Shown one piece after another: positions 1 to 64,000 of a DNA stretch of 64,000 nucleotides (the first letter of the stretch is position 1; the number at the start of each line of letters is the position of its first letter). Source of the DNA: Leptospira sp. (lineage in GTDB: Bacteria > Spirochaetota > Leptospiria > Leptospirales > Leptospiraceae). The notes beneath the pieces are model-generated. The model was not told where the DNA came from. It worked only from the letters and a program-made list of their open reading frames with translations, and did no database searches. Location: positions 1 through 64,000 of the forward strand of contig JAWXAQ010000030.1 of the NCBI GenBank assembly GCA_034439575.1. Reading direction: 5' to 3'. Both the position numbers and the translations under genes were made by a program.

Positions 1-244
1 ATGTTGTAAATGATCTTAGTTCGCAATTGAGTGGTTCCCTTCCGGGCCTGTTACAATTACCGTTTTTCCATCATTGGGAATTCAACCTACACGTCAAATG
101 TATTTTTATAAAATTAACTCGAATTTTTTAAAAAAATTCTTATGTACCATTTCAAACTAAATAAATATTTAAGATACAATCAGAGAAGTGTTCGCGATTA
201 GATACACGAAATGATTTTATAAAATCAAATTAGAATTATACAAA

Positions 245-538
245 ATGGGATCTCCAACTAACACGGCCATATTCCTACTAGCATTATACTCCACATATAA
301 CGCTTGTTTACTTCCTCCAGTCCCAGGGAAATGCGAAAAAGAAGAAAAGAAAAAGAAAAACTGTATCATTACAAATTTCATAGCTTGTGAACTTAGCTCG
401 ACAAAACAAGAATATGCAAAATCAGGAATCAACATTTGCACAAATCCAGATGGATTTCTTTTTGCTTTATCGGGAAGTTGCGATGGCCATGTATCCTACG
501 AGTGTGGCGGTCCTTCGTCTAGAAATTCAAGTAAATGA
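245..538 (+). CDS. Small Cys-rich hypothetical protein, possible lipoprotein
   Basis: 97-aa ORF with an N-terminal hydrophobic stretch ending YNAC and 7 Cys, in AT-rich flanks. No family recognised. Confidence 0.45.
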   Translation: MGSPTNTAIFLLALYSTYNACLLPPVPGKCEKEEKKKKNCIITNFIACELSSTKQEYAKSGINICTNPDGFLFALSGSCDGHVSYECGGPSSRNSSK

Positions 539-749
539 GTAAACATTTTTTAAAATATAATTCGTTGTTTTTAAAGCGGTTAACCTTTATATATATATTT
601 GAGGGAAACTTATAACATTTTGATGAATGTTTAGGAATGGTAAGATTCGATTCATTGAAATGGTTCAAAGAAGTATTTTCACAAAATATTTTTATCAATC
701 AAATATGTTTTAATGTGACAAATCTTACTTTGCATTCTAATATTAACAA

Positions 750-1802
750 ATGTCTTCCCTTTTCAGAAAACAAATTTGTATTTTAATATTTCTAATATTT
801 TTTCAAGTAAATCTTTCACTTTTTTCTTTACCACCTAACGATAGATATTCTTCGGATACTACTCGTTATGGTCTCCTAAACCAAAGATCCCCTGTCGGAA
901 AAGAATACATTTCCCTTCTTCCTGGATTTCAGTATCGTTCCAGTAACCTGATTGTTAGTTCACCTATTGGCTCAAAACTTCGTATGCCCGATGAGGAAAC
1001 CAACGAGACAAAATTTTTTATGGATATTAAATCTCGCGATTATCACTTTGGGTCTGTTTGGGGGGCTTTCCTTCTTTATCAAAATATAGATTTTGATCTC
1101 ACCAAACAGAGTATAGATAAACCATATACGGCCGGATTAAACGTTGGCTCATCTATTTATGCCTCAAACAATAGAGTGAATCAAATTGGAACTGAATTAA
1201 AAGGCAATATAACAAGCCTTATGCCTGTTTTTTATATTGGAGATAGAGAAAAAGAATTTTTTCGTATGGGAATCGGAATTGGGCCAAGCAAAGTTTACAT
1301 GAAGGGCAATCCAGACTTTTATAATGGTTGGAGTGAAGAAGCGCCAGTCCTTGCACTCATTGGCAATGGACAACTTTCAGATAAAATAGATAGGTTCGGT
1401 GATTTTGCTCTGATTAGAAATGGAAAAACTGAGTCTGATCCCATCAATGCCCTGCTTCTTAGTAATTTATCACAGCCTGGCAATCTGGATCTATTTGGTA
1501 TCTATCAGTATAGTAAGGGCAATATTGATATTACGAAAACGAATTTATATACAATGTATTTAATTAATCAGCTAACAGAAGGTAGCCTGACTCCACTGCA
1601 AATTGTATCCTTAGCAACTGTTGGGAGAAGTGATTTTAAGTTAAAAGAAAAATATGTTTCTAGCTTCTATTTTTTCTTTGAGATCCCTTTTTATGATGTT
1701 ACATTCCGATTTGGCTATGGAGGACCCATATATTACCAAGAAAATTATAGAGTCACCTTTCGCAATGTTGACATTTCGGTATTTATTCCTATCGATATTT
1801 AG
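750..1802 (+). CDS. Exported hypothetical protein, possibly outer-membrane beta-barrel-like
   Basis: 350-aa ORF with a signal-peptide-like N-terminus and amphipathic strand-like segments (FFRMGIGIG, FYFFFEIP, FRFGYGG, VDISVFIPIDI). Confidence 0.6.
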   Translation: MSSLFRKQICILIFLIFFQVNLSLFSLPPNDRYSSDTTRYGLLNQRSPVGKEYISLLPGFQYRSSNLIVSSPIGSKLRMPDEETNETKFFMDIKSRDYHFGSVWGAFLLYQNIDFDLTKQSIDKPYTAGLNVGSSIYASNNRVNQIGTELKGNITSLMPVFYIGDREKEFFRMGIGIGPSKVYMKGNPDFYNGWSEEAPVLALIGNGQLSDKIDRFGDFALIRNGKTESDPINALLLSNLSQPGNLDLFGIYQYSKGNIDITKTNLYTMYLINQLTEGSLTPLQIVSLATVGRSDFKLKEKYVSSFYFFFEIPFYDVTFRFGYGGPIYYQENYRVTFRNVDISVFIPIDI

Positions 1803-1864
1803 ACATATTATAATTTTCTAAATACCAATTGTTAATTTTAATTAAATTAATTTATAATCGAAAA

Positions 1865-3064
1865 TTAATTTTCTGCCACTAATGTCAATTTTGTGACTTC
1901 GGATGGCGCTCCAATACGAAGTGGTGGCCCCCAATATCCAGTTCCCCTACTCACATATATTAGCATATTTTTATATTTATGTATACCAGATACAAATCGT
2001 TGGGCAAGATAGATTAATAAATTTCCTGGAAAATATTGTCCTCCGTGCGTATGACCCGATAGCTGTAAATCAAATCCTACATCCGCCGCCATAAGTGCGC
2101 TATTTGGTTGATGGGCTAAAAGTATCTTGATATCTGATTTTTCTCCACCAAACATAGCCCGCAGTGGATCAGTCCTATGCTCTGGAAGAATTGATCCCGC
2201 TTTCAGATCCGTAACGCCTGCGAGTGTAATGGATGCATTTTTATGCTTTATAATTCTATTTTCATTTAATAAAACATGAATCCCTAATTTTCTAATCTCA
2301 GTAATCCAAGCGTTGACCCCAGAATAATATTCGTGATTTCCTGTAATATAAAATGTACCGTAACGAGATTTTATATCAGCTAAAGGAAGTAAATGATGTT
2401 TGAGAAGATTTGCTGGCCCGTCGACCAAATCGCCAGTAATGGCGACAAAATCTGGCTGAATATGATTGATCCGACTAACAACCTTTTTCAAAAATTTGCC
2501 TTTAATTGTAGAACCGATATGAACATCAGAAATTTGTGCAATTTTTAAACCAATTAAATCTGGATGTAAATTTTTGATAGGCACATCGATAGACAATGTT
2601 CTTAATCTTTGATGAGTTTGATAAAAACCATAAATTGTTAACAAAAGTGTAACACTCACAGTAGCGATACTTATGAAGAATGATAGATAATTTTGGTCTT
2701 CCAATTTCAAGAAATAAGCCGTGAATGAAAATGACTTTAACAAGTCATAGGTGAAAGACTGGATCAATGAATAAACAAAAGCCAAGAGATCCTTTAATAA
2801 AACTAATGAAAACAGAATGGTGAAAAAGCCAAGCCCCGTAAATGCAAGATAAGAAAACACTGATTGAAACTTTTCTCTTTGCACAAGCTGGCTTACAAAA
2901 TAGGAAACTGGTATCATGAGTATGAGTAGAGCAATTATGATCCAAAATAAAATTAAATAAACACCATCCAATCCAAAACCTTGGGCTAGTCGATAACCCG
3001 TATAAATATATGCAGAGCCGAGTATTAGTGTAAAAACTGACAAAAATTTAATAAATGAAGACAT
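1865..3064 (-). CDS. Membrane-anchored calcineurin-like metallophosphoesterase (YkuE-like)
   Basis: N-terminal TM helices; motifs SDVH, TGDLVD, GNHEYY, LLAHQP, SGHTHGGQ. Confidence 0.9.
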   Translation of the reverse strand: MSSFIKFLSVFTLILGSAYIYTGYRLAQGFGLDGVYLILFWIIIALLILMIPVSYFVSQLVQREKFQSVFSYLAFTGLGFFTILFSLVLLKDLLAFVYSLIQSFTYDLLKSFSFTAYFLKLEDQNYLSFFISIATVSVTLLLTIYGFYQTHQRLRTLSIDVPIKNLHPDLIGLKIAQISDVHIGSTIKGKFLKKVVSRINHIQPDFVAITGDLVDGPANLLKHHLLPLADIKSRYGTFYITGNHEYYSGVNAWITEIRKLGIHVLLNENRIIKHKNASITLAGVTDLKAGSILPEHRTDPLRAMFGGEKSDIKILLAHQPNSALMAADVGFDLQLSGHTHGGQYFPGNLLIYLAQRFVSGIHKYKNMLIYVSRGTGYWGPPLRIGAPSEVTKLTLVAEN

Positions 3065-3193
3065 ATTTTTGGTTTCCTATGTAATGAATAGACTTCAAGA
3101 ATGGCATGCTTAGTCAATTTCGTACTACGAAATTTAAACTATTATTTTTATTTTTTTCAAAATCAAATCAAAACAGGAATTTAATCTTATTTT

Positions 3194-4690
3194 ATGCATC
3201 ACGAGCCAATCAAAACAAAATCCGATGTCATTCTAATCGGTGCAGGAATTATGAGTGCTACCTTGGGTATTTTCTTAAAAGAATTGAATCCAAGTTTGAC
3301 AATTACCGTATTGGAAAGGTTAGATGCCGCTGCAAGAGAAAGTTCAAACGCTTGGAACAATGCAGGGACAGGTCATTCCGCCTTTTGTGAGTTAAATTAC
3401 ACATTAGAAAAAGAAGATGGTAGCATTGAGACAAAAAAAGCTAAAAACATAGCTGCCTCCTATGAAGTATCCAAAGAATTTTGGTCTTATCTAGTTACTG
3501 AAAAAAATGTCATAAATGCGGATGAGTTCATTCATGCGGTTCCTCATTATAGTTTTGTTTGGGGTGATGAAAATGTAAATTTTTTGAGAAAAAGACATGA
3601 TGCTCTTGTGAAAGATCCCCTCTTTAATAAATTAGAATATTCTGAAGATTGGGAAGTTCTTTCGAAATGGATGCCTCTAGTGATGCGAGGTCGAGATAAA
3701 AAAACGAAAGTAGCGGGAACAAGAATGGATCTCGGAACTGATGTTGATTATGGAAAACTAACAAAAGCAATGTTTCGGTATTTAGGAACACTTGATGGTG
3801 TCACGATTAACTATTATGAGCATGTAAAAGATTTAGAACGGGAAAAAAATGGATTATGGAATTTATCTGCTTCAAATATTCTGAGTCACGAAACAGAACA
3901 CCATGAAGCAAATTTTGTTTTTATTGGTGCAGGCGGTGGGTCATTACCTCTTCTTGAAAAATCGGATATTCCAGAAGCTGATGGCTTCGGTGGTTTCCCT
4001 GTTAGCGGGCAGTGGTTACGTTGCAAAAATAGAGAAGTGATAGAAAGTCATTTTGCGAAAGTGTATGGAAAAGCAAATGTTGGCTCTCCCCCGATGTCTG
4101 TTCCTCATCTTGATACACGTATCATTGATGGCAAAAAGGAATTGTTATTTGGACCTTATGCTGGTTTTACGACAAAATTTCTTAAAAAAGGTTCTTATTT
4201 AGACTTAGCAAAATCTCTAGAGTTAGGTAACATCTTTCCTATGTTATCTGCAGGTATGCACAATTTACCTCTGACAAAATATCTTATCGGCCAAGCCATG
4301 CAATCACACGAAGATCGAATCGATGCATTAAGAGAATATTTTCCAAATGTTAAAAGTGAAGACTGGGAACTTGTGATTGCAGGTCAAAGAGTACAAGTAA
4401 TCAAAGCCGATAAAGAAGAAGGTGGAGTCTTGGAATTTGGTACAGAAGTCGTATCTGCCGCTGATGGATCTCTTGCGGCTCTGCTCGGTGCCTCTCCCGG
4501 TGCATCCACATCAGTATCTATTATGCTTGAAGTTTTATCGGATTGTTTTAAAGAAAAAATGTTATCTAACGAATGGCAGACGAAATTAAAAAAAATGATT
4601 CCAAGTTTTGGAGAAAGTTTTATTGATAACGAAAATTTATGTTTGAAAAGTCGAGAAATGACGGCTAAGGCATTAAATTTAAAATCATAG
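3194..4690 (+). CDS. mqo: Malate:quinone oxidoreductase
   Basis: IGAGIMSATLG FAD motif, ESSNAWNNAGTGHSAFCELNYT, PPMSVPHLDTR, LLGASPGASTSV. Confidence 0.97.
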   Translation: MHHEPIKTKSDVILIGAGIMSATLGIFLKELNPSLTITVLERLDAAARESSNAWNNAGTGHSAFCELNYTLEKEDGSIETKKAKNIAASYEVSKEFWSYLVTEKNVINADEFIHAVPHYSFVWGDENVNFLRKRHDALVKDPLFNKLEYSEDWEVLSKWMPLVMRGRDKKTKVAGTRMDLGTDVDYGKLTKAMFRYLGTLDGVTINYYEHVKDLEREKNGLWNLSASNILSHETEHHEANFVFIGAGGGSLPLLEKSDIPEADGFGGFPVSGQWLRCKNREVIESHFAKVYGKANVGSPPMSVPHLDTRIIDGKKELLFGPYAGFTTKFLKKGSYLDLAKSLELGNIFPMLSAGMHNLPLTKYLIGQAMQSHEDRIDALREYFPNVKSEDWELVIAGQRVQVIKADKEEGGVLEFGTEVVSAADGSLAALLGASPGASTSVSIMLEVLSDCFKEKMLSNEWQTKLKKMIPSFGESFIDNENLCLKSREMTAKALNLKS

Positions 4691-4741
4691 ATTTAAAAAT
4701 AGAAGACAAGGATACCGACATTTTTATAAAATTGTATTACT

Positions 4742-5881
4742 ATGAATTTTATAGAAATGTTGATACCTGTTTTTATACTTCTAATCGTTTTAGAATTAAC
4801 TTACAATTATATTAAAAAAACAGATTATTATTCTCTAGCGGACAGCATTTCCGATATGAGTTTGGGAATCATCAGTCGTCTCACTGATATATTTGTATTA
4901 GTTCTTATGTATCAAATTTATATTTTCATACAAATCAATTTTGCAATTTCTAGAGAACCAAATCTATATTCAAATTTATTTCTCTTAAACACATTAGAAA
5001 ATTCTAATTCGATATTTCTTAATATTGTAATTTGGATTTTATTATTTTTGACACTTGATTTTATATTTTACTGGAATCACCGTTTTTCCCATGAAATCAA
5101 TCTACTTTGGGCCTCTCATGTCACACATCATTCCAGCGAAGAATACAACTTAACAGTAGCTTTACGTCAATCATTCTTGCGAAATTTCATAGCTTTAATT
5201 TTCTATATGACATTTGCTTTTTTATCGGTACCATGGGAAACTTTATTGCTCACAGATGCATTGAATCGAATGTACCAATTTTGGGTTCATACTAGATTTA
5301 TAAAAAGAATGCCAAAATGGTTTGAATTCATTTTTGTCACTCCGAGCCACCATCGTGTTCACCATGCAAGAAACGAAGAATACTTGGACAAAAATTATGC
5401 AGGTATGTTTATTTTTTGGGATAGAATTTTTGGGACCTTTAAACAAGAAAAACAAGAACCACTATATGGCATTGTCAAACCATTACAAACATTCAATCCT
5501 ATTCTTGCCAATCTGCATCTATTCAAAGAAATCTCTCAAAAATTCTCAATTACAAATCCTTTTTCGACTAACATGAAAATATTATTTGGTAAACCGGCTG
5601 AGTTTGATAAAATCGGAAATCGCAATTTAAATTTTCACTTATCTCAAAACCCACTATTGACTGACAAATTGGCACAAAACCGAAAATTGATCCGACCTAA
5701 TATTATAAAAAAAACAGATACAATCTATCTTATCTTCGCTACACTTCTGTTAATCGGATTGTCCTTAATGCTAATTAAACTCGCCTTCAAATTAGATATT
5801 TTCTTTATCATGATTTTTTATTTTTCACTTTTGGGTGGTTATGGACTGCTTGGAAATAGATTGGATCATTTGCAAACCTAG
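4742..5881 (+). CDS. Sterol desaturase / fatty-acid hydroxylase family protein (alkylglycerol monooxygenase-like)
   Basis: His boxes YWNHRFSH, HVTHHSSEEYNL, FWVHT, HHRVHH, then NYAGMFIFWDRIFGTF; TM helices. Confidence 0.9.
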   Translation: MNFIEMLIPVFILLIVLELTYNYIKKTDYYSLADSISDMSLGIISRLTDIFVLVLMYQIYIFIQINFAISREPNLYSNLFLLNTLENSNSIFLNIVIWILLFLTLDFIFYWNHRFSHEINLLWASHVTHHSSEEYNLTVALRQSFLRNFIALIFYMTFAFLSVPWETLLLTDALNRMYQFWVHTRFIKRMPKWFEFIFVTPSHHRVHHARNEEYLDKNYAGMFIFWDRIFGTFKQEKQEPLYGIVKPLQTFNPILANLHLFKEISQKFSITNPFSTNMKILFGKPAEFDKIGNRNLNFHLSQNPLLTDKLAQNRKLIRPNIIKKTDTIYLIFATLLLIGLSLMLIKLAFKLDIFFIMIFYFSLLGGYGLLGNRLDHLQT

Positions 5882-5958
5882 TTCCCATCTCGGGGCTATC
5901 TCACCTCCGTGTTCGAATGCCCCCGCTTCGCCTTCCTGGCTTCGCTTCCGATGGAAAC
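5881..5958. repeat. GC-rich palindromic intergenic element related to the units at 8742-9074
   Basis: Ends GTTCCCATC (5881-5889) and GATGGAAAC (5950-5958) are near-complementary. The minus strand contains CGAAGCCAGGAAGGC and TTCGAACACGGAGGTGAGA, matching CGAAGGCAGGGATGCC and TTCGA(A/G)CACGGA...TGAGA in the gap-upstream units. Confidence 0.7.
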
Positions 5959-6212
5959 AAGATTTGCTTGCCGAAGAAAGATCGTATAACTAGATTTTTT
6001 TTTATAAATTGAATAAAATTTATTAACACGTATACTCTTTAAACTCCGATGTGTATTTTATTCTTTTTTACATTTGGCTGTACTTACTTTAATCATGTAT
6101 ATTAGGTGTACGTTTAAATTTCATCAGTCGAAAGTAATATTTTTCTCATCCTATTTTAGAAATCTTTCATGCAATTTCCAATTCTATAGTATCTTATAAT
6201 CTAATTCTCAAT

Positions 6213-6240
6213 AAGCTTACTATTTTGTTATTATATTACC
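6213..6240. promoter_or_regulatory. Possible HxlR-family operator upstream of the DJ-1/PfpI gene
   Basis: AAGCTTAC half-site identical to the one at 7613-7620 beside the HxlR gene; the second half is degenerate. Confidence 0.35.
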
Positions 6241-6340
6241 ATTGATACCATATAAACGAAACCCAGTCTGATTCATTTGATAATCTATTGACCAAGGGAT
6301 CGTATCCCTATATGAGTTGGAACATCTAAGGGAGAACCAA

Positions 6341-7171
6341 ATGTTTCATCAAAAAATAATTTCAATTCTGATTCTGATACTTACTTTGCTTTCATGCGAT
6401 CCCGCAAAAAAACCTATTGAATCTTTAACTTACATTCATCCACATGGATCACCAAGTAAAGGAAAAATACTAATGGTAGTTAGTAGTCCGTCAATTTCAA
6501 AACAAACAGGTTGGCCAATAGGTTTTTGGGCATCTGAACTAACACATCCATTGCGAGTATTTCAAGAGTCCGGATTTGAAGTCGAAATTAGTTCTACAGA
6601 AGGTGGAAAAGTGGAAATGGATTCCTATTCTAACCCGAAAGATGTTAGCGGTTATTCGGCCCATGATGTCATATCACTTGGGTATTTACAAAATCCAGAT
6701 TTCCTTAAATCTCTACAAAAAACTAAAAAGTTCACGGATGTAAATGCCAAAGATTACGATGCTATCTTTTTGGTTGGTGGACAAGGACCCATGTACACAT
6801 TCAAAGGAAATGAATCCTTGCAGAAATTATTCGTTAGTTTCTTTGAATCAGGAAAACCTTCGGCGGCAGTATGTCATTCGACTACTTTGCTATTGGAGGC
6901 AAAGTTAAGTAATGGTGACTTACTCGTGAAATGAAAAAAATGGACAGGATTTGCCGATGCAGAAGAAGAATATGCAGATAAAGCCGTGGGTCAAAAAATT
7001 CAACCATACCGAATCGAAGAAGAAGCCAGGAAATTAAACAATACTACATTTAAAGTAGCAACACCTTTTTCATCTTATGCGATAAAGGATGGAAACCTCA
7101 TCACGGGCCAACAACAAAATTCAGGAGAAGCAGCCGCACGATTTTTGGTAGAATCAATTGAGAAAAAGTAA
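6341..7171 (+). pseudogene. DJ-1/PfpI (Hsp31/glyoxalase III-like) lipoprotein interrupted by an in-frame TGA at 6932-6934
   Basis: RBS GGAGA then ATG 6341; lipobox LLSC; GFWASELTHP, GGQGPMY, AVCHS. The same frame continues after TGA as KKWTGFADAEE...DGNLITGQQQNS to TAA at 7171. Confidence 0.85.
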
Positions 7172-7195
7172 AATTAAAATTTCTATTAACTTCAA

Positions 7196-7600
7196 TTAAG
7201 AATTAGTTTTTTTTAATTTTTTTGTCTGTGGGATTTTTGGAAAACTATTAGTGTCTTCTATATAGACCCCGGAAGTTTTCATCAACGTGATTCCCAGTTC
7301 TCGCAATGATACAATGATCGGTATCGTTTTTTTGCCCAATTCGGTGAGAGTGTATTCCGTTTTGGGCGGAACAACTGCGTATACCTTTCTTGAAATCAAA
7401 CCGTTTTCTTCCAATTCACGCAAAGATTGCGCGAGCATCTTATCTGAGATATGTGAGAGAGTTTTTTTAATTTCACTGTATCTAAGTGTTTTTTCTCGAA
7501 GTCTCCAAAGTATCGGCATCTTCCATGCTCCGCCTATCCAATCCAATACGAATTCAACTGGATTGTAATACAATTTTCCCTTAAATTTAAATTCAGGCAT
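7196..7600 (-). CDS. HxlR-family winged-helix transcriptional regulator
   Basis: IGGAWKMPILWRL, ISDKMLAQSLRELEENGLISRKVYAVVPPKTEYTLTELG. Confidence 0.93.
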   Translation of the reverse strand: MPEFKFKGKLYYNPVEFVLDWIGGAWKMPILWRLREKTLRYSEIKKTLSHISDKMLAQSLRELEENGLISRKVYAVVPPKTEYTLTELGKKTIPIIVSLRELGITLMKTSGVYIEDTNSFPKIPQTKKLKKTNS

Positions 7601-7612
7601 ATTATCTCACTA

Positions 7613-7640
7613 AAGCTTACCCAAAGGTAATATACTTACT
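7613..7640. promoter_or_regulatory. Palindromic candidate HxlR operator in the divergent promoter
   Basis: TTACC-CAAA-GGTAA perfect inverted repeat (7617-7630) followed by another CTTAC, between the regulator and the oxidoreductase. Confidence 0.5.
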
Positions 7641-7765
7641 TAATAAAATAGTATATCCTATTTTTATCTTTTATTGGAAAGTAATTATTGAATTGCAAGA
7701 GTAATTTGGAAAGCATATCAAAGATTCACAATAGAAGGAATAAAAATATCCTAAAGGAGAAAAAA

Positions 7766-8383
7766 ATGAAAATTGCAATCATCGGTTCTGGAAATGTAGG
7801 AGGGAGTTTAGCGACTGCTTGGGCGAAAAAAGGTCATAGAATTTATATCGGGGCGAGAAACCCAGAACAATTCAAAGGAATCAATTTGCTCAAAAATGAA
7901 AATACTACAGTACATACAATCCAAGAAGCTGTTCAATTATCTGATGTCATCCTTTTGAGTACACCTGCTCTTGAAACAATACCAGTTACTGTTTCTCTTG
8001 GAGACACAACAAATAAAGTGATCATTGATGCTATGAATATTGTCAACAAACAAGGACCCGTTGGATATACATCCACTGCCCATGCAATTTTGGGTCATAC
8101 TCAAACAAAAGATATAGTCAAATGTTTTAATACCACTGGTGCCAATAACCTAACAAATCCAAATTATCAAAATATTTCACTCGATACCTTTATGGCAGGA
8201 GATTCCCTTAAGGCAAAAGACATTGCCCGAACTTTGGCATTAGATATAGGATTTGCAGAATGTTATGATATTGGCGGCAATGATAAATTTGAATTGATGG
8301 AACAATTTGCCTTTTTCTGGATCAACCTTGCGATGTTTCAAAAAATGGGAAGAGAGATTGGTTTTAAATTACTGAAAAGATGA
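7766..8383 (+). CDS. NADP-dependent oxidoreductase, F420_oxidored (NADPH-dependent F420 reductase-like) family
   Basis: RBS AAGGAG then ATG 7766; MKIAIIGSGNVGGSLA Rossmann motif, IIDAMN, VKCFNT. Confidence 0.88.
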   Translation: MKIAIIGSGNVGGSLATAWAKKGHRIYIGARNPEQFKGINLLKNENTTVHTIQEAVQLSDVILLSTPALETIPVTVSLGDTTNKVIIDAMNIVNKQGPVGYTSTAHAILGHTQTKDIVKCFNTTGANNLTNPNYQNISLDTFMAGDSLKAKDIARTLALDIGFAECYDIGGNDKFELMEQFAFFWINLAMFQKMGREIGFKLLKR

Positions 8384-8438
8384 TGAGATATTTATAAAAG
8401 ATTCATCCTTATGTGAATACTTTAGAACATATTGTCAG

Positions 8439-8586
8439 TGTAGACTAACCATATTTTAACGGACAAAATTCTGATATCGTTTGAATTCAATTATTTCAAA
8501 TCTCAATTAACCAATTATTGAATTTTATCAATGTCGATAAAAAAAACTTCTAACAAATAAGGTGTCCGTTTTATATAGTCTTTCCA
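8439..8586. mobile_element. Possible internally deleted IS3-family-like remnant (ends only)
   Basis: Left end TGTAGACTAACCATATTTTAACGGACA and right end TGTCCGTTTTATATAGTCTTTCCA form imperfect inverted repeats, TG...CA, with an inner AACGGACA box. No transposase and no clear target-site duplication. Confidence 0.4.
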
Positions 8587-8658
8587 ATACAGCCTACCTT
8601 CCCCAACCAATCCTCTCAAAATGATTCATTTTCAAAATCTAAAATCATTTTTCTCCCC

Positions 8659-8738
8659 GCGCAAGGGACCGCCGTGGAAATCCTTTGCCTTGGGCAAAGA
8701 TTGGAACGAAGGGCCCGGTCGGCTCACAGCCGATGCGC
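8659..8738 (+). ncRNA. Flavo-1-like structured RNA/repeat motif
   Basis: GGGACCGCCGTGGAAATCCTTTGCC-TTG-GGCAAAGATTGGAACGAAGGGCCC nested stems, TCGGCT-CAC-AGCCGA hairpin, closed by GCGCA/TGCGC. It resembles my recollection of the Flavo-1 motif of Bacteroidota and Spirochaetota. Confidence 0.55.
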
Positions 8739-8741
8739 CCC

Positions 8742-9074
8742 CATTTTCGATGGGAAGGCACCTTTTTTGCGGAACCAAAAAAAGATCGAGGTGGAAAAAC
8801 TATCCAAAGAAACGGTAACGAAGACAGGAATGCCGGAGTTCGCACCTTCGAACACGGATTGAGAGGGGCGAGAGTGAATTTGGATTGTTAATCCAACTCA
8901 CTACCATTTTTCATTTTCGATGGAAAGACCCCTTTGTTGTGGAGCTCAGATATAATCGAGGTGGAAAAACTATCCAAAGAAACGGTGACGAAGGCAGGGA
9001 TGCCGGAGTTCGCCCTTCGAGCACGGACGTGAGAGGGGCGAGAGTGAATTTGGATTGTTTTTCCACCTCACTAC
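8742..9074. repeat. Two tandem imperfect copies (170-bp period) of an inverted-repeat-bounded element
   Basis: Copies at 8742-8904 and 8912-9074. Each has GAGGTGGAAAAACTATCCAAA ... TTTGGATTGTT(T/A)(T/A)TCCA(C/A)CTC inverted arms (8788-8899 and 8958-9069). Confidence 0.9.
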
Positions 9075-9161
9075 ACTAAGATTCCCACCAAAAGCCTTCC
9101 TATCGTAAAATGCGTGACAGGGCTCAAGACTCGCGAAATCTGTATATTAAAATAGAAATAA

Positions 9162-10199
<1,038 letters not shown>

Positions 10200-10200
10200 G

Positions 10201-11391
10201 ATGAAACTTCATAAAATTGAAGACCAAAATTTCAAAGGAAAACGTATTTTCCTAAGGGTAGATTTTAATGTACCCGTTGAAGATGGCAAAGTAACTGATG
10301 TTACACGTATTGAAAAAACACTTCCAACGATAGAACTTCTCCTATCCAAAGGGGCAAGGCTCATCATTGGAAGTCATTTGGGTCGCCCGAAAGGGGGCCC
10401 AGAGCCGAAGTATTCCATGAAACCAGTGTTTGATGTATTTCAAAAATTGGTAAAAGCGAAAGTTACTTTTTCAGAACAAGTGATCGGTAGTGAAGCTGTT
10501 GCGGCAAGTAAAGCACTTGCTGACGGAGAAATCCTTCTTTTAGAAAACCTCAGATTCCATAAGGAAGAAGAAGAAAACGAAAAAGGTTTTTGTAAAAAAC
10601 TAGCCGAACTCGCAGATGTTTATGTGAACGATGCCTTTGGAGCGGCTCACAGAGCTCATGCTTCGACAGAAGGAATTGCTCGTCTGATTCCGTGTTATGC
10701 GGGACTCCTTATGAGAAAAGAAATTGAGATGCTTGGAAGTTTAGTAATGCGTCCAGCTCGCCCATTTGTGGCAATCATTGGTGGCTCTAAAGTATCTTCT
10801 AAAATTGCGATTTTAAAAAACCTCATCGATAAAGTGGATCACATCTTAATCGGTGGTGGTATGGCTTATACGTTTTTAAAATCAAGGGCAGTTCCTATTG
10901 GAAAGTCACTTTTTGAAAAAGAATTTGAATCCCAAGCCTTTCAAATCATTGACCGCGCTGGAGTGCAAGGTATCGACTTACAGATCCCAGTCGATCATAT
11001 AATTGCTGATAACTTTGCCGCTGATGCCAAATCCAAATCTGTTGACAAGATGGGTATTTTGGATGGTTGGATGGGTATGGACATTGGACCAAAAACCATT
11101 GATAATTATAGTAAGGTGATTAAAAATGCAAAAACCATCCTTTGGAATGGCCCGATGGGCGTATTCGAAATGGATAAATTTGCGAAAGGGACTATAGAGA
11201 TTGCCAAAGCGATCAGTAAGTCTGGTGCTAAGTCGGTTGTCGGTGGTGGTGATTCCATTGCCGCGATCAACAAAGCTGGTGTGGCTGATAAAATCACACA
11301 TATCTCTACAGGTGGTGGTGCTTCTTTAGAATTTTTAGAAGGAAAAACCTTACCTGGTGTTGCATGTTTACTTGTAAAGGAAGAGGATTAA
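10201..11391 (+). CDS. pgk: Phosphoglycerate kinase
   Basis: [44 protein letters not shown]. Confidence 0.98.
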
Positions 11392-11395
11392 TCAC

Positions 11396-12148
11396 ATGAG
11401 AAGAAAGATCATAGCTGGCAATTGGAAAATGAATTTGTCACTCGCGGAAGCAAAGGCCATTGCGGTCGGCTTAAAAGAAAAGGTAAGTTCGTCATCTGCT
11501 GTTGAAGTTATGGTCTTCGCATCTTCCATTCACCTACCCGCAGTCTCTGCCATTTTAGAAGGCTCACAAGTCATAGTCGGCGCACAAAATGCTTACCCTT
11601 CCAACCTAACAGCCATGACAGGGGAAATTTGTCCAGTGCAACTCGGCGAACTCGGCATCAAAACCATACTCGTTGGTCACTCGGAACGTCGCCAATTTTT
11701 GGCTGAGACGAGTGAAATTTGCAATGAAAAGGTAAAATTTTTCTTAAACGCTGGTGTACGTGTCGTTTATTGTATCGGTGAAACTCTTGCCGAAAGAGAA
11801 GCGAATCACACTTTTAAGGTGTTAAGCGAACAAATTAAAAAAGGACTTTCTGGCATTCAAAGTGCACAATTCAAAAACTTGGTCATCGCTTATGAACCTG
11901 TTTGGGCAATTGGTACAGGAAAAGTAGCGACTCCAGAACAAGCAGAGGAAGCACATGCCTTTGTTCGGAAAGAAGTGTCGGCTTTGTTTGTTGGCGCAGA
12001 AAAAATCGCAGAGGATATGCAGATTCTTTATGGTGGTTCAGTCAAACCGGACAATATTGCATCTCTTCTCGCCAAACCAAATATAGATGGCGGCCTCGTT
12101 GGTGGTGCCAGCCAAAAACTCGATTCATTTTTAGGACTCATTAAATAA
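11396..12148 (+). CDS. tpiA: Triosephosphate isomerase
   Basis: [37 protein letters not shown]. Confidence 0.98.
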
Positions 12149-12159
12149 AGGAAACAACT

Positions 12160-12492
12160 ATGGGATTTTTTATCGGAACAATTTTAACACTTTTTATTCT
12201 ACTCTCACTTTTTTTGATTTTGCTCGTGATGATCCAAACAGGAAAAGGTGGCACTTCAGGAATGTTAGGTGGTTCAACTGCGAGCCAATCAGTATTTGGT
12301 GCATCTACTGCTGACGTAATGACAAAGACTACGCGAGTGTCTGCGATTTTATTTATCGCTCTCTCACTGACTCTTTCATTTCTTTTCGCAAAGAAAGACG
12401 AAGTTCTCCTTCCAGAAGTAGAACCGACGCTTGAGACTCCCATCAATGCGAATGAAACTGTCCCACAGACAACTCCTACTCCTTCTCCTTAA
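12160..12492 (+). CDS. secG: Preprotein translocase subunit SecG
   Basis: Two TM helices with [10 protein letters not shown] and a Gly/Ser linker; conserved position after tpiA. Confidence 0.92.
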
Positions 12493-13126
12493 TTCCCTTC
12501 TCTTTCTCAGTGTCGTTTCTATCCATGCGGAAGCGACACCGAATGATCGTGAAAAATCTTTAGATAAAGAAATTTTATCTCTCTATAAAGATCTTTCACG
12601 GGCAAAAGAACTTCTTGGTCAACAAAACATCATTGCTTTACCAAACAATACTACGATTAGCTTTATTGGGAAATATCCTAACCGAACAGGCATTATCATT
12701 AAAAAGTTTTTTATAGATACGGATCCTGGAAACAAAAGTAAAGTTCGTAGTTCTGAAGAAAAATCTATATTAATAGAATTTAATGGTTCTACACTTTCAA
12801 AAGTGGAAGTATCCGTGATATCCGAAGATGTTCAAACCCAACAAAAATCAAAAACAAAAATTACTGATTCCACTCCCCTTGATGATAATTTGAATGATAT
12901 GGTTTTAAGTTCCAGTGGAATTGACGGTTCAAATAAATTTCAGTTATCCGAATTGCAAAACGAAGGTTTTAAAACGGAACGCAATGATTTTAAAAAAGAT
13001 TTTTATATAAAATTTTTATTGGATTTTCATTCACAAATTTCTAGTATCATCGCCTCTCAAAAAGAAAGAGGTACGAAAAACCAACAGAATATGTTCAAAC
13101 AATTGAACGGTTCTCTCAAATATTAA
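12431..13126 (+). CDS. Exported hypothetical protein (true start probably 12446 or 12452)
   Basis: Long ORF with a signal peptide ([20 protein letters not shown]), overlapping the secG 3' end. Confidence 0.7.
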
Positions 13127-13166
13127 ATAAATTCTATTAAACATTACCTTTTTATAAAATATTCCA

Positions 13167-14294
13167 ATGTTATCTAGATTCAATAAAGAACCAAAGTCGA
13201 TAGAACAAATCACAGAAAAAGCACGTGAACTAGAAGCTATTTATGATGTAGTTCAAGATCCACTTGTGCTCATAGATTCAAATTTTTTAATTCAAAGAGC
13301 TAACAAAGCGACTGCGATCTTTATAAAAGATGATAATTTCAATCAAATATTAAATAAACATTGTTATCAAATTTTATACCAAAGAAATGATATATGCCCA
13401 TACTGTCCCTATGGTTCTAAAAACAATAAAGATGTAGCTCTAAAGACACCCACTTCTAGAGAAATATTTTTTAAAGTCGCTGATAAAAAACAAACATTAA
13501 ATATTGAATATTATCCTTATCCAAAAAACGAAGGTGAACATTGGATTGTTGAAAAAATTTCAGACGTCACCAAACAAAGAGAAAAGGAAGAAGAATCCTT
13601 TCGTATGCGAAATTTAGCTTCTCTCGGGATTTTAATTTCTGGAATTGCTCACGAATTAAACAATCCTTTAACCGGGATTAGTTTAACACTTCAAAACTTA
13701 AAGGCCAGTTGGCAAACTGCCGCTCCTGAACAAGTTGAAAAAAGACTTGAGATGATTAAAAACGATACATCCAGAGCGGCGATGATTGTTTCAGATATCA
13801 TCTCTTTCGCAAAGTCAGATAAAGTAAAAATTACTCTCGGTGATATAGTTGATACTATCAAACGCGCGAAGGACACAGTCACACGCCTATATCCACACTT
13901 AAGTAAAAATATTAATTGGAAATTTGAATATGATAGCGAATACCAATTTCCATTCCATCCTGCGAAAATGGAAAGATTGTTTATGAACCTATTTCGTAAT
14001 TCACTCCAAGCCTTTGATTACCGAAGTGGCGAAATTTGTGTCGATGTAAGAAAAACCAAAAACTGGATCCACATCATCGTGGAAGATGATGCAGGCGGAA
14101 TACCGGATACCATCATTCAAAAAATATTTGATCCCTTCTTTACGAATAACAAATCAGGAACAGGAACGGGTCTTGGTTTATCTATTTGTCATTCCATTGT
14201 GAAAGAGCATGATGGAAACATATCGGTAAAATCCATAGATCAGAAAACACGATTTACGATTTCATTACCTGTTGGGGATAGTGCAGAGAGCTAA
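13167..14294 (+). CDS. Cytoplasmic PAS-domain sensor histidine kinase
   Basis: PAS domain with HCY...CPYCP; H-box GIAHELNNPL; N, G1 (DDAGGI), F and G2 (GTGLGL) boxes. Confidence 0.93.
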   Translation: MLSRFNKEPKSIEQITEKARELEAIYDVVQDPLVLIDSNFLIQRANKATAIFIKDDNFNQILNKHCYQILYQRNDICPYCPYGSKNNKDVALKTPTSREIFFKVADKKQTLNIEYYPYPKNEGEHWIVEKISDVTKQREKEEESFRMRNLASLGILISGIAHELNNPLTGISLTLQNLKASWQTAAPEQVEKRLEMIKNDTSRAAMIVSDIISFAKSDKVKITLGDIVDTIKRAKDTVTRLYPHLSKNINWKFEYDSEYQFPFHPAKMERLFMNLFRNSLQAFDYRSGEICVDVRKTKNWIHIIVEDDAGGIPDTIIQKIFDPFFTNNKSGTGTGLGLSICHSIVKEHDGNISVKSIDQKTRFTISLPVGDSAES

Positions 14295-15308
14295 ATGAAA
14301 AAAAAATCTATCTTAATTGTAGAAGATATACATTCGATTAGAGAAGCAATCATTGATTTGTTATCAAACCAGTATGATGTATATGGTGCCGAAAACTATG
14401 AAGAGGCCGTTTCTCATCTAACAAATCATAAAATGGATTTAACAATAACTGATATTCGCCTTCCAGGAAAATCAGGCATTGATATAGTCAAATATATCCA
14501 AAAAGAACACCCAGCTACTTTATATGCGTTGATGACAGCTTATAACATCAATGATTATATTCATTATGCGAAAGAAATGAATATTTGGAATATTATACCA
14601 AAATATTCATTTTTGGATATTCACCTTATCGAAGTTATGGTTGAAAAGCTATTAACAAACCAAATTTTTGGAGTAGAAAAATATTTTTCAAATTCATTTA
14701 AAATTATAGAACAATGTGCCAATGATGAATTCGAAGAAGCACCACTGAATGGTGTGATTTACAAACAAATTAAATCGGACCAAGAAAGATCAATATTATG
14801 TGGAAAAATATCCAAGTATTTAATCCAATTAGGTGCACCAAAGGCTATCCAACAAGTATTAGAAGAATTAACATCAAATGCCATGATTCGTGCTCCAAGA
14901 ACAAATGATGGTGACTACAAATATCAATTTGAAATTCCTTCGCATGATATGGTTGTTGCTGTTGACAACATTCAGCTTTCACCTGACGACTATTTTACGA
15001 TTGGCTATGGCTCAACTGATACCACTCTATTTATTGTCGTTCGTGACCAATTTGGAAGTCTTAGAAAAGAAGAAATTTTACATAGACTAGATCGTCATAT
15101 CAGCGTAGACGATACAACCGGATTTCCGAAAGGATTAAGTGACAGTCATGGAAGGGGTCTATATATTTGTCGCGAAATCTCTGATCAGTTAATTTTTAAT
15201 ATAGAACCAGGCAAATGTACTGAAACCATAGCTATGATCAATCGCGAAGGTAGGTCAGGTTTTAAATCACTTTCAATCTATGAAATCCCACCTAACGGAA
15301 CCAAGTGA
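14295..15308 (+). CDS. Response regulator: REC domain plus C-terminal HATPase-like domain
   Basis: [18 protein letters not shown]-terminal [20 protein letters not shown]. Confidence 0.85.
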
Positions 15309-16359
15309 ATTGATAGATATCGTTTTTGGTTTCTAAATAGAATTTATCATGTTCTTTTGAAGGAAAGAATCGAATCGGAAACTCACCACTCCCTAAAACT
15401 TTGGTTTTCAATTTTTTACCCTCTTTATCTAGGAATATAATTTCTTTGTCTAGGCCATATACATAACCAGCATTAAAAGCAAAAACTGATTCATAAATCG
15501 GCCCTGGTTTAATTTTTTCCTCTTCCCATACAAGTTCATTGCTATCATAAAATAAAACTTTGTCAGGTAGATTGATTAATAATTTTTCATCATTACCTAA
15601 ACTCATATAAATTTTGTGAGGATAAAATTTTCCTAGTTCCCACTCTTCTTTTATCTTACCATTTGAATCAAGAATCATCAAATAATCTTTTTGATTCAAT
15701 GAAAAATGAACTACCATATCTATACCGTTTGGTGCCAATGAAACACTTTTAAAAAAAGAATTGGTTCTTTCTTCAGACAGATCCTTTGAATAAATCAAAT
15801 TTCCTTTTTCGTCGACTCTATAGAGTTCACCTCCAGAGAATAATACAATAGCCCCTTTACCAGTTTGATCAAAATCATAATCAGTTAAAAATCTGCCATT
15901 TAATTCACCAAGCCCAAGAGGATTTCCACTTATATCCAAAAGAAAGACGGTATTATTATCGCCCGCTAAATACAAAACTGGTGTTCCAAAATATCCTGAC
16001 CTAGGATACGAGTTGATCGGCTTTTTCCAAAAAAGTTCACCACGCTCTGAGAAAAAATTTACCTCATCACCTATCTTTTGATATTCGATATATCCGCGTG
16101 TTAATAAAGCAAAATCAATTTTATTTGGTTCTAGGTATTCGGAAAATTTTCCTGTGGCAAAAGAATAATATTTTTCAGAAATTTTGTATCCATTCAAAAC
16201 TTTAAGAGGATTCTCTCCACTTGTTGGTATTGAAGTTCCAAAGGCGCCTTGTTTATTCCAAAGCCATGATTCCTTAATTGCCATTTGCATTGGGAGTTTT
16301 AAGTCCCACAAAAAAAAGAGCAGAAAGATAAAAACAATGGTGCTAAGTAAAAATTGCAT
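15292..16359 (-). CDS. Hypothetical membrane-anchored protein, possibly a beta-propeller
   Basis: 355-aa ORF with an N-terminal TM helix and recurring D/S-x-x-G-x-x-x-W/Y segments. Confidence 0.65.
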
Positions 16360-16366
16360 AAGTCCT

Positions 16367-17620
16367 CTATGAAATAATTTGGTTTAACAAGTACAATGCG
16401 GTATTAGAAGCATTTTCTCTAATGGTTTCCCTATTTCCAGGCAATATAAATTGGAAGGCTTGCCCCGAACCACCTTTCTTTTTTCTTCCTATCCACACTG
16501 TTCCCACTGGTTTTTCTTGACTGCCGCCATCAGGTCCTGCGATACCAGTAATCGAAAGTGTAAAGTCTGCGTTCGTAATCTTTTCTAATCCTTCAAGCAT
16601 CGCCAGGCAAGTTTCTTCACTGACTGCACCGTATGTATTTAAAATTTCAGATTTTACACCCAGTAATTTTTCTTTTTGCTCATTAGCATAAGTTAAAACT
16701 CCACCCAAAAAGTATTTACTTGAGCCTGCGAAATCTGTTATTTTTTTTCCAAGAAGTCCACCCGTACAACTCTCAGCCACCGCCAAACTAGAATTTGTGG
16801 CTAATAGAGAATTGTGATTTTCTTCGAATACATCTTTTGTACATTTATCACCATAAAATATTTCAATTCTATTAATAACTTCCTTTACCAAAGCTTCGCT
16901 AGTTGACTGAAAAATAGCCTTGATAAATCCTTTTTGTGCTGTCACACCCCATTCAAGGCCTGCTCCAACTAAATCCTTTTGTTCTCCAATAAATTCACTT
17001 TGGAATAAAGACTCACCGATATTCCAAATCCATCTAGTTTCCTGGAATAAATTTTCTTTTTGATATGTTTTTTTTAAAAATGGTAAAAGTCTACGTTGAA
17101 ACATTTCCTTCATTTCGATGGGAACACCAGGCATACAGGCAAAAAATGAATTCTTATCAAGTGATACGATAAATCCAACCGCAAGGCCGGCCGAATTTTC
17201 TAATGTGATGCTATCTTCTGGAATATAAACTTGCCGTAAAACAAGCGGTAGTATATCAGAATAGGACTTTCCTCTCGACTCATAAAACTTCTGTAATCTG
17301 AGCCTTGCTTTTTCATTTACTTCCATTTTTTTGCCCGTTAATTCAAGAGCGCATTGAAGTGTGTAATCATCTTCTGTAGCACCGAGGCCGCCTGTCATGA
17401 TCGCGAGAACTGCTTCAGATGGATTTTTGGTGGCCGTTTCTTTAATTCTAGTTAGTTCTTCCATGATCACTTTTGGATCATCTGGTAATACGATAAAATT
17501 TCTCACCTTCCAACCCATTTCAAAAAGCTGATTCGCAATCCAGCCAGAATTTGTATCAATGCTCCTACCAGCCGTTAGTTCTGAGCCGGTGGATATAATG
17601 GTTATGATAGGTTGGCTCAT
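16367..17620 (-). CDS. cinA: CinA-like protein (MoCF-biosynthesis-like domain plus NMN deamidase PncC domain)
   Basis: GSELTAG..DTN, TGGLGATEDDYT, MPGVPIEM, AVAESCTGG, SITGIAGPDGG. Confidence 0.93.
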   Translation of the reverse strand: MSQPIITIISTGSELTAGRSIDTNSGWIANQLFEMGWKVRNFIVLPDDPKVIMEELTRIKETATKNPSEAVLAIMTGGLGATEDDYTLQCALELTGKKMEVNEKARLRLQKFYESRGKSYSDILPLVLRQVYIPEDSITLENSAGLAVGFIVSLDKNSFFACMPGVPIEMKEMFQRRLLPFLKKTYQKENLFQETRWIWNIGESLFQSEFIGEQKDLVGAGLEWGVTAQKGFIKAIFQSTSEALVKEVINRIEIFYGDKCTKDVFEENHNSLLATNSSLAVAESCTGGLLGKKITDFAGSSKYFLGGVLTYANEQKEKLLGVKSEILNTYGAVSEETCLAMLEGLEKITNADFTLSITGIAGPDGGSQEKPVGTVWIGRKKKGGSGQAFQFILPGNRETIRENASNTALYLLNQIIS

Positions 17621-17622
17621 AC

Positions 17623-19395
17623 CTAAATGCCTTCTTCCTTGGACATTCTTTCAGGTGCAGAAATTCCGAGTATCTCTAAACCTTTTTGAATTGATACTTG
17701 CGACATCTTGGTTAACAGAAGTAATGTTTCCTTTTCGTCACCAGATTTTTCTTTAATCCGATTCTCTTTATTACCATAAAACTTTGTAAAACTTTTACTC
17801 AGAGCTTGAAGATAATTTGTAATTCGATGTGGTTCTAAATTTATAGCAGCATCATATATTTCTTCTGAAAATCTTGCGACCCAAAATAATAATCGTATTC
17901 TTTCTTCCGATTTCAAAAATTCAGTTTTTAAAATAAAATTTGAACTTATATTTGGTTCACCTAACTCACGAAATATAGAACAAATTCGAGCATGAGCATA
18001 TTGAATATAAAAAACAGGATTTTTTTCTGATTCATCTTTCGCCAGATCCAAATCAAAATCAAGGGGTGCATCGGCAGAACGCATTAGAAAAAAATACCTT
18101 CCCACATCCTTTGCATTTTTTCCAAGATAAGCTAGAAGATCAGTCATAGTTTGGAATATACCAAGCCTTTTACTCATTTTAACTTTTTCTTTATTTTCAA
18201 TTAAGTTTACTTGTTGAGCGATAAGAACCCTGAAACTTTCGTTAGACTTTCCATTTGATAGTATGGCTCCCTTTAAACGTGCGATATAACCATAATGATC
18301 TGGTCCCCAAATATCAATGAGTTCATCAAAGCCCCTTTCAAATTTATTAATATGATAGGCGATATCTGCCATAAGATATGTGGGTCTTCCATCCTCACGA
18401 CGAATCACCCGATCCTTATCATCTCCATAATTAGTGGAAAGAAAAAATAGTTTACCATCTTCTGTTTTTAGATCTTCCGCTTTTAATGATTTTGGAACTT
18501 GGTCTACTTTTCCTCCTTCATGTAATGTACGTTCACTAAAAAATTGATGAAAAGAAACACCAAACGAACTTAGGTCTTTCTTTTGTCTTTCCAAATTGAA
18601 TTGAACTGCAAAACTAGAAAGTATCAGAATGATTTCGTCCCAACTTTTGGAATTTATAAGATTTGTTAATTGACTTTTGCGAGTATTGTCTTCGCAATAA
18701 ATAGTTACGATATCCTTTATATACTCACCACGGTAACTTTCTTTCGGTAAAATATTGGATTCAATTAATTCATAAATGGAACGACCATCTTCTTCGTCCT
18801 GAAATGTGATAGTTTCACCAATCAATTCTTTATAACGGAGTAAGACCGCAACACCAAGTAAATTCACTTGATTGCCATAGTCGTTTACATAAAACTCTTT
18901 TTGAACTTCGTGACCAAGAGAAGACAATAAATTTGCTAAGGCATCACCATACGCCGCCGAACGAGCAGAAACGATATTCATTGGTCCTGTAGGATTTGCA
19001 GATACAAATTCTAAACATATTTTTTTAACTGCATCAGCTTTGGCAAAAATTTCTTTTGTATGAATTAGAGATTCGGAATATTTCCACAAAACATCTGTCT
19101 TGATTCTAAAATTAATAAATCCTGGTGGAGAAAAAGTAACTTCACTGAATAGTATATTATTTTTTATTTTCTCAATCAATGCTTCTGCAATTTCTTTAGG
19201 ATTTTTACCGAAACTATTTTTGTTCTCTAATGCAAATGGAGAAGAATAATCACCAAACTTCTCATCACGAGAATATTCAATTCTGATTTTCAATTCGGAA
19301 ATGTTGATTGAGGAATACGAATCCTGTAAATAGGAAGACACCGCTTCACGTAATGCTTGCAATACGCTATTTTTTAGTAGATTTTGTTGGTTCAT
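17623..19395 (-). CDS. argS: Arginine--tRNA ligase
   Basis: FGDYS, PGFINF, EFVSANPTGP, YVNDYGNQ, KMSKR, YIQYAHARICS. Confidence 0.96.
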   Translation of the reverse strand: MNQQNLLKNSVLQALREAVSSYLQDSYSSINISELKIRIEYSRDEKFGDYSSPFALENKNSFGKNPKEIAEALIEKIKNNILFSEVTFSPPGFINFRIKTDVLWKYSESLIHTKEIFAKADAVKKICLEFVSANPTGPMNIVSARSAAYGDALANLLSSLGHEVQKEFYVNDYGNQVNLLGVAVLLRYKELIGETITFQDEEDGRSIYELIESNILPKESYRGEYIKDIVTIYCEDNTRKSQLTNLINSKSWDEIILILSSFAVQFNLERQKKDLSSFGVSFHQFFSERTLHEGGKVDQVPKSLKAEDLKTEDGKLFFLSTNYGDDKDRVIRREDGRPTYLMADIAYHINKFERGFDELIDIWGPDHYGYIARLKGAILSNGKSNESFRVLIAQQVNLIENKEKVKMSKRLGIFQTMTDLLAYLGKNAKDVGRYFFLMRSADAPLDFDLDLAKDESEKNPVFYIQYAHARICSIFRELGEPNISSNFILKTEFLKSEERIRLLFWVARFSEEIYDAAINLEPHRITNYLQALSKSFTKFYGNKENRIKEKSGDEKETLLLLTKMSQVSIQKGLEILGISAPERMSKEEGI

Positions 19396-19645
19396 GATTT
19401 TCTATTTTAAATTTATTTTTTGGAAAACTTTTTTCCCACAAATCAAATGACTGGCTTTGGTATCTTTTTAAAAATTGTGGGATAGCTTCATTCTCTTTTC
19501 GAATAGTTTCTTTATTATACTGTTTAACATTTGTTAAAGATATATCGGTTCGCATTTTCCCTTCGTATTTTAGGAGCAGCTGCAGGAGAGCAAAAAATAC
19601 GGAAAACGTCATTAATAACAAAAGTGTTTTTGGAAAAGAACTCAC
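19367..19645 (-). CDS. Small membrane-anchored hypothetical protein
   Basis: 92-aa ORF with an N-terminal TM helix, overlapping both recO and argS. Confidence 0.6.
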   Translation of the reverse strand: MSSFPKTLLLLMTFSVFFALLQLLLKYEGKMRTDISLTNVKQYNKETIRKENEAIPQFLKRYQSQSFDLWEKSFPKNKFKIENHEPTKSTKK

Positions 19646-20397
19646 TTTAACGAATCTCCTATGCTTTTATAAAATTCAAAGTAAGATTTCAATTCTTGCC
19701 CTGTTATAGATCGAAAGAATTGGTTTAATATCATATCAGCCTCTCTAACAATTTCATACTTTGGATTTGTTGCTTTGACTTGGGAAAACCGATTTACAAG
19801 AATTGTATGAAAAAGACGAATCGATAACAATTGGTCTTTGGGCAATGTATGGCAATCGCTGCATTGAAACTCTCTGTTTTCTAAAGAGAAATAAGCTCCC
19901 TTCTTATTTAAAACACTCATTCCACAGGTATGGCAATAAAACTCCGTTGGGAAGTGACCTAAATTGGACATAGCTCGAAGTTTAAAAAAGGGAATCAATT
20001 CAAAGACAAAGCCTTCCTTTTCTAAAAACTCAAATGACCCCAAAAGCAATTGATACAAAAAAGCATGGCTTTCTCCTTCTGGATAAAGCACAGATATCAT
20101 CTCACAAAAATAATATAAATTCATAGTTCCTAGATATGTAGATTTAATATTGTCGAAACGATTGATAAGATTTATTTCTTTAATGGACTTCCAATCCTTT
20201 TCATTTTGATCATAATAATCAATTTCGACAAGTGAGCCTAATTCTGTAGAGGTGATTGCCCTTCTTTTGGATTTACGAATACCTTTTGAAATAAATTTTT
20301 GTCTGACAGCATTTTCCCCTGCAATGCTGATCATACGATCGCTGTCTCCAAAATCCAAACTTTGGATGATGATACCTTTTTCCTTTTTAAGCGCCAT
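19642..20397 (-). CDS. recO: DNA repair protein RecO
   Basis: GIII..DFGDSDR, KGIRKSK, zinc finger CHTC...CSDC; follows ybeY. Confidence 0.9.
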
Positions 20398-20863
20398 GGC
20401 CGAATTGAAAAATTAAATCCAAACACTCATCTTCTTTTTTTCGCATAACAATAGCATCTTCTTCATTGGTTTCATGATCATAGCCTAATAAGTGCAATAC
20501 TCCATGAACCAATAATCGATAAAATTCATCTATTTCAGAATGGCCAATTTCCAAAGCTTGCCGTTTTAACGTATCTACTGAAATTACGATATCTCCGACC
20601 ATCTGATAAGGTATAGGTGGGGAAATTTGGAATAAGGGAAATGATAAAACATCCGTTGCTTTAGAAATCCCTCTTCTTTCTCTGTTGATTTTTTTCATTT
20701 CATTATCAGACACAATCAGAAGATTTAACTCTACACCTATGATAAATTCCGGTAATGTATGAATTAAAATTGTTAGCAAATTTTTATGCACTTTCGATTC
20801 TTCTAAAAAAGGTTCTTTCGAAAGATCAGAAAATAGAAGTTCGAGAGAAAGGTCCCTCTCCAT
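20387..20863 (-). CDS. ybeY: rRNA maturation factor YbeY
   Basis: [24 protein letters not shown]. Confidence 0.96.
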
Positions 20864-23239
20864 TTATTTAGATTTCTTTTTTGATGAGGCAGAAACTTCT
20901 AATGCTTTAGTATCCTCTGGCTTTGGATATTTAGGCCTCTGGTGAAGACTCGAAATTAAAACTTCTTTAAAAGAAGCCTTAATGATTTCTAAATCACCTA
21001 TCGTTAATCCACTTTCATCCAATTGGTTTTCAGCTAACTTTGAATTAACTATTTTTCGAATTAAATCATCCAAACTTTCAGAAGACACTTCATCTAAAGA
21101 CCTAGATGCCGCTTCAAGTGAGTCAGCTAACATAACTATGGCCGTTTCCTTTGATTGAGGAATCGGACCTGGGTACTGAAAATCAGCTTTTCTAATATTT
21201 TTACGTGCAGAGGCTGGTAGGTCTTGCAAAGCTTTATGATAAAAGAAAGCCATTGTCGATGTTCCATGGTGTTCTGGAATAAAATTGATAATTTCGCGAG
21301 GAAGTCTGGCTTTTTTGGCCATTTCGATACCATCTAATACGTGATCGATGACAGTTTTTGCCGCAAGAGCTGGATTATTTTTATCGATATGTTCTGGCTT
21401 TGGAATTAAATGTTGGTTTTCAATAAAAAATCCTGCATTGGGAATTTTGCCAATATCGTGAAAGTAAACACCCACTCTCACAAGTAACCAATTTAGATTT
21501 AGATTTTGAGCTGCACGTTCAGACATAGCTGCTACCATAAATGTATGTGTATACGTCGATGGTGCTTTGGTAAGTAACTGCTGCAATAAAGGATGACCTG
21601 TGTCGGCTAATTCAATTAATTTAAAACGTGTAGGAATATTAAAAATATATTCATATATAGGCAAGAGAAATTGTACTGCCGTCGCACTTGCAAAACCATT
21701 AATTAAACATAAAATAATTAATCGAAAAACATTCGAATTCGTTAAATTATAAATAAATCCTTCTGTAGGATTTGTAACCCAAAAGTCCCGACCATCAAAT
21801 AAATATCCAGCCGTAGAGATAAGAATTTGTACAAAGCTCAAAAGAAAACCTGCTTTTAAAAAATCGATTCTCTTTTTTAAATTTCGTCCATAAACAGCAC
21901 TCACAACGGCAACGGAAAAAGCTAACATAAAGGAGGTGGGATTATATCTCGAAGCAAAAAATACGGTAAAAGATAGAAAAAATCCAATGGCTATAGAGAG
22001 TTGTTCGTCATAAGCAAATCCGAGTAATAAACAGATCATACCGATTGGGACAAACAAACCAAAGTAATACATACCTGCCCACTCTACATCATTCGCATAA
22101 TATGTTTTTGAAACAATATAGATGGCAAAAATTACAATCCAAAGTGTGATAAATATAATTAAATTACTAGAAAGATCTGTTAAACGATTTGGCCTATATC
22201 TAATTAAATAAAAACCAATGATAGCAATCAAAACACATTGCGATATAAAAATTGAAGTAATGGATGCGATATTGGCTCTTGTCGCATAACGATTCATCAT
22301 ATCAATTTTTAATTTCACTGCTGGTGTGATCACTTCACCAGCCCTTACGATCATTTCATTGGCTTGGATACGACTACGTTGAATAGGTACTGAATCTGCC
22401 GCTTTTTTTCTAGTGAGTTCAGTTTCTTCAGAATTAAAAACACAAGCAGGATAGGAATAAATATAATACAGACCAATTCTAGAAACGGATTTTAATAATA
22501 ATGGTGATACATTTGATAATTTGTCTTCGGCTAATCTTTGTAATGTTGAAAGAATCGGGCCTTCTTTATAAATCTGAGACCGAGGAATCACAAGCCCGCC
22601 GTCAATGGCAACTACTCCTTCTTGAGTGCCGATATTGCGAATCTTAGCTCCAGATTTATCTAAATCTTTTTGAAAGTTTAACTCTTCTTTTACGATACAA
22701 TATCTTGAAAAAATTAAATTTGTATATTGTTGTATAAAAGATCTAAGTTTATCTTTTCTTGGGTAATCAAGAATCGCTTGGATCTCTTCGTTTGTGCGAT
22801 TTCTCCATCTTGAGATTCTTTCTTTTACTAGAGCTGGCGTGGCTTTTTGTCCATCACCAGATAGAGTTTTGAGTGTTTCAATATCTTCGGATAAATTGAT
22901 ATCAATCCCGGCACTTAAAACATTAAAATCTTTATCAAAGGAGAATTGTACATTGCTTCTTGCCTTTAATCTTTCTGCTTGTGTTTTTTCTTCATCTTCA
23001 TAATAAAATTCTTTGAATGATTGGATCGTTTCAGGTGCAATTTTACCTTCTGAAAAAGCACCATCTACCGATGTATTGATTTTCTTTTGGCCAAAAAAGG
23101 GAACAGACAAATTATATGTGACAAAAAGTAATGTTAACGAAACAAGAACGATTTGTATGTTACGAACTGTCCGCACAGGCCTAACTCGTGTTAGAAAATC
23201 CGTGAGGGAAGCCATAGTTTTTTCAATAAAATTTTTCAT
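20864..23239 (-). CDS. 7TM-HD family phosphohydrolase (PgpH-like)
   Basis: Extracytoplasmic domain, multiple TM helices, HPLL...[25 protein letters not shown]; lies between phoH and ybeY. Confidence 0.92.
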
Positions 23240-24246
23240 CGTTTATCAAACAAACCTTCGTTCTCTTCAAACCTTCTAACGATCGCTTCCACAATATGAT
23301 GTCTTGTAATATCTTCTCTTCCAAAAAATATAGTTTCGATACCGTTTAAGCCACGGAGAGTATGAACTGTTTTTTCCAGACCAGATCGCCCTTGCGCTAA
23401 ATCAATTTGTGTGGCATCGCCAGAAATCGCCATTTTGGAATTTTTGCCAAATCTTGTAAGAAACATCTTTAACTGAGGTAAGGTGCAATTTTGCGCTTCA
23501 TCCAAAATAATAAAAGAATTTGAAAGTGTCCTACCTCGCATAAAAGCGATTGGGGCAATTTCAATTTTATTCACAGAAATGTATTCAGTTGTTTTTTCAA
23601 AACCAATGCACTCATGCAAAGCATCATAAATAGGACGCAGATATGGATTTATTTTTTGTGTTAAATCACCAGGCAAAAATCCCAAATTTTCACCTGCTTC
23701 GACGGCAGGACGAGTGAGGACGAGTCTATCCACTTCTCCTGTTTGCATCATGCGACAAGCAGTTGCTATAGATAAAAATGTTTTTCCAGTCCCTGCAGGT
23801 CCCATAGCCACAGTGATATAATTTTTCTTTAATGATTCGACATAATGCTCTTGGTTTTTTGTGCGCGGGAATATAGGTTTGCCTTTGAACGTGACAAAGA
23901 CTTTATCCTTTGGCGACCAATCTCCATCATTGCCATTGGCCTCAAATTCTTTACTACCAGGTGTCGGCCAACCTTTGTTAGCCTCTTTCGCTTGGTTCAT
24001 CATGTAATCTATATCAAAAACAGAAAAATCTGATTTGTCAGGTCGTTTTCGAAAATTTTCTTCAATTCTTTGGAAGGTTTCTGTGGCCACTCGCACATAA
24101 TCTGCATCCCCTTGGATGATAAGGGCCTTGCCCCGGGGAATCAGTTTTACCTTTAGGCGTGATTCCCAAAGAGGAATCTGGGAATCTCCAATCCCGCAAA
24201 TCACATTATAAAGTGATTCCAGGGTAAAGGTAAAACTTGTGTCCAT
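23236..24246 (-). CDS. phoH: PhoH-family ATPase (YbeZ-like)
   Basis: [34 protein letters not shown]. Confidence 0.95.
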
Positions 24247-24255
24247 GTGGGGATA

Positions 24256-26061
24256 TTAGATAGTAACTACTCTTAATTTCAACTCTTCTAATTGTTTTCC
24301 TTCCACAATTCCTGGTGCCTCGCTCATTAGACATTGGCCTTTTTGCGTTTTTGGGAAGGCGATTACATCGCGGATGGAAGTCCCGTTTGTCAAAATCATC
24401 ATAATGCGATCAATTCCAAAGGCAATACCGCCATGTGGTGGAGCACCAAAAGTCAAAGCCTCGAGTAAAAAGCCAAACTTGTCTTTGGCGGAAGCTTCAT
24501 CAATCCCAATTGCCGCAAGTACGAGGGATTGAATCTCAGCATTGTGAATTCTGATACTACCTCCACCGATCTCTGTTCCGTTTAAAACTAAATCATAGGC
24601 TTTTGCGTTAATGGATGCTAGGTCAACTTCTTTACCAGCTTTCCAATCCCTTAGTTTATCCCAGTCTTCTTCCTTCGGAGAAGTAAACGGATGGTGCAAA
24701 AAAGTCCAAGTCTTAGAAGTTTCATCATACTCAAACATAGGAAAATCAACCACCCAATGAAAATTGTATTCTACTTTTGGGGGATCATATTTATCAGAAA
24801 GTTTTAGCCTCAGTGCACCGAGAGATGCATTCACAATTTTTGATGAGTCAGCACCAAAGAAAAGCATATCACCTTCTTTAGAACCAACACGTTTTGATAT
24901 AGCATCTAATACTTCGCTTGAGAAGCGTTTTGTGATAGTTGACTCAAGACCACTCGCACCATGTTTCATATAGGCAAGGCCTTTCGCACGATAATCTCTG
25001 TTAAGCCAAGATGTTAAGTCTTCGATTTCTTTTCTGGAAATATTTGAGCCACCTGGCACACAAATCACTTTTACGACTCCGCCAGTAGAAACAGCACCAC
25101 TAAACACTTGAAAGTCGCAATCCTTCACAAGATCAGACACGTTCACAAGTTTCATACCAAAACGAATATCCGGTTTGTCGCTACCATACTCTTCCATGGC
25201 TACGTGATACGGCATAGATTCAAATGGAGTATTGATTTTTATACCGAATACTTTTTCCAAAGTGAACTTCCACATAAGTTCGATTTCACGACGGATGTCT
25301 TCCTCTGAAACAAAAGCAAACTCCATATCGAGTTGAGTGAATTCGGGCTGGCGGTCTGCTCGTAAGTCTTCATCTCGAAAACATTTTACGATCTGAAAGT
25401 ATCTTTCCATACCACCAATCATCAAAATTTGTTTGAATAATTGAGGAGATTGCGGGAGTGCATAAAACTGCCCTTGGTTCAATCTTGATGGCACCAGAAA
25501 GTCGCGCGCCCCTTCTGGTGTAGATTTATTTAGAATGGGAGTTTCAATTTCTAAAAATGATTTTTCATTTAAATATTCTCTTAAGGCAAAAATCAATTTA
25601 TGACGATTGATCAATCTATTTTTTAATTCTTCTCTTCTCATATCGAGGTAACGATATTTCAAACGAACTTCTTCGCCTGAAGGGTCAAACTCATCCAAAG
25701 AGAATGGTGGCGTTTTGGATGCATTTAAAATTTCCAATTTCTCAACGATTAGCTCATATTTGCCAGTCACCATCTTGGGATTTACGGAAGCCGCATCGCG
25801 CAATGCCAATTTGCCACTAACTCCGATTACATATTCGGATCTAACTTTTTCTGCTTTAGAAAATTCATCGCCCAGCAATTCCTTTCTGCATACTACTTGG
25901 ATCACACCAGAACGATCTCGCAAATCCACAAATATGACACCGCCTTGGTCGCGGAAACGAAATGCGAAACCCGCAAAGAACAATTGTTTGCCGACATGCG
26001 AATCGTTAATGGATTCGGCTTGGATTCTGTTTTTATATTCTTCTTCTATCCAGTTTTTCAA
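24256..26061 (-). CDS. aspS: Aspartate--tRNA ligase
   Basis: [51 protein letters not shown]. Confidence 0.98.
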
Positions 26062-26072
26062 TGTATTTTCCT

Positions 26073-27413
26073 TTATATTGGCACGTTATCGAACCTAGAA
26101 ATTTTCGGGTTGAACATCAACGGAAAATCGTCAGTCGCACCTGCTCTGTTCTTTGCAATTATGATTTCAGCCATGCCTTTTTTATCAGGGGCTAACTCTT
26201 CTGGTGGTTTCACCATTTCTTCTCTATATATAAAACATACTATATCCGCATCCTGCTCAATAGCACCTGATTCCCGTAAGTCGGAAAGCTGAGGTCTTTG
26301 GTCCTTAGATCTTGTTTCAATCGAACGATTCATCTGAGAAAGTGCAATCACAGGACATCCAATTTCCCTAGCCATCTGTTTGAGTCCCCGAGAAATACTC
26401 GAAACCTCTTGTTGCCTTCCACCCTGTGCCGACCGAGGATCACTCATTAGTTGGAGGTAATCAACAATCACGAGACCTATGTCTTCTGTTGTTCGAAGTT
26501 GGCGAAGCCTTGCGGAAAATTCTTGAATCGTAAGGTATCCTGAATCATCGATAAAGATATTAGCAGTCGTTACAGTGCCGACAGCATCTTTGAGTTGACT
26601 CATCTGTGTCGGTGTTAAAGATCCTGATTTCATCGCATAAGAGTCGATACGTGCTTCCGCACTTAATAATTTCAAAAGTAATTCTAGTCGACTCATCTCT
26701 AAAGAAAAAATGGCGACCGTTTTTCTTTCTTTGATCGCCACATTGGATGCGATGTTCAAGGCAAAAGTAGTTTTACCATTTCCAGGACGAGCCGCAAGAA
26801 TCATTAACTCATGTGGTTTTAATCCAGTGGTTGCCAAATCAAGACCAGTGTAATGGGTTTTTAATCCACTGATACCGCCACCACTTGCACTATTTTTAAC
26901 TACGTTTTGTAGGTATTCAATTAAAGCATTGGCATCTTCTTTAACTTTTCGTAAACCTTTGGATCTCTCTTGGCGAGAGATATCCATTAACAACTGCTCT
27001 ATTTCGCTAAATACAGTATCGTTATCACCAGGTTCAGTTTTAACTTTTTCTATAGAAGCAGAAAGTCTTTCTAAGTATTTACGGCGATCCGAACTACGTT
27101 TGATACGCCGGATATAATAATCTAAACCTTGTGAGGGGACAGTATCTCTTAATATGCCTGTTAAATAGACTAAATCTTTTGATTCGTCTTTAAATAAACT
27201 GTTTTCACGCATGTGACTGGAAACAGACACAGGATCCAAAGCGACACCTGCATCAATCAGGGCCACGATAGCGTTAAACATTCTTTGGTGGATTTCTAGG
27301 TAAAAATCTTCGGGCGATAGGCCCATGTCTTCCTGCCCAGCAGCACCGCGCGTGAGCAGAAAGCCAATTAGGTTCTTCTCCGATTCTATCTCGTGAAGAG
27401 GGTTAGAACTCAT
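26073..27413 (-). CDS. dnaB: Replicative DNA helicase
   Basis: [44 protein letters not shown]. Confidence 0.97.
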
Positions 27414-27432
27414 AGAAGTTTAGTCGGGAAAC

Positions 27433-27879
27433 TTAAGCTTCTCCGACTACTTTCACTTGGATTTGAGGAATCACACCTTCTGCCAAACGTACTTTAATTT
27501 TGTAATCACCAAGATTTTTGATCGAATCCGGCATTTCTAACTTACGTTTATCAATTTCAATACCAGTTTTTTTCATCGCATTGGCAATGTCAGTCGCTGT
27601 TACGGAACCAAAAAGTTTTTGGTTTTCACCAACTTTGACTTTTATTTCGTAACTTTGTCCTTCAATCGATGCAGCAATATCTTTCATCACTTTCACTCGT
27701 TTGTCTCTTTTCAGATTTGCGAGTTTTTTCTGATGAAGTGCCATCTTCGTATTTCCGTCATTGGCACGTACCGCTAATCTTCTAGGGATAAGAAAGTTTC
27801 TCGCATAACCGTCTGCAACTTCTTTAACATCACCAGCATCACCGAGGTTTAATACATCTTTTTGTAGTACTACTTTCAT
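27433..27879 (-). CDS. rplI: 50S ribosomal protein L9
   Basis: ATG 27879 after AGGAG; MKVVL..DV.NLG..G, VADGYARNFLIPR, LFGSVT. Confidence 0.97.
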   Translation of the reverse strand: MKVVLQKDVLNLGDAGDVKEVADGYARNFLIPRRLAVRANDGNTKMALHQKKLANLKRDKRVKVMKDIAASIEGQSYEIKVKVGENQKLFGSVTATDIANAMKKTGIEIDKRKLEMPDSIKNLGDYKIKVRLAEGVIPQIQVKVVGEA

Positions 27880-27889
27880 TTTGTATCTC

Positions 27890-28228
27890 CTACAGAACCT
27901 TGTGTGGAAGTAATATGATCGCTCTAGACTTACGGATTTCACGAGCAAGAACTCTTTGGTGTTTTGCGCATGTTCCTGTAATACGACGTGGTATGATTTT
28001 CCCACGGTTCGTTACAAATCTTTCTAAAATATCAACTCGTTTGTAATCAAGACCTGCTAACAAAGCTTTGTCTGCACAGAATTTACAAACTTTCTTTTTA
28101 TATTTTGCATTTTTACGACCGAATTTGCCTTCGCCATCTTTACCGCGAAAGCCACCTTTTTCGTCATCGTCCATTGATTCCATGCTATCGCGGGAATCCA
28201 TTCTTTTGTCTTCGTTTTGTTCACTCAT
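27890..28228 (-). CDS. rpsR: 30S ribosomal protein S18 (Zn-binding type, N-terminal extension)
   Basis: [28 protein letters not shown]; alternative start at 28234. Confidence 0.96.
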
Positions 28229-28240
28229 TGTCATTACCTA

Positions 28241-28678
28241 TTAAAATGGAATGTCTTCATCTCCGGCAGAATAATCATCATAACCACCACTTGGCCCGGA
28301 ATCATAAGTGGATGGAGCGGATTCACTTCGTTCAGTTGGAGAACCGCCACCTTGACCGCCTAACAGTTGAGCTGACTCAACATAAATGCGTATCTTAGAT
28401 GCTTTTTTTCCTTCTGGTGTTTCCCAAGATTGTTGTTGAAGTCTACCTTCAATCGCAACTTGTTTACCTTTACCTGCATATTGCTTAAGTATGTCCGCTA
28501 ACTTACCCCATGCGACACAATCGAAGTAATTCGTTTCTTCTTTTTTGTCTCCATTGGAAACATAAATACGATTACTTGCGATAGAGAAGTTCACAACAGA
28601 ACTTCCGTTCACCGATTTAAACTCGGGATCTCGTGTCAGGCGTCCGATTAAAAGGACTTTGTTAAGGTCATTAGCCAT
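28241..28678 (-). CDS. ssb: Single-stranded DNA-binding protein
   Basis: NKVLLIGRLTRDPE; C-terminal DEDIPF. Confidence 0.97.
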   Translation of the reverse strand: MANDLNKVLLIGRLTRDPEFKSVNGSSVVNFSIASNRIYVSNGDKKEETNYFDCVAWGKLADILKQYAGKGKQVAIEGRLQQQSWETPEGKKASKIRIYVESAQLLGGQGGGSPTERSESAPSTYDSGPSGGYDDYSAGDEDIPF

Positions 28679-28946
28679 TGGATCGGATAACGAGGGATTT
28701 TAAAATATTTGGGTTAAGTTTGAATTCGTGTTCAATCTTTACGATTTCGGAAGGAGCACCTTGACATTTAATCAATGTAAAATGACCTTGTTCGTCTTGA
28801 CCGATCGGGTGCCAGAGGCGTTTTGAACCCCAGTCTTCTTCATTCTGAATCGTGATGGCGTGTTTAGCAAGAATGTCTTTTACGGCAGTCTTCGCTTCTT
28901 CCACAGCGCCTTCACGAAGAATATTCGTGATTTCGTAGTTTCTCAT
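28671..28946 (-). CDS. rpsF: 30S ribosomal protein S6
   Basis: ATG 28946 after AGGAGA; MRNYE, EDWGSKRL; head of rpsF-ssb-rpsR-rplI. Confidence 0.94.
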   Translation of the reverse strand: MRNYEITNILREGAVEEAKTAVKDILAKHAITIQNEEDWGSKRLWHPIGQDEQGHFTLIKCQGAPSEIVKIEHEFKLNPNILKSLVIRSNG

Positions 28947-28950
28947 TGTT

Positions 28951-28998
28951 TCTCCTATGGGTATACTCCCGTTACTACTTGGTACGAGAGTAGAAGAA
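28951..28998 (-). promoter_or_regulatory. Putative S6:S18-binding leader RNA
   Basis: Minus strand reads TTCTTCTACTCTCGT-ACCAAGTAGTA-ACGGGAGTA-TACCCA-TAGGAGA: a hairpin, an unpaired CCC, and a pyrimidine tract able to pair with the RBS. Confidence 0.6.
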
Positions 28999-29104
28999 TT
29001 AAAAATTAGTGATAGGGATAGGGTTTTTCGCAAGGGGCCGAGGGTCAATGGAATTTCTTCTTGGTTCCTGGGAAATCTAAGATTTCCTGGTATTTTCCAG
29101 ACAG

Positions 29105-29827
29105 ATGAAAGAAAAAATCAATTTTCCTGAAATTTGGGGTCTTAGCCTGGGTATTTTCCTTATACTCTACTCAGGATTCCTAAACTATTTTTCACCTTCT
29201 GAACCCTACTCGGAAAACCACTCCGGTTTCCATTCACCCATCATCGCCCTAGAGACAGCAGAAACACCAAAACACGTCCAAGACATTATAGGCACAATTG
29301 ATACAGAAGAGTTCCCATCCCTGACGAATAAGTATCGAATCTTAAATTATTTTGATTTCGGGTTTATCTTTTGTTATATGGCATTTCTTGCATATACTGG
29401 ACATTATGCGGGAAGACGTGTCCGTTCCATATTTTTAAAAATATTTTTGGGGATGATAGCGATTTTAACCATTGGTGGGTTTTGCGATTTGATAGAAAAC
29501 ATTTTGATTCTCAATTTACTTGATTCAAAAAATGCGGAAGAAATGTTACCTTCCCTCGAATATTTAAAATCCACGAGTCAATTAAAATGGTTTTGTTTGT
29601 ATTTGTATGTGGCAATTGTGGGCATTTACTTTTGGTTATACGAGAAAGGATTGTTACTCAGAATATCTTCGGTATTTCTTGTGACCTCATTTTTTCTTGG
29701 ACTTTTTTCCACATTGAGGATCAATCTGTTGGAAATAGGATTTGGATTTTTAGCCTTTGGGCTTTTACTAGCCTGGCTTCAATATGGATTTAGTTTAGCT
29801 TTTAGTTCCTTATCCAAAAAAACATAA
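29105..29827 (+). CDS. Multi-pass membrane hypothetical protein
   Basis: About six TM helices; DFGFIFCY and CDLIEN motifs. Confidence 0.75.
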   Translation: MKEKINFPEIWGLSLGIFLILYSGFLNYFSPSEPYSENHSGFHSPIIALETAETPKHVQDIIGTIDTEEFPSLTNKYRILNYFDFGFIFCYMAFLAYTGHYAGRRVRSIFLKIFLGMIAILTIGGFCDLIENILILNLLDSKNAEEMLPSLEYLKSTSQLKWFCLYLYVAIVGIYFWLYEKGLLLRISSVFLVTSFFLGLFSTLRINLLEIGFGFLAFGLLLAWLQYGFSLAFSSLSKKT

Positions 29828-30945
29828 CCTCGACCACCGGAAATGATCAGTTCCGTACCTAAATTTTTACATAACACTGCATATTCTTTGAGATATTCAT
29901 CCGCCTCATTTCCGCTAAGTGGTGAAAAATATTGATCCCCCGGCATGTTTTGGTGTTTGCCAAAGACGGGAATGATTTCTGCGCAAACCAATTGGCCATT
30001 TGTAAAATGTAAAACCACAGAAATATTGTGTTTAAGATAAGAATTTTTTGAACCAAATAAAAAATTTCCAAGAGAATAGATCACTATACCTTTTGGAAAT
30101 ACTTCTATGCCTTGCGGGACATGAGGATGATGCCCAAGGATGACTTGGTATCCAGCACCTACCAAGTATTTGGCTGTTTTTCTCTGGACCTCTGTGGGCT
30201 CTGGACTGTATTCCACTCCCCAATGGACAGACAAAAGATTCACTTGATTTGATTTCTTTTTTTTGATCAATCTCTCGGCAGTTCCCACTTTAAAATAGGC
30301 AGCCCCAGGCCCTTTAGGTGTCGCAAATAAACGAGTTTCTCCCGTATCTGAAAATGAATAGGTTCTGTATTCATATCCATCTTTTGAAAAACTAAGGGGT
30401 ATATGAGCTTCCTCTTCTGTGTTTCCAGCACCCGCATAACTTATCTTTGATTCACTTAACGAAAGCAAGGTGTCTTTTAATCCAGATTCACCTAAATCCA
30501 TAGTATGGTTATTTCCTAAAAATACTCCATCGATTTGTAATGCCGTCAAAACTCGCAAATCTGATTTCACTCCATAAAAAACATACGACTTGAGTTTATC
30601 AAGGTTTGGAGATTTATGTAGGATAGGTGTTTCCAAATTTAACATGCGATAATCCATATTGTACAATAAAGAAGTAAAACTACGAAATGGCAGGAGTGGG
30701 TCCTCGCCTTTCATCGCATCTCTCACTCCCCAATTGAACATCACATCACCGCCAACCCATATTTTGGTGGTATTTGGGATAACAAACCCTGAACCAGTGT
30801 TAGTATTGTAACGATAAAAATCTTGGTACGGGGGATCTAAAATCGGTTCATATTCTTCTATCGGATCGGGTACATCCGATTGAAGAAACGTAAACGGGAT
30901 TAAAAATAATAAAATATGTATGAAGTAACGATGGAACAACTTCAT
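29779..30945 (-). CDS. CapA/PgsA family metallophosphatase-like protein
   Basis: GGDVMF, NLETP, GNNHTMDLG, HWGVEY, GHHPHV, YSLGNFLF; signal peptide. Confidence 0.92.
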   Translation of the reverse strand: MKLFHRYFIHILLFLIPFTFLQSDVPDPIEEYEPILDPPYQDFYRYNTNTGSGFVIPNTTKIWVGGDVMFNWGVRDAMKGEDPLLPFRSFTSLLYNMDYRMLNLETPILHKSPNLDKLKSYVFYGVKSDLRVLTALQIDGVFLGNNHTMDLGESGLKDTLLSLSESKISYAGAGNTEEEAHIPLSFSKDGYEYRTYSFSDTGETRLFATPKGPGAAYFKVGTAERLIKKKKSNQVNLLSVHWGVEYSPEPTEVQRKTAKYLVGAGYQVILGHHPHVPQGIEVFPKGIVIYSLGNFLFGSKNSYLKHNISVVLHFTNGQLVCAEIIPVFGKHQNMPGDQYFSPLSGNEADEYLKEYAVLCKNLGTELIISGGRGYVFLDKELKAKLNPY

Positions 30946-30950
30946 TTAAA

Positions 30951-31739
30951 TTAAAATTTAAAAGTGCTTTCGGGAATCTCTGTTTTAACAATTTTTTTCA
31001 TGGTAATTAGGATAAGTGCATTTTCTTTTTCATCATCCATAGTCATCACTTTGGAAAGAATAGCTTTTGCAGGGTGTATGAGTTTAGTATCTTTTTCTTT
31101 TACGAGAGAAACGGCTTTCAATCCACGGCTGGGGCTTGTTAATTCTATGCGCGAAGGCAAACTATTTTCAAAAAAATATTCATACAGACCATCTTTTTTT
31201 TGGACCAAAATCCGCCCATCTTTCGAAATGAAACGCGCTTTAGGTGATAATATTTCGGTCTGAAAGGCACCGGATAAATATTGATAAATGACAGGAAAAG
31301 GAAGTTGGATGGTCTTTTTTGTATTTGGGTCTTGTAAATAAAGATCACCCATTGGTTGCACTGTTGGTTTTGGTTGACCGCTTGGTTTTATGGAGATTTC
31401 TGTGGGACTTGCAATGAGTTCAGAAAATATCATTCCGAAAAAAGTATCCATCAATTGGATTTTAACAAGGCCTGTCGGCTTTGAGAAATAGATCTTTCCG
31501 TCCAAATTAAAATTTTCTTTTTTAGGAACTAACACTTGTATATTCATGGAAAACTCACCCCGAAAAGAAGAGAAATTTTCCGTATTTAAGGCAATACTTG
31601 CAAGCAGTGCTTTTGCGGATGGGTCACTGGCAGTAGTATACTTTGAAGAATCTTTGCCGATGAAATTTACGTCTTCATCGGGAGTTGTACGGCAAGTAGA
31701 TAAGGAAAAACATACCAAAATTAGAATATAACGAATCAT
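30951..31739 (-). CDS. Hypothetical lipoprotein, possibly LolA/LolB-like fold
   Basis: Lipobox-like SLSTC; beta-strand-rich mature part. Confidence 0.65.
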   Translation of the reverse strand: MIRYILILVCFSLSTCRTTPDEDVNFIGKDSSKYTTASDPSAKALLASIALNTENFSSFRGEFSMNIQVLVPKKENFNLDGKIYFSKPTGLVKIQLMDTFFGMIFSELIASPTEISIKPSGQPKPTVQPMGDLYLQDPNTKKTIQLPFPVIYQYLSGAFQTEILSPKARFISKDGRILVQKKDGLYEYFFENSLPSRIELTSPSRGLKAVSLVKEKDTKLIHPAKAILSKVMTMDDEKENALILITMKKIVKTEIPESTFKF

Positions 31740-33754
31740 TTATCTAGGTCCTTTTTGACTTTTTTAAGTTTGGCATTTATTTTTTGGGACTCTTCTGGAT
31801 CTTTGGTTATCTTATATGCTTGGTTTAAATAAAATTCAGCTTTGACTAAATCGCCTTTATTGGAATATACATCACCCAAATGTTCAAAGATAACAGGATC
31901 TTCCTGATCCCTATCTCCAGAAACCTGTTCTGCAAAATGTAAGTGTAACAAGGCTTCGCTCAATCTGTTTTGTTTGAAATAAATCCAACCAATACTATCT
32001 TGGTAGGCCGCATTATCAGGTTCGAGATTGGTTGCTTTGATTAACAATTCTTCCGATTTTTCTTTATTAATTCCTTTTTCCGCATAAAGATAACCAAGAT
32101 AATTATAAGCATTGGCATTTTCAGGGCTAAGTTCTATAGATTTCTGAAAATATTTTTCTGCATTTTTGAAATCCTTTTGTTTATCATAAGCAATCGCTAA
32201 ATAAAAAACATGATTTGTGTTATTCGGATCTATTTCTACAGCCTTAATAAAAGAAGGTAGGGCATTTTTATAATCTTCTTTTTGGGAGTAAAGTATACCT
32301 TTCATATAATGATAATCTGCCGTGTTTGGGTGAGCGGTTATGAGTTGATTGATGATTTGAAGTGATTCATCAAATTTTTTTACGTTTTGGCCCATAAGTA
32401 AATAAGCCATTCTTAAATTCAATTGGTCGTTATACGATTGTGGGTTCGAACTTTCTTTGGCCGCGCGTAGAACTAAAATCGCGGATTGGATTTTATTTTG
32501 CGCTTCTTTACAATGTGAAATTTTTTCGTAGAGGATAGGAATATCTTTATTCAAATCGCTTGTATCTTTTGCAATTTTCAAAGCCCGAGAAAAATACTTT
32601 TCTGCCGTCATATATTGTCTATATTGAAATGCCCATTGCCCTGCATCTAAATTTGCTTTGTACTTTTTATTGGTATCAGAGGAACTGATCAAATCAGCAT
32701 ACAGTACTTGTGCCGAAAGACGATTGGGATTTTTTTCTAAGAATTTTAAAACTTCTGTTTCTAAACCATTTACTTCGCCTCTTAAATATTTAAAGATTAA
32801 AAGTATGATTCCTTCTTTGGGTATTTTTTTTTCTAAAGTTAAAACGGTAAAATAATCGCTAGAAAAAACGCGCGAATCTAAAAAATACATTTCACCTAGC
32901 ATATGCGAGGCGTCAATTTCTCTTGGATTCAATTCTCTGATCTTAGATAGAAATTTTTTCGCAGATCCAAATTCACCCAGTGTAAAATAAATCTGCGCCA
33001 CTCGAAATAAAACTTCCGTATCGTTCGGTGCAAATACCAAATAATTCCTGTAATGCTCTATCGATTTGCGAGAATAATCTAATTTGTAATTTAAATCACC
33101 GAGAAACTTTAATATGGTGGGCTTTAATTTGGAACCTGAATCTCGTTTTTGGATCACATCATTTAATGATATAAAATACAAAACAGATCGATTCCATTGT
33201 TTGAGATCATAATAAATATTTCCCAAATAAAAAAGAAAATCCAAATCAAAGGGATAAGATTTAAGGTTTACTTCAAGCACCTTAGCCGCAGGTTCTAAAT
33301 CTCCTTTTTTTAAATGGATGCGTGCCTTTTGTAATATAATTTCCCTTGGAGGAATTTTGGGAGCATCAAACATGCGATAGGCGTTATCACTCCAAGTCAG
33401 GGCTTGGTCAAAATTACCAAGTTCTAAATAATTATTGGCAAGCGACATGGCACTAATGTAGGTCGGACCTAAGTTTTTTTCCTTACGACAAACATGGTAT
33501 TTATCAAAAAAGGAAATCGATGTTTCGAAATGCGATTTTGATTCCTTAACTTTGTTTTGGTCCGCTTTATGAAGACCATCTCTTTGTTCCTGAAAGGCGC
33601 GAGATAAGAAAAATTCATCAGGTACGCCCTTTTCTGACAGGGAACAAGACTTAATTTCACTGGCAGGTGCGGCTCCAAGGGACGAAGAAAGTATGGCTAC
33701 AGTGAAGAAAAATGAATAGAAAGGTTGCTTGGTTTGGTTAATTGCTTGAAACAT
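31736..33754 (-). CDS. Exported TPR-repeat protein
   Basis: Many TPR units (FYLGNIYY, AYNYLGYLYAE, YQDSIGWIYFK, EHLGDVY). ATG 33754 is preferred because a signal-like segment follows it. Confidence 0.88.
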   Translation of the reverse strand: MFQAINQTKQPFYSFFFTVAILSSSLGAAPASEIKSCSLSEKGVPDEFFLSRAFQEQRDGLHKADQNKVKESKSHFETSISFFDKYHVCRKEKNLGPTYISAMSLANNYLELGNFDQALTWSDNAYRMFDAPKIPPREIILQKARIHLKKGDLEPAAKVLEVNLKSYPFDLDFLFYLGNIYYDLKQWNRSVLYFISLNDVIQKRDSGSKLKPTILKFLGDLNYKLDYSRKSIEHYRNYLVFAPNDTEVLFRVAQIYFTLGEFGSAKKFLSKIRELNPREIDASHMLGEMYFLDSRVFSSDYFTVLTLEKKIPKEGIILLIFKYLRGEVNGLETEVLKFLEKNPNRLSAQVLYADLISSSDTNKKYKANLDAGQWAFQYRQYMTAEKYFSRALKIAKDTSDLNKDIPILYEKISHCKEAQNKIQSAILVLRAAKESSNPQSYNDQLNLRMAYLLMGQNVKKFDESLQIINQLITAHPNTADYHYMKGILYSQKEDYKNALPSFIKAVEIDPNNTNHVFYLAIAYDKQKDFKNAEKYFQKSIELSPENANAYNYLGYLYAEKGINKEKSEELLIKATNLEPDNAAYQDSIGWIYFKQNRLSEALLHLHFAEQVSGDRDQEDPVIFEHLGDVYSNKGDLVKAEFYLNQAYKITKDPEESQKINAKLKKVKKDLDK

Positions 33755-35064
33755 CCGTGGATTCCGGCAAAGTTCGGGAACAGGGACAATCCTTGAACCA
33801 GATCTTCCGAGAAAATTTAAAATACATTCTGGCCGTTCTCTTCGTGTGGGCAATCACTTTCCCATCGATTCTCCAAAACAAAGATAACATTCTGGCCACC
33901 ATCAACTTATGGTACAACAACCTATCTGGTTACCCAAACCCGAGGATAGCGCACCAATTGGCTCATAAAGGGGATGAAATCCTACAAGGTAGACAAGAAA
34001 GATCGGGCGGATTTTTTTCTAATCTGACATCTCTTGTCTCATCTGATGATTCGGGGAAGTCCATGGGCCTACCCTTAGACCTGCAGATTATGGAAAAATC
34101 ATGTTTGTACTATAGATCCAAAGAACATATAGAAGAAATATTTTTAGAACCTACTTGGTTACAAAAATCGCAAACTTGGAATTCTCGGTTGTTCCGAAAT
34201 GCAAAACCCGTTCCCACAGACGAAGTTTCGCTCGGACCCAATCCCAAGGAATATTGGAATTCTCATATCGAAGCTGTGCTTGAGGCATTGGACTATTACA
34301 AAAGAGCCCTTCGTTTTTCAGGTCCTGAATTTATCGTACCTAAAAAAATAGAATCTGTAGCTTGGGCAGTTTGTCGGCCAGCGGAGATCTTACTTGCTTA
34401 CAAAACTCATATGTTGGAAACAGAAAAATATGTTTTTGATAAACTGGATAAAGAAAATAAACTTCCGACCAATTTAAAGAACGCGAGCGAATTACAAAAG
34501 TTAACTGTGATACTATCTTCCATTAAAATAGGTAGTTTTCCAGAAGTGAATCAAAATGATTATTTAGAAAGTTTACTTCGCCAAATTCTTCTCACTGGTA
34601 TGAAAAATTTTTCTCCGAGAGAGATGGATTCAGTCTTTGAACGAATTCTATTTTTTGTAGGTCACGATGACAAAGAATATTTAAAATTTATGTTAAGGCG
34701 TGGGGATTTATTCTTTTTACTCGGAAAAGAAGAACCAGTTTATTTTAAAAAAGCTATCTCACAATACCAAGTTTCCGCAAATATTAAGTTAGCTGAGAGT
34801 GACGAGACAGTAGATTTGCCGATTCTTTTAGTACATCAATTTGAATCCACACTTGCTATTACTAAATGTTATCACGAATTAGGTGATGACAAAAAATCGC
34901 TTACAATTTTGGATTCTCTTATCCCAAGACTTAGAAATGTAGACCAAAGAAGTGTGGGTGGGGTCAAGGTGCAGATTCTAAATGACTATATTCAAACAAA
35001 AGTCGCAGTCTTAAGGAAACTAAAAAGATATGAGGAAGCAGATGAAATTCTTCAATCGGAATAA
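33742..35064 (+). CDS. Membrane-anchored hypothetical helical (TPR-like) protein; start uncertain (33742, 33757 or 33793)
   Basis: 440-aa ORF with an N-terminal TM helix; its stop abuts the ATG of the next gene. Confidence 0.75.
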   Translation: MLETSVDSGKVREQGQSLNQIFRENLKYILAVLFVWAITFPSILQNKDNILATINLWYNNLSGYPNPRIAHQLAHKGDEILQGRQERSGGFFSNLTSLVSSDDSGKSMGLPLDLQIMEKSCLYYRSKEHIEEIFLEPTWLQKSQTWNSRLFRNAKPVPTDEVSLGPNPKEYWNSHIEAVLEALDYYKRALRFSGPEFIVPKKIESVAWAVCRPAEILLAYKTHMLETEKYVFDKLDKENKLPTNLKNASELQKLTVILSSIKIGSFPEVNQNDYLESLLRQILLTGMKNFSPREMDSVFERILFFVGHDDKEYLKFMLRRGDLFFLLGKEEPVYFKKAISQYQVSANIKLAESDETVDLPILLVHQFESTLAITKCYHELGDDKKSLTILDSLIPRLRNVDQRSVGGVKVQILNDYIQTKVAVLRKLKRYEEADEILQSE

Positions 35065-36180
35065 ATGATTTATCTTGATTATAATGCCACTCACCCACCC
35101 ATTCCCAAAATATTAAATGAAGTTAATGAAAACTATTTAGCTGAATTTTATAATCCTTCTGGTGCCACAAGGTATTCTCTAAATAACCAAGGAAAGATAG
35201 AAGAGTCTCGGAAATATTTTTCATCAATCACAGGAATTCCTGAAAAAAATATAATTTTTTCTTCCAGTGGAACTGAGGCAAATTATTTATTGATCCGATT
35301 TCTGACACAGAATTTTATAAACTTAACTTCTGTCATAGTCAGTCCCTTTGAACATCCGAGCATATATTCCGCATTAGATGACCACAATCTAACAAAATAT
35401 ATCTTAGAGACAAACAAATCGGGAGTCATTCTACTTGATCACTTAGAAAAACTATTAGAAAAACATCCTCGTCCCATCATTTGCCTAGCTGTCGCGAATG
35501 AAACGGGAGTGATCCAACCTAGTGAAGAAATTGCCGCTCTGGCCAATCGGTATTCAGTGCCGTTTTATAGTGATTTGATGCAAGCCTTTGGAAAACAAAA
35601 GGTAAACTTTGATTTATTCTCAGGATTCACTTTTTCTGGACATAAAATTGGTGCGGGAATGGGAGCATCTCTCACTGCCGTTCGTCACTTAACAGATAAC
35701 ACTCATATCTTTGCTGGGGGCAACCAAGAAAATAACCATAGGGCGGGTACGGAAAATTGGCCAGCAATCATAGCCTTTCAAAAAGCAAGTGAATACCAAT
35801 TGGAACAATTGGAATCAAAAAATTCTAAACTGAAAAGATTTCAAAATATTTTGGAAGCATTTTTGGTTTCCCAAAAATGCGAAATCATAGGAAAAAATGC
35901 AAATCGATTGCCTAACACTAGTTTTGTTTTATTGCCTATAGAAGAAATCGATTTTTTCCTTTTGGGATTGGAAGAAGCGGGTGTGATCGTCTCCACGGGT
36001 AGTTCTTGCAAATCTAGAGCCAGGGAAGCTTCGAGTTCCCTATTAAGTATGGGTTATACTAAGGAAGAGGCATTACGTTGCATACGCATTTCAACTGGAA
36101 TCTTCACTACAGAAGATGAGATACATATTTTTTGTGAAAAGGCACGGGAACTTTTGATCACTTTTGGTGTGAATCATTAA
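35065..36180 (+). CDS. Cysteine desulfurase, NifS/IscS family
   Basis: MIYLDYNAT, SSGTEAN, EHPS, NETGVIQP, SGHK (PLP Lys), RAGTEN, STGSSC. Confidence 0.93.
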   Translation: MIYLDYNATHPPIPKILNEVNENYLAEFYNPSGATRYSLNNQGKIEESRKYFSSITGIPEKNIIFSSSGTEANYLLIRFLTQNFINLTSVIVSPFEHPSIYSALDDHNLTKYILETNKSGVILLDHLEKLLEKHPRPIICLAVANETGVIQPSEEIAALANRYSVPFYSDLMQAFGKQKVNFDLFSGFTFSGHKIGAGMGASLTAVRHLTDNTHIFAGGNQENNHRAGTENWPAIIAFQKASEYQLEQLESKNSKLKRFQNILEAFLVSQKCEIIGKNANRLPNTSFVLLPIEEIDFFLLGLEEAGVIVSTGSSCKSRAREASSSLLSMGYTKEEALRCIRISTGIFTTEDEIHIFCEKARELLITFGVNH

Positions 36181-36181
36181 A

Positions 36182-37540
36182 ATGAAAATTCGCATCATCA
36201 CCAAACCGAGTAAAGCTGGCAATCCAGATATTCCCGATGGGGAAATCATATGGGAAGACAGAAAAAATTCTTTTTCCCCAGTAGAAATCATCACAGCCTT
36301 AGATGGTAAAAAATTAAAAATTTTCTTACAGGATTGGAATCAATTTTATGTAAGGACGATGCAAACAAATCTAAGTAAGGATGAGTTAAACCAAAAATTA
36401 TTCAAAAAATCTCAGAGTTTGGAACAAATCGTATTTGGAAATAAAGAATTACCGTGGAAAACAAAACAATTTAAATCAGAAATTTTTTTACAAACAGATC
36501 CAGAATTTACATCTTACCCTTGGGAAATTCTTCGCACCGATAAAGATTTTTTTTTTGAAAGACCAAATTTTTATCGAGGCATAAGATCCAATAGACGATT
36601 CGAAGGATCAGCCCTTGGTAAAACATTTTTATTAATCCAAAACCCAGTCTTAAAGGAATTAGAACAGAGTGTTAAAAAAGAATCGAGTCAGATTTCTACT
36701 TTGTTTGAAGATGATAAAAGTTACCCACTAAGACGGATTAGGCCAGAGAATCTACAACTCCCAAAATTTTGGGAGGAAATTTCAGAAGCAAGTTTATTGC
36801 ATTATAGTGGCCATACAGAAAAAACAGGAATCCCGTTTCCGAAAGATGACATAGTACTCGGGGAAGAAATCGGCCAAGCCAAACTTTCTAATTTAAACGT
36901 TGTATTTTTAAATAGTTGTCATTCTGCTTTTGAAGGTGAAAAAACAACTGGACTCGCGTCTCAATTTTTGAATTCGGGGGCAAAACACGTATTAGGTTTT
37001 TTAACACCAATTGAAACGGAACTAGCTGAAAAAATCGGATTTCAATTTTGGAAATCTTTTAAAAAAACAAAGAATGTTCAAAAATCCTTTAGATTTACTA
37101 AAACTTTATTATTAAAAGGAAATAGTGCAGAAATCTTAAGTAGCCTTTCCTTTGTATGTTTTGCACCAGAAGAAAAAAATAAATTCAAAAATATTCTATT
37201 TATATTTCTATTCTGTTTACTTTTACTGATTGGGCTTTTCTTTTTTGAGGCATCAAAGAATCGCTCTACTAAATTAGAAAATTATAATTTACCTGAATCT
37301 AAAAACATCGAAAAAAATACAAAAATTAACGAAGAGAAACCAAAAAAAATAATATTAGATAGCCGGATCGCTTCCCTCAAAAATCCCCAATTCCGAAATC
37401 AAATTTATACCTTTCTAAACGAAGAAAACCCCCTACTTTCTAAATCCGAGCGAAAACAACTCGTTGAAGAAATATTAAGTGGTGATGAAAATGAAGAAAT
37501 GAAATACTATCACTTTAAAATTGAAACGGGAATCAATTGA
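36182..37540 (+). CDS. CHAT-domain (caspase/HetF-like) protease with C-terminal TM anchor
   Basis: YPWEIL, LLHYSGH (catalytic His), VFLNSC (catalytic Cys), GLASQFLNSGAKHVLG; TM helix ILFIFLFCLLLLIGLFFF then a charged tail. Confidence 0.88.
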   Translation: MKIRIITKPSKAGNPDIPDGEIIWEDRKNSFSPVEIITALDGKKLKIFLQDWNQFYVRTMQTNLSKDELNQKLFKKSQSLEQIVFGNKELPWKTKQFKSEIFLQTDPEFTSYPWEILRTDKDFFFERPNFYRGIRSNRRFEGSALGKTFLLIQNPVLKELEQSVKKESSQISTLFEDDKSYPLRRIRPENLQLPKFWEEISEASLLHYSGHTEKTGIPFPKDDIVLGEEIGQAKLSNLNVVFLNSCHSAFEGEKTTGLASQFLNSGAKHVLGFLTPIETELAEKIGFQFWKSFKKTKNVQKSFRFTKTLLLKGNSAEILSSLSFVCFAPEEKNKFKNILFIFLFCLLLLIGLFFFEASKNRSTKLENYNLPESKNIEKNTKINEEKPKKIILDSRIASLKNPQFRNQIYTFLNEENPLLSKSERKQLVEEILSGDENEEMKYYHFKIETGIN

Positions 37541-38556
37541 TGGTTCGATATTTTTTATTTTTCTTTGTCCTGCTCGTTTTTTTTTCAAACTCCTTATTTT
37601 CCCAAAATAAGGAAGAAAAGGAGTGGGAGGATTTTTTAAATACTAAAATTCCTTTAACAAACATTAGCCCTATTTACCAGGAAAATTTCCATAATTATGG
37701 AGAAAATGAGATCAATGTAGAGAAAGATTTTTTATTGTCACGTTGCAAATATGAACAAATTAAAAGTTTAAGTAAACTCCTAGAATCATTTTCGAATATA
37801 GATGCCATACTTTTGCTTAAATCCTGTAAAAATATAGATCCCAAAAATATCAAAAAGGTCGAATCGATATACAAACAAAAGATATACGATTTAATCAAAT
37901 TTCCAAAACTAGAATTGATATCATCGGAAAAAGAAGACCCCGAACTAAACTTATTGCACATCCAAATTCTAAATTTATGGGAAGAACGAGTTTATTTTTA
38001 TTCCAACTTTTATAACCCACATGCACTATCTTTTTTAGCTGAAGAAAAAACATTCACGGAAGAAATCAATCGCATCGTTTATTCTGATATGAATCAGATC
38101 AGAAGGATTTCCCTTTTAAAAAAAATGAAAGAGGATTTGATTAGGAATCAAAAATCCATATACCTATCCTTTTCCCATTCTGAAATTAATCCTTTCCAAG
38201 CAAAAACTCTCATTGAGGAAAATCAAAAGGTACTTTCGGATTTATTATCACTTTTCACTATTTTCCTAAAAGATTCAGAACTCCCCACATTAAACAAAGA
38301 CAACTTACTTGCATGGCAATCTTGTTTAAACGAATTGGACATAAAGACTCCAAATGTAAGATTACTTGCCTTTTATGGTTTTTTTGAAGACTATAAAAGA
38401 TTCAAAATGGATTCATTCCCCCCTGATAGTAAAGAAGTAGTCTCCATTCGTCTTTTTTTAAGAAAAAATCTCTATCAGGCTCATCATTTTTCGGGACGGA
38501 TAAACTATGCTTTAAATACTTGCAGAAAGATACTAAAATTCACTACGAACCAATGA
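37537..38556 (+). CDS. Exported hypothetical protein
   Basis: Signal peptide (YFLFFFVLLVFFSNSLFS-Q); overlaps both neighbours by 4 nt. Confidence 0.72.
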   Translation: MMVRYFLFFFVLLVFFSNSLFSQNKEEKEWEDFLNTKIPLTNISPIYQENFHNYGENEINVEKDFLLSRCKYEQIKSLSKLLESFSNIDAILLLKSCKNIDPKNIKKVESIYKQKIYDLIKFPKLELISSEKEDPELNLLHIQILNLWEERVYFYSNFYNPHALSFLAEEKTFTEEINRIVYSDMNQIRRISLLKKMKEDLIRNQKSIYLSFSHSEINPFQAKTLIEENQKVLSDLLSLFTIFLKDSELPTLNKDNLLAWQSCLNELDIKTPNVRLLAFYGFFEDYKRFKMDSFPPDSKEVVSIRLFLRKNLYQAHHFSGRINYALNTCRKILKFTTNQ

Positions 38557-39122
38557 GCGACGACATTCGACATTTACTCGATGATTGTATTCTTGGCAAA
38601 GAGAATGCTTGGAAATCATTTATACTACGATTTCACAAGTTAATTACAGGGACAGTAGCCCACTACGTTCCACAATCAGAAATTAGCGACACTGTCCAGT
38701 TAGTTTATTTACGCATAACGCATAATGATTTTCAATTAATTCGTAAGTTTAAAGGGGAAAGCCTTCCTGCATTCATTGTCTATTTGAGTGAAATCGCAAA
38801 AAATGTAAGTCTATCACAAACACGTGTCATTCGTCGTATGGATTTTAGAGAAGGCATAGGCTTAGATGATACGATCGATGTTTTGGATGAAAGGGCGATC
38901 CCAGAAAGTATCTATTTTGAGTTAGAAGAACAGAATGAAGTTTACAAACACATATCCAAGTTAGATGAAATTCACCGCGAAATCCTTATTTTGCGATTAA
39001 AAAGTTACAAATTTAAAGATATTGCTGATATTTTGGGAGTTCCACTAGGTACGGTGCTTGCACGTGCTAATCGGGCGAAAGAAAAATTAAAAAAAATCGT
39101 CCAAAAGGAAATAAAGGACTGA
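38553..39122 (+). CDS. ECF-type RNA polymerase sigma-70 factor
   Basis: ATGA overlap with the upstream stop; AWKSFI, DTVQLVY, region 4 HREILILR...FKDIADILGVPLGTVLARANRAKEKL. Confidence 0.92.
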   Translation: MSDDIRHLLDDCILGKENAWKSFILRFHKLITGTVAHYVPQSEISDTVQLVYLRITHNDFQLIRKFKGESLPAFIVYLSEIAKNVSLSQTRVIRRMDFREGIGLDDTIDVLDERAIPESIYFELEEQNEVYKHISKLDEIHREILILRLKSYKFKDIADILGVPLGTVLARANRAKEKLKKIVQKEIKD

Positions 39123-39140
39123 TTGGAAGACATCTATTAT

Positions 39141-39674
39141 ATGGAAGCATCAGACAATAATTCATTTATGAACAAACTCAAATTGAAAGAAGCACTGTAT
39201 CTTATGAGCCAGGGCAATGAAGCCGATCCAGAAACTGTAAATCAAATTCTCGCTCAGATATTGCCAAAAGCTGATTTCAAACAAATGATCTTGCTTCGCT
39301 TCAAAGAAACGATTTTACAAGTCATGACTCACGAAACCAAGGCCTTCGAACTCCACCCAAACCTGGGTCTATCCTTTCGTGGAGAAACTGCCACCATATA
39401 CAAGTTAAATCGTGAATTGAATGACCGTCAGGTGACTTTTTTACTCTCTCCGAACGCAGAGCAAACCGAAATCCATCTGGCGGTAGAGATGAACCCTCCT
39501 GCCAATTACCGTGTAAAATTGAAACTGGATGGGGATACGATCGAAACTCTATCTGATCTGACAAAAGAAAAAGCCTTTGATTCCCCCATCACGGAAGATT
39601 CTGCCCCAGAACTCGTATTTTTTGAGCAAAATAGAGAAATTGGACGATTTCATTTAATTTTAGAAATAGATTAA
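39141..39674 (+). CDS. Hypothetical protein directly after the ECF sigma (anti-sigma candidate)
   Basis: Soluble ORF with a helical N-terminus, an FRG motif and a beta-rich C-terminal half; ATG 19 nt after the sigma stop. Confidence 0.7.
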   Translation: MEASDNNSFMNKLKLKEALYLMSQGNEADPETVNQILAQILPKADFKQMILLRFKETILQVMTHETKAFELHPNLGLSFRGETATIYKLNRELNDRQVTFLLSPNAEQTEIHLAVEMNPPANYRVKLKLDGDTIETLSDLTKEKAFDSPITEDSAPELVFFEQNREIGRFHLILEID

Positions 39675-39782
39675 TTTTTTTTCCATTCCGTGCAATAAAT
39701 CTCCCTACATTTGTAATTTATAAATGTAGGCATTGTTTTAAAAACTTTGGATCCTACTTTCTTTTCCAAACTAGTTTAATTT

Positions 39783-39811
39783 AGACCCGACTCATGAGTC
39801 GGGTTTTTTTT
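39783..39811 (+). terminator. Intrinsic terminator between convergent genes
   Basis: ACCCGACTC-AT-GAGTCGGGT followed by a T run. Confidence 0.85.
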
Positions 39812-40907
39812 AGGCATTGATGCGGAAGTAAATGACATCCCCGTCTTGGACTACGTATTCCTTGCCTTCGATGCGGAGTTTTCCTTCATCTTTCACCTTG
39901 GCTGGGTCCCCAGTGCGATCTACATCCTCAAACCGCATCACTTCAGCTCGTATATATCCCTTTTCAAAATCTGAGTGGATCACCGCCGCCGCTTGCGGTC
40001 CCGTGCTACCATTTAAAGTGGTCCAAGCTCTGACTTCTTCCACACCAGCTGTGAGAAATGTGATCAAACCGAGCAATTTATAAGATGCCTGGATCATTCT
40101 TGTCAGACCCGATTCCGTTTCACCGATTTCGGCAAGGAAGGCTTTTTGGTCTTCTTTTTCTAGACCAGAGATTTCTTCTTCAAAACGACCACATAACACT
40201 ACCGATTCGGCACCTTCTTTGGCAGCGTAATCTTTGATAGTTTGGACATGAGGATTTTTTGAATTTTTCACATCTGATTCTTGAATATTTGCAACATATA
40301 ATACTGGTTTAATGGTAATCAAATTGAATTTTTTCGCAATTTTTAATTCTTCGTCATTTAGTTTAACAGACGCTGCACGAAATCCTTTTTTTAAGGCTTC
40401 TAGTATCTTGTCCATGACTGCCGCTATTTCTGCGGCTTCTTTATTTCCCGCTTTGGCAGATTTAGCAATGCGTTGTTGTTGTTTTTCTAAGCTATCAAGG
40501 TCAGCTAAAATCAATTCATAATTGATCACAGTAATGTCTTCAATAGGATCAACTTTTCCATGAACATGCGTTATGTTTTCATCTTCGAAGGCACGAACCA
40601 CATGACAAATAGCTTCTACTTCACGTATATGAGAGAGAAATTGATTTCCAAGTCCCTCGCCATCGCTTGCCCCTTTGACAAGTCCCGCGATATCCACAAA
40701 TTCAATGGTTGTGGGGAGGATACGTTTTGGTTTATAAATGGTCGCGAGTCTTTCTAAGCGCGGATCTGGAACTTCTACAATGCCTGTGTTCGGCTCAATC
40801 GTGCAAAAAGGATAATTTGCCATTTGAGCACCCGCTTTCGTAAGCGCGTTAAAGATCGTAGACTTACCTACGTTCGGAAGACCAACAATACCACAATTCA
40901 ATGCCAT
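39810..40907 (-). CDS. ychF: Ribosome-binding ATPase YchF
   Basis: [39 protein letters not shown]. Confidence 0.98.
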
Positions 40908-40958
40908 AAGGATAGGTTTGAAAATTGAAGCCTTGAGACAAGGAAAAATGTGAGCTTA

Positions 40959-41477
40959 TCAATTTGGCATAAAGCCTGTTTCCAAATAGATATAGGTTAA
41001 ATAACTGCAGAAAAAAATAACGGTGCTAAAATAAATAAAGAGATACACTTTACCAATTTTTTTCCAAGGAGCACGACTTGCTAATTGAAACGTTTCTATC
41101 GTTTGTGCCGAATTATAATTTTTAAATAGCGAATCTCTTGGTTTCAAATTAATTGCATCGCATAGATTTTTTAATATTTCTTCGCGTCTCATTTCATCTA
41201 AGCGAAAAAATTCAGCATGATCACCTTTATTTAAAATTTCTAATACACAATGCGGGATCTCATACATTTTAAATAGTATGATTCCCGAAAAGGAAGTCAG
41301 AAGTGCCAGGTAATTTAAAATCACAATCGCGGGGCTTGCCGTATATGATACCGAAAATAAAAAATATAAAAATAAAATCAAAAAAGTATAAGATACAATC
41401 CTTCTATAAATCGTAACGCGCGTTATCCATTTTTTTTCCTTCAAATAATCATTATAAACTATATCTTGTGAAATCAT
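40959..41477 (-). CDS. Membrane hypothetical protein
   Basis: 172 aa with three TM segments. Confidence 0.7.
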   Translation of the reverse strand: MISQDIVYNDYLKEKKWITRVTIYRRIVSYTFLILFLYFLFSVSYTASPAIVILNYLALLTSFSGIILFKMYEIPHCVLEILNKGDHAEFFRLDEMRREEILKNLCDAINLKPRDSLFKNYNSAQTIETFQLASRAPWKKIGKVYLFIYFSTVIFFCSYLTYIYLETGFMPN

Positions 41478-41501
41478 ATTTGTATCAGTATAAAATTTTC
41501 C

Positions 41502-42152
41502 TTATATGTAAAGTCTAGAACTAGGGAATATATGATGAAACGTTTCAGGCAATGGGCATTTTATATCTACTTTTTCCCCTCTCCAAACCAATGTGATATG
41601 ATAAGCATGCAAAAACATTCGCGTAAATTTTTCGATTTTATTTCCATATACAATATCACCAAGAATGGGAAAACCTGAACTAGCAAGTGCAATGCGTATT
41701 TGATGCCTTCTTCCTGTAATCAAATTTGCTTGTCCCAAAAATATATTTTTACTTACATCATATTCAAGCATTGTAAAATCCGTGATGGCTTTTTTTCCAC
41801 CGCTACGAACGACAGTTACTTTTTTATTTCCATCTTTTAAAAAACATTCATGTCGAATTTCTTTCCAATCGGGAATTCCTATTGCTAAAAACAAATACTC
41901 CTTAATCGAATTTTTTAGAGCCTCATCCAATTCTTTATTGATCGAATTATCTTTTCCAAATACCACGATACCACTCGTTCCTAAATCCAAACGGTTAGCA
42001 GTTCTTAATTCCATATAGCCATATTTATTTATCAGATAACGCGTGAAATCTGGTCTGTTGGGATCTTTGGTCTCGTGCACTGGAATTCCTTCTGGTTTAT
42101 TTGCCAAAAGGAAGAATTCATTTTCAAAAAGGATTTCTTCTTTATCTTTCAC
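41502..42152 (-). CDS. RluA-family RNA pseudouridine synthase
   Basis: NKPEG, NRLDLGTSG (catalytic Asp), TGRRHQIR, PILGD.VYG, LHA. Confidence 0.93.
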   Translation of the reverse strand: MKDKEEILFENEFFLLANKPEGIPVHETKDPNRPDFTRYLINKYGYMELRTANRLDLGTSGIVVFGKDNSINKELDEALKNSIKEYLFLAIGIPDWKEIRHECFLKDGNKKVTVVRSGGKKAITDFTMLEYDVSKNIFLGQANLITGRRHQIRIALASSGFPILGDIVYGNKIEKFTRMFLHAYHITLVWRGEKVDIKCPLPETFHHIFPSSRLYI

Positions 42153-42157
42153 AAAAA

Positions 42158-43051
42158 TCAGAAAATAGAAAGAGTGAAATTGTATCCACCATAACTTCGT
42201 AAGTTGATCACTCCATTTTCAAACAACAAATATTGCCCTTTGATTCCGACGAGTGTGTCTTCAATAGAATCTGTCTCTGTGAGTTTATATGACTTTGCTT
42301 TTTTTGGATAACTTAGAATTGGGTATGAGATTTCGAATACTTCATTTGAAATTACTGGTTCATAATTTAGTTTATCAGATTTCCCGTTCTCATTTTCTAT
42401 AAAAAAATCTTTTGTTGCCAGATGTTTTAGAAATTTTTCTTTTTCCTTAGGTAGATTTACTTCTGGTGGGTCCCCTTGGATCAATTTTTGCCAAGAAGTT
42501 TTGTCTGGAAGAAATCCTGCCAGATAATTTTCTACAACTCCAGCCGCATAACGAGAATTGACTTCTAATACAGGAATACCAAACCTTGCCCCTTGGTCTA
42601 CCCAGCGATTGCTCACAGGATTTTCTTTCGTGATCCCCACTTTCAATCCACTTGAATTGGCAAAATAGACTGTATGTTTTTTGAAACAATTGGTTTTGCC
42701 CCATTCTGGCTCGCGACAAGTTCCTTTATGGAAATGGCAGGTCTCCGGTCTCAAAATACAAAGGTCATTTTCTGCTTTTTGCGAAAAACAAACATAACAA
42801 CAACCTTGCGAAAATGATTTTTTAGTAGGTTTGCCACAGATCACACAACGAATTTTGCCATTTGTAACAAGTGTTACTTTTTTCCCCAACCACCCATTCA
42901 TACTTTCTTCGGTGATATGTTCCATTTCTTCGGAAATGCCAATTTTTTTACCAGATTCTTCATCTTTATAACTAACATATGCTAAATGGTAGGATACTGG
43001 GAAGATTCCTTTGTGTTCCATCATTCGAAGATATCCTGTAAAAGATTTCAT
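42158..43051 (-). CDS. DUF2797 family protein
   Basis: CVICGK.TKKSFSQG.CY.C, CILRPETCH, KVGIT, RWVDQGA, GIKGQYL. Confidence 0.88.
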   Translation of the reverse strand: MKSFTGYLRMMEHKGIFPVSYHLAYVSYKDEESGKKIGISEEMEHITEESMNGWLGKKVTLVTNGKIRCVICGKPTKKSFSQGCCYVCFSQKAENDLCILRPETCHFHKGTCREPEWGKTNCFKKHTVYFANSSGLKVGITKENPVSNRWVDQGARFGIPVLEVNSRYAAGVVENYLAGFLPDKTSWQKLIQGDPPEVNLPKEKEKFLKHLATKDFFIENENGKSDKLNYEPVISNEVFEISYPILSYPKKAKSYKLTETDSIEDTLVGIKGQYLLFENGVINLRSYGGYNFTLSIF

Positions 43052-43713
43052 TATTTTTTAAAGATAAGCTCTTTTGCGGAAATAGGAAAAGAATCCTGAT
43101 CAAGTTTCAATATCATAACCCCAATCAGTGTATTCACATTTTCAATTTCCTTCCATTGAAATACGACAACCTGAGATTGGAATTTATAATGGGAAATGTA
43201 ATCATTTTTATGATAGAATAATTGCAAATGGTCTTCATCTTCACCTAATTTGGCGACTAGTCCACCTATATTTGGCGATTTTGCATTTGAAATATTAATA
43301 TTAACTCTACCCCCAGATAAATCTTCCAAAGGTGATTCGATTTCAAGATTCTCCGCATCATTAACATTTGTTTGGGTCTCGATATTTAAAGTGCTATCAT
43401 TCCAAGAAAGTAAGTTGCATGGGAATTCCCCAGGCAATTCTGGAAAATCAGAAGGACAGGGAATATATCGGATATCTTTAATTTCAGAGAAAGTATATTT
43501 TTTAATGATAGATGTGCGTATGGTTGCAAAAGCTATGCCCTTTAGTTTTGCGGAAAGATTTTTTTTAGGAATCTCCGTAAAGTGTATTTCGTTAGGCGTT
43601 GCTATGACTGCAACTGCAAATAATACAAAAAAAACAATTAGAGATTTTAGAATGTTATTTATATACATATTTTTCTTAATAAAGTAAATAAGGTTTAATT
43701 TTATTTTTTTCAT
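43051..43713 (-). CDS. Exported hypothetical protein (start may be 43668)
   Basis: Signal or TM segment, in an operon with the flanking genes. Confidence 0.65.
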   Translation of the reverse strand: MKKIKLNLIYFIKKNMYINNILKSLIVFFVLFAVAVIATPNEIHFTEIPKKNLSAKLKGIAFATIRTSIIKKYTFSEIKDIRYIPCPSDFPELPGEFPCNLLSWNDSTLNIETQTNVNDAENLEIESPLEDLSGGRVNINISNAKSPNIGGLVAKLGEDEDHLQLFYHKNDYISHYKFQSQVVVFQWKEIENVNTLIGVMILKLDQDSFPISAKELIFKK

Positions 43714-44920
43714 CTTCCTCTAATTTCAAATATGATTTATGAAATTCTAAATACGATTTTCCTTCGTTAATGGCATTTCGGAAATGATCATTGCCCCAAA
43801 GTTGATCTGCCCAATAATTTTGACCGCCTTTATTCCAACGAAAGTCTTTTGGATAAACTTCTTTCATCAATCGTATCAATTCATAAGAAAGTTCGATTGG
43901 ATCATAATCTGCTCTTACTAAATTCATTCGCAAACCATGACATATTTTACCCTTATGTGGACCAAAGGTTGGTTTAAAATAAACGGTAGAGAAAAAATAA
44001 GCTTTGTTGCCGAGCGTTGAAAGTTTATTTGCGAGTTCACTTGGTTCAGTCATCCAAGGAGCACCAAAATAAACAAATGGAGCTTGCGTTCCCCGACCGA
44101 CAGAAACATTCACACCTTCTAGCATAACTAGCGCTAAATAATTTCTCGCAGTCTCCACCATCGGTAAATTTGGTGATGGTGTGTACCAAACTAAACCCGT
44201 CTCTTCAAAATATTGGTCTCTGGAATAACCTTTAACAGGGATTATCTTTAAATTGACCTTATCCTTTAAAAATTCTTTGGCATAAAATTTTGCTGATTCG
44301 CCAAGTGTCATTCCTGATATTAAGAGAGAAGGAAATTCACCTGCAAAATTTGTATGTTTTGGATCCATTTTTTCTCCCATAGGAGGAAGGTGCATCGCTA
44401 CATGAATGTGATCCAAAAGTACCATTTCTGTTTTTGTATTTTGAATGGCATCTAGCAGACGTTTCAGTACGCTCACATAAGTATAACATCTCATTCCGAC
44501 GTCTTGCACATCAAATAAAACAACATCCACTTCTGAGGCCAAATCTCTAAGTTCAGAATCTTTAACTTTGTAAATGTGATATAGGGGTCTAGAAAACACA
44601 GGATCGAGTGTAACTGGCGTTTGGCTAAACTCTTCTTCTATTCCTAAAAATCCATGCTCTAACCCGATTAAATGTTCCAATCTGACATTGTGCTTTGCAA
44701 ATTCAGAAATGATTTTTGAAGGTAAATTGCCGATACCGGAAGGGTTTGTGACGAGCATCACTTTTTTTCCACTTAAAGATGGCAAAACTTCAGAATAAAA
44801 AGTTTCTGCAGAAGGTATGATTTTAGCGTTTGCGGGGTGCACCCGAAATTGGGGGGATGTATTTCCTTGGCATGCGGCCAAAATAAAGAGTAAAGAAAAC
44901 CTAAAAAAGTATTTGGTCAT
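43676..44920 (-). CDS. DUF1343 / NamZ exo-beta-N-acetylmuramidase family lipoprotein
   Basis: Lipobox LAAC; TNPSG, EHG, FDVQDVGMRCYTY, PSPNLP, VSVGRGT. Confidence 0.9.
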   Translation of the reverse strand: MTKYFFRFSLLFILAACQGNTSPQFRVHPANAKIIPSAETFYSEVLPSLSGKKVMLVTNPSGIGNLPSKIISEFAKHNVRLEHLIGLEHGFLGIEEEFSQTPVTLDPVFSRPLYHIYKVKDSELRDLASEVDVVLFDVQDVGMRCYTYVSVLKRLLDAIQNTKTEMVLLDHIHVAMHLPPMGEKMDPKHTNFAGEFPSLLISGMTLGESAKFYAKEFLKDKVNLKIIPVKGYSRDQYFEETGLVWYTPSPNLPMVETARNYLALVMLEGVNVSVGRGTQAPFVYFGAPWMTEPSELANKLSTLGNKAYFFSTVYFKPTFGPHKGKICHGLRMNLVRADYDPIELSYELIRLMKEVYPKDFRWNKGGQNYWADQLWGNDHFRNAINEGKSYLEFHKSYLKLEEDEKNKIKPYLLY

Positions 44921-44971
44921 GTAAGTAGACGATTATAAGATATGGCAAATCTTCAAGGAGAATTGCTCCCA

Positions 44972-46198
44972 ATGTTCAATCGATATACACCATCTCTATC
45001 TCTAGCCCTCTATCTGGCCTTGATTTTGAGCTGTGCCAACCCTGCCGTAGCGGAAAAACCTGCAAACCAACAAGAAAATGTGATCACAGTACTCGGTGAG
45101 GCACCTATTTACCAGGGAGACATGGCACTTGCCCGAAATAAGGCATTGAAAGACGCAAAAATCAATGCAGTCAGAAAACTCGTGGGGGAACAAATCACAG
45201 AAAAATCAGGAGTTTCGGATGGCCAATCCTTGGGATCAAAACTCTACAGTAAAACTGATTCCTTTGTTAAAAAATACGAAATACTCAGCGAAGAGACTTG
45301 GAAATTGGATACGCAAGATATGATTCGATTGAGTGTTCGCTGTGAAGTGGAAGCGACAAAACTTTCGACTGCCGTTGATGCTTTACTTGATGATGTTGGA
45401 AATCCACGCATCGCCGTTCTTATCCAATCAAATATCCAAGGCAAAAATTTTCCGATCGGTTCAGCCACAAACACAGCTGAGGCGGAACTGATTGAAAAAC
45501 TCAGAAAAAAAGGAAACAAAGTTGTAGATAGCTCTCAGCTAACTGCCCTTTTGAAAAAAAATCCAGCTCTTGCAAAATTGGATTTAACTTCTGTAGAAGA
45601 AGGTAGCCCTCTCCTAACACTTGCTCAAGATTCAGGGGCAGAAGTTTTGATCATTGGAAAAGTTGATACAGTCGATCAAAAACCAATTGTACTACCCGGT
45701 GGTAAAAAAACCGATTTTTTAAGTGCTGCGGCAACTGGACCGTACCGCATCATTCAACTTTGGGGTGATGGGAAAATATTTGGATCTGGCTCATCGGAAG
45801 GTCGTGGAGCAGACATTACCCAAGACGTTGCGCGCATTCAAGCCACTAAAGATTGGTCAAATTTGGTTTCTGAAAAAGTAGCCAAACAAATCAAAGATGA
45901 ATGGTTTAAATTAACCGAACAAAATACTGTCATCTTAAAATTTACTGGTTTGGAATTAGAAGATGCTATCAATTTTAAAAATGATTTGACCGAATTTACT
46001 TCCGTCAAACAAATCAACGACCGTAAAACAGAAGCTAGTGGATCAGAGTGGGAATTAACTTATCCTGGTAAAGAATCTATGTTTGCCGAAGAATTGATGT
46101 ACAAAAAAGATTCCAGTTTCCGTTTCCTATCTAAAAAAGTTTTGAATATAAAAAGCTCTAAACGTGGCGTTGTAGAAGCTGATTTTAAAAATAGATAA
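44972..46198 (+). CDS. lipL46: LipL46-like lipoprotein (FlgT N-terminal-like domain)
   Basis: Lipobox ILSC; VTVLGEAPIYQGDMALARNKALKDA. Resembles Leptospira LipL46 in size and sequence, from recall. Confidence 0.75.
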   Translation: MFNRYTPSLSLALYLALILSCANPAVAEKPANQQENVITVLGEAPIYQGDMALARNKALKDAKINAVRKLVGEQITEKSGVSDGQSLGSKLYSKTDSFVKKYEILSEETWKLDTQDMIRLSVRCEVEATKLSTAVDALLDDVGNPRIAVLIQSNIQGKNFPIGSATNTAEAELIEKLRKKGNKVVDSSQLTALLKKNPALAKLDLTSVEEGSPLLTLAQDSGAEVLIIGKVDTVDQKPIVLPGGKKTDFLSAAATGPYRIIQLWGDGKIFGSGSSEGRGADITQDVARIQATKDWSNLVSEKVAKQIKDEWFKLTEQNTVILKFTGLELEDAINFKNDLTEFTSVKQINDRKTEASGSEWELTYPGKESMFAEELMYKKDSSFRFLSKKVLNIKSSKRGVVEADFKNR

Positions 46199-46209
46199 TT
46201 TTGATTTTT

Positions 46210-46241
46210 GCATTAGGAGAAATAAATCTCCTAATGCTTTT
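46210..46241 (+). terminator. Intrinsic terminator between convergent genes
   Basis: GCATTAGGAGA-AATAAA-TCTCCTAATGC then TTTT. Confidence 0.85.
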
Positions 46242-46243
46242 AT

Positions 46244-48115
46244 CTAATCTTTCGATTCCGTCCTTTCAAAATCTCCCCAAATATCTTTTTCATCTATGTC
46301 AGTTGTGCCTGTATCAAAACGCATAAGTCTTTCTAGTTCCGCTGTCCTCTGTTTGGCAATGCTGATATATGCCTTACGATCTTTTCTGTGTTCGTATAAC
46401 TCATTAAAGGTTGATGTATCATGTTTCAAAAATGTAAGGGCCGCTTTTCTTGCTTGGTAGGACCTAAAACCAAGGCGTCCAAGTGCTTCCACACCTAACT
46501 CTACAGCTGTTTCACGCGTTTCCCGAAACACAGAATCTGCTCCAGCTTCCTTTAATTCATAAGCTTCTTCCCGATCTCCAGCGCGGGCTAAAATTTTCAA
46601 ATCAGGAAAATGTTTTTTGACTGTGTGGATCAATAAAATTTGTTTTTCCATATTGTCTAGTGCCGCAATTATGAGTTTTGCTTTTTCGGCACCAGCACCG
46701 ACAAGAAGTTCATGCCTTGTAGCATCGCCAAAATAAACCTTAAAATCAAACCGCCTAAGCATAGCTACTCGGTCCGCATCATAATCCAGTATCGTTAAAG
46801 GAATCCCATTTCCACGCAAAAACCGACCAAGCATATTTCCAAATTTACCAAATCCAGCAATGATCACAGGATTTTCTTCATTTTCAATCGTGTCGGATTC
46901 TCCCTTGCTTTTTGTTTTATCGTCTAACTGATCTTTGATAAATTTTTCGAATACCAATAGAAAGATGGGTGTCAATGCCATGCTGATCGCCACGGCCGCG
47001 ACGAGTGTGGAAACAAGTTCCTTTTCCAATATTCCATTTTGTTCAGAATAACTAAAAAGAACAAATGAAAACTCTCCCACTTGGGAAAGGCCTAAGGCAA
47101 AATAAAGATTTTGATCTAATGGCAATCTAAATATGGCACCTAACAAGAAAAGTATTAAAGCCTTTCCAAAAACGATTATCGCAACGATGCAAAGAATTTT
47201 CAATGGATTTTGAATAAGTAAGTTTACATCCATAGAAGCACCCACACTCAAAAAAAATAATCCAAGCAAGAGACCCTTAAAAGGCTCTATATCACTTTCC
47301 AATTCATGACGAAATTCGCTCGATGCCAGTACGACGCCCGCAAGAAAAGTACCAAGTGCCGCCGATAATCCGATACTACTCATTAACAAAGAAATACTTA
47401 TCACAAGTAACAAACTTGCACCCGTAAAAATTTCGCGTAAGCCTGTATTTGCGATGATGCGAAAAATTGGCCCGAGAAAATATTTTCCCACAAGAATGAT
47501 ACCTATGATCACTCCCAAAATAATACAAGTTTGTATCCAAGCTGGAAAATGGTGTATAAGCGAAGCTTCATGTCCGGATGTAGTTTGTAAATGAGTCGGA
47601 ACTAACAAAGGGAATATGGCAAGCATTGGAATCACTGCCATATCCTGAAATAACAATACAGAAAAAGATGCCTGACCTGAAATGGATTTCATCAGGCCTT
47701 TTTCTTTTAATGTTTGTAATACTATCGCTGTTGAAGACAGTGATAGTATCATACCAATTGCTAGTGAAGATTTGAAATTTAATTCAAAATAAATACTCAC
47801 TCCTAAAAAGAAAGCCGTTGTGAGTAAAACTTGTAATCCACCAAGACCTAAAAGCCAAAATTTTAATTTCCATAACAGACTGAGTTCTAATTCCAATCCA
47901 ATTACAAATAACATCATCACTACGCCAAATTCGGCAAAATGCATGAGTGATTGGCCTTCAGCGCCCACAAAACCAAGAACAGCAGGACCAATACAAATTC
48001 CAGCTAACAAGTAACCAAGAACTGATCCAAGACCCAATTTGTAGGCAATAGGAACCATTACGATAGCTGCAGAAAGATAAATTAAGGATTGAACAAAAAA
48101 ACTTGACTCTTCCAT
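46244..48115 (-). CDS. kefB: KefB/KefC-type potassium efflux antiporter (CPA2 plus KTN domain)
   Basis: LGSVLGYLLAG, AEFGVVMMLFVIGLEL, LLFQD, RHELESDIEPFKGLLLGLFF, AGFGKFG, FGDATR. Confidence 0.92.
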   Translation of the reverse strand: MEESSFFVQSLIYLSAAIVMVPIAYKLGLGSVLGYLLAGICIGPAVLGFVGAEGQSLMHFAEFGVVMMLFVIGLELELSLLWKLKFWLLGLGGLQVLLTTAFFLGVSIYFELNFKSSLAIGMILSLSSTAIVLQTLKEKGLMKSISGQASFSVLLFQDMAVIPMLAIFPLLVPTHLQTTSGHEASLIHHFPAWIQTCIILGVIIGIILVGKYFLGPIFRIIANTGLREIFTGASLLLVISISLLMSSIGLSAALGTFLAGVVLASSEFRHELESDIEPFKGLLLGLFFLSVGASMDVNLLIQNPLKILCIVAIIVFGKALILFLLGAIFRLPLDQNLYFALGLSQVGEFSFVLFSYSEQNGILEKELVSTLVAAVAISMALTPIFLLVFEKFIKDQLDDKTKSKGESDTIENEENPVIIAGFGKFGNMLGRFLRGNGIPLTILDYDADRVAMLRRFDFKVYFGDATRHELLVGAGAEKAKLIIAALDNMEKQILLIHTVKKHFPDLKILARAGDREEAYELKEAGADSVFRETRETAVELGVEALGRLGFRSYQARKAALTFLKHDTSTFNELYEHRKDRKAYISIAKQRTAELERLMRFDTGTTDIDEKDIWGDFERTESKD

Positions 48116-48116
48116 T

Positions 48117-48653
48117 TTATTTTTCCTTTAACAACTGTTGTATAAATTTTGAAAATTCAATCCCTACTTTTGCCATTTCTTTTTCTGATTTTTGGAAGGC
48201 ACCATACATTACAAATGGTGATCGGTAGTTCATATGACAAAGCTCTGCTGTTCTTTTAAATGGGAGTAAAAATTCAAACAATTCAGCTTTATGAAATCCT
48301 TCCTTGGTATATGCGCTTTCATTGGCTCCTGTTGTGAGTATTTGTACCCATGATTTTCCTTGTAACTTAGTTCCACCTTCACCATAAGCCCAGCCAAATT
48401 CTAAAACTAAATCTATCCATTGTTTCATTAAAGGGGGACAACTGTACCAATAAATAGGGTGTTGGAAAATGATGACATCATGTGCTAAAAGTAATTCCTG
48501 TTCCTTTTTAATATTTATATCAAAATCAGGATATTTTTCGTATAAATCATGTTCGGTGATATGATTTGTCCTTGGTAAAAAACCTGTCAAAGTTTGATTG
48601 GCACGAGACTTTTCATACGTTGGATGCACAAGTATATGTAGAATTGAATTCAT
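48117..48653 (-). CDS. kefG: KefG/KefF-type NAD(P)H oxidoreductase (flavodoxin-like)
   Basis: HP..EKSRAN, DLYEKYPDF, QHPIYWYSCPPLMKQWID; directly upstream of the Kef transporter. Confidence 0.9.
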   Translation of the reverse strand: MNSILHILVHPTYEKSRANQTLTGFLPRTNHITEHDLYEKYPDFDINIKKEQELLLAHDVIIFQHPIYWYSCPPLMKQWIDLVLEFGWAYGEGGTKLQGKSWVQILTTGANESAYTKEGFHKAELFEFLLPFKRTAELCHMNYRSPFVMYGAFQKSEKEMAKVGIEFSKFIQQLLKEK

Positions 48654-48763
48654 AAATCTATTTCGAACGTAACTTTTAAAACATGTTCTATTTACTCAAT
48701 AATTTTCTACAAAAACTGCCAAAAATCAAAAAAATGCTCCTCTTATTTTAAATGTAGTATCAC

Positions 48764-50080
48764 ATGTATCCTATGTTCAATTATCTAAACCATACCATAT
48801 TGATTTCAGTCATTCTATCCTTGTTTGTGTCTTGCAAAAAAGAAGACGATAAAACAGATGATCTAGTGATCATGGGTCTTGTAGCAGTGGCACAAACGCC
48901 TTACATTGCAGTAACTCCAACTGCCGGTAGTATCACGATCGCAGGAAATGCCAATGTCACAAAATCTTATGATCCAAAGTGTACAGGCGTTAGCGGGAAC
49001 CAAACATTTAAATTTTATCTCAAGAAAGGAACTTCGAAAAATCTATTAGTTAACTTTATGGGTGGAGGTGCATGTTGGGATGGTAAAAATTGTTTTGGCT
49101 CAAATACGACTACCTATTTCAATCGCATGGATTCACTTTCTAATCTAGCTGTGAGAATTGCTTTTAGTGGCATACTGGAAGAGCGGAATGCGGTGAACCC
49201 GTTTAGAGATTGGAATGTCTTATTTATACCTTATTGTTCTGGAGATTTATTTTGGGGCTCTAAGTCTACATCTTATACAGACCCAACGACAGGTGCAGCC
49301 ACTACCTTAGATCACAAAGGTTTTGATAACTTCCTCGCGAGCATTGACTATGTTAAAAAAAATTCAGAATGGACCCCGGATGCATCTAACAAAGTATTTG
49401 TGATTGGTCAATCTGCTGGTGCCTATGGTGCTATTTTTAACTTTTCTTATATCAAGGAAATATTTCCATCGAACGAAGTTTCGATCTTCGCAGATGCAGG
49501 CAATGGAGTCATACCAGCGAATTTTCAATCTCAGGGTCCAGTGGCAAAATGGGGGGCCGATTTAAATGTCCCAACCTGGATCGGAATTTCCTCTACCACA
49601 TTCCCGACCATTGAACTTGGAGATTTTTTCAAACAAGTAGCAACTTATTATCCAAATAACAAAATTGCCCAATATTCTACAAATTTTGATGGAAACCAAA
49701 GATACTTTTATAATGTCCAAAAGAAAATTCAAGCGAACGTAAGTTATACGAACTCTACTGATCTTTGGGGTAAGTCTGACGGAACACAAGTGGATGATAG
49801 TACATCATGTACTTGGGTGACTGAATCACGCTCAAATATCATCACTCGTGCAGCAACTAGATCAAACTACAAATACTACATTGCAGGAGGTGATGTGCAT
49901 ACCATCACAACCAGTGCCAGTTTTTACACAGAAAGCTCTGCGGGAGAATCTTTACTTTCATGGATGAACAAAATGATTGCAGGTTCCAGTGATTGGACGA
50001 GTAAAGATTGTAAGTCGGAAGGAAATTGTAAGCCACCTGCGACTAGCACCTCACCAAACGGGATCTCTTGTTCTTTTTGA
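48764..50080 (+). CDS. Pectin acetylesterase/Notum-family lipoprotein
   Basis: Lipobox FVSC; GGGACW, NPFRDWN..FIPYCSGD, GQSAGAYG, C-terminal His. Confidence 0.88.
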   Translation: MYPMFNYLNHTILISVILSLFVSCKKEDDKTDDLVIMGLVAVAQTPYIAVTPTAGSITIAGNANVTKSYDPKCTGVSGNQTFKFYLKKGTSKNLLVNFMGGGACWDGKNCFGSNTTTYFNRMDSLSNLAVRIAFSGILEERNAVNPFRDWNVLFIPYCSGDLFWGSKSTSYTDPTTGAATTLDHKGFDNFLASIDYVKKNSEWTPDASNKVFVIGQSAGAYGAIFNFSYIKEIFPSNEVSIFADAGNGVIPANFQSQGPVAKWGADLNVPTWIGISSTTFPTIELGDFFKQVATYYPNNKIAQYSTNFDGNQRYFYNVQKKIQANVSYTNSTDLWGKSDGTQVDDSTSCTWVTESRSNIITRAATRSNYKYYIAGGDVHTITTSASFYTESSAGESLLSWMNKMIAGSSDWTSKDCKSEGNCKPPATSTSPNGISCSF

Positions 50081-50091
50081 TTTAATCAACT

Positions 50092-50137
50092 AACCACTTA
50101 GGTGCGATATAAACACTTAAGTGGTTTTGTTTTTTTT
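50092..50137 (+). terminator. Intrinsic terminator
   Basis: AACCACTTAGGTG...CACTTAAGTGGTT followed by a T-rich tail. Confidence 0.8.
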
Positions 50138-50172
50138 ACAAAATAAAATAATGCATAATTAAATAATTTATC

Positions 50173-53100
50173 TTATTTTCTGATCCATAAACGCATCATT
50201 CGTTCAAAATCAGATTTCATTGCTGGTTTGCTAATATAATCATTCATTCCCGCTTCTAAACATCTTTCCCTTTCACCAAGCACAGTCCCTGCTGTCACAG
50301 CGATAATCGGCAATAATTTAGCACCCGTGATCTGACGTATGGCTTTCGAGGCTTCATATCCATTCAATTCAGGCATTTGGATATCCATAAAGATGATATC
50401 AGGCATTTTTAAATTGACTAAATCTACGGCCTCTCTGCCATTTTTAGCTTCAATGAGATTAGAGTTGGGTGCAATCCTTCTAAGAATGGAATAAGCTAAT
50501 TTCATGTTAACCGAATTATCCTCGACAATCATTATAGTTAAAGTAACGTCAGTTATATACGGTTTAGCTGAATCATATAATGGTCTTTTGATTTCAGAAT
50601 TAAAATCAAAAAGGGAAGAATCTGAAGACTCGAGTATCAGATCAAAAAAGAAATCAGAACCTTCACCTAACTCACTTTCTAATTGAATTTTACTATCCAT
50701 TAAACTCAAAAGTTGATTTGATATGGATAATCCAAGTCCAGTGCCTCCAAATCTACGTGTTGTTGAAAAATCTTCCTGAGTGAAGGCTTCAAAAATCTTA
50801 CTCTGATTTTGAGCTGCGATTCCTATTCCGGTATCTTTTATAGAAATTCTTATTTTCACTTTATCATCAGAAATTTTTTCTAGTACTGTGATAGAAAACT
50901 CAATCTTACCTTTTTCAGTAAATTTAATCGCATTGCTTAACAAATTTACAATAATTTGTTTGATTCGAAGCGGATCAATTTCTACAAAATCAGGTAATTC
51001 AGGATCAATGAGTAACCTAAGTTTAATTTGTTTTTGATTTGCTTGGTATCTCACGATGTTAATCACTTCATCAGCAAGGTCACCTAAGCTCGTCCTTTCC
51101 AAATTCAGTTCAAGTTTGCCTGCTTCAATTTTGGAAAAATCCAAAATATCTGATACAATGTCTAACAATGAATTAGCGCTTTGGAATACGGTTCGCAAAT
51201 AATCTTTTTGTGTATGATCAAGGGACGTTCGAAGTAACAAATCTGTGAAACCAATGATACCGTTTAAGGGAGTGCGAATTTCATGGCTCATATTCGCAAG
51301 AAAGTCTGACTTTGCGATACTCGCTTGTTCAGCCAATATTTTTGCTTTTTTCAATTCTTCTTGGATGGTTTTCTGTTCATGAATGTCCCGTGCTACGACA
51401 GAAGCTCCATTCACAATTCCCTTAAGATCGTAAATGGGAGAAATGGAAACGGATAAATCTACAAGTTTTCCAAACTTTGTTTTTCTTTGGGTTTCTAACT
51501 GAACGATACTTTCACCTTTCGAATATTTTTCGATAATCCACTGTTCTTCTTCTTGTTTATCGATCGGTAATAAAATTTCCGTTGATTTACCAATAGCTTC
51601 CTCAGATGTAAAACCAAACAAATGTTCTGCTCCGCGATTCCATGTAAGGATTTTGCCTGTCAAATCTTTGCCATAAATAGCATCCGTGGAAGAATCTACT
51701 ATGGCGAATAGCCTTTGACTCATCAACTCATGGCTACGAAGAGCAGTTATATCTTGAATACTACCAAATATTTTTTTACAAACACCATTTTCAAATATAA
51801 CTTCAGCTATCACTCGAACCCATTTTAAATTATTCTTAGCGGTCGTTAGTTGAAATTCATAATCAAATGGGATACCTTTTGTAATTGCCAAATTAACAGA
51901 TTCATAAATTTTCTCTCTCGAGTCTTGATCTTTGTAATAGTTAATAGCTTCATCCAAAGGCGGATTAAAGTTCATCCCTACTTCATGGATTTCTTTAGTT
52001 ATGTCAGACCAAAACAATTCTCTTGTATCAGGCTTTAATTCCCAAGCCCCAACTCTTGCGATCCGACTTGTCTGCTCAAGCATTCGTTTTAAATTTAAAA
52101 GTTCAATTTCAGATTTTCTACGTTCAGTGATATCAGTCGAAATGGTCATGACAGACAATCCTGGCGATGACAGTGGAACTGCCGTTACGTTAATCCATAT
52201 GATATTTTTATCTTCTAATTCGATTCCGATGATTTGATCTGCTATAATTTTTTTTTCTTTTAAACAACGAGCAGATGGCATTTCATCCAAAGAATACTCA
52301 CTATAATCTGATTTAAGATACTTTCTATTTTTATACTCACGACTAATAATCGAATTTTTTGAAAGTTTTAATAATTCTTCTAATTTGGGATTCACCTCTA
52401 TAATTTCATTCTTATCATCTATGATAGTAACTCCAACTGGTAGCGATTGAAGAAGTATTCGAAGTTCTGCTTCGCTCTTTTCTACTTTATTTTTTGCTTC
52501 TTTAATAGCAGTTATATCTGCAACTTGAGCAACAAATCCATCAACATTTCCATCCTTATCATATGCTGGGATATAATTTGCTATAGAATATCTAACCCCT
52601 TTCCCATTTGCCTCGGGAAATTCTCTTTCAAAAACCTGACTTTCTCCTTTCAAAACATTTTCCAAATAAGATTTGTTTAAATTATAAATTTTTTCGCCTA
52701 ATACATAGGAAATATGTTTGCCTTGTATCTCTTTCGGACTTTTCCCAAACCAATTTGAATAAGCTTGGTTAGCAAAAACATTATTTAAATTTTTGTCCCA
52801 ATAACCGATCATAGATGGAATCAAATCCAAAACTCGATAAATTTCCAAATTCGAAGAATTCTCTATTGATGAACTACTATGAGTAAAATTGCGAAATATA
52901 ACAAAATGTACCATCGCATTACTTTCATTAGTATATGATTCAATAATGTAATCAAAGAAATATAATTGTCCTTTTTTATTTACAAAAGAAATCTCCTTCC
53001 AATCTTTCGAAGAATGGTTAAGTAATTTATTTTTTAACGTATTTATTTGCGCTTCATCCAAGATTTCAGATAATTTGGGAGGAGAATCCATTTCTGTCAT

Positions 53101-53265
53101 GCCAATCGAATTCAGAAAAATTTGGGAATACAGGATGGAATCAATATCTTCACCATTTAAAATCAAAAATCCATTGCTAGCTTCATTGAAAACGATTTCA
53201 AAAATTTCATCAGGTGCTTTTTTTAATAGTTCAAGGATGATTTTGGATTGATTACTTTTGCTCAT
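50173..53265 (-). CDS. Cytoplasmic multi-PAS hybrid histidine kinase (HisKA-HATPase-REC)
   Basis: Several PAS/PAC units; FLANMSHEIRTPLNG, NLLSNAIKFT, DTGIG, GGTGLGL, FMDIQMP. Confidence 0.95.
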   Translation of the reverse strand: MSKSNQSKIILELLKKAPDEIFEIVFNEASNGFLILNGEDIDSILYSQIFLNSIGMTEMDSPPKLSEILDEAQINTLKNKLLNHSSKDWKEISFVNKKGQLYFFDYIIESYTNESNAMVHFVIFRNFTHSSSSIENSSNLEIYRVLDLIPSMIGYWDKNLNNVFANQAYSNWFGKSPKEIQGKHISYVLGEKIYNLNKSYLENVLKGESQVFEREFPEANGKGVRYSIANYIPAYDKDGNVDGFVAQVADITAIKEAKNKVEKSEAELRILLQSLPVGVTIIDDKNEIIEVNPKLEELLKLSKNSIISREYKNRKYLKSDYSEYSLDEMPSARCLKEKKIIADQIIGIELEDKNIIWINVTAVPLSSPGLSVMTISTDITERRKSEIELLNLKRMLEQTSRIARVGAWELKPDTRELFWSDITKEIHEVGMNFNPPLDEAINYYKDQDSREKIYESVNLAITKGIPFDYEFQLTTAKNNLKWVRVIAEVIFENGVCKKIFGSIQDITALRSHELMSQRLFAIVDSSTDAIYGKDLTGKILTWNRGAEHLFGFTSEEAIGKSTEILLPIDKQEEEQWIIEKYSKGESIVQLETQRKTKFGKLVDLSVSISPIYDLKGIVNGASVVARDIHEQKTIQEELKKAKILAEQASIAKSDFLANMSHEIRTPLNGIIGFTDLLLRTSLDHTQKDYLRTVFQSANSLLDIVSDILDFSKIEAGKLELNLERTSLGDLADEVINIVRYQANQKQIKLRLLIDPELPDFVEIDPLRIKQIIVNLLSNAIKFTEKGKIEFSITVLEKISDDKVKIRISIKDTGIGIAAQNQSKIFEAFTQEDFSTTRRFGGTGLGLSISNQLLSLMDSKIQLESELGEGSDFFFDLILESSDSSLFDFNSEIKRPLYDSAKPYITDVTLTIMIVEDNSVNMKLAYSILRRIAPNSNLIEAKNGREAVDLVNLKMPDIIFMDIQMPELNGYEASKAIRQITGAKLLPIIAVTAGTVLGERERCLEAGMNDYISKPAMKSDFERMMRLWIRK

Positions 53266-53425
53266 AAGCGAAATGAATTTGGATTCAAGTTAAAACCGAA
53301 GGTTGTCATTAGGGTCTTTACAATTTCCAAATAGGCAAGCGAAAACCTAATTTTTATATTGAGAATATTATTTTAATTTATAAAAACTGTAACTTTTTGA
53401 AAGCAATTTCGAAGGGAATACCAAG

Positions 53426-53863
53426 ATGCTTTTTCCATTTACCATATTTTTTATGCTAGTTTTTTCAAAGGGTATTTCCGCTGAACCGTTGATAATCACT
53501 TTAAACCAAACACCTTGTAAATTCAATGAGTTAGACAATCGAATTGGAAAAATTACAGCTGCTTCTTTTTCCGATTGTGAAAAATGGAATTCAGATTCGA
53601 TTACCAAAAATCTAGAAAAAATCAAGACACTAGAATTGAAAGAAGGTCAATATACCTTTCGAGTTTCAAATCATGGCATACCTTATGAAGTGGGCTTTTA
53701 TTTAAGGGGGGCAGGTATTGGAAGAATTTATTTGCCAAGCATAAGTGGTGGAGGTTTATTTGACGGTATAACAAAAGAGTATACAGTCTCTCTTAAAAAA
53801 GGAATCTACAAGATAAGTTGTCCTTTAAATCCCACGCCAGATTATGAATTGATAGTTAAATGA
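53426..53863 (+). CDS. Exported cupredoxin-like protein
   Basis: Signal peptide; LELKEGQYTFRVSN, YTVSLKKGIY.ISCPLNPTP. Confidence 0.7.
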   Translation: MLFPFTIFFMLVFSKGISAEPLIITLNQTPCKFNELDNRIGKITAASFSDCEKWNSDSITKNLEKIKTLELKEGQYTFRVSNHGIPYEVGFYLRGAGIGRIYLPSISGGGLFDGITKEYTVSLKKGIYKISCPLNPTPDYELIVK

Positions 53864-54354
53864 ATATGCAAAATACAATCAACAATTTGATACAAAGCTT
53901 AATTGACGTTATTTGCAATATTCCAGACGAATTGTACAATAAAAACTTACCTTTGTTTAATGGGGGAACGCTTGGACAACATTGCCGCCACATTTATGAA
54001 TTTTGTGAAATTTTATATAATTACCAAGGCATAGAACCATTATCTTATGATGATCGCAAAAGAGATCTCGAATTGGAAAATTCGAAAGAAATTATGATTT
54101 TAAAATTGAAAGAAATTCAAAATCATTCACTAGATCAAAATATAAAATTTTCATTTCCTTTATTGCATAAAATTAATAAGGAAGAATCCATAAAAATACT
54201 AACAACTTTCGAGAGAGAATTATTATTTGTATTGGACCATACAATTCATCATATGGCAATCATTAGAATCGGAATTGAAAAAGAATTACCAAGGTTTGAG
54301 TTACCATATGATTTCGGATTTACTCCTTCCACTCTATTAGCGAAAAAGGTTTAA
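53860..54354 (+). CDS. DinB/YfiT-family protein
   Basis: TLGQHCRHI, YDDRKRD, RELLFVLDHTIHHMA, FGFTPST. Confidence 0.85.
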   Translation: MNMQNTINNLIQSLIDVICNIPDELYNKNLPLFNGGTLGQHCRHIYEFCEILYNYQGIEPLSYDDRKRDLELENSKEIMILKLKEIQNHSLDQNIKFSFPLLHKINKEESIKILTTFERELLFVLDHTIHHMAIIRIGIEKELPRFELPYDFGFTPSTLLAKKV

Positions 54355-55968
54355 ATGATAAAAGAATTTGTACTTATTACTTTAAGTACACTTATCTCTG
54401 AAGATTTAACATGTATTAGTGTTGGATTATTGATCCAGGCAGACCAAATTAGCGTTTCAAATGGAATCCTTTCTTGTACTCTAGGAATATTTCTTGGCGA
54501 CTATTTACTTTTTCTCACTGGAAAAGAATTGCATGGTATGTTACGAAAAAGAGAAAAATTCCAATTTTTATTTACTAACGATTTTTTTACTAAAACGGCC
54601 ATAAAGTTAGAGAAAAATTATATTAAAACCATATTTCTTTCCAGATTTATGCCAGGGACACGTCTTCCAATTTATACGTTTGCTGGGATGACTTCAAAAA
54701 CATCATTGCCTTTTATATTTACTAGTTTTGTAGCATCCGTTATATGGACACCAGCGATGATTTATTTGTCATTTTTATATGGTGAATCGTTTAAAAAATT
54801 TTATGATACCAATTTATTCTATATATCACTAATACTCACTGGAAGTTCTCTATTTTTTCTTTATCAAATCATACTCGCTGTCGTACAAAAGGAGAGAAGA
54901 CTTCGATTTATGTTCATTTTGGCAAAAATTACAAAGTTGGAATTTTGGCCTTCATGGCTTTTTTATATCCCACTTGTACCTTACGTGTGTTATCTGATTG
55001 TTAGATATGGAAAAATAAACATCATTACAGCTTCGAATCCAGGTATCCCTTTTGGTGGTATCGCTCTGGAGTCAAAGTATGATATTCTTAGTTCCCTAAA
55101 ATCTGATCACATAACAAAGACCTATAAAGTTCATACAAATCAAAAAAAGGATCTTGCCCAGGAGTTAAAATTAGCGCTGGAATATTGTGGCGGGAAATTT
55201 CCTATCATATTAAAGCCAGATATTGGGGAGAGAGGATCAGGTGTGCATCTTGTCCATAGTTTTGAAGATGCAAAACATATATTAGAAAATCATAATATCG
55301 ATTATTTAGTGCAAGAATACCACCCAGGCCCCTTTGAAGCAGGAATTTTCTATTATAGATATCCAGGGGAAAGTATGGGAATAATTTTTTCCATCACTGA
55401 TAAAATCTTTCCCTATATTCTCGGGGATGGAAAATCCAGCCTTAGCATATTAATCAAAAATCACGATAGATTTAAATTCCAAGAGGAAACGTTTCAAAAA
55501 CGATTTTCAGAAAAACTAGATTGGATTCCTGAAATCGGCCAAAAGGTATCCTTGGGATTTGCTGGAAATCATATACAAGGATGTCTCTTTCAGGATGGAA
55601 GTCAATTGATCACAAAAGAACTAGCATTAAAAATAGATGAAATTTCAAAAACCTTTGATGGGTTCTATTTTGGAAGGTATGACATACGTTACATGAACGA
55701 AGAGGATTTGAAAAATGGGAAAAATTTCAAAATCATTGAATTGAATGGGGCAATGAGTGAATCAACCAATTTATATGATCCAAAATTTTCCATTTTTCAA
55801 TCATATTCCATTTTATTCAAACAATGGAAAATCCTATTCGAAATAGGAGCCGCAAATTATAAAAATGGAGCTAGAGTTTATACCTTAAGTTCCTTTATTC
55901 AATTGATGAAACAATATTCTATTTACAAAAAAAATCTAGATCCCATAGCAAAGGAAATCATGCTTTAA
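54355..55968 (+). CDS. DedA/VTT membrane domain fused to an ATP-grasp (D-Ala-D-Ala-ligase-like) domain
   Basis: SEDL, GD..LF..G, SRFMPGTR (DedA); KPDIGERGSGV, LVQEY, GRYDIR, IIELNG (ATP-grasp). Confidence 0.85.
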   Translation: MIKEFVLITLSTLISEDLTCISVGLLIQADQISVSNGILSCTLGIFLGDYLLFLTGKELHGMLRKREKFQFLFTNDFFTKTAIKLEKNYIKTIFLSRFMPGTRLPIYTFAGMTSKTSLPFIFTSFVASVIWTPAMIYLSFLYGESFKKFYDTNLFYISLILTGSSLFFLYQIILAVVQKERRLRFMFILAKITKLEFWPSWLFYIPLVPYVCYLIVRYGKINIITASNPGIPFGGIALESKYDILSSLKSDHITKTYKVHTNQKKDLAQELKLALEYCGGKFPIILKPDIGERGSGVHLVHSFEDAKHILENHNIDYLVQEYHPGPFEAGIFYYRYPGESMGIIFSITDKIFPYILGDGKSSLSILIKNHDRFKFQEETFQKRFSEKLDWIPEIGQKVSLGFAGNHIQGCLFQDGSQLITKELALKIDEISKTFDGFYFGRYDIRYMNEEDLKNGKNFKIIELNGAMSESTNLYDPKFSIFQSYSILFKQWKILFEIGAANYKNGARVYTLSSFIQLMKQYSIYKKNLDPIAKEIML

Positions 55969-56347
55969 AATATGTTTTGATATATGGTATTTTTTTTCTA
56001 TCATGAAAAAGAACATATAGTGAAAGTAAAAATACGAATACTGCCAATCCAAAAAGTAAACCTGAGTCATTCATAATCACTATACCCATTATAAATATAT
56101 GGGCGCTAATCGCACCAAACATAATTCCTAAACTAAATAGAGCACCTAGCCATGCTAAGGCTGGATAAATTAATAAAACAGAAGCGACCAATTCTAAAAT
56201 ACCACTAAGAATTCTGCCCCATGGCTCTACACCTAAACTAGAAAAAATAAAAACTGATTCCTCAGATGCTGTAAATTTAAAATACAATGTTTGGAGTAAT
56301 ATAAATGCTGCGATAAATCTACTAACATGATAAATAATTTGTTTCAT
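55958..56347 (-). CDS. DoxX-family membrane protein (alternative start 56362)
   Basis: LQTLYFKFT..ESV.IF..LGVEPWGRI.SGILE, GAISAH. Confidence 0.85.
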   Translation of the reverse strand: MKQIIYHVSRFIAAFILLQTLYFKFTASEESVFIFSSLGVEPWGRILSGILELVASVLLIYPALAWLGALFSLGIMFGAISAHIFIMGIVIMNDSGLLFGLAVFVFLLSLYVLFHDRKKIPYIKTYFKA

Positions 56348-56358
56348 ATCTTTAGATC

Positions 56359-57192
56359 TCAATGATTCAGAATGATGTCAACAACCAATTGAAATTTTGT
56401 CCAAGGAATAAAATGTCCTTCTTTATCTAATTCAATGATTTTGATTTTTGCAATTAGCGCTTGTTCCTTAATGTATTTCACATTTCCAATCGGAACTAAA
56501 AAATCACTTTTACCATGTAGAACAATCATTTCTTGGTTCAAAACTTTAAGTTTTGTTGATAAAGTTTTCAATTGTCCACGTAATGTTAACATTTCTTCAT
56601 TACTATTTTTTAAAAACATTGGTAGAATATAATTAAATATAGGTGAAGAAGCAAGTTCATTATACCACCTAACTTCCTCTAGTCCAGGATCAACAGGAGA
56701 AGAAATCAGAATCACCCTTTTTATATTTTTATTGATAGTGGCTATATCAATCACAATCGGACCGCCATACGAATGACCGACGAAAGTTATATTTTGATTC
56801 TGAATCCCCTTACTTTCAAAGAAATGATTTATAGTATGATTGATCATTTGAGATTGCAAAAAAATATCTGGGATGGGTCCTGTATTTTGAGAATTTCCAA
56901 ATCCAGGCCTATCCATCACGAGTAAGCAATATTTATTTTGTAATTCTTTGTGACGAAGGTATTTTTTGTAATCATTCCAGGAACCAGGAGACCCATGAAC
57001 AAATATTAGTATCTCGTTTTTATTTTCACTGCAAGAAGAGGATACGATAAATATAGAAGTATCTTTTCCATAATAACCCATTTCCTCATTCATTGAATCT
57101 AAATTCTTGTCACCTAATTTTGAATCAGCGAATTTATCACAATTCAAGATAAATAGTGAAAAAATTAAGATGATGAACTTAGATAAATTCAA
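56359..57192 (-). CDS. Alpha/beta hydrolase lipoprotein
   Basis: Lipobox ILNC; HGSPGS, DRPGFG, GHSYGG, HGKSDFLVP, GHFIPW. Confidence 0.9.
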   Translation of the reverse strand: MNLSKFIILIFSLFILNCDKFADSKLGDKNLDSMNEEMGYYGKDTSIFIVSSSCSENKNEILIFVHGSPGSWNDYKKYLRHKELQNKYCLLVMDRPGFGNSQNTGPIPDIFLQSQMINHTINHFFESKGIQNQNITFVGHSYGGPIVIDIATINKNIKRVILISSPVDPGLEEVRWYNELASSPIFNYILPMFLKNSNEEMLTLRGQLKTLSTKLKVLNQEMIVLHGKSDFLVPIGNVKYIKEQALIAKIKIIELDKEGHFIPWTKFQLVVDIILNH

Positions 57193-57195
57193 TTT

Positions 57196-58473
57196 TTAAA
57201 TGGCTAAGTACAAATCTCTAAATATCGAATTTGGTTTGATGGGATCAAGAGGATCCTGCAAGTTTATTCTAATGCCTTTCACCAAGTACATGTCGATCTC
57301 TCCTTTATTCTTCGCTGTGACTTTCCCCCTATACTCACATTCAAAGAAATCTTTGACCATTTCGTAAGTTTCTCTAGAAATATTCACTTCACCAACTAAA
57401 CCTGAACTTTCTAATCGACTTGCCGTATTCACGCTATCTCCCCAAATATCATATGCAAATTTATCAGTTCCCACAACACCGGCAATAGCAGGTCCTGTGT
57501 GAATCCCAAGTCTCAATTCCCAAACGGGTAAATTCTGCAATTGTCGCATCTCTTTATGATCCAACATAAATCTTTGAAATTCCAATCCACATAACACTGA
57601 GTCAATGGCATTTGTTTCATTCGCAATGGGTAGTCCACCAGCCGCCATATAAGCATCACCGATGGTTTTGATTTTTTCCATTTTATGGCTTTTGATGATC
57701 GAATCAAATCCTCGAAAATAAACGTCTAGTTCACCTAACAGTTCTTCCGGAGACATTGTTTCGGCAACTTTTGTAAATCCGGCCATATCAGTGAATAAAA
57801 TTGAAACTTTTTCAAATCTAACGGGTACAACTGAATTTGTTCTTTTCAATTCTTCTGCGACTGATTCAGGAAGTATATTTAACAATAGTGAATCGGATTT
57901 TTTTCGTTCAATATTCAAATTTCGAGATAGGATAAAAATCAAAATCCCTGTTAAAATCTGAACAAAGATATAATTTCCTCCAGCATCTAAATAACGATCC
58001 ATTTCACTTTGATAACTAACGATATATTCCTTATGGAAATATTCGATGGTGTAAAGGGAAGCTGTCACGGAGATATAAAAAAAATACAATAACCAAACAT
58101 GATGATTGCGAAGTAAAATCGTTGCAATTACAAGAGCTGGAATAAAATAATAATGATTTCCGCCGACAGAACCCCCATTATAAAACCACATCGCAGACAA
58201 ATATGTAAGTATGGTTAGGTTGAAAGGCCAGAATAAAATATAATAAATGCTTTTAATTCTTGAAATAAAATACATTCCGATCATAAGAAGACCGGAAGTG
58301 ATATTTAACAAAAAAATGATTTCAAAATTCTCTAAATAAAAAGCTCCTAGAGCCCCAAAAATATTGAGAACTCCATTAACCAAAGCGATGGTATTAAATA
58401 GTCGATGTTCTAATGAATTTTTTTTCGGATCACCAAATAGGAAATAAATTAAAGATAAAAGTTTCTCTTGCAT
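57196..58473 (-). CDS. Membrane-bound class III adenylate/guanylate cyclase
   Basis: TM helices; LLLNILP, LFTDMAGFT, KIKTIGDAYM, YDIWGDSVNTASRLES. The K and D specificity residues suggest adenylate cyclase. Confidence 0.94.
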   Translation of the reverse strand: MQEKLLSLIYFLFGDPKKNSLEHRLFNTIALVNGVLNIFGALGAFYLENFEIIFLLNITSGLLMIGMYFISRIKSIYYILFWPFNLTILTYLSAMWFYNGGSVGGNHYYFIPALVIATILLRNHHVWLLYFFYISVTASLYTIEYFHKEYIVSYQSEMDRYLDAGGNYIFVQILTGILIFILSRNLNIERKKSDSLLLNILPESVAEELKRTNSVVPVRFEKVSILFTDMAGFTKVAETMSPEELLGELDVYFRGFDSIIKSHKMEKIKTIGDAYMAAGGLPIANETNAIDSVLCGLEFQRFMLDHKEMRQLQNLPVWELRLGIHTGPAIAGVVGTDKFAYDIWGDSVNTASRLESSGLVGEVNISRETYEMVKDFFECEYRGKVTAKNKGEIDMYLVKGIRINLQDPLDPIKPNSIFRDLYLAI

Positions 58474-58531
58474 GATTATATTAGTTTGACTAAAGTTTCA
58501 AACAAAGCAAACAACTTATTTTACTTAAGTT

Positions 58532-60562
58532 TTATTTTTTATCACCAAACAAATATCCCTTTATCCCCCCAAAAGTATCCTTTACAGTTCCGATCGTTTT
58601 ATCAACAGTATCCGATGCCGTTGAGCCAGCTATTCCACCTAACAAGGCACCTGCAGGTCCTCCAAATAATAAAGTCCCGGTGTAAACTGAGGCAAGCCAT
58701 ACAGGATCAATATAAGCTACGTTTTTCCCATAAATTCCTTTATATAAAATAGGCAACTTGACTGCTTTGCCGACAAATCCAGATAAGGCGACTGTGAATT
58801 TTAAATTCATTTTTCCTGAATTCCCATAAACACCTGATCCCGTAGCATTTAAACCAACACCTGTCATTTCAAATTGATTTAGATACACATCCTTATTTTT
58901 GACGGTTACATTACCTACTATGGATTCGAAACCAGTGCTCTCACCTTTGGGACCATTGTAGTTTAAAATTTTTCCAATTTCAGCAACTGGTTTTATAAAA
59001 TTCGCATAACCCAAAAGTTGTCCTTTAACTATTTTGAATTTTGAATGCAAAATTAAAGATCTACCTATAGATTGTGGATTGTTTACATTTAGATCCGTCG
59101 AGACATTACCATAAAGAGTTCCCTTAATCAATTTATCTCGCGTAACAAAGGAGAGTGCCTTTTCGGAATTTATACCTGAAAGATTAGAAACTATATGTAT
59201 CTTTTTAGTTATTAAATCAAAATGGCCATTATTTTTAACTTGGCCATCAAAAACACCAATGATGAAATCTTTCAATAATATCTTATCATCTTTAAGCTCT
59301 ATGGGACCACGTACATACGTTATATTTGTTTTATTATAAATCGTTTTTTTAAGATCTAAAGTTATTAAAATATCATTCTTTATTTTAATTTTTTTAGCAT
59401 TCTCAGTGTTTGGTACATTCTTTTCGGAACTTGAAGGATTATTTGCAAAATAAACCGAACGTTGCAATTCTACTTTTGATAGATTTTGAACAAGAGGCAT
59501 TAATTTATCTACATTCAACTTTTCTGAAGTGATATTTAATTCTATTATTCTATTGTCTTCTGATTGTTTTAAAAATCCCTTTAAACCAACGGATGTGTCC
59601 TCATTCGAAAGTAGATTGAAATTCTTAATTTCTAAGTGTGAATTTTTGATCGCATAATCGAGAAAGAAGGAAACTTCAAGTGCAGGCAATTCCATTTTAT
59701 TTTTTGTTTTGATGCCCTGGAGTTTTAAGGAATCAAGATGAATCGAAAGATTATCTTCATTTTCTTTTAGGATGTTTAAAGATAAATCCAGAGATGTATC
59801 TTTAAAATCAGAAAGATAAAATATGGATGTAAAATCTGCAACCTGCGAAGGCTTAAAATTCAAAAATGAAATATGCGATTTTGTACGCACGGAACTCAAA
59901 TCCCAATTATTATTTGTTAAATAAGAATCTGATTGTAAGGAAATTTCATTACCATCCAATGCCATTTCAAGAATAGTTTCTATAACAAGGTCACTTTTAG
60001 AAAATTTCAAATCCAATGTATCGATTTTGATATTATGATTGGTTTTGATTTGTTTATCCGAATATTCTAATGTTATATTTTTTATATTTATATTTTTTGG
60101 CAACAATTGGAATACCGCGAGCGGGCCTTCGTCCACCTTTTCTTTGCCTTCATCAATTTCATGTGCATCACTTTTGAAATTTTCAACAATTTCAAATTTA
60201 CCTTTTTCATCTTTGACGAGTGAAACATTTCCATTTTCGATATCGACTGAATGTATAGAGACACTGTCGTTAATAAGTGAGAAGATGGAAAATTTAATAA
60301 TGATTTCTTCTATTTGACAAATTTCCTTTTCGCCTTTTAGAATTTTCAGTCCTTTGATTTTCATTCCAGGTCTTGGAAATACGACAGATCCAATTTCTTC
60401 ATATTCCACATCGAGAAGAAAAAAAGTTTGAATTTTTTCTTTTACGTAATCTTTAACAAGCCTTTGGTCCAATACCTGTTTGATTCCTACAAAACAAATG
60501 GAAATGAATAATAGAAAGGCAATTGTGGATTTATAAATAATTTTGAATACTTTGCTCTTCAT
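58532..60562 (-). CDS. AsmA-family protein
   Basis: N-terminal TM helix; long beta-rich body; C-terminal FESIVGNVTVKN...ATGSG. Confidence 0.75.
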   Translation of the reverse strand: MKSKVFKIIYKSTIAFLLFISICFVGIKQVLDQRLVKDYVKEKIQTFFLLDVEYEEIGSVVFPRPGMKIKGLKILKGEKEICQIEEIIIKFSIFSLINDSVSIHSVDIENGNVSLVKDEKGKFEIVENFKSDAHEIDEGKEKVDEGPLAVFQLLPKNINIKNITLEYSDKQIKTNHNIKIDTLDLKFSKSDLVIETILEMALDGNEISLQSDSYLTNNNWDLSSVRTKSHISFLNFKPSQVADFTSIFYLSDFKDTSLDLSLNILKENEDNLSIHLDSLKLQGIKTKNKMELPALEVSFFLDYAIKNSHLEIKNFNLLSNEDTSVGLKGFLKQSEDNRIIELNITSEKLNVDKLMPLVQNLSKVELQRSVYFANNPSSSEKNVPNTENAKKIKIKNDILITLDLKKTIYNKTNITYVRGPIELKDDKILLKDFIIGVFDGQVKNNGHFDLITKKIHIVSNLSGINSEKALSFVTRDKLIKGTLYGNVSTDLNVNNPQSIGRSLILHSKFKIVKGQLLGYANFIKPVAEIGKILNYNGPKGESTGFESIVGNVTVKNKDVYLNQFEMTGVGLNATGSGVYGNSGKMNLKFTVALSGFVGKAVKLPILYKGIYGKNVAYIDPVWLASVYTGTLLFGGPAGALLGGIAGSTASDTVDKTIGTVKDTFGGIKGYLFGDKK

Positions 60563-60601
60563 GATTTTATTGATTTTTATCAGTCTTCGAAAAAATTAAT
60601 T

Positions 60602-60997
60602 CTATAACTTAGATTGTTTTCTGACTAAGAAATAAAAATAAATTAATAAAATTCCATAAAACAAATCAAAAACGATAGGACCAAGGAGGAATATTCTCGC
60701 TTCACCTAAACTAAATAACAAAATCCAAGTGGAGGCTATAAACAATTTCACCAAACCGCCAATAAGTGCGAGAAGGCTATTTTCTATAGGTTTTAAACTT
60801 AAATAATAATATCCGATACCCAATACAAATATAGCAAACCAAAGATTGTAATGATAAAACTTAACAAGTGAATCTTCAAAGGTTCTGCCATAAAATAAAC
60901 TAGTATGAAGATCCAAGGCGATTAACGCTGATAATCCTGCCAATATATTTACAACAGCTGTGACTAAAAAAGCTCTTTTGAAAAAAATTAAATTCAT
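60602..60997 (-). CDS. Small four-TM membrane protein
   Basis: Hydrophobic 131-aa ORF in an operon-like run. Confidence 0.7.
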   Translation of the reverse strand: MNLIFFKRAFLVTAVVNILAGLSALIALDLHTSLFYGRTFEDSLVKFYHYNLWFAIFVLGIGYYYLSLKPIENSLLALIGGLVKLFIASTWILLFSLGEARIFLLGPIVFDLFYGILLIYFYFLVRKQSKL

Positions 60998-61009
60998 ATT
61001 TAGTATAAA

Positions 61010-61615
61010 TTATTTATCCTGTGATTCGTCAACTTTCTCATTCTCTTTCTGTTTGATATTAGAATCACTGACTTCTGAGCCCTCGAAAGGAATTTTTGTC
61101 TTTTCTACATCTAACAAAGGCCCTAGTTCAAAAATTTCAGAATACCCATAGGCCCTTAATGAATTGTAAGTCGAAAGATTCAATGATGCGGCCGGTGCTT
61201 TAGCGGCAAACGCGGCCGGACTCCCATCAAAATTATTATTACAGTATATTAGAATTTTTGACTTTTTCGATGGAATCACTTTTGCTAAGTTAGTTTCTGT
61301 AAATTCCGTAAAGGGTAAATTGAGGGCTCCCGTAATGTGACGAAGGTTATATCTTGATTCTGACCTCGCGTCTAAAACAATTACACCAGACTCCTTCATC
61401 ATAAGAAGAAATTTATCTTCTGTAAGTCGATGAGATTCTCTTGTTTCTGCCGAGGTATCTACGATCCTTTGAAATTCTTTGTAATCAATCAATTGATTTT
61501 GAAATTTATCTTCTGTAACTTTTCTTTGATTCGGTTTTTTTTTCTTGGATTTCGCATCCACCAAACCAATACAAACAAGAAATATTAATATCCCAAATAA
61601 AGATTTAAATTTCAT
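61010..61615 (-). CDS. Exported rhodanese-like domain protein
   Basis: Signal peptide; [23 protein letters not shown]. Confidence 0.85.
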
Positions 61616-61769
61616 ATCATCCTACCCATTGGCAAACCAATTGAACCAAATTTTGCTTATGCAAAATATGATAGGACCAAATTTTCATTTAGTAAAGCAA
61701 GATTTACGTAATCAAAAACAGGTTAATTTTGCACTTGCCGATAAAATGCATTCGGAATCCCTTCCATTT

Positions 61770-62279
61770 ATGGGACAACTTACAGCGACAATCAAAACAA
61801 ACAAGGGCGACATTCGCCTCACCTTATTTGCTGACAAAACACCAAACACTGTGGCAAATTTTGTGAACTTAGCGAATCGAAAATTTTATGATGGTTTGAA
61901 ATTTCATAGGGTCATCGCGGATTTTATGGTCCAAGGCGGATGTCCACTGGGAACTGGAACGGGTGGACCAGGTTATAAATTTCGAGATGAATTTTCGAGC
62001 GAACTCAAACACAATAAACCAGGCATTCTTTCCATGGCAAATGCCGGACCTGGAACAAATGGCAGTCAATTTTTTATCACACACGTCCCAACTCCATGGT
62101 TAGATGGGAAACATACTGTGTTTGGTGCGATCATTGATGAAACAGATCAAAAAGTTGTGGATGCGATCACTCAAGGTGACAAAATAGAATCCATAAGTTT
62201 TGATGGTGATACTGCTTCAGTATTATCGATCGCTCAAGCGAATGTGGATGAATGGAATCAAATTTTGGATAAAAAATAA
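61770..62279 (+). CDS. Cyclophilin-type peptidyl-prolyl cis-trans isomerase
   Basis: [50 protein letters not shown] 61770. Confidence 0.96.
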
Positions 62280-62343
62280 TTACTTAATTTTTAAATATTT
62301 CGTCTAACATTAGAGAATGGATTCATAATCATAGGAGTCTGTT

Positions 62344-62532
62344 ATGGCGAAAAAAGATAAAGAGTTCGAACAAAAAATAAAAATGGCTAAACAAGTTTCT
62401 CGTATACTTTTTAGCCACAAACCGACGAAAGTCAAACCTTCTGCAAAAATGTATTCCAGGAAAAAAAAAGAACTTCCTGGAATTTTTTTTATTTTACCGT
62501 TCCTAAATCTATATACGCACCATCATTCATAA
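62344..62532 (+). CDS. Small basic protein, candidate ArfA/BrfA-like ribosome rescue factor made from a non-stop mRNA
   Basis: RBS AGGAG at 62333-62337; Lys/Arg-rich residues 1-42 ending PTKVKPSAKMYSRKKK; terminator-like hairpin inside the ORF. The coding call is more secure than the function. Confidence 0.6.
   Translation: MAKKDKEFEQKIKMAKQVSRILFSHKPTKVKPSAKMYSRKKKELPGIFFILPFLNLYTHHHS
62453..62490 (+). terminator. Intrinsic terminator inside the 62344 ORF (may also serve the convergent gene)
   Basis: ATTCCAGGAA-(11 nt)-TTCCTGGAAT with a T8 run at 62483-62490. Confidence 0.75.
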
Positions 62533-64000
62533 TCACAAAACTTCTAGTTTCTACATCTACATTTTTATTCCCATCAAAACGTATGACTTGCATAGCACCC
62601 ATACCATAACCCATTGGACCTCGACTATAATAATGCGCTTCCAATTTATACGGAAAGGCTTTGGGATTTAAAATTCGAAAACATTCAGGGCCATAACCTC
62701 CAGTCAAATCAGCATACAAGGCACCACCGGATGCAAGTTCTTTGGAGCTGTAAAAAGCATGTTGCTTGTCTTTATCATAGATGTGAAAGTCAACATCATT
62801 GGCATCTGTTTCCCAAACTAAAATAAATCGTATTTCATTTCCCAATTTTTTAATTTTGATATTTTTTAATTTTTCAGGACTTGGTAATTTTTTGTCCTTA
62901 TCTATGTTTGATATAGAATATAACAAATCCAAATCATCATAAAAAATATCATGCACATTGCTAAATCGACTTGGGAAACTACGATTTAAACCTAAGATGA
63001 TTGTATCATAAGCTTTTAACCAATTTTGCGATTTCAAATAAGAGATAAATAACAAATGATAGGTGCTAGGATGGTCTGGCCTTTCGATCAGAGCCTTTTC
63101 AAAAGTATCAATTGCTTCATTGTACATAGCAATGGATAATAATTTTTCACCTGCCCATCTGCGAATATCAGCTCTCCTGGGAAAATAATCCACAAAGGAA
63201 GTATAAGACCTGACTGCATTTTTTCTATCTCCCAAAGCAAAATAACTGTCGCCAAGCGCAAGTAAGGCAAGTATATCTTCTGGCGACTCTTCCCGCCAAT
63301 CTTTCGCAAACTTTAAGGCTTTTAAATTTTCACCAGCATGAAGATAGGAATAAAATTTCTTTAGATTTCCTTGGTAGGGATCAATTTTTTCTCTTTTTTC
63401 TGTTTCATTCACATTATTTGCGTTAACGGGACGTGAATCCAAGGCAAATTGATTTCTAGTGGGTGGCACCACAGTATCAGTCGTAATTCTTTGCGGAACC
63501 ACTTCTTCATTTTTGATTCCTTCTGTGTCCGTGTTTACCTCCGCACTCGGAACGGCTAAATTAAGTCTGTCATCAGCAAATGAATCTTTCATTCCATTCG
63601 GGGCATTATTTACTGATTCAGTTTTTTTAGATTCTCGAATTGATTCTGATTCCTTTTGTTTTTCACTCTCCTGCCTCCTTCGATTATTATCTGCACGTAC
63701 TGCATCTCTTTTTTCGCGATTTTCTGGAGCCAAAAAATCATAACCGACTAATTCTTTTCTATTTAAAATCTCAATTCCACTAAGTCCAATAGTCATAATG
63801 TCTGTTAGGGCATTGCGAGTGATTTGAAATCTATCATAATCATCAGCGGTTTCTAAAACCAAAAAGGATGTGAGTGGACATTGAATACGATGAGCTGAAG
63901 AAAGTTGAATTGCTTGTAACTTCATCCCATTCGCAATATCTTTGTTTGTTTCCTTTTCTGCTATGTCCAATAAATTTTTAATTCTTGCGGCTGTTACTTC
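62489..64000 (-). CDS. 3' part of a TPR plus DUF2135/YfaP-like domain protein (continues beyond the window)
   Basis: Frame is open to the window edge; TPR-like LLALGDSY...; C-terminal LVWETDANDVDFH...ADLTGGYGPE...YYSRGPMG. Confidence 0.85.
   Translation of the reverse strand, partial: EVTAARIKNLLDIAEKETNKDIANGMKLQAIQLSSAHRIQCPLTSFLVLETADDYDRFQITRNALTDIMTIGLSGIEILNRKELVGYDFLAPENREKRDAVRADNNRRRQESEKQKESESIRESKKTESVNNAPNGMKDSFADDRLNLAVPSAEVNTDTEGIKNEEVVPQRITTDTVVPPTRNQFALDSRPVNANNVNETEKREKIDPYQGNLKKFYSYLHAGENLKALKFAKDWREESPEDILALLALGDSYFALGDRKNAVRSYTSFVDYFPRRADIRRWAGEKLLSIAMYNEAIDTFEKALIERPDHPSTYHLLFISYLKSQNWLKAYDTIILGLNRSFPSRFSNVHDIFYDDLDLLYSISNIDKDKKLPSPEKLKNIKIKKLGNEIRFILVWETDANDVDFHIYDKDKQHAFYSSKELASGGALYADLTGGYGPECFRILNPKAFPYKLEAHYYSRGPMGYGMGAMQVIRFDGNKNVDVETRSFVIMNDGAYIDLGTVK

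Follow-up and report, generated by a model that had tools for sequence, protein, structure and literature searches.

A small open reading frame (ORF) at positions 62344–62532 of the window, the whole 64,000-nt stretch of a Leptospira sp. genome analyzed here, is best explained as encoding a lysine-rich protein of approximately 49 residues from an mRNA whose 3′ end lies within the coding sequence. The best explanation overall, to which we assign a probability of roughly 0.58, is a tmRNA-gated, ArfA-like ribosome-rescue factor produced from a built-in non-stop mRNA. That the protein is encoded by a non-stop mRNA and gated by tmRNA is quite probable, and the full reading, in which rescue depends on a release factor, is somewhat favored. 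The features of the locus are as follows.

61545–62279, plus strand: upstream gene for a cyclophilin-type peptidyl-prolyl isomerase (Pfam PF00160, E = 1e-45; coordinates of the longest frame)
62301–62307, plus strand: CGTCTAA, a promoter −10-like motif, with TTACTT 16 nt upstream (62280–62285)
62333–62337, plus strand: Shine-Dalgarno sequence AGGAG, as read in the sequence, with a 6-nt spacer to the ATG at 62344
62344–62532, plus strand: nominal 62-codon ORF including its TAA stop (62530–62532)
62344–62469, plus strand: conserved coding core, codons 1–42 (family alignments, dN/dS)
62453–62483, plus strand: hairpin inside the ORF (arms 62453–62462 and 62474–62483; 11-nt A-rich loop)
62484–62490, plus strand: T7 tract, as read in the sequence; predicted RNA 3′ end near 62488–62492
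62491–62529, plus strand: hydrophobic read-through tail, overlapping the last codons of the convergent gene
62489–64000, minus strand: convergent TPR-repeat gene, which leaves the window; stop codon at 62489–62491, inside the T tract

The AGGAG and the peptide lie exactly where an earlier note on this DNA had placed a ribosome-binding site (62333–62337) and a 62-codon ORF, and the nominal stop, put there at about 40 nt inside the convergent gene, is 41 nt within it by measurement. The read-through tail, ILPFLNLYTHHHS, is indeed hydrophobic and is conserved in the closest relatives only. Upstream of homologues from several genera, GTCTA(A/T) or CGTC(T/C)A was seen repeatedly: this motif, in either form, lies 5–6 nt 5′ of the ATG in homologues without a Shine-Dalgarno sequence, and farther upstream in those with an intervening AGGAG or GGGAG. 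CGTCTAA at 62301–62307 is a putative promoter element; a genome-wide search for GTCTAA beside start codons gave 12 matches, none of which was convincing. In wastewater sequencing, five public runs matched the stretch, each over a 0.09–0.16 share of it, and a single 300-nt contig spanned 62204–62503 when four runs were compared; such contigs carry no RNA-end information.

Homologues were present in 41/41 genomes of the window's genus (the L. biflexa orthologue is LEPBI_I2122), and dN/dS was 0.147 over a 25-codon core (497 usable pairs, 39 distinct sequences). By these two measures, the ORF is a real gene under purifying selection. Family alignments show a common layout of the core: a K-rich N-terminal segment, invariant R20 and F23, and then K-P-T-K-V-K-P-S-x-K-x-Y-S-R-K-K-K. 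Family members were detected in 58/401 sampled Spirochaetota genomes (E ≤ 1e-3), and the family is represented in nine or more other spirochaete families. Among 1.84 billion representative proteins, a search retrieved 38 small ones (35–91 aa). Where sources name members, it is only as 'hypothetical protein', assigned to saprophytic Leptospira, Leptospiraceae or Spirochaetia, and for most of the distant members the taxonomy rests on these few names. Many metagenomic members were called as proteins of 35–50 aa, with a stop soon after the motif. Two sister genera of that taxonomic family yielded no homologue (g2, 0/19; g3, 0/20); in four g2 genomes, the position past the cyclophilin gene where synteny would place it was also without one. 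The scope of the small-protein family is nevertheless wider than Leptospira.

Within the ORF, the arms ATTCCAGGAA (62453–62462) and TTCCTGGAAT (62474–62483) form a 10-bp stem at the positions given for it earlier (62453–62483, with T8), the T run at 62483–62490 being T8 when the last stem base is counted and T7 after the stem. Hairpin and T tract together cover the codons from Y37 (62452–62454) to F49 (62488–62490). Intrinsic terminators act through a hairpin followed by a U tract, and this general mode of action is the basis of the predicted 3′ end: the plus-strand RNA would end near 62488–62492 (codons 48–50), ahead of any stop codon. With the hairpin and T tract (62453–62490) preceding the stop at 62530, the ORF has in silico the truncation design of ArfA and BrfA. 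RNAfold gave the 10-bp hairpin (centroid, −12.4 kcal/mol), which is mildly unusual as a single-sequence fold (z = −1.93; 9/200 shuffles equally stable) and which a simple terminator scanner overlooks because the loop exceeds 8 nt. The evidence that takes the hairpin beyond chance is comparative and does not come from the single sequence.

Under strict criteria, a hairpin and T tract lay wholly before the stop in 56/71 distinct loci (79%), compared with 38/1200 long ORFs of the same genome (3.2%); under loose criteria, the values were 60/71 and 191/1200, respectively, and because the loci are mutually related these counts overstate independent support. As a positive control, the same script recovered the known 19-bp hairpin of E. 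coli arfA. Among the 15/71 loci failing the strict criteria, seven had a poor T tract despite a hairpin, and four (L065, L067, L197, and L205) had an ordinary stop before the hairpin or no hairpin. A normal mRNA thus apparently suffices for making the family core, as it reportedly does for ArfT.

Within the genus, 7/16 stem pairs changed on both sides (30 cells), a value that 0/500 shuffles reached, and slid controls were lower. The Arg39 codon CGA occurred together with Ser in the 3′ arm in 31/31 sequences, and AGG together with Pro in 6/7. Other families had unrelated GC-rich stems at the same position. By these comparisons, structure is kept rather than sequence, with stems that covary or are replaced between lineages. 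The distance from stem end to stop ranged from 3 to 116 nt across loci and the tails were unrelated; tail and stop position are, on this evidence, free to vary. A terminator-like hairpin ahead of the stop codon is the conserved feature that the family has in common. The expected pattern, in which the basic core and the hairpin with its U tract are conserved while tail and stop vary, was therefore borne out, well beyond Leptospira. As for the tmRNA-gated rescue factor then proposed, its architecture and analogy gain support from the family-wide in-ORF terminator (56/71 loci); termination in vivo, tagging, ribosome binding, and release-factor recruitment are steps that we infer.

In the mechanism proposed, transcription would stop at the hairpin and U tract (codons 37–49), giving a message without a stop codon. 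Ribosomes would reach its 3′ end, and working tmRNA-SmpB would tag the product with ANNEFALAA for degradation; once trans-translation is saturated or lost, untagged truncated protein would accumulate. Its basic K-x-K-P-S-x-K-x-Y-S-R-K-K-K tail may then enter the empty mRNA channel of non-stop ribosomes, and the N-terminal part around invariant R20 and F23 would recruit a release factor, most likely RF2, resulting in peptidyl-tRNA hydrolysis as with ArfA and BrfA.

In BrfA (B. subtilis YqkK), an intrinsic terminator within the coding region produces a stop-less mRNA, and the product receives an SsrA tag and is degraded as long as trans-translation works (PMC6881298), so that the terminator inside the ORF and the tmRNA regulation cited in the earlier note are both documented. 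The gene design of BrfA is, in silico, that of most family members; a sequence link between them was not seen by PDB profile search or NCBIfam, the two means by which BrfA was compared. The stop-containing members of 35–50 aa resemble ArfT, with which the comparison is by description only, in size and in having a normal mRNA. ArfT of Francisella tularensis is a basic protein of 40 aa, whose K/G-rich C-terminal segment is thought to enter the mRNA channel; it is reportedly not controlled by truncation and partners RF1 or RF2 (PMC6299226). ArfB and SmpB also probe the empty mRNA channel of non-stop ribosomes with positively charged tails (PMC6299226). ArfB has its own GGQ hydrolase domain, whereas the small protein has no GGQ and a separate ArfB-like gene is present in the genome.

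All the partners of the proposed mechanism are encoded in this genome: tmRNA (tag ANNEFALAA), SmpB, RF1, and RF2, together with an ArfB-like protein. In ArfA, F25 binds an RF2 pocket made by V198 and F217 (PMC6299226). The corresponding residues in RF2 of this genome are V199 and F218, whose presence says little, since RF2 proteins in general may have them.

The resemblance of the small protein to ArfA (E. coli yhdL) is short. Three hhalign runs returned one gapless register, aligning L22-F23...Y37-x-R-K of the family with L24-F25...Y39-x-R-K of ArfA (P = 0.12, 0.038, and 0.06). E. coli ArfA, which alone represented ArfA in these comparisons, scored 7.9 bits on the family HMM, a score equalled or exceeded by 1/5000 whole-sequence shuffles and by 13/5000 shuffles of residues 22–50. 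Among ArfA relatives, the best 80 and best 120 listed were all close Enterobacteriaceae sequences at least 79% identical. The basic SYxRK segment ascribed to ArfA is present in E. coli ArfA (...KGKGSYMRKGK...), the glycines of its KGKGS being P/S/K in the small-protein family. Both proteins have a hydrophobic read-through tail and are colinear in placing Leu-Phe approximately 14 residues ahead of a K-rich ...Y-x-R-K-x-K segment, whereas their N-terminal 20 residues are unrelated. The hairpin begins at the Tyr codon or at most 22 nt later in most family loci and 36 nt later in ArfA; most family members have a U tract, that is, an intrinsic terminator, whereas E. coli arfA is reportedly cut by RNase III instead. 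The two also differ in distribution, the family occurring in Spirochaetota and ArfA, according to one genome survey, in beta- and gamma-proteobacteria (PMC11633108).

Profile searches gave no match to ArfA. Pfam ArfA (PF03889) did not match the ORF (E ≤ 1) or any of the 38 family members (0/38, E ≤ 10), and a six-frame search of the genome (E ≤ 10) gave PF03889 matches elsewhere, none of them at the ORF; in the control, E. coli arfA scored 89.7 bits on this profile. NCBIfam gave no match for the ORF. BrfA has a PDB entry, and no chain of either ArfA or BrfA came up at E ≤ 10 in a PDB profile search. Among the 38 family members, Pfam gave nothing at E < 0.004; all 12 families listed were sub-threshold, and the best of them was DUF7230 (PF23876). 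Matches to DUF7230 just under its threshold were found for 3/38 members (best, E = 0.0043) and for one spirochaete locus with an in-ORF hairpin (25.6 bits vs. a cut-off of 27), and they span ...K-x-Y-x-R-x-x-K-H.... DUF7230 does not match the window's protein, and it scored above its cut-off in 0/201 sampled spirochaete genomes and 0/14 control genomes.

The ArfA resemblance, short and basic-rich as it is, may reflect convergence or chance. Remote homology between the spirochaete family and proteobacterial ArfA, perhaps with DUF7230 as a bridge, is a doubtful proposition that we put forward tentatively. If true, a Leu-Phe release-factor contact, a K-x-K...Y-x-R-K channel tail, and an in-ORF hairpin would be common to both, and RF2-recruiting, tmRNA-gated rescue would have arisen early and be spread widely among bacteria, whereas such factors are at present seen as several late inventions, each specific to a lineage; standard searches would then miss such factors because the proteins are tiny.

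A different function is unlikely, although part of the evidence suits it: the protein could be tmRNA-gated and yet not recruit a release factor, acting on the ribosome or on RNA in some other way, for instance in hibernation, in the splitting of subunits, as an aid to ArfB, or as a regulator of a stress response. The non-stop design fits this reading equally, homology to ArfA, BrfA or ArfT is not significant, and an ArfB-like protein is already in place: it is the third RF-1-domain match of the window's genome, and the 58 genomes sampled from the window's family each show a third such match as well. The ArfA-like register, however, includes the Phe that contacts RF2 in ArfA. Moreover, four g17, two g23, and one g24 genomes have the small gene but only two RF-1-domain matches, so that no ArfB-like protein was found in these seven; SmpB was present in 5/5 genomes checked from this group. 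If the small protein did not recruit a release factor, such genera would have no back-up to tmRNA. The sole two proteins described as known to have such a gene design also both recruit RF2 (PMC6881298).

Alternatively, the ORF could encode an ordinary small basic protein, for example one that binds the ribosome or nucleic acid, read to its annotated stop and merely overlapping at its 3′ end a shared or bidirectional terminator as a result of tight gene packing. Support for this comes from the gene order, the next long downstream frame being convergent in the window and in 44/71 loci (co-directional in 26/71, by a crude test). Read on the minus strand, this hairpin has ACAUUUUU after it, with a U5 run, which means that the transcript of the convergent gene could also end there; a double role as that gene's terminator is thus conceivable for the hairpin in the window and in most of the genus. 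The mildly unusual single-sequence fold agrees with this account, as do L197, L205, L065, and L067, with a normal stop and no in-ORF hairpin before it. Against it, a plus-strand terminator, if working, leaves the stop codon untranscribed, and of the two U tracts the plus-strand one, a U7 directly abutting the stem, is the better. The hairpin persists across families with unrelated stems and at co-directional loci, among them loci of g6 and g17, two genera with strong in-ORF terminators. The objection that the hairpin serves the minus-strand gene only is answered by the 26 co-directional loci, and from the comparison of loci the hairpin is not merely the terminator of a convergent gene. Tails and stops are unconstrained, and the strict background of 3.2% contrasts with 79% in the family. 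An ordinary protein read to its stop is accordingly an improbable alternative to the non-stop-encoded rescue factor.

Translation-coupled attenuators are likewise built around a short ORF that continues through a terminator hairpin, and an Rfam scan of 62100–62700, in which all matches were far sub-threshold, included Phe_leader (19.9 bits vs. a gathering score of 55, E = 0.94). That the ORF is the leader peptide of a pyrBI-type attenuator, in which the translating ribosome decides whether the polymerase reads on into a downstream gene, is nevertheless very improbable: the next gene in the window is convergent, leaving nothing downstream to regulate, neighbours are not conserved between genera, runs of regulatory codons are lacking, and the peptide, unlike leader peptides, is conserved across the phylum (dN/dS 0.15).

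To our knowledge, release-factor-dependent rescue factors number three so far (ArfA, ArfT, and BrfA), and ArfA and BrfA have been reported from narrow groups only. BrfA homologues are described from a subset of Bacillaceae, mainly the genus Bacillus (PMC6881298); ArfT was first reported as narrow, and one analysis puts it in a broad family (PMC6514570). The statement that none had been described in spirochaetes agrees with the literature: a search of article texts returned no such spirochaete factor and no mention of LEPBI_I2122, and a survey of 108 Spirochaetota genomes gives 0 arfA and 0 brfA, with ArfB in only 16 if the column order is as inferred (PMC11633108). The lack of matches to the small gene in g2 and g3 would bear on the interest in trans-translation as a drug target if these genera are the pathogenic and intermediate Leptospira. 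More undiscovered factors were predicted by the discoverers of BrfA and of ArfT in their reports (PMC6881298, PMC6299226). The present family offers a concrete candidate in a genetically tractable and non-pathogenic organism (L. biflexa LEPBI_I2122), and it shows that such factors can be sought computationally by looking for small conserved ORFs that contain a conserved terminator.

All the features on which the earlier note had built its proposal (an ArfA/BrfA-like factor, gated by tmRNA and translated from a built-in non-stop mRNA) were recovered: an AGGAG, a 62-codon ORF, a hairpin, a T tract and a nominal stop inside a convergent gene.

62333–62337 (+), AGGAG Shine-Dalgarno (sequence)
62344–62532 (+), small ORF of 62 codons, ATG at 62344, TAA at 62530–62532 (ORF list)
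62453–62462 (+), hairpin 5′ arm, ATTCCAGGAA (sequence)
62474–62483 (+), hairpin 3′ arm, TTCCTGGAAT, with an A-rich 11-nt loop between the arms (sequence)
62483–62490 (+), T run (sequence)
62489–64000 (−), convergent TPR-repeat gene, stop codon at 62489–62491 (ORF list, Pfam)

The hairpin and T tract covered codons Y37 to F49 of the small ORF. Because the convergent gene stops at 62489–62491, the nominal stop of the small ORF lies 41 nt inside it. RNAfold predicted the 10-bp stem from the window sequence (centroid −12.4 kcal/mol). Taken alone, this hairpin was mildly unusual (z = −1.93; 9 of 200 shuffles folded equally well), and a simple terminator scanner missed it because of its long loop. 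The convergent TPR-repeat protein (at least 493 aa) has a long, low-complexity acidic/basic middle and a conserved C-terminal domain without a Pfam match in the part within the window. Also on the minus strand, the ORF list holds a 676-aa ORF with a hydrophobic segment at its N-terminus (58532–60562) and a hydrophobic, multi-pass ORF of 131 aa (60602–60997).

The small ORF is a real and conserved gene. All 41 genomes of the genus gave a homologue in a protein search (E 1e-6 to 1e-15, approximately 50% identity), and K16, S19, R20, F23, T28, K29, K31, P32, S33, K35, Y37, R39 and K40 were invariant or nearly so in the genus alignment. Over 25 gapless core codons of 39 distinct sequences, mean dN was 0.169 and mean dS was 1.152 (ratio 0.147; 497 of 741 pairs, those with usable dS). 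Public sources annotate it in several saprophytic Leptospira, among them L. biflexa Patoc (LEPBI_I2122), as a "hypothetical protein", and it has no Pfam domain.

The predicted family is broader than the genus, but patchy. An order-level profile search matched all 38 genomes sampled from the genus, three genomes of the sister genus g6 (approximately 1e-14) and small ORFs of genera g17, g23 and g24, from a second family of the order (E 2.6e-4 to 0.04); matches in g2 and g3, genera of the window's own family, were read as noise (E > 0.01, long or interrupted frames). Among 1.84 billion representative proteins, HMMER gave 39 matches at E ≤ 1e-3, 38 of which were small proteins (35–91 aa) with the same core; P0035, a repeat protein, was discarded. 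Once these hits were added, a phylum-wide search recovered family members from 58 of the 401 Spirochaetota genomes sampled (E ≤ 1e-3), 24 of them from seven further families (f10, f15, f27, f35, f50, f53 and f56). The same search did not find it in g2 (0/19), g3 (0/20) or two large families (0/38 and 0/50), and four g2 genomes had no homologue at the site 3′ of the cyclophilin gene. The organism names of distant members in the sources were only Spirochaetia and Leptospiraceae MAGs.

What defines this family is a predicted terminator inside the ORF. In all 29 genus loci in which the script detected the ORF, the stem overlapped the Y-S/T-R-K codons and the stop lay further 3′. The g6 loci had a GC-rich stem of 12–17 bp and a T tract ending 10–21 nt 5′ of the stop; in g17, a canonical GC-rich terminator lay within frames of very different lengths, the stop following 14 to 116 nt further on. 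Among other families, 17 of 19 scored loci carried a GC-rich stem and U tract directly after Y-x-R-K-x-K-H-K; ...SSFF..., ...PFF... and similar peptides are encoded there by the 3′ arm together with the U tract. L208 was dropped from the scored loci as a probable false positive; the borderline locus L210 showed the same motif-stem-U-tract arrangement.

A scripted test was applied to 71 distinct loci (123 HMM-hit loci minus identical copies and L208), with the last 100 nt of 1200 long ORFs of the window's genome as background. Loose criteria (≥6 bp, dG ≤ −7, ≥5 T in 8, everything upstream of the stop) were passed by 60 of 71 family loci vs. 191 of 1200 long ORFs, and strict criteria (≥9 bp, dG ≤ −11) by 56 of 71 vs. 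38 of 1200, family counts that overstate independence because the loci are kin. The strength of the evidence for the predicted terminator is its recurrence across families whose stem sequences are unrelated. As a positive control, the script recovered the known E. coli arfA hairpin (19 bp, ending 18 nt before the stop). Some loci passed only the loose test (L009, L017, L027 and L028), and other strict-test misses had a hairpin whose T tract was poor or missing (L004, L005, L006, L011, L030, L053 and L066). In four loci, an ordinary stop came directly after the basic motif: it lay within the 5′ arm of the hairpin in L065 and L067 (genus g23), and L197 and L205 had no hairpin. Together, these four suggest that the gene has repeatedly switched between a stop-less and a stop-containing form. 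The conserved core with hairpin and U tract anticipated by the earlier note was found in most loci.

In a 25-sequence genus alignment, 7 pairs of the 16-pair helix were changed on both sides (30 cells). The covariation score of the helix was 0.224 vs. 0.120 in shuffles, a value reached by none of 500 shuffles, and all slid controls scored lower. The Arg39 codon CGA occurred with Ser in the 3′ arm in 31 of 31 sequences; AGG went with Pro in 6 of 7 sequences, and AGA with Ser in 1. This synonymous switch is tracked by the change of the 3′-arm residue, so RNA pairing overrides the peptide there. Past the U tract, tails varied in length and sequence, as had been predicted for the tail and stop; the exception was the tail of the window's closest relatives, conserved only there, where the convergent gene is overlapped. 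It is the structure that is selected, neither the stem sequence nor the tail peptide.

Could the hairpin be only the terminator of the minus-strand neighbor? On the minus strand, the window stem is followed by ACAUUUUU, so this hairpin could act both ways, and in the window's genus it probably serves both strands. Of the 71 loci, a crude stop-to-stop test scored 44 with a convergent next long frame 3′ of the small gene and 26 with a co-directional one; in 1 locus no such frame lay within 400 nt. The in-ORF hairpin is therefore not tied to having a convergent neighbor. Neighbors differed from genus to genus, giving no sign of an operon partner or of an attenuated gene further 3′. An Rfam scan gave no match above threshold.

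The window's genome encodes tmRNA, with the tag ANNEFALAA that ARAGORN lists for L. biflexa, together with SmpB, RF2 (SPF motif), RF1 (PVT motif) and an ArfB-like GGQ protein of 148 aa with a lysine-rich basic C-terminal tail (G000 contig C33, L076, 1408–1854, +). All 58 genomes sampled from the window's family had three RF-1-domain matches. The g17, g23 and g24 genomes carrying the small gene had two such matches only, and therefore no ArfB-like protein was found in them; SmpB was present in all five checked.

Pfam ArfA matched neither the small ORF nor any of 38 family members, an NCBIfam search of the small ORF gave no match, and a profile search of PDB sequences gave two hits only, both at chance level. 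With hhalign, three different alignments gave the same gapless register between the family and E. coli ArfA (L22-F23 with L24-F25, Y37-x-R-K with Y39-x-R-K; P = 0.12, 0.038 and 0.06). E. coli ArfA scored 7.9 bits on the family HMM and reversed ArfA 3.1 bits; of 5000 shuffles each, 1 reached 7.9 bits when the whole sequence was shuffled and 13 did so when only residues 22–50 were (one comparison, picked beforehand). The apparent resemblance beats chance and is too short to tell remote homology from convergence. According to PMC6299226, ArfA residues 15–31 contact RF2, F25 occupies an RF2 pocket made by V198 and F217, and the KGKGS segment is located in the mRNA channel. RF2 of the window's genome keeps both pocket residues (as V199 and F218); RF2 proteins in general may share them, which makes this evidence weak.

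BrfA, as outlined in PMC6881298, shares the gene design of the family, an intrinsic terminator in the ORF, and its down-regulation is tmRNA-dependent. ArfT (40 aa) is reported not to be controlled by truncation (PMC6299226), a trait in which the stop-containing family members would be alike; one analysis places ArfT in a broad family (PMC6514570). No Pfam family, including that one, matched the small-ORF family above threshold. DUF7230 (PF23876) fell just below threshold for three family members and one locus. This 42-position domain of unknown function, which gave its sub-threshold matches over K-x-Y-x-R-x-x-K-H (L210 and library proteins P0022 and P0036), may be a sister family elsewhere.

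The small-ORF observation is real, and the interpretation in the earlier note is the best available. The small ORF belongs to a new family of small basic proteins, spread across the phylum, whose genes are predicted to follow the ArfA/BrfA principle, with a stop-less mRNA that truncates itself. Gene anatomy argues strongly that trans-translation would gate the small protein; rescue activity and release-factor dependence are proposed by analogy, backed by the modest ArfA-like motif match. The survey table of PMC11633108 lists 0 arfA and 0 brfA in 108 Spirochaetota genomes. Full-text literature, with subscription-only papers and supplements outside the scope, yielded no description of a spirochaete factor of this kind, and full texts without supplements no mention of LEPBI_I2122.

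Upstream of the small gene, a conserved GTCTA(A/T) or CGTC(T/C)A motif was seen in several genera (L001–L073; window 62280–62307), often with TTG-type hexamers (TTGATT, TTGAAA, TTGCAA and TTGACA) 16–21 nt further 5′. The CGTC motif presumably resembles an ECF-sigma-type −10 more than a sigma-70 −10. Genes with the motif 5–6 nt from the ATG lacked a Shine-Dalgarno, which points to a leaderless mRNA; in those with the motif further off, as in the window, AGGAG or GGGAG stood between.
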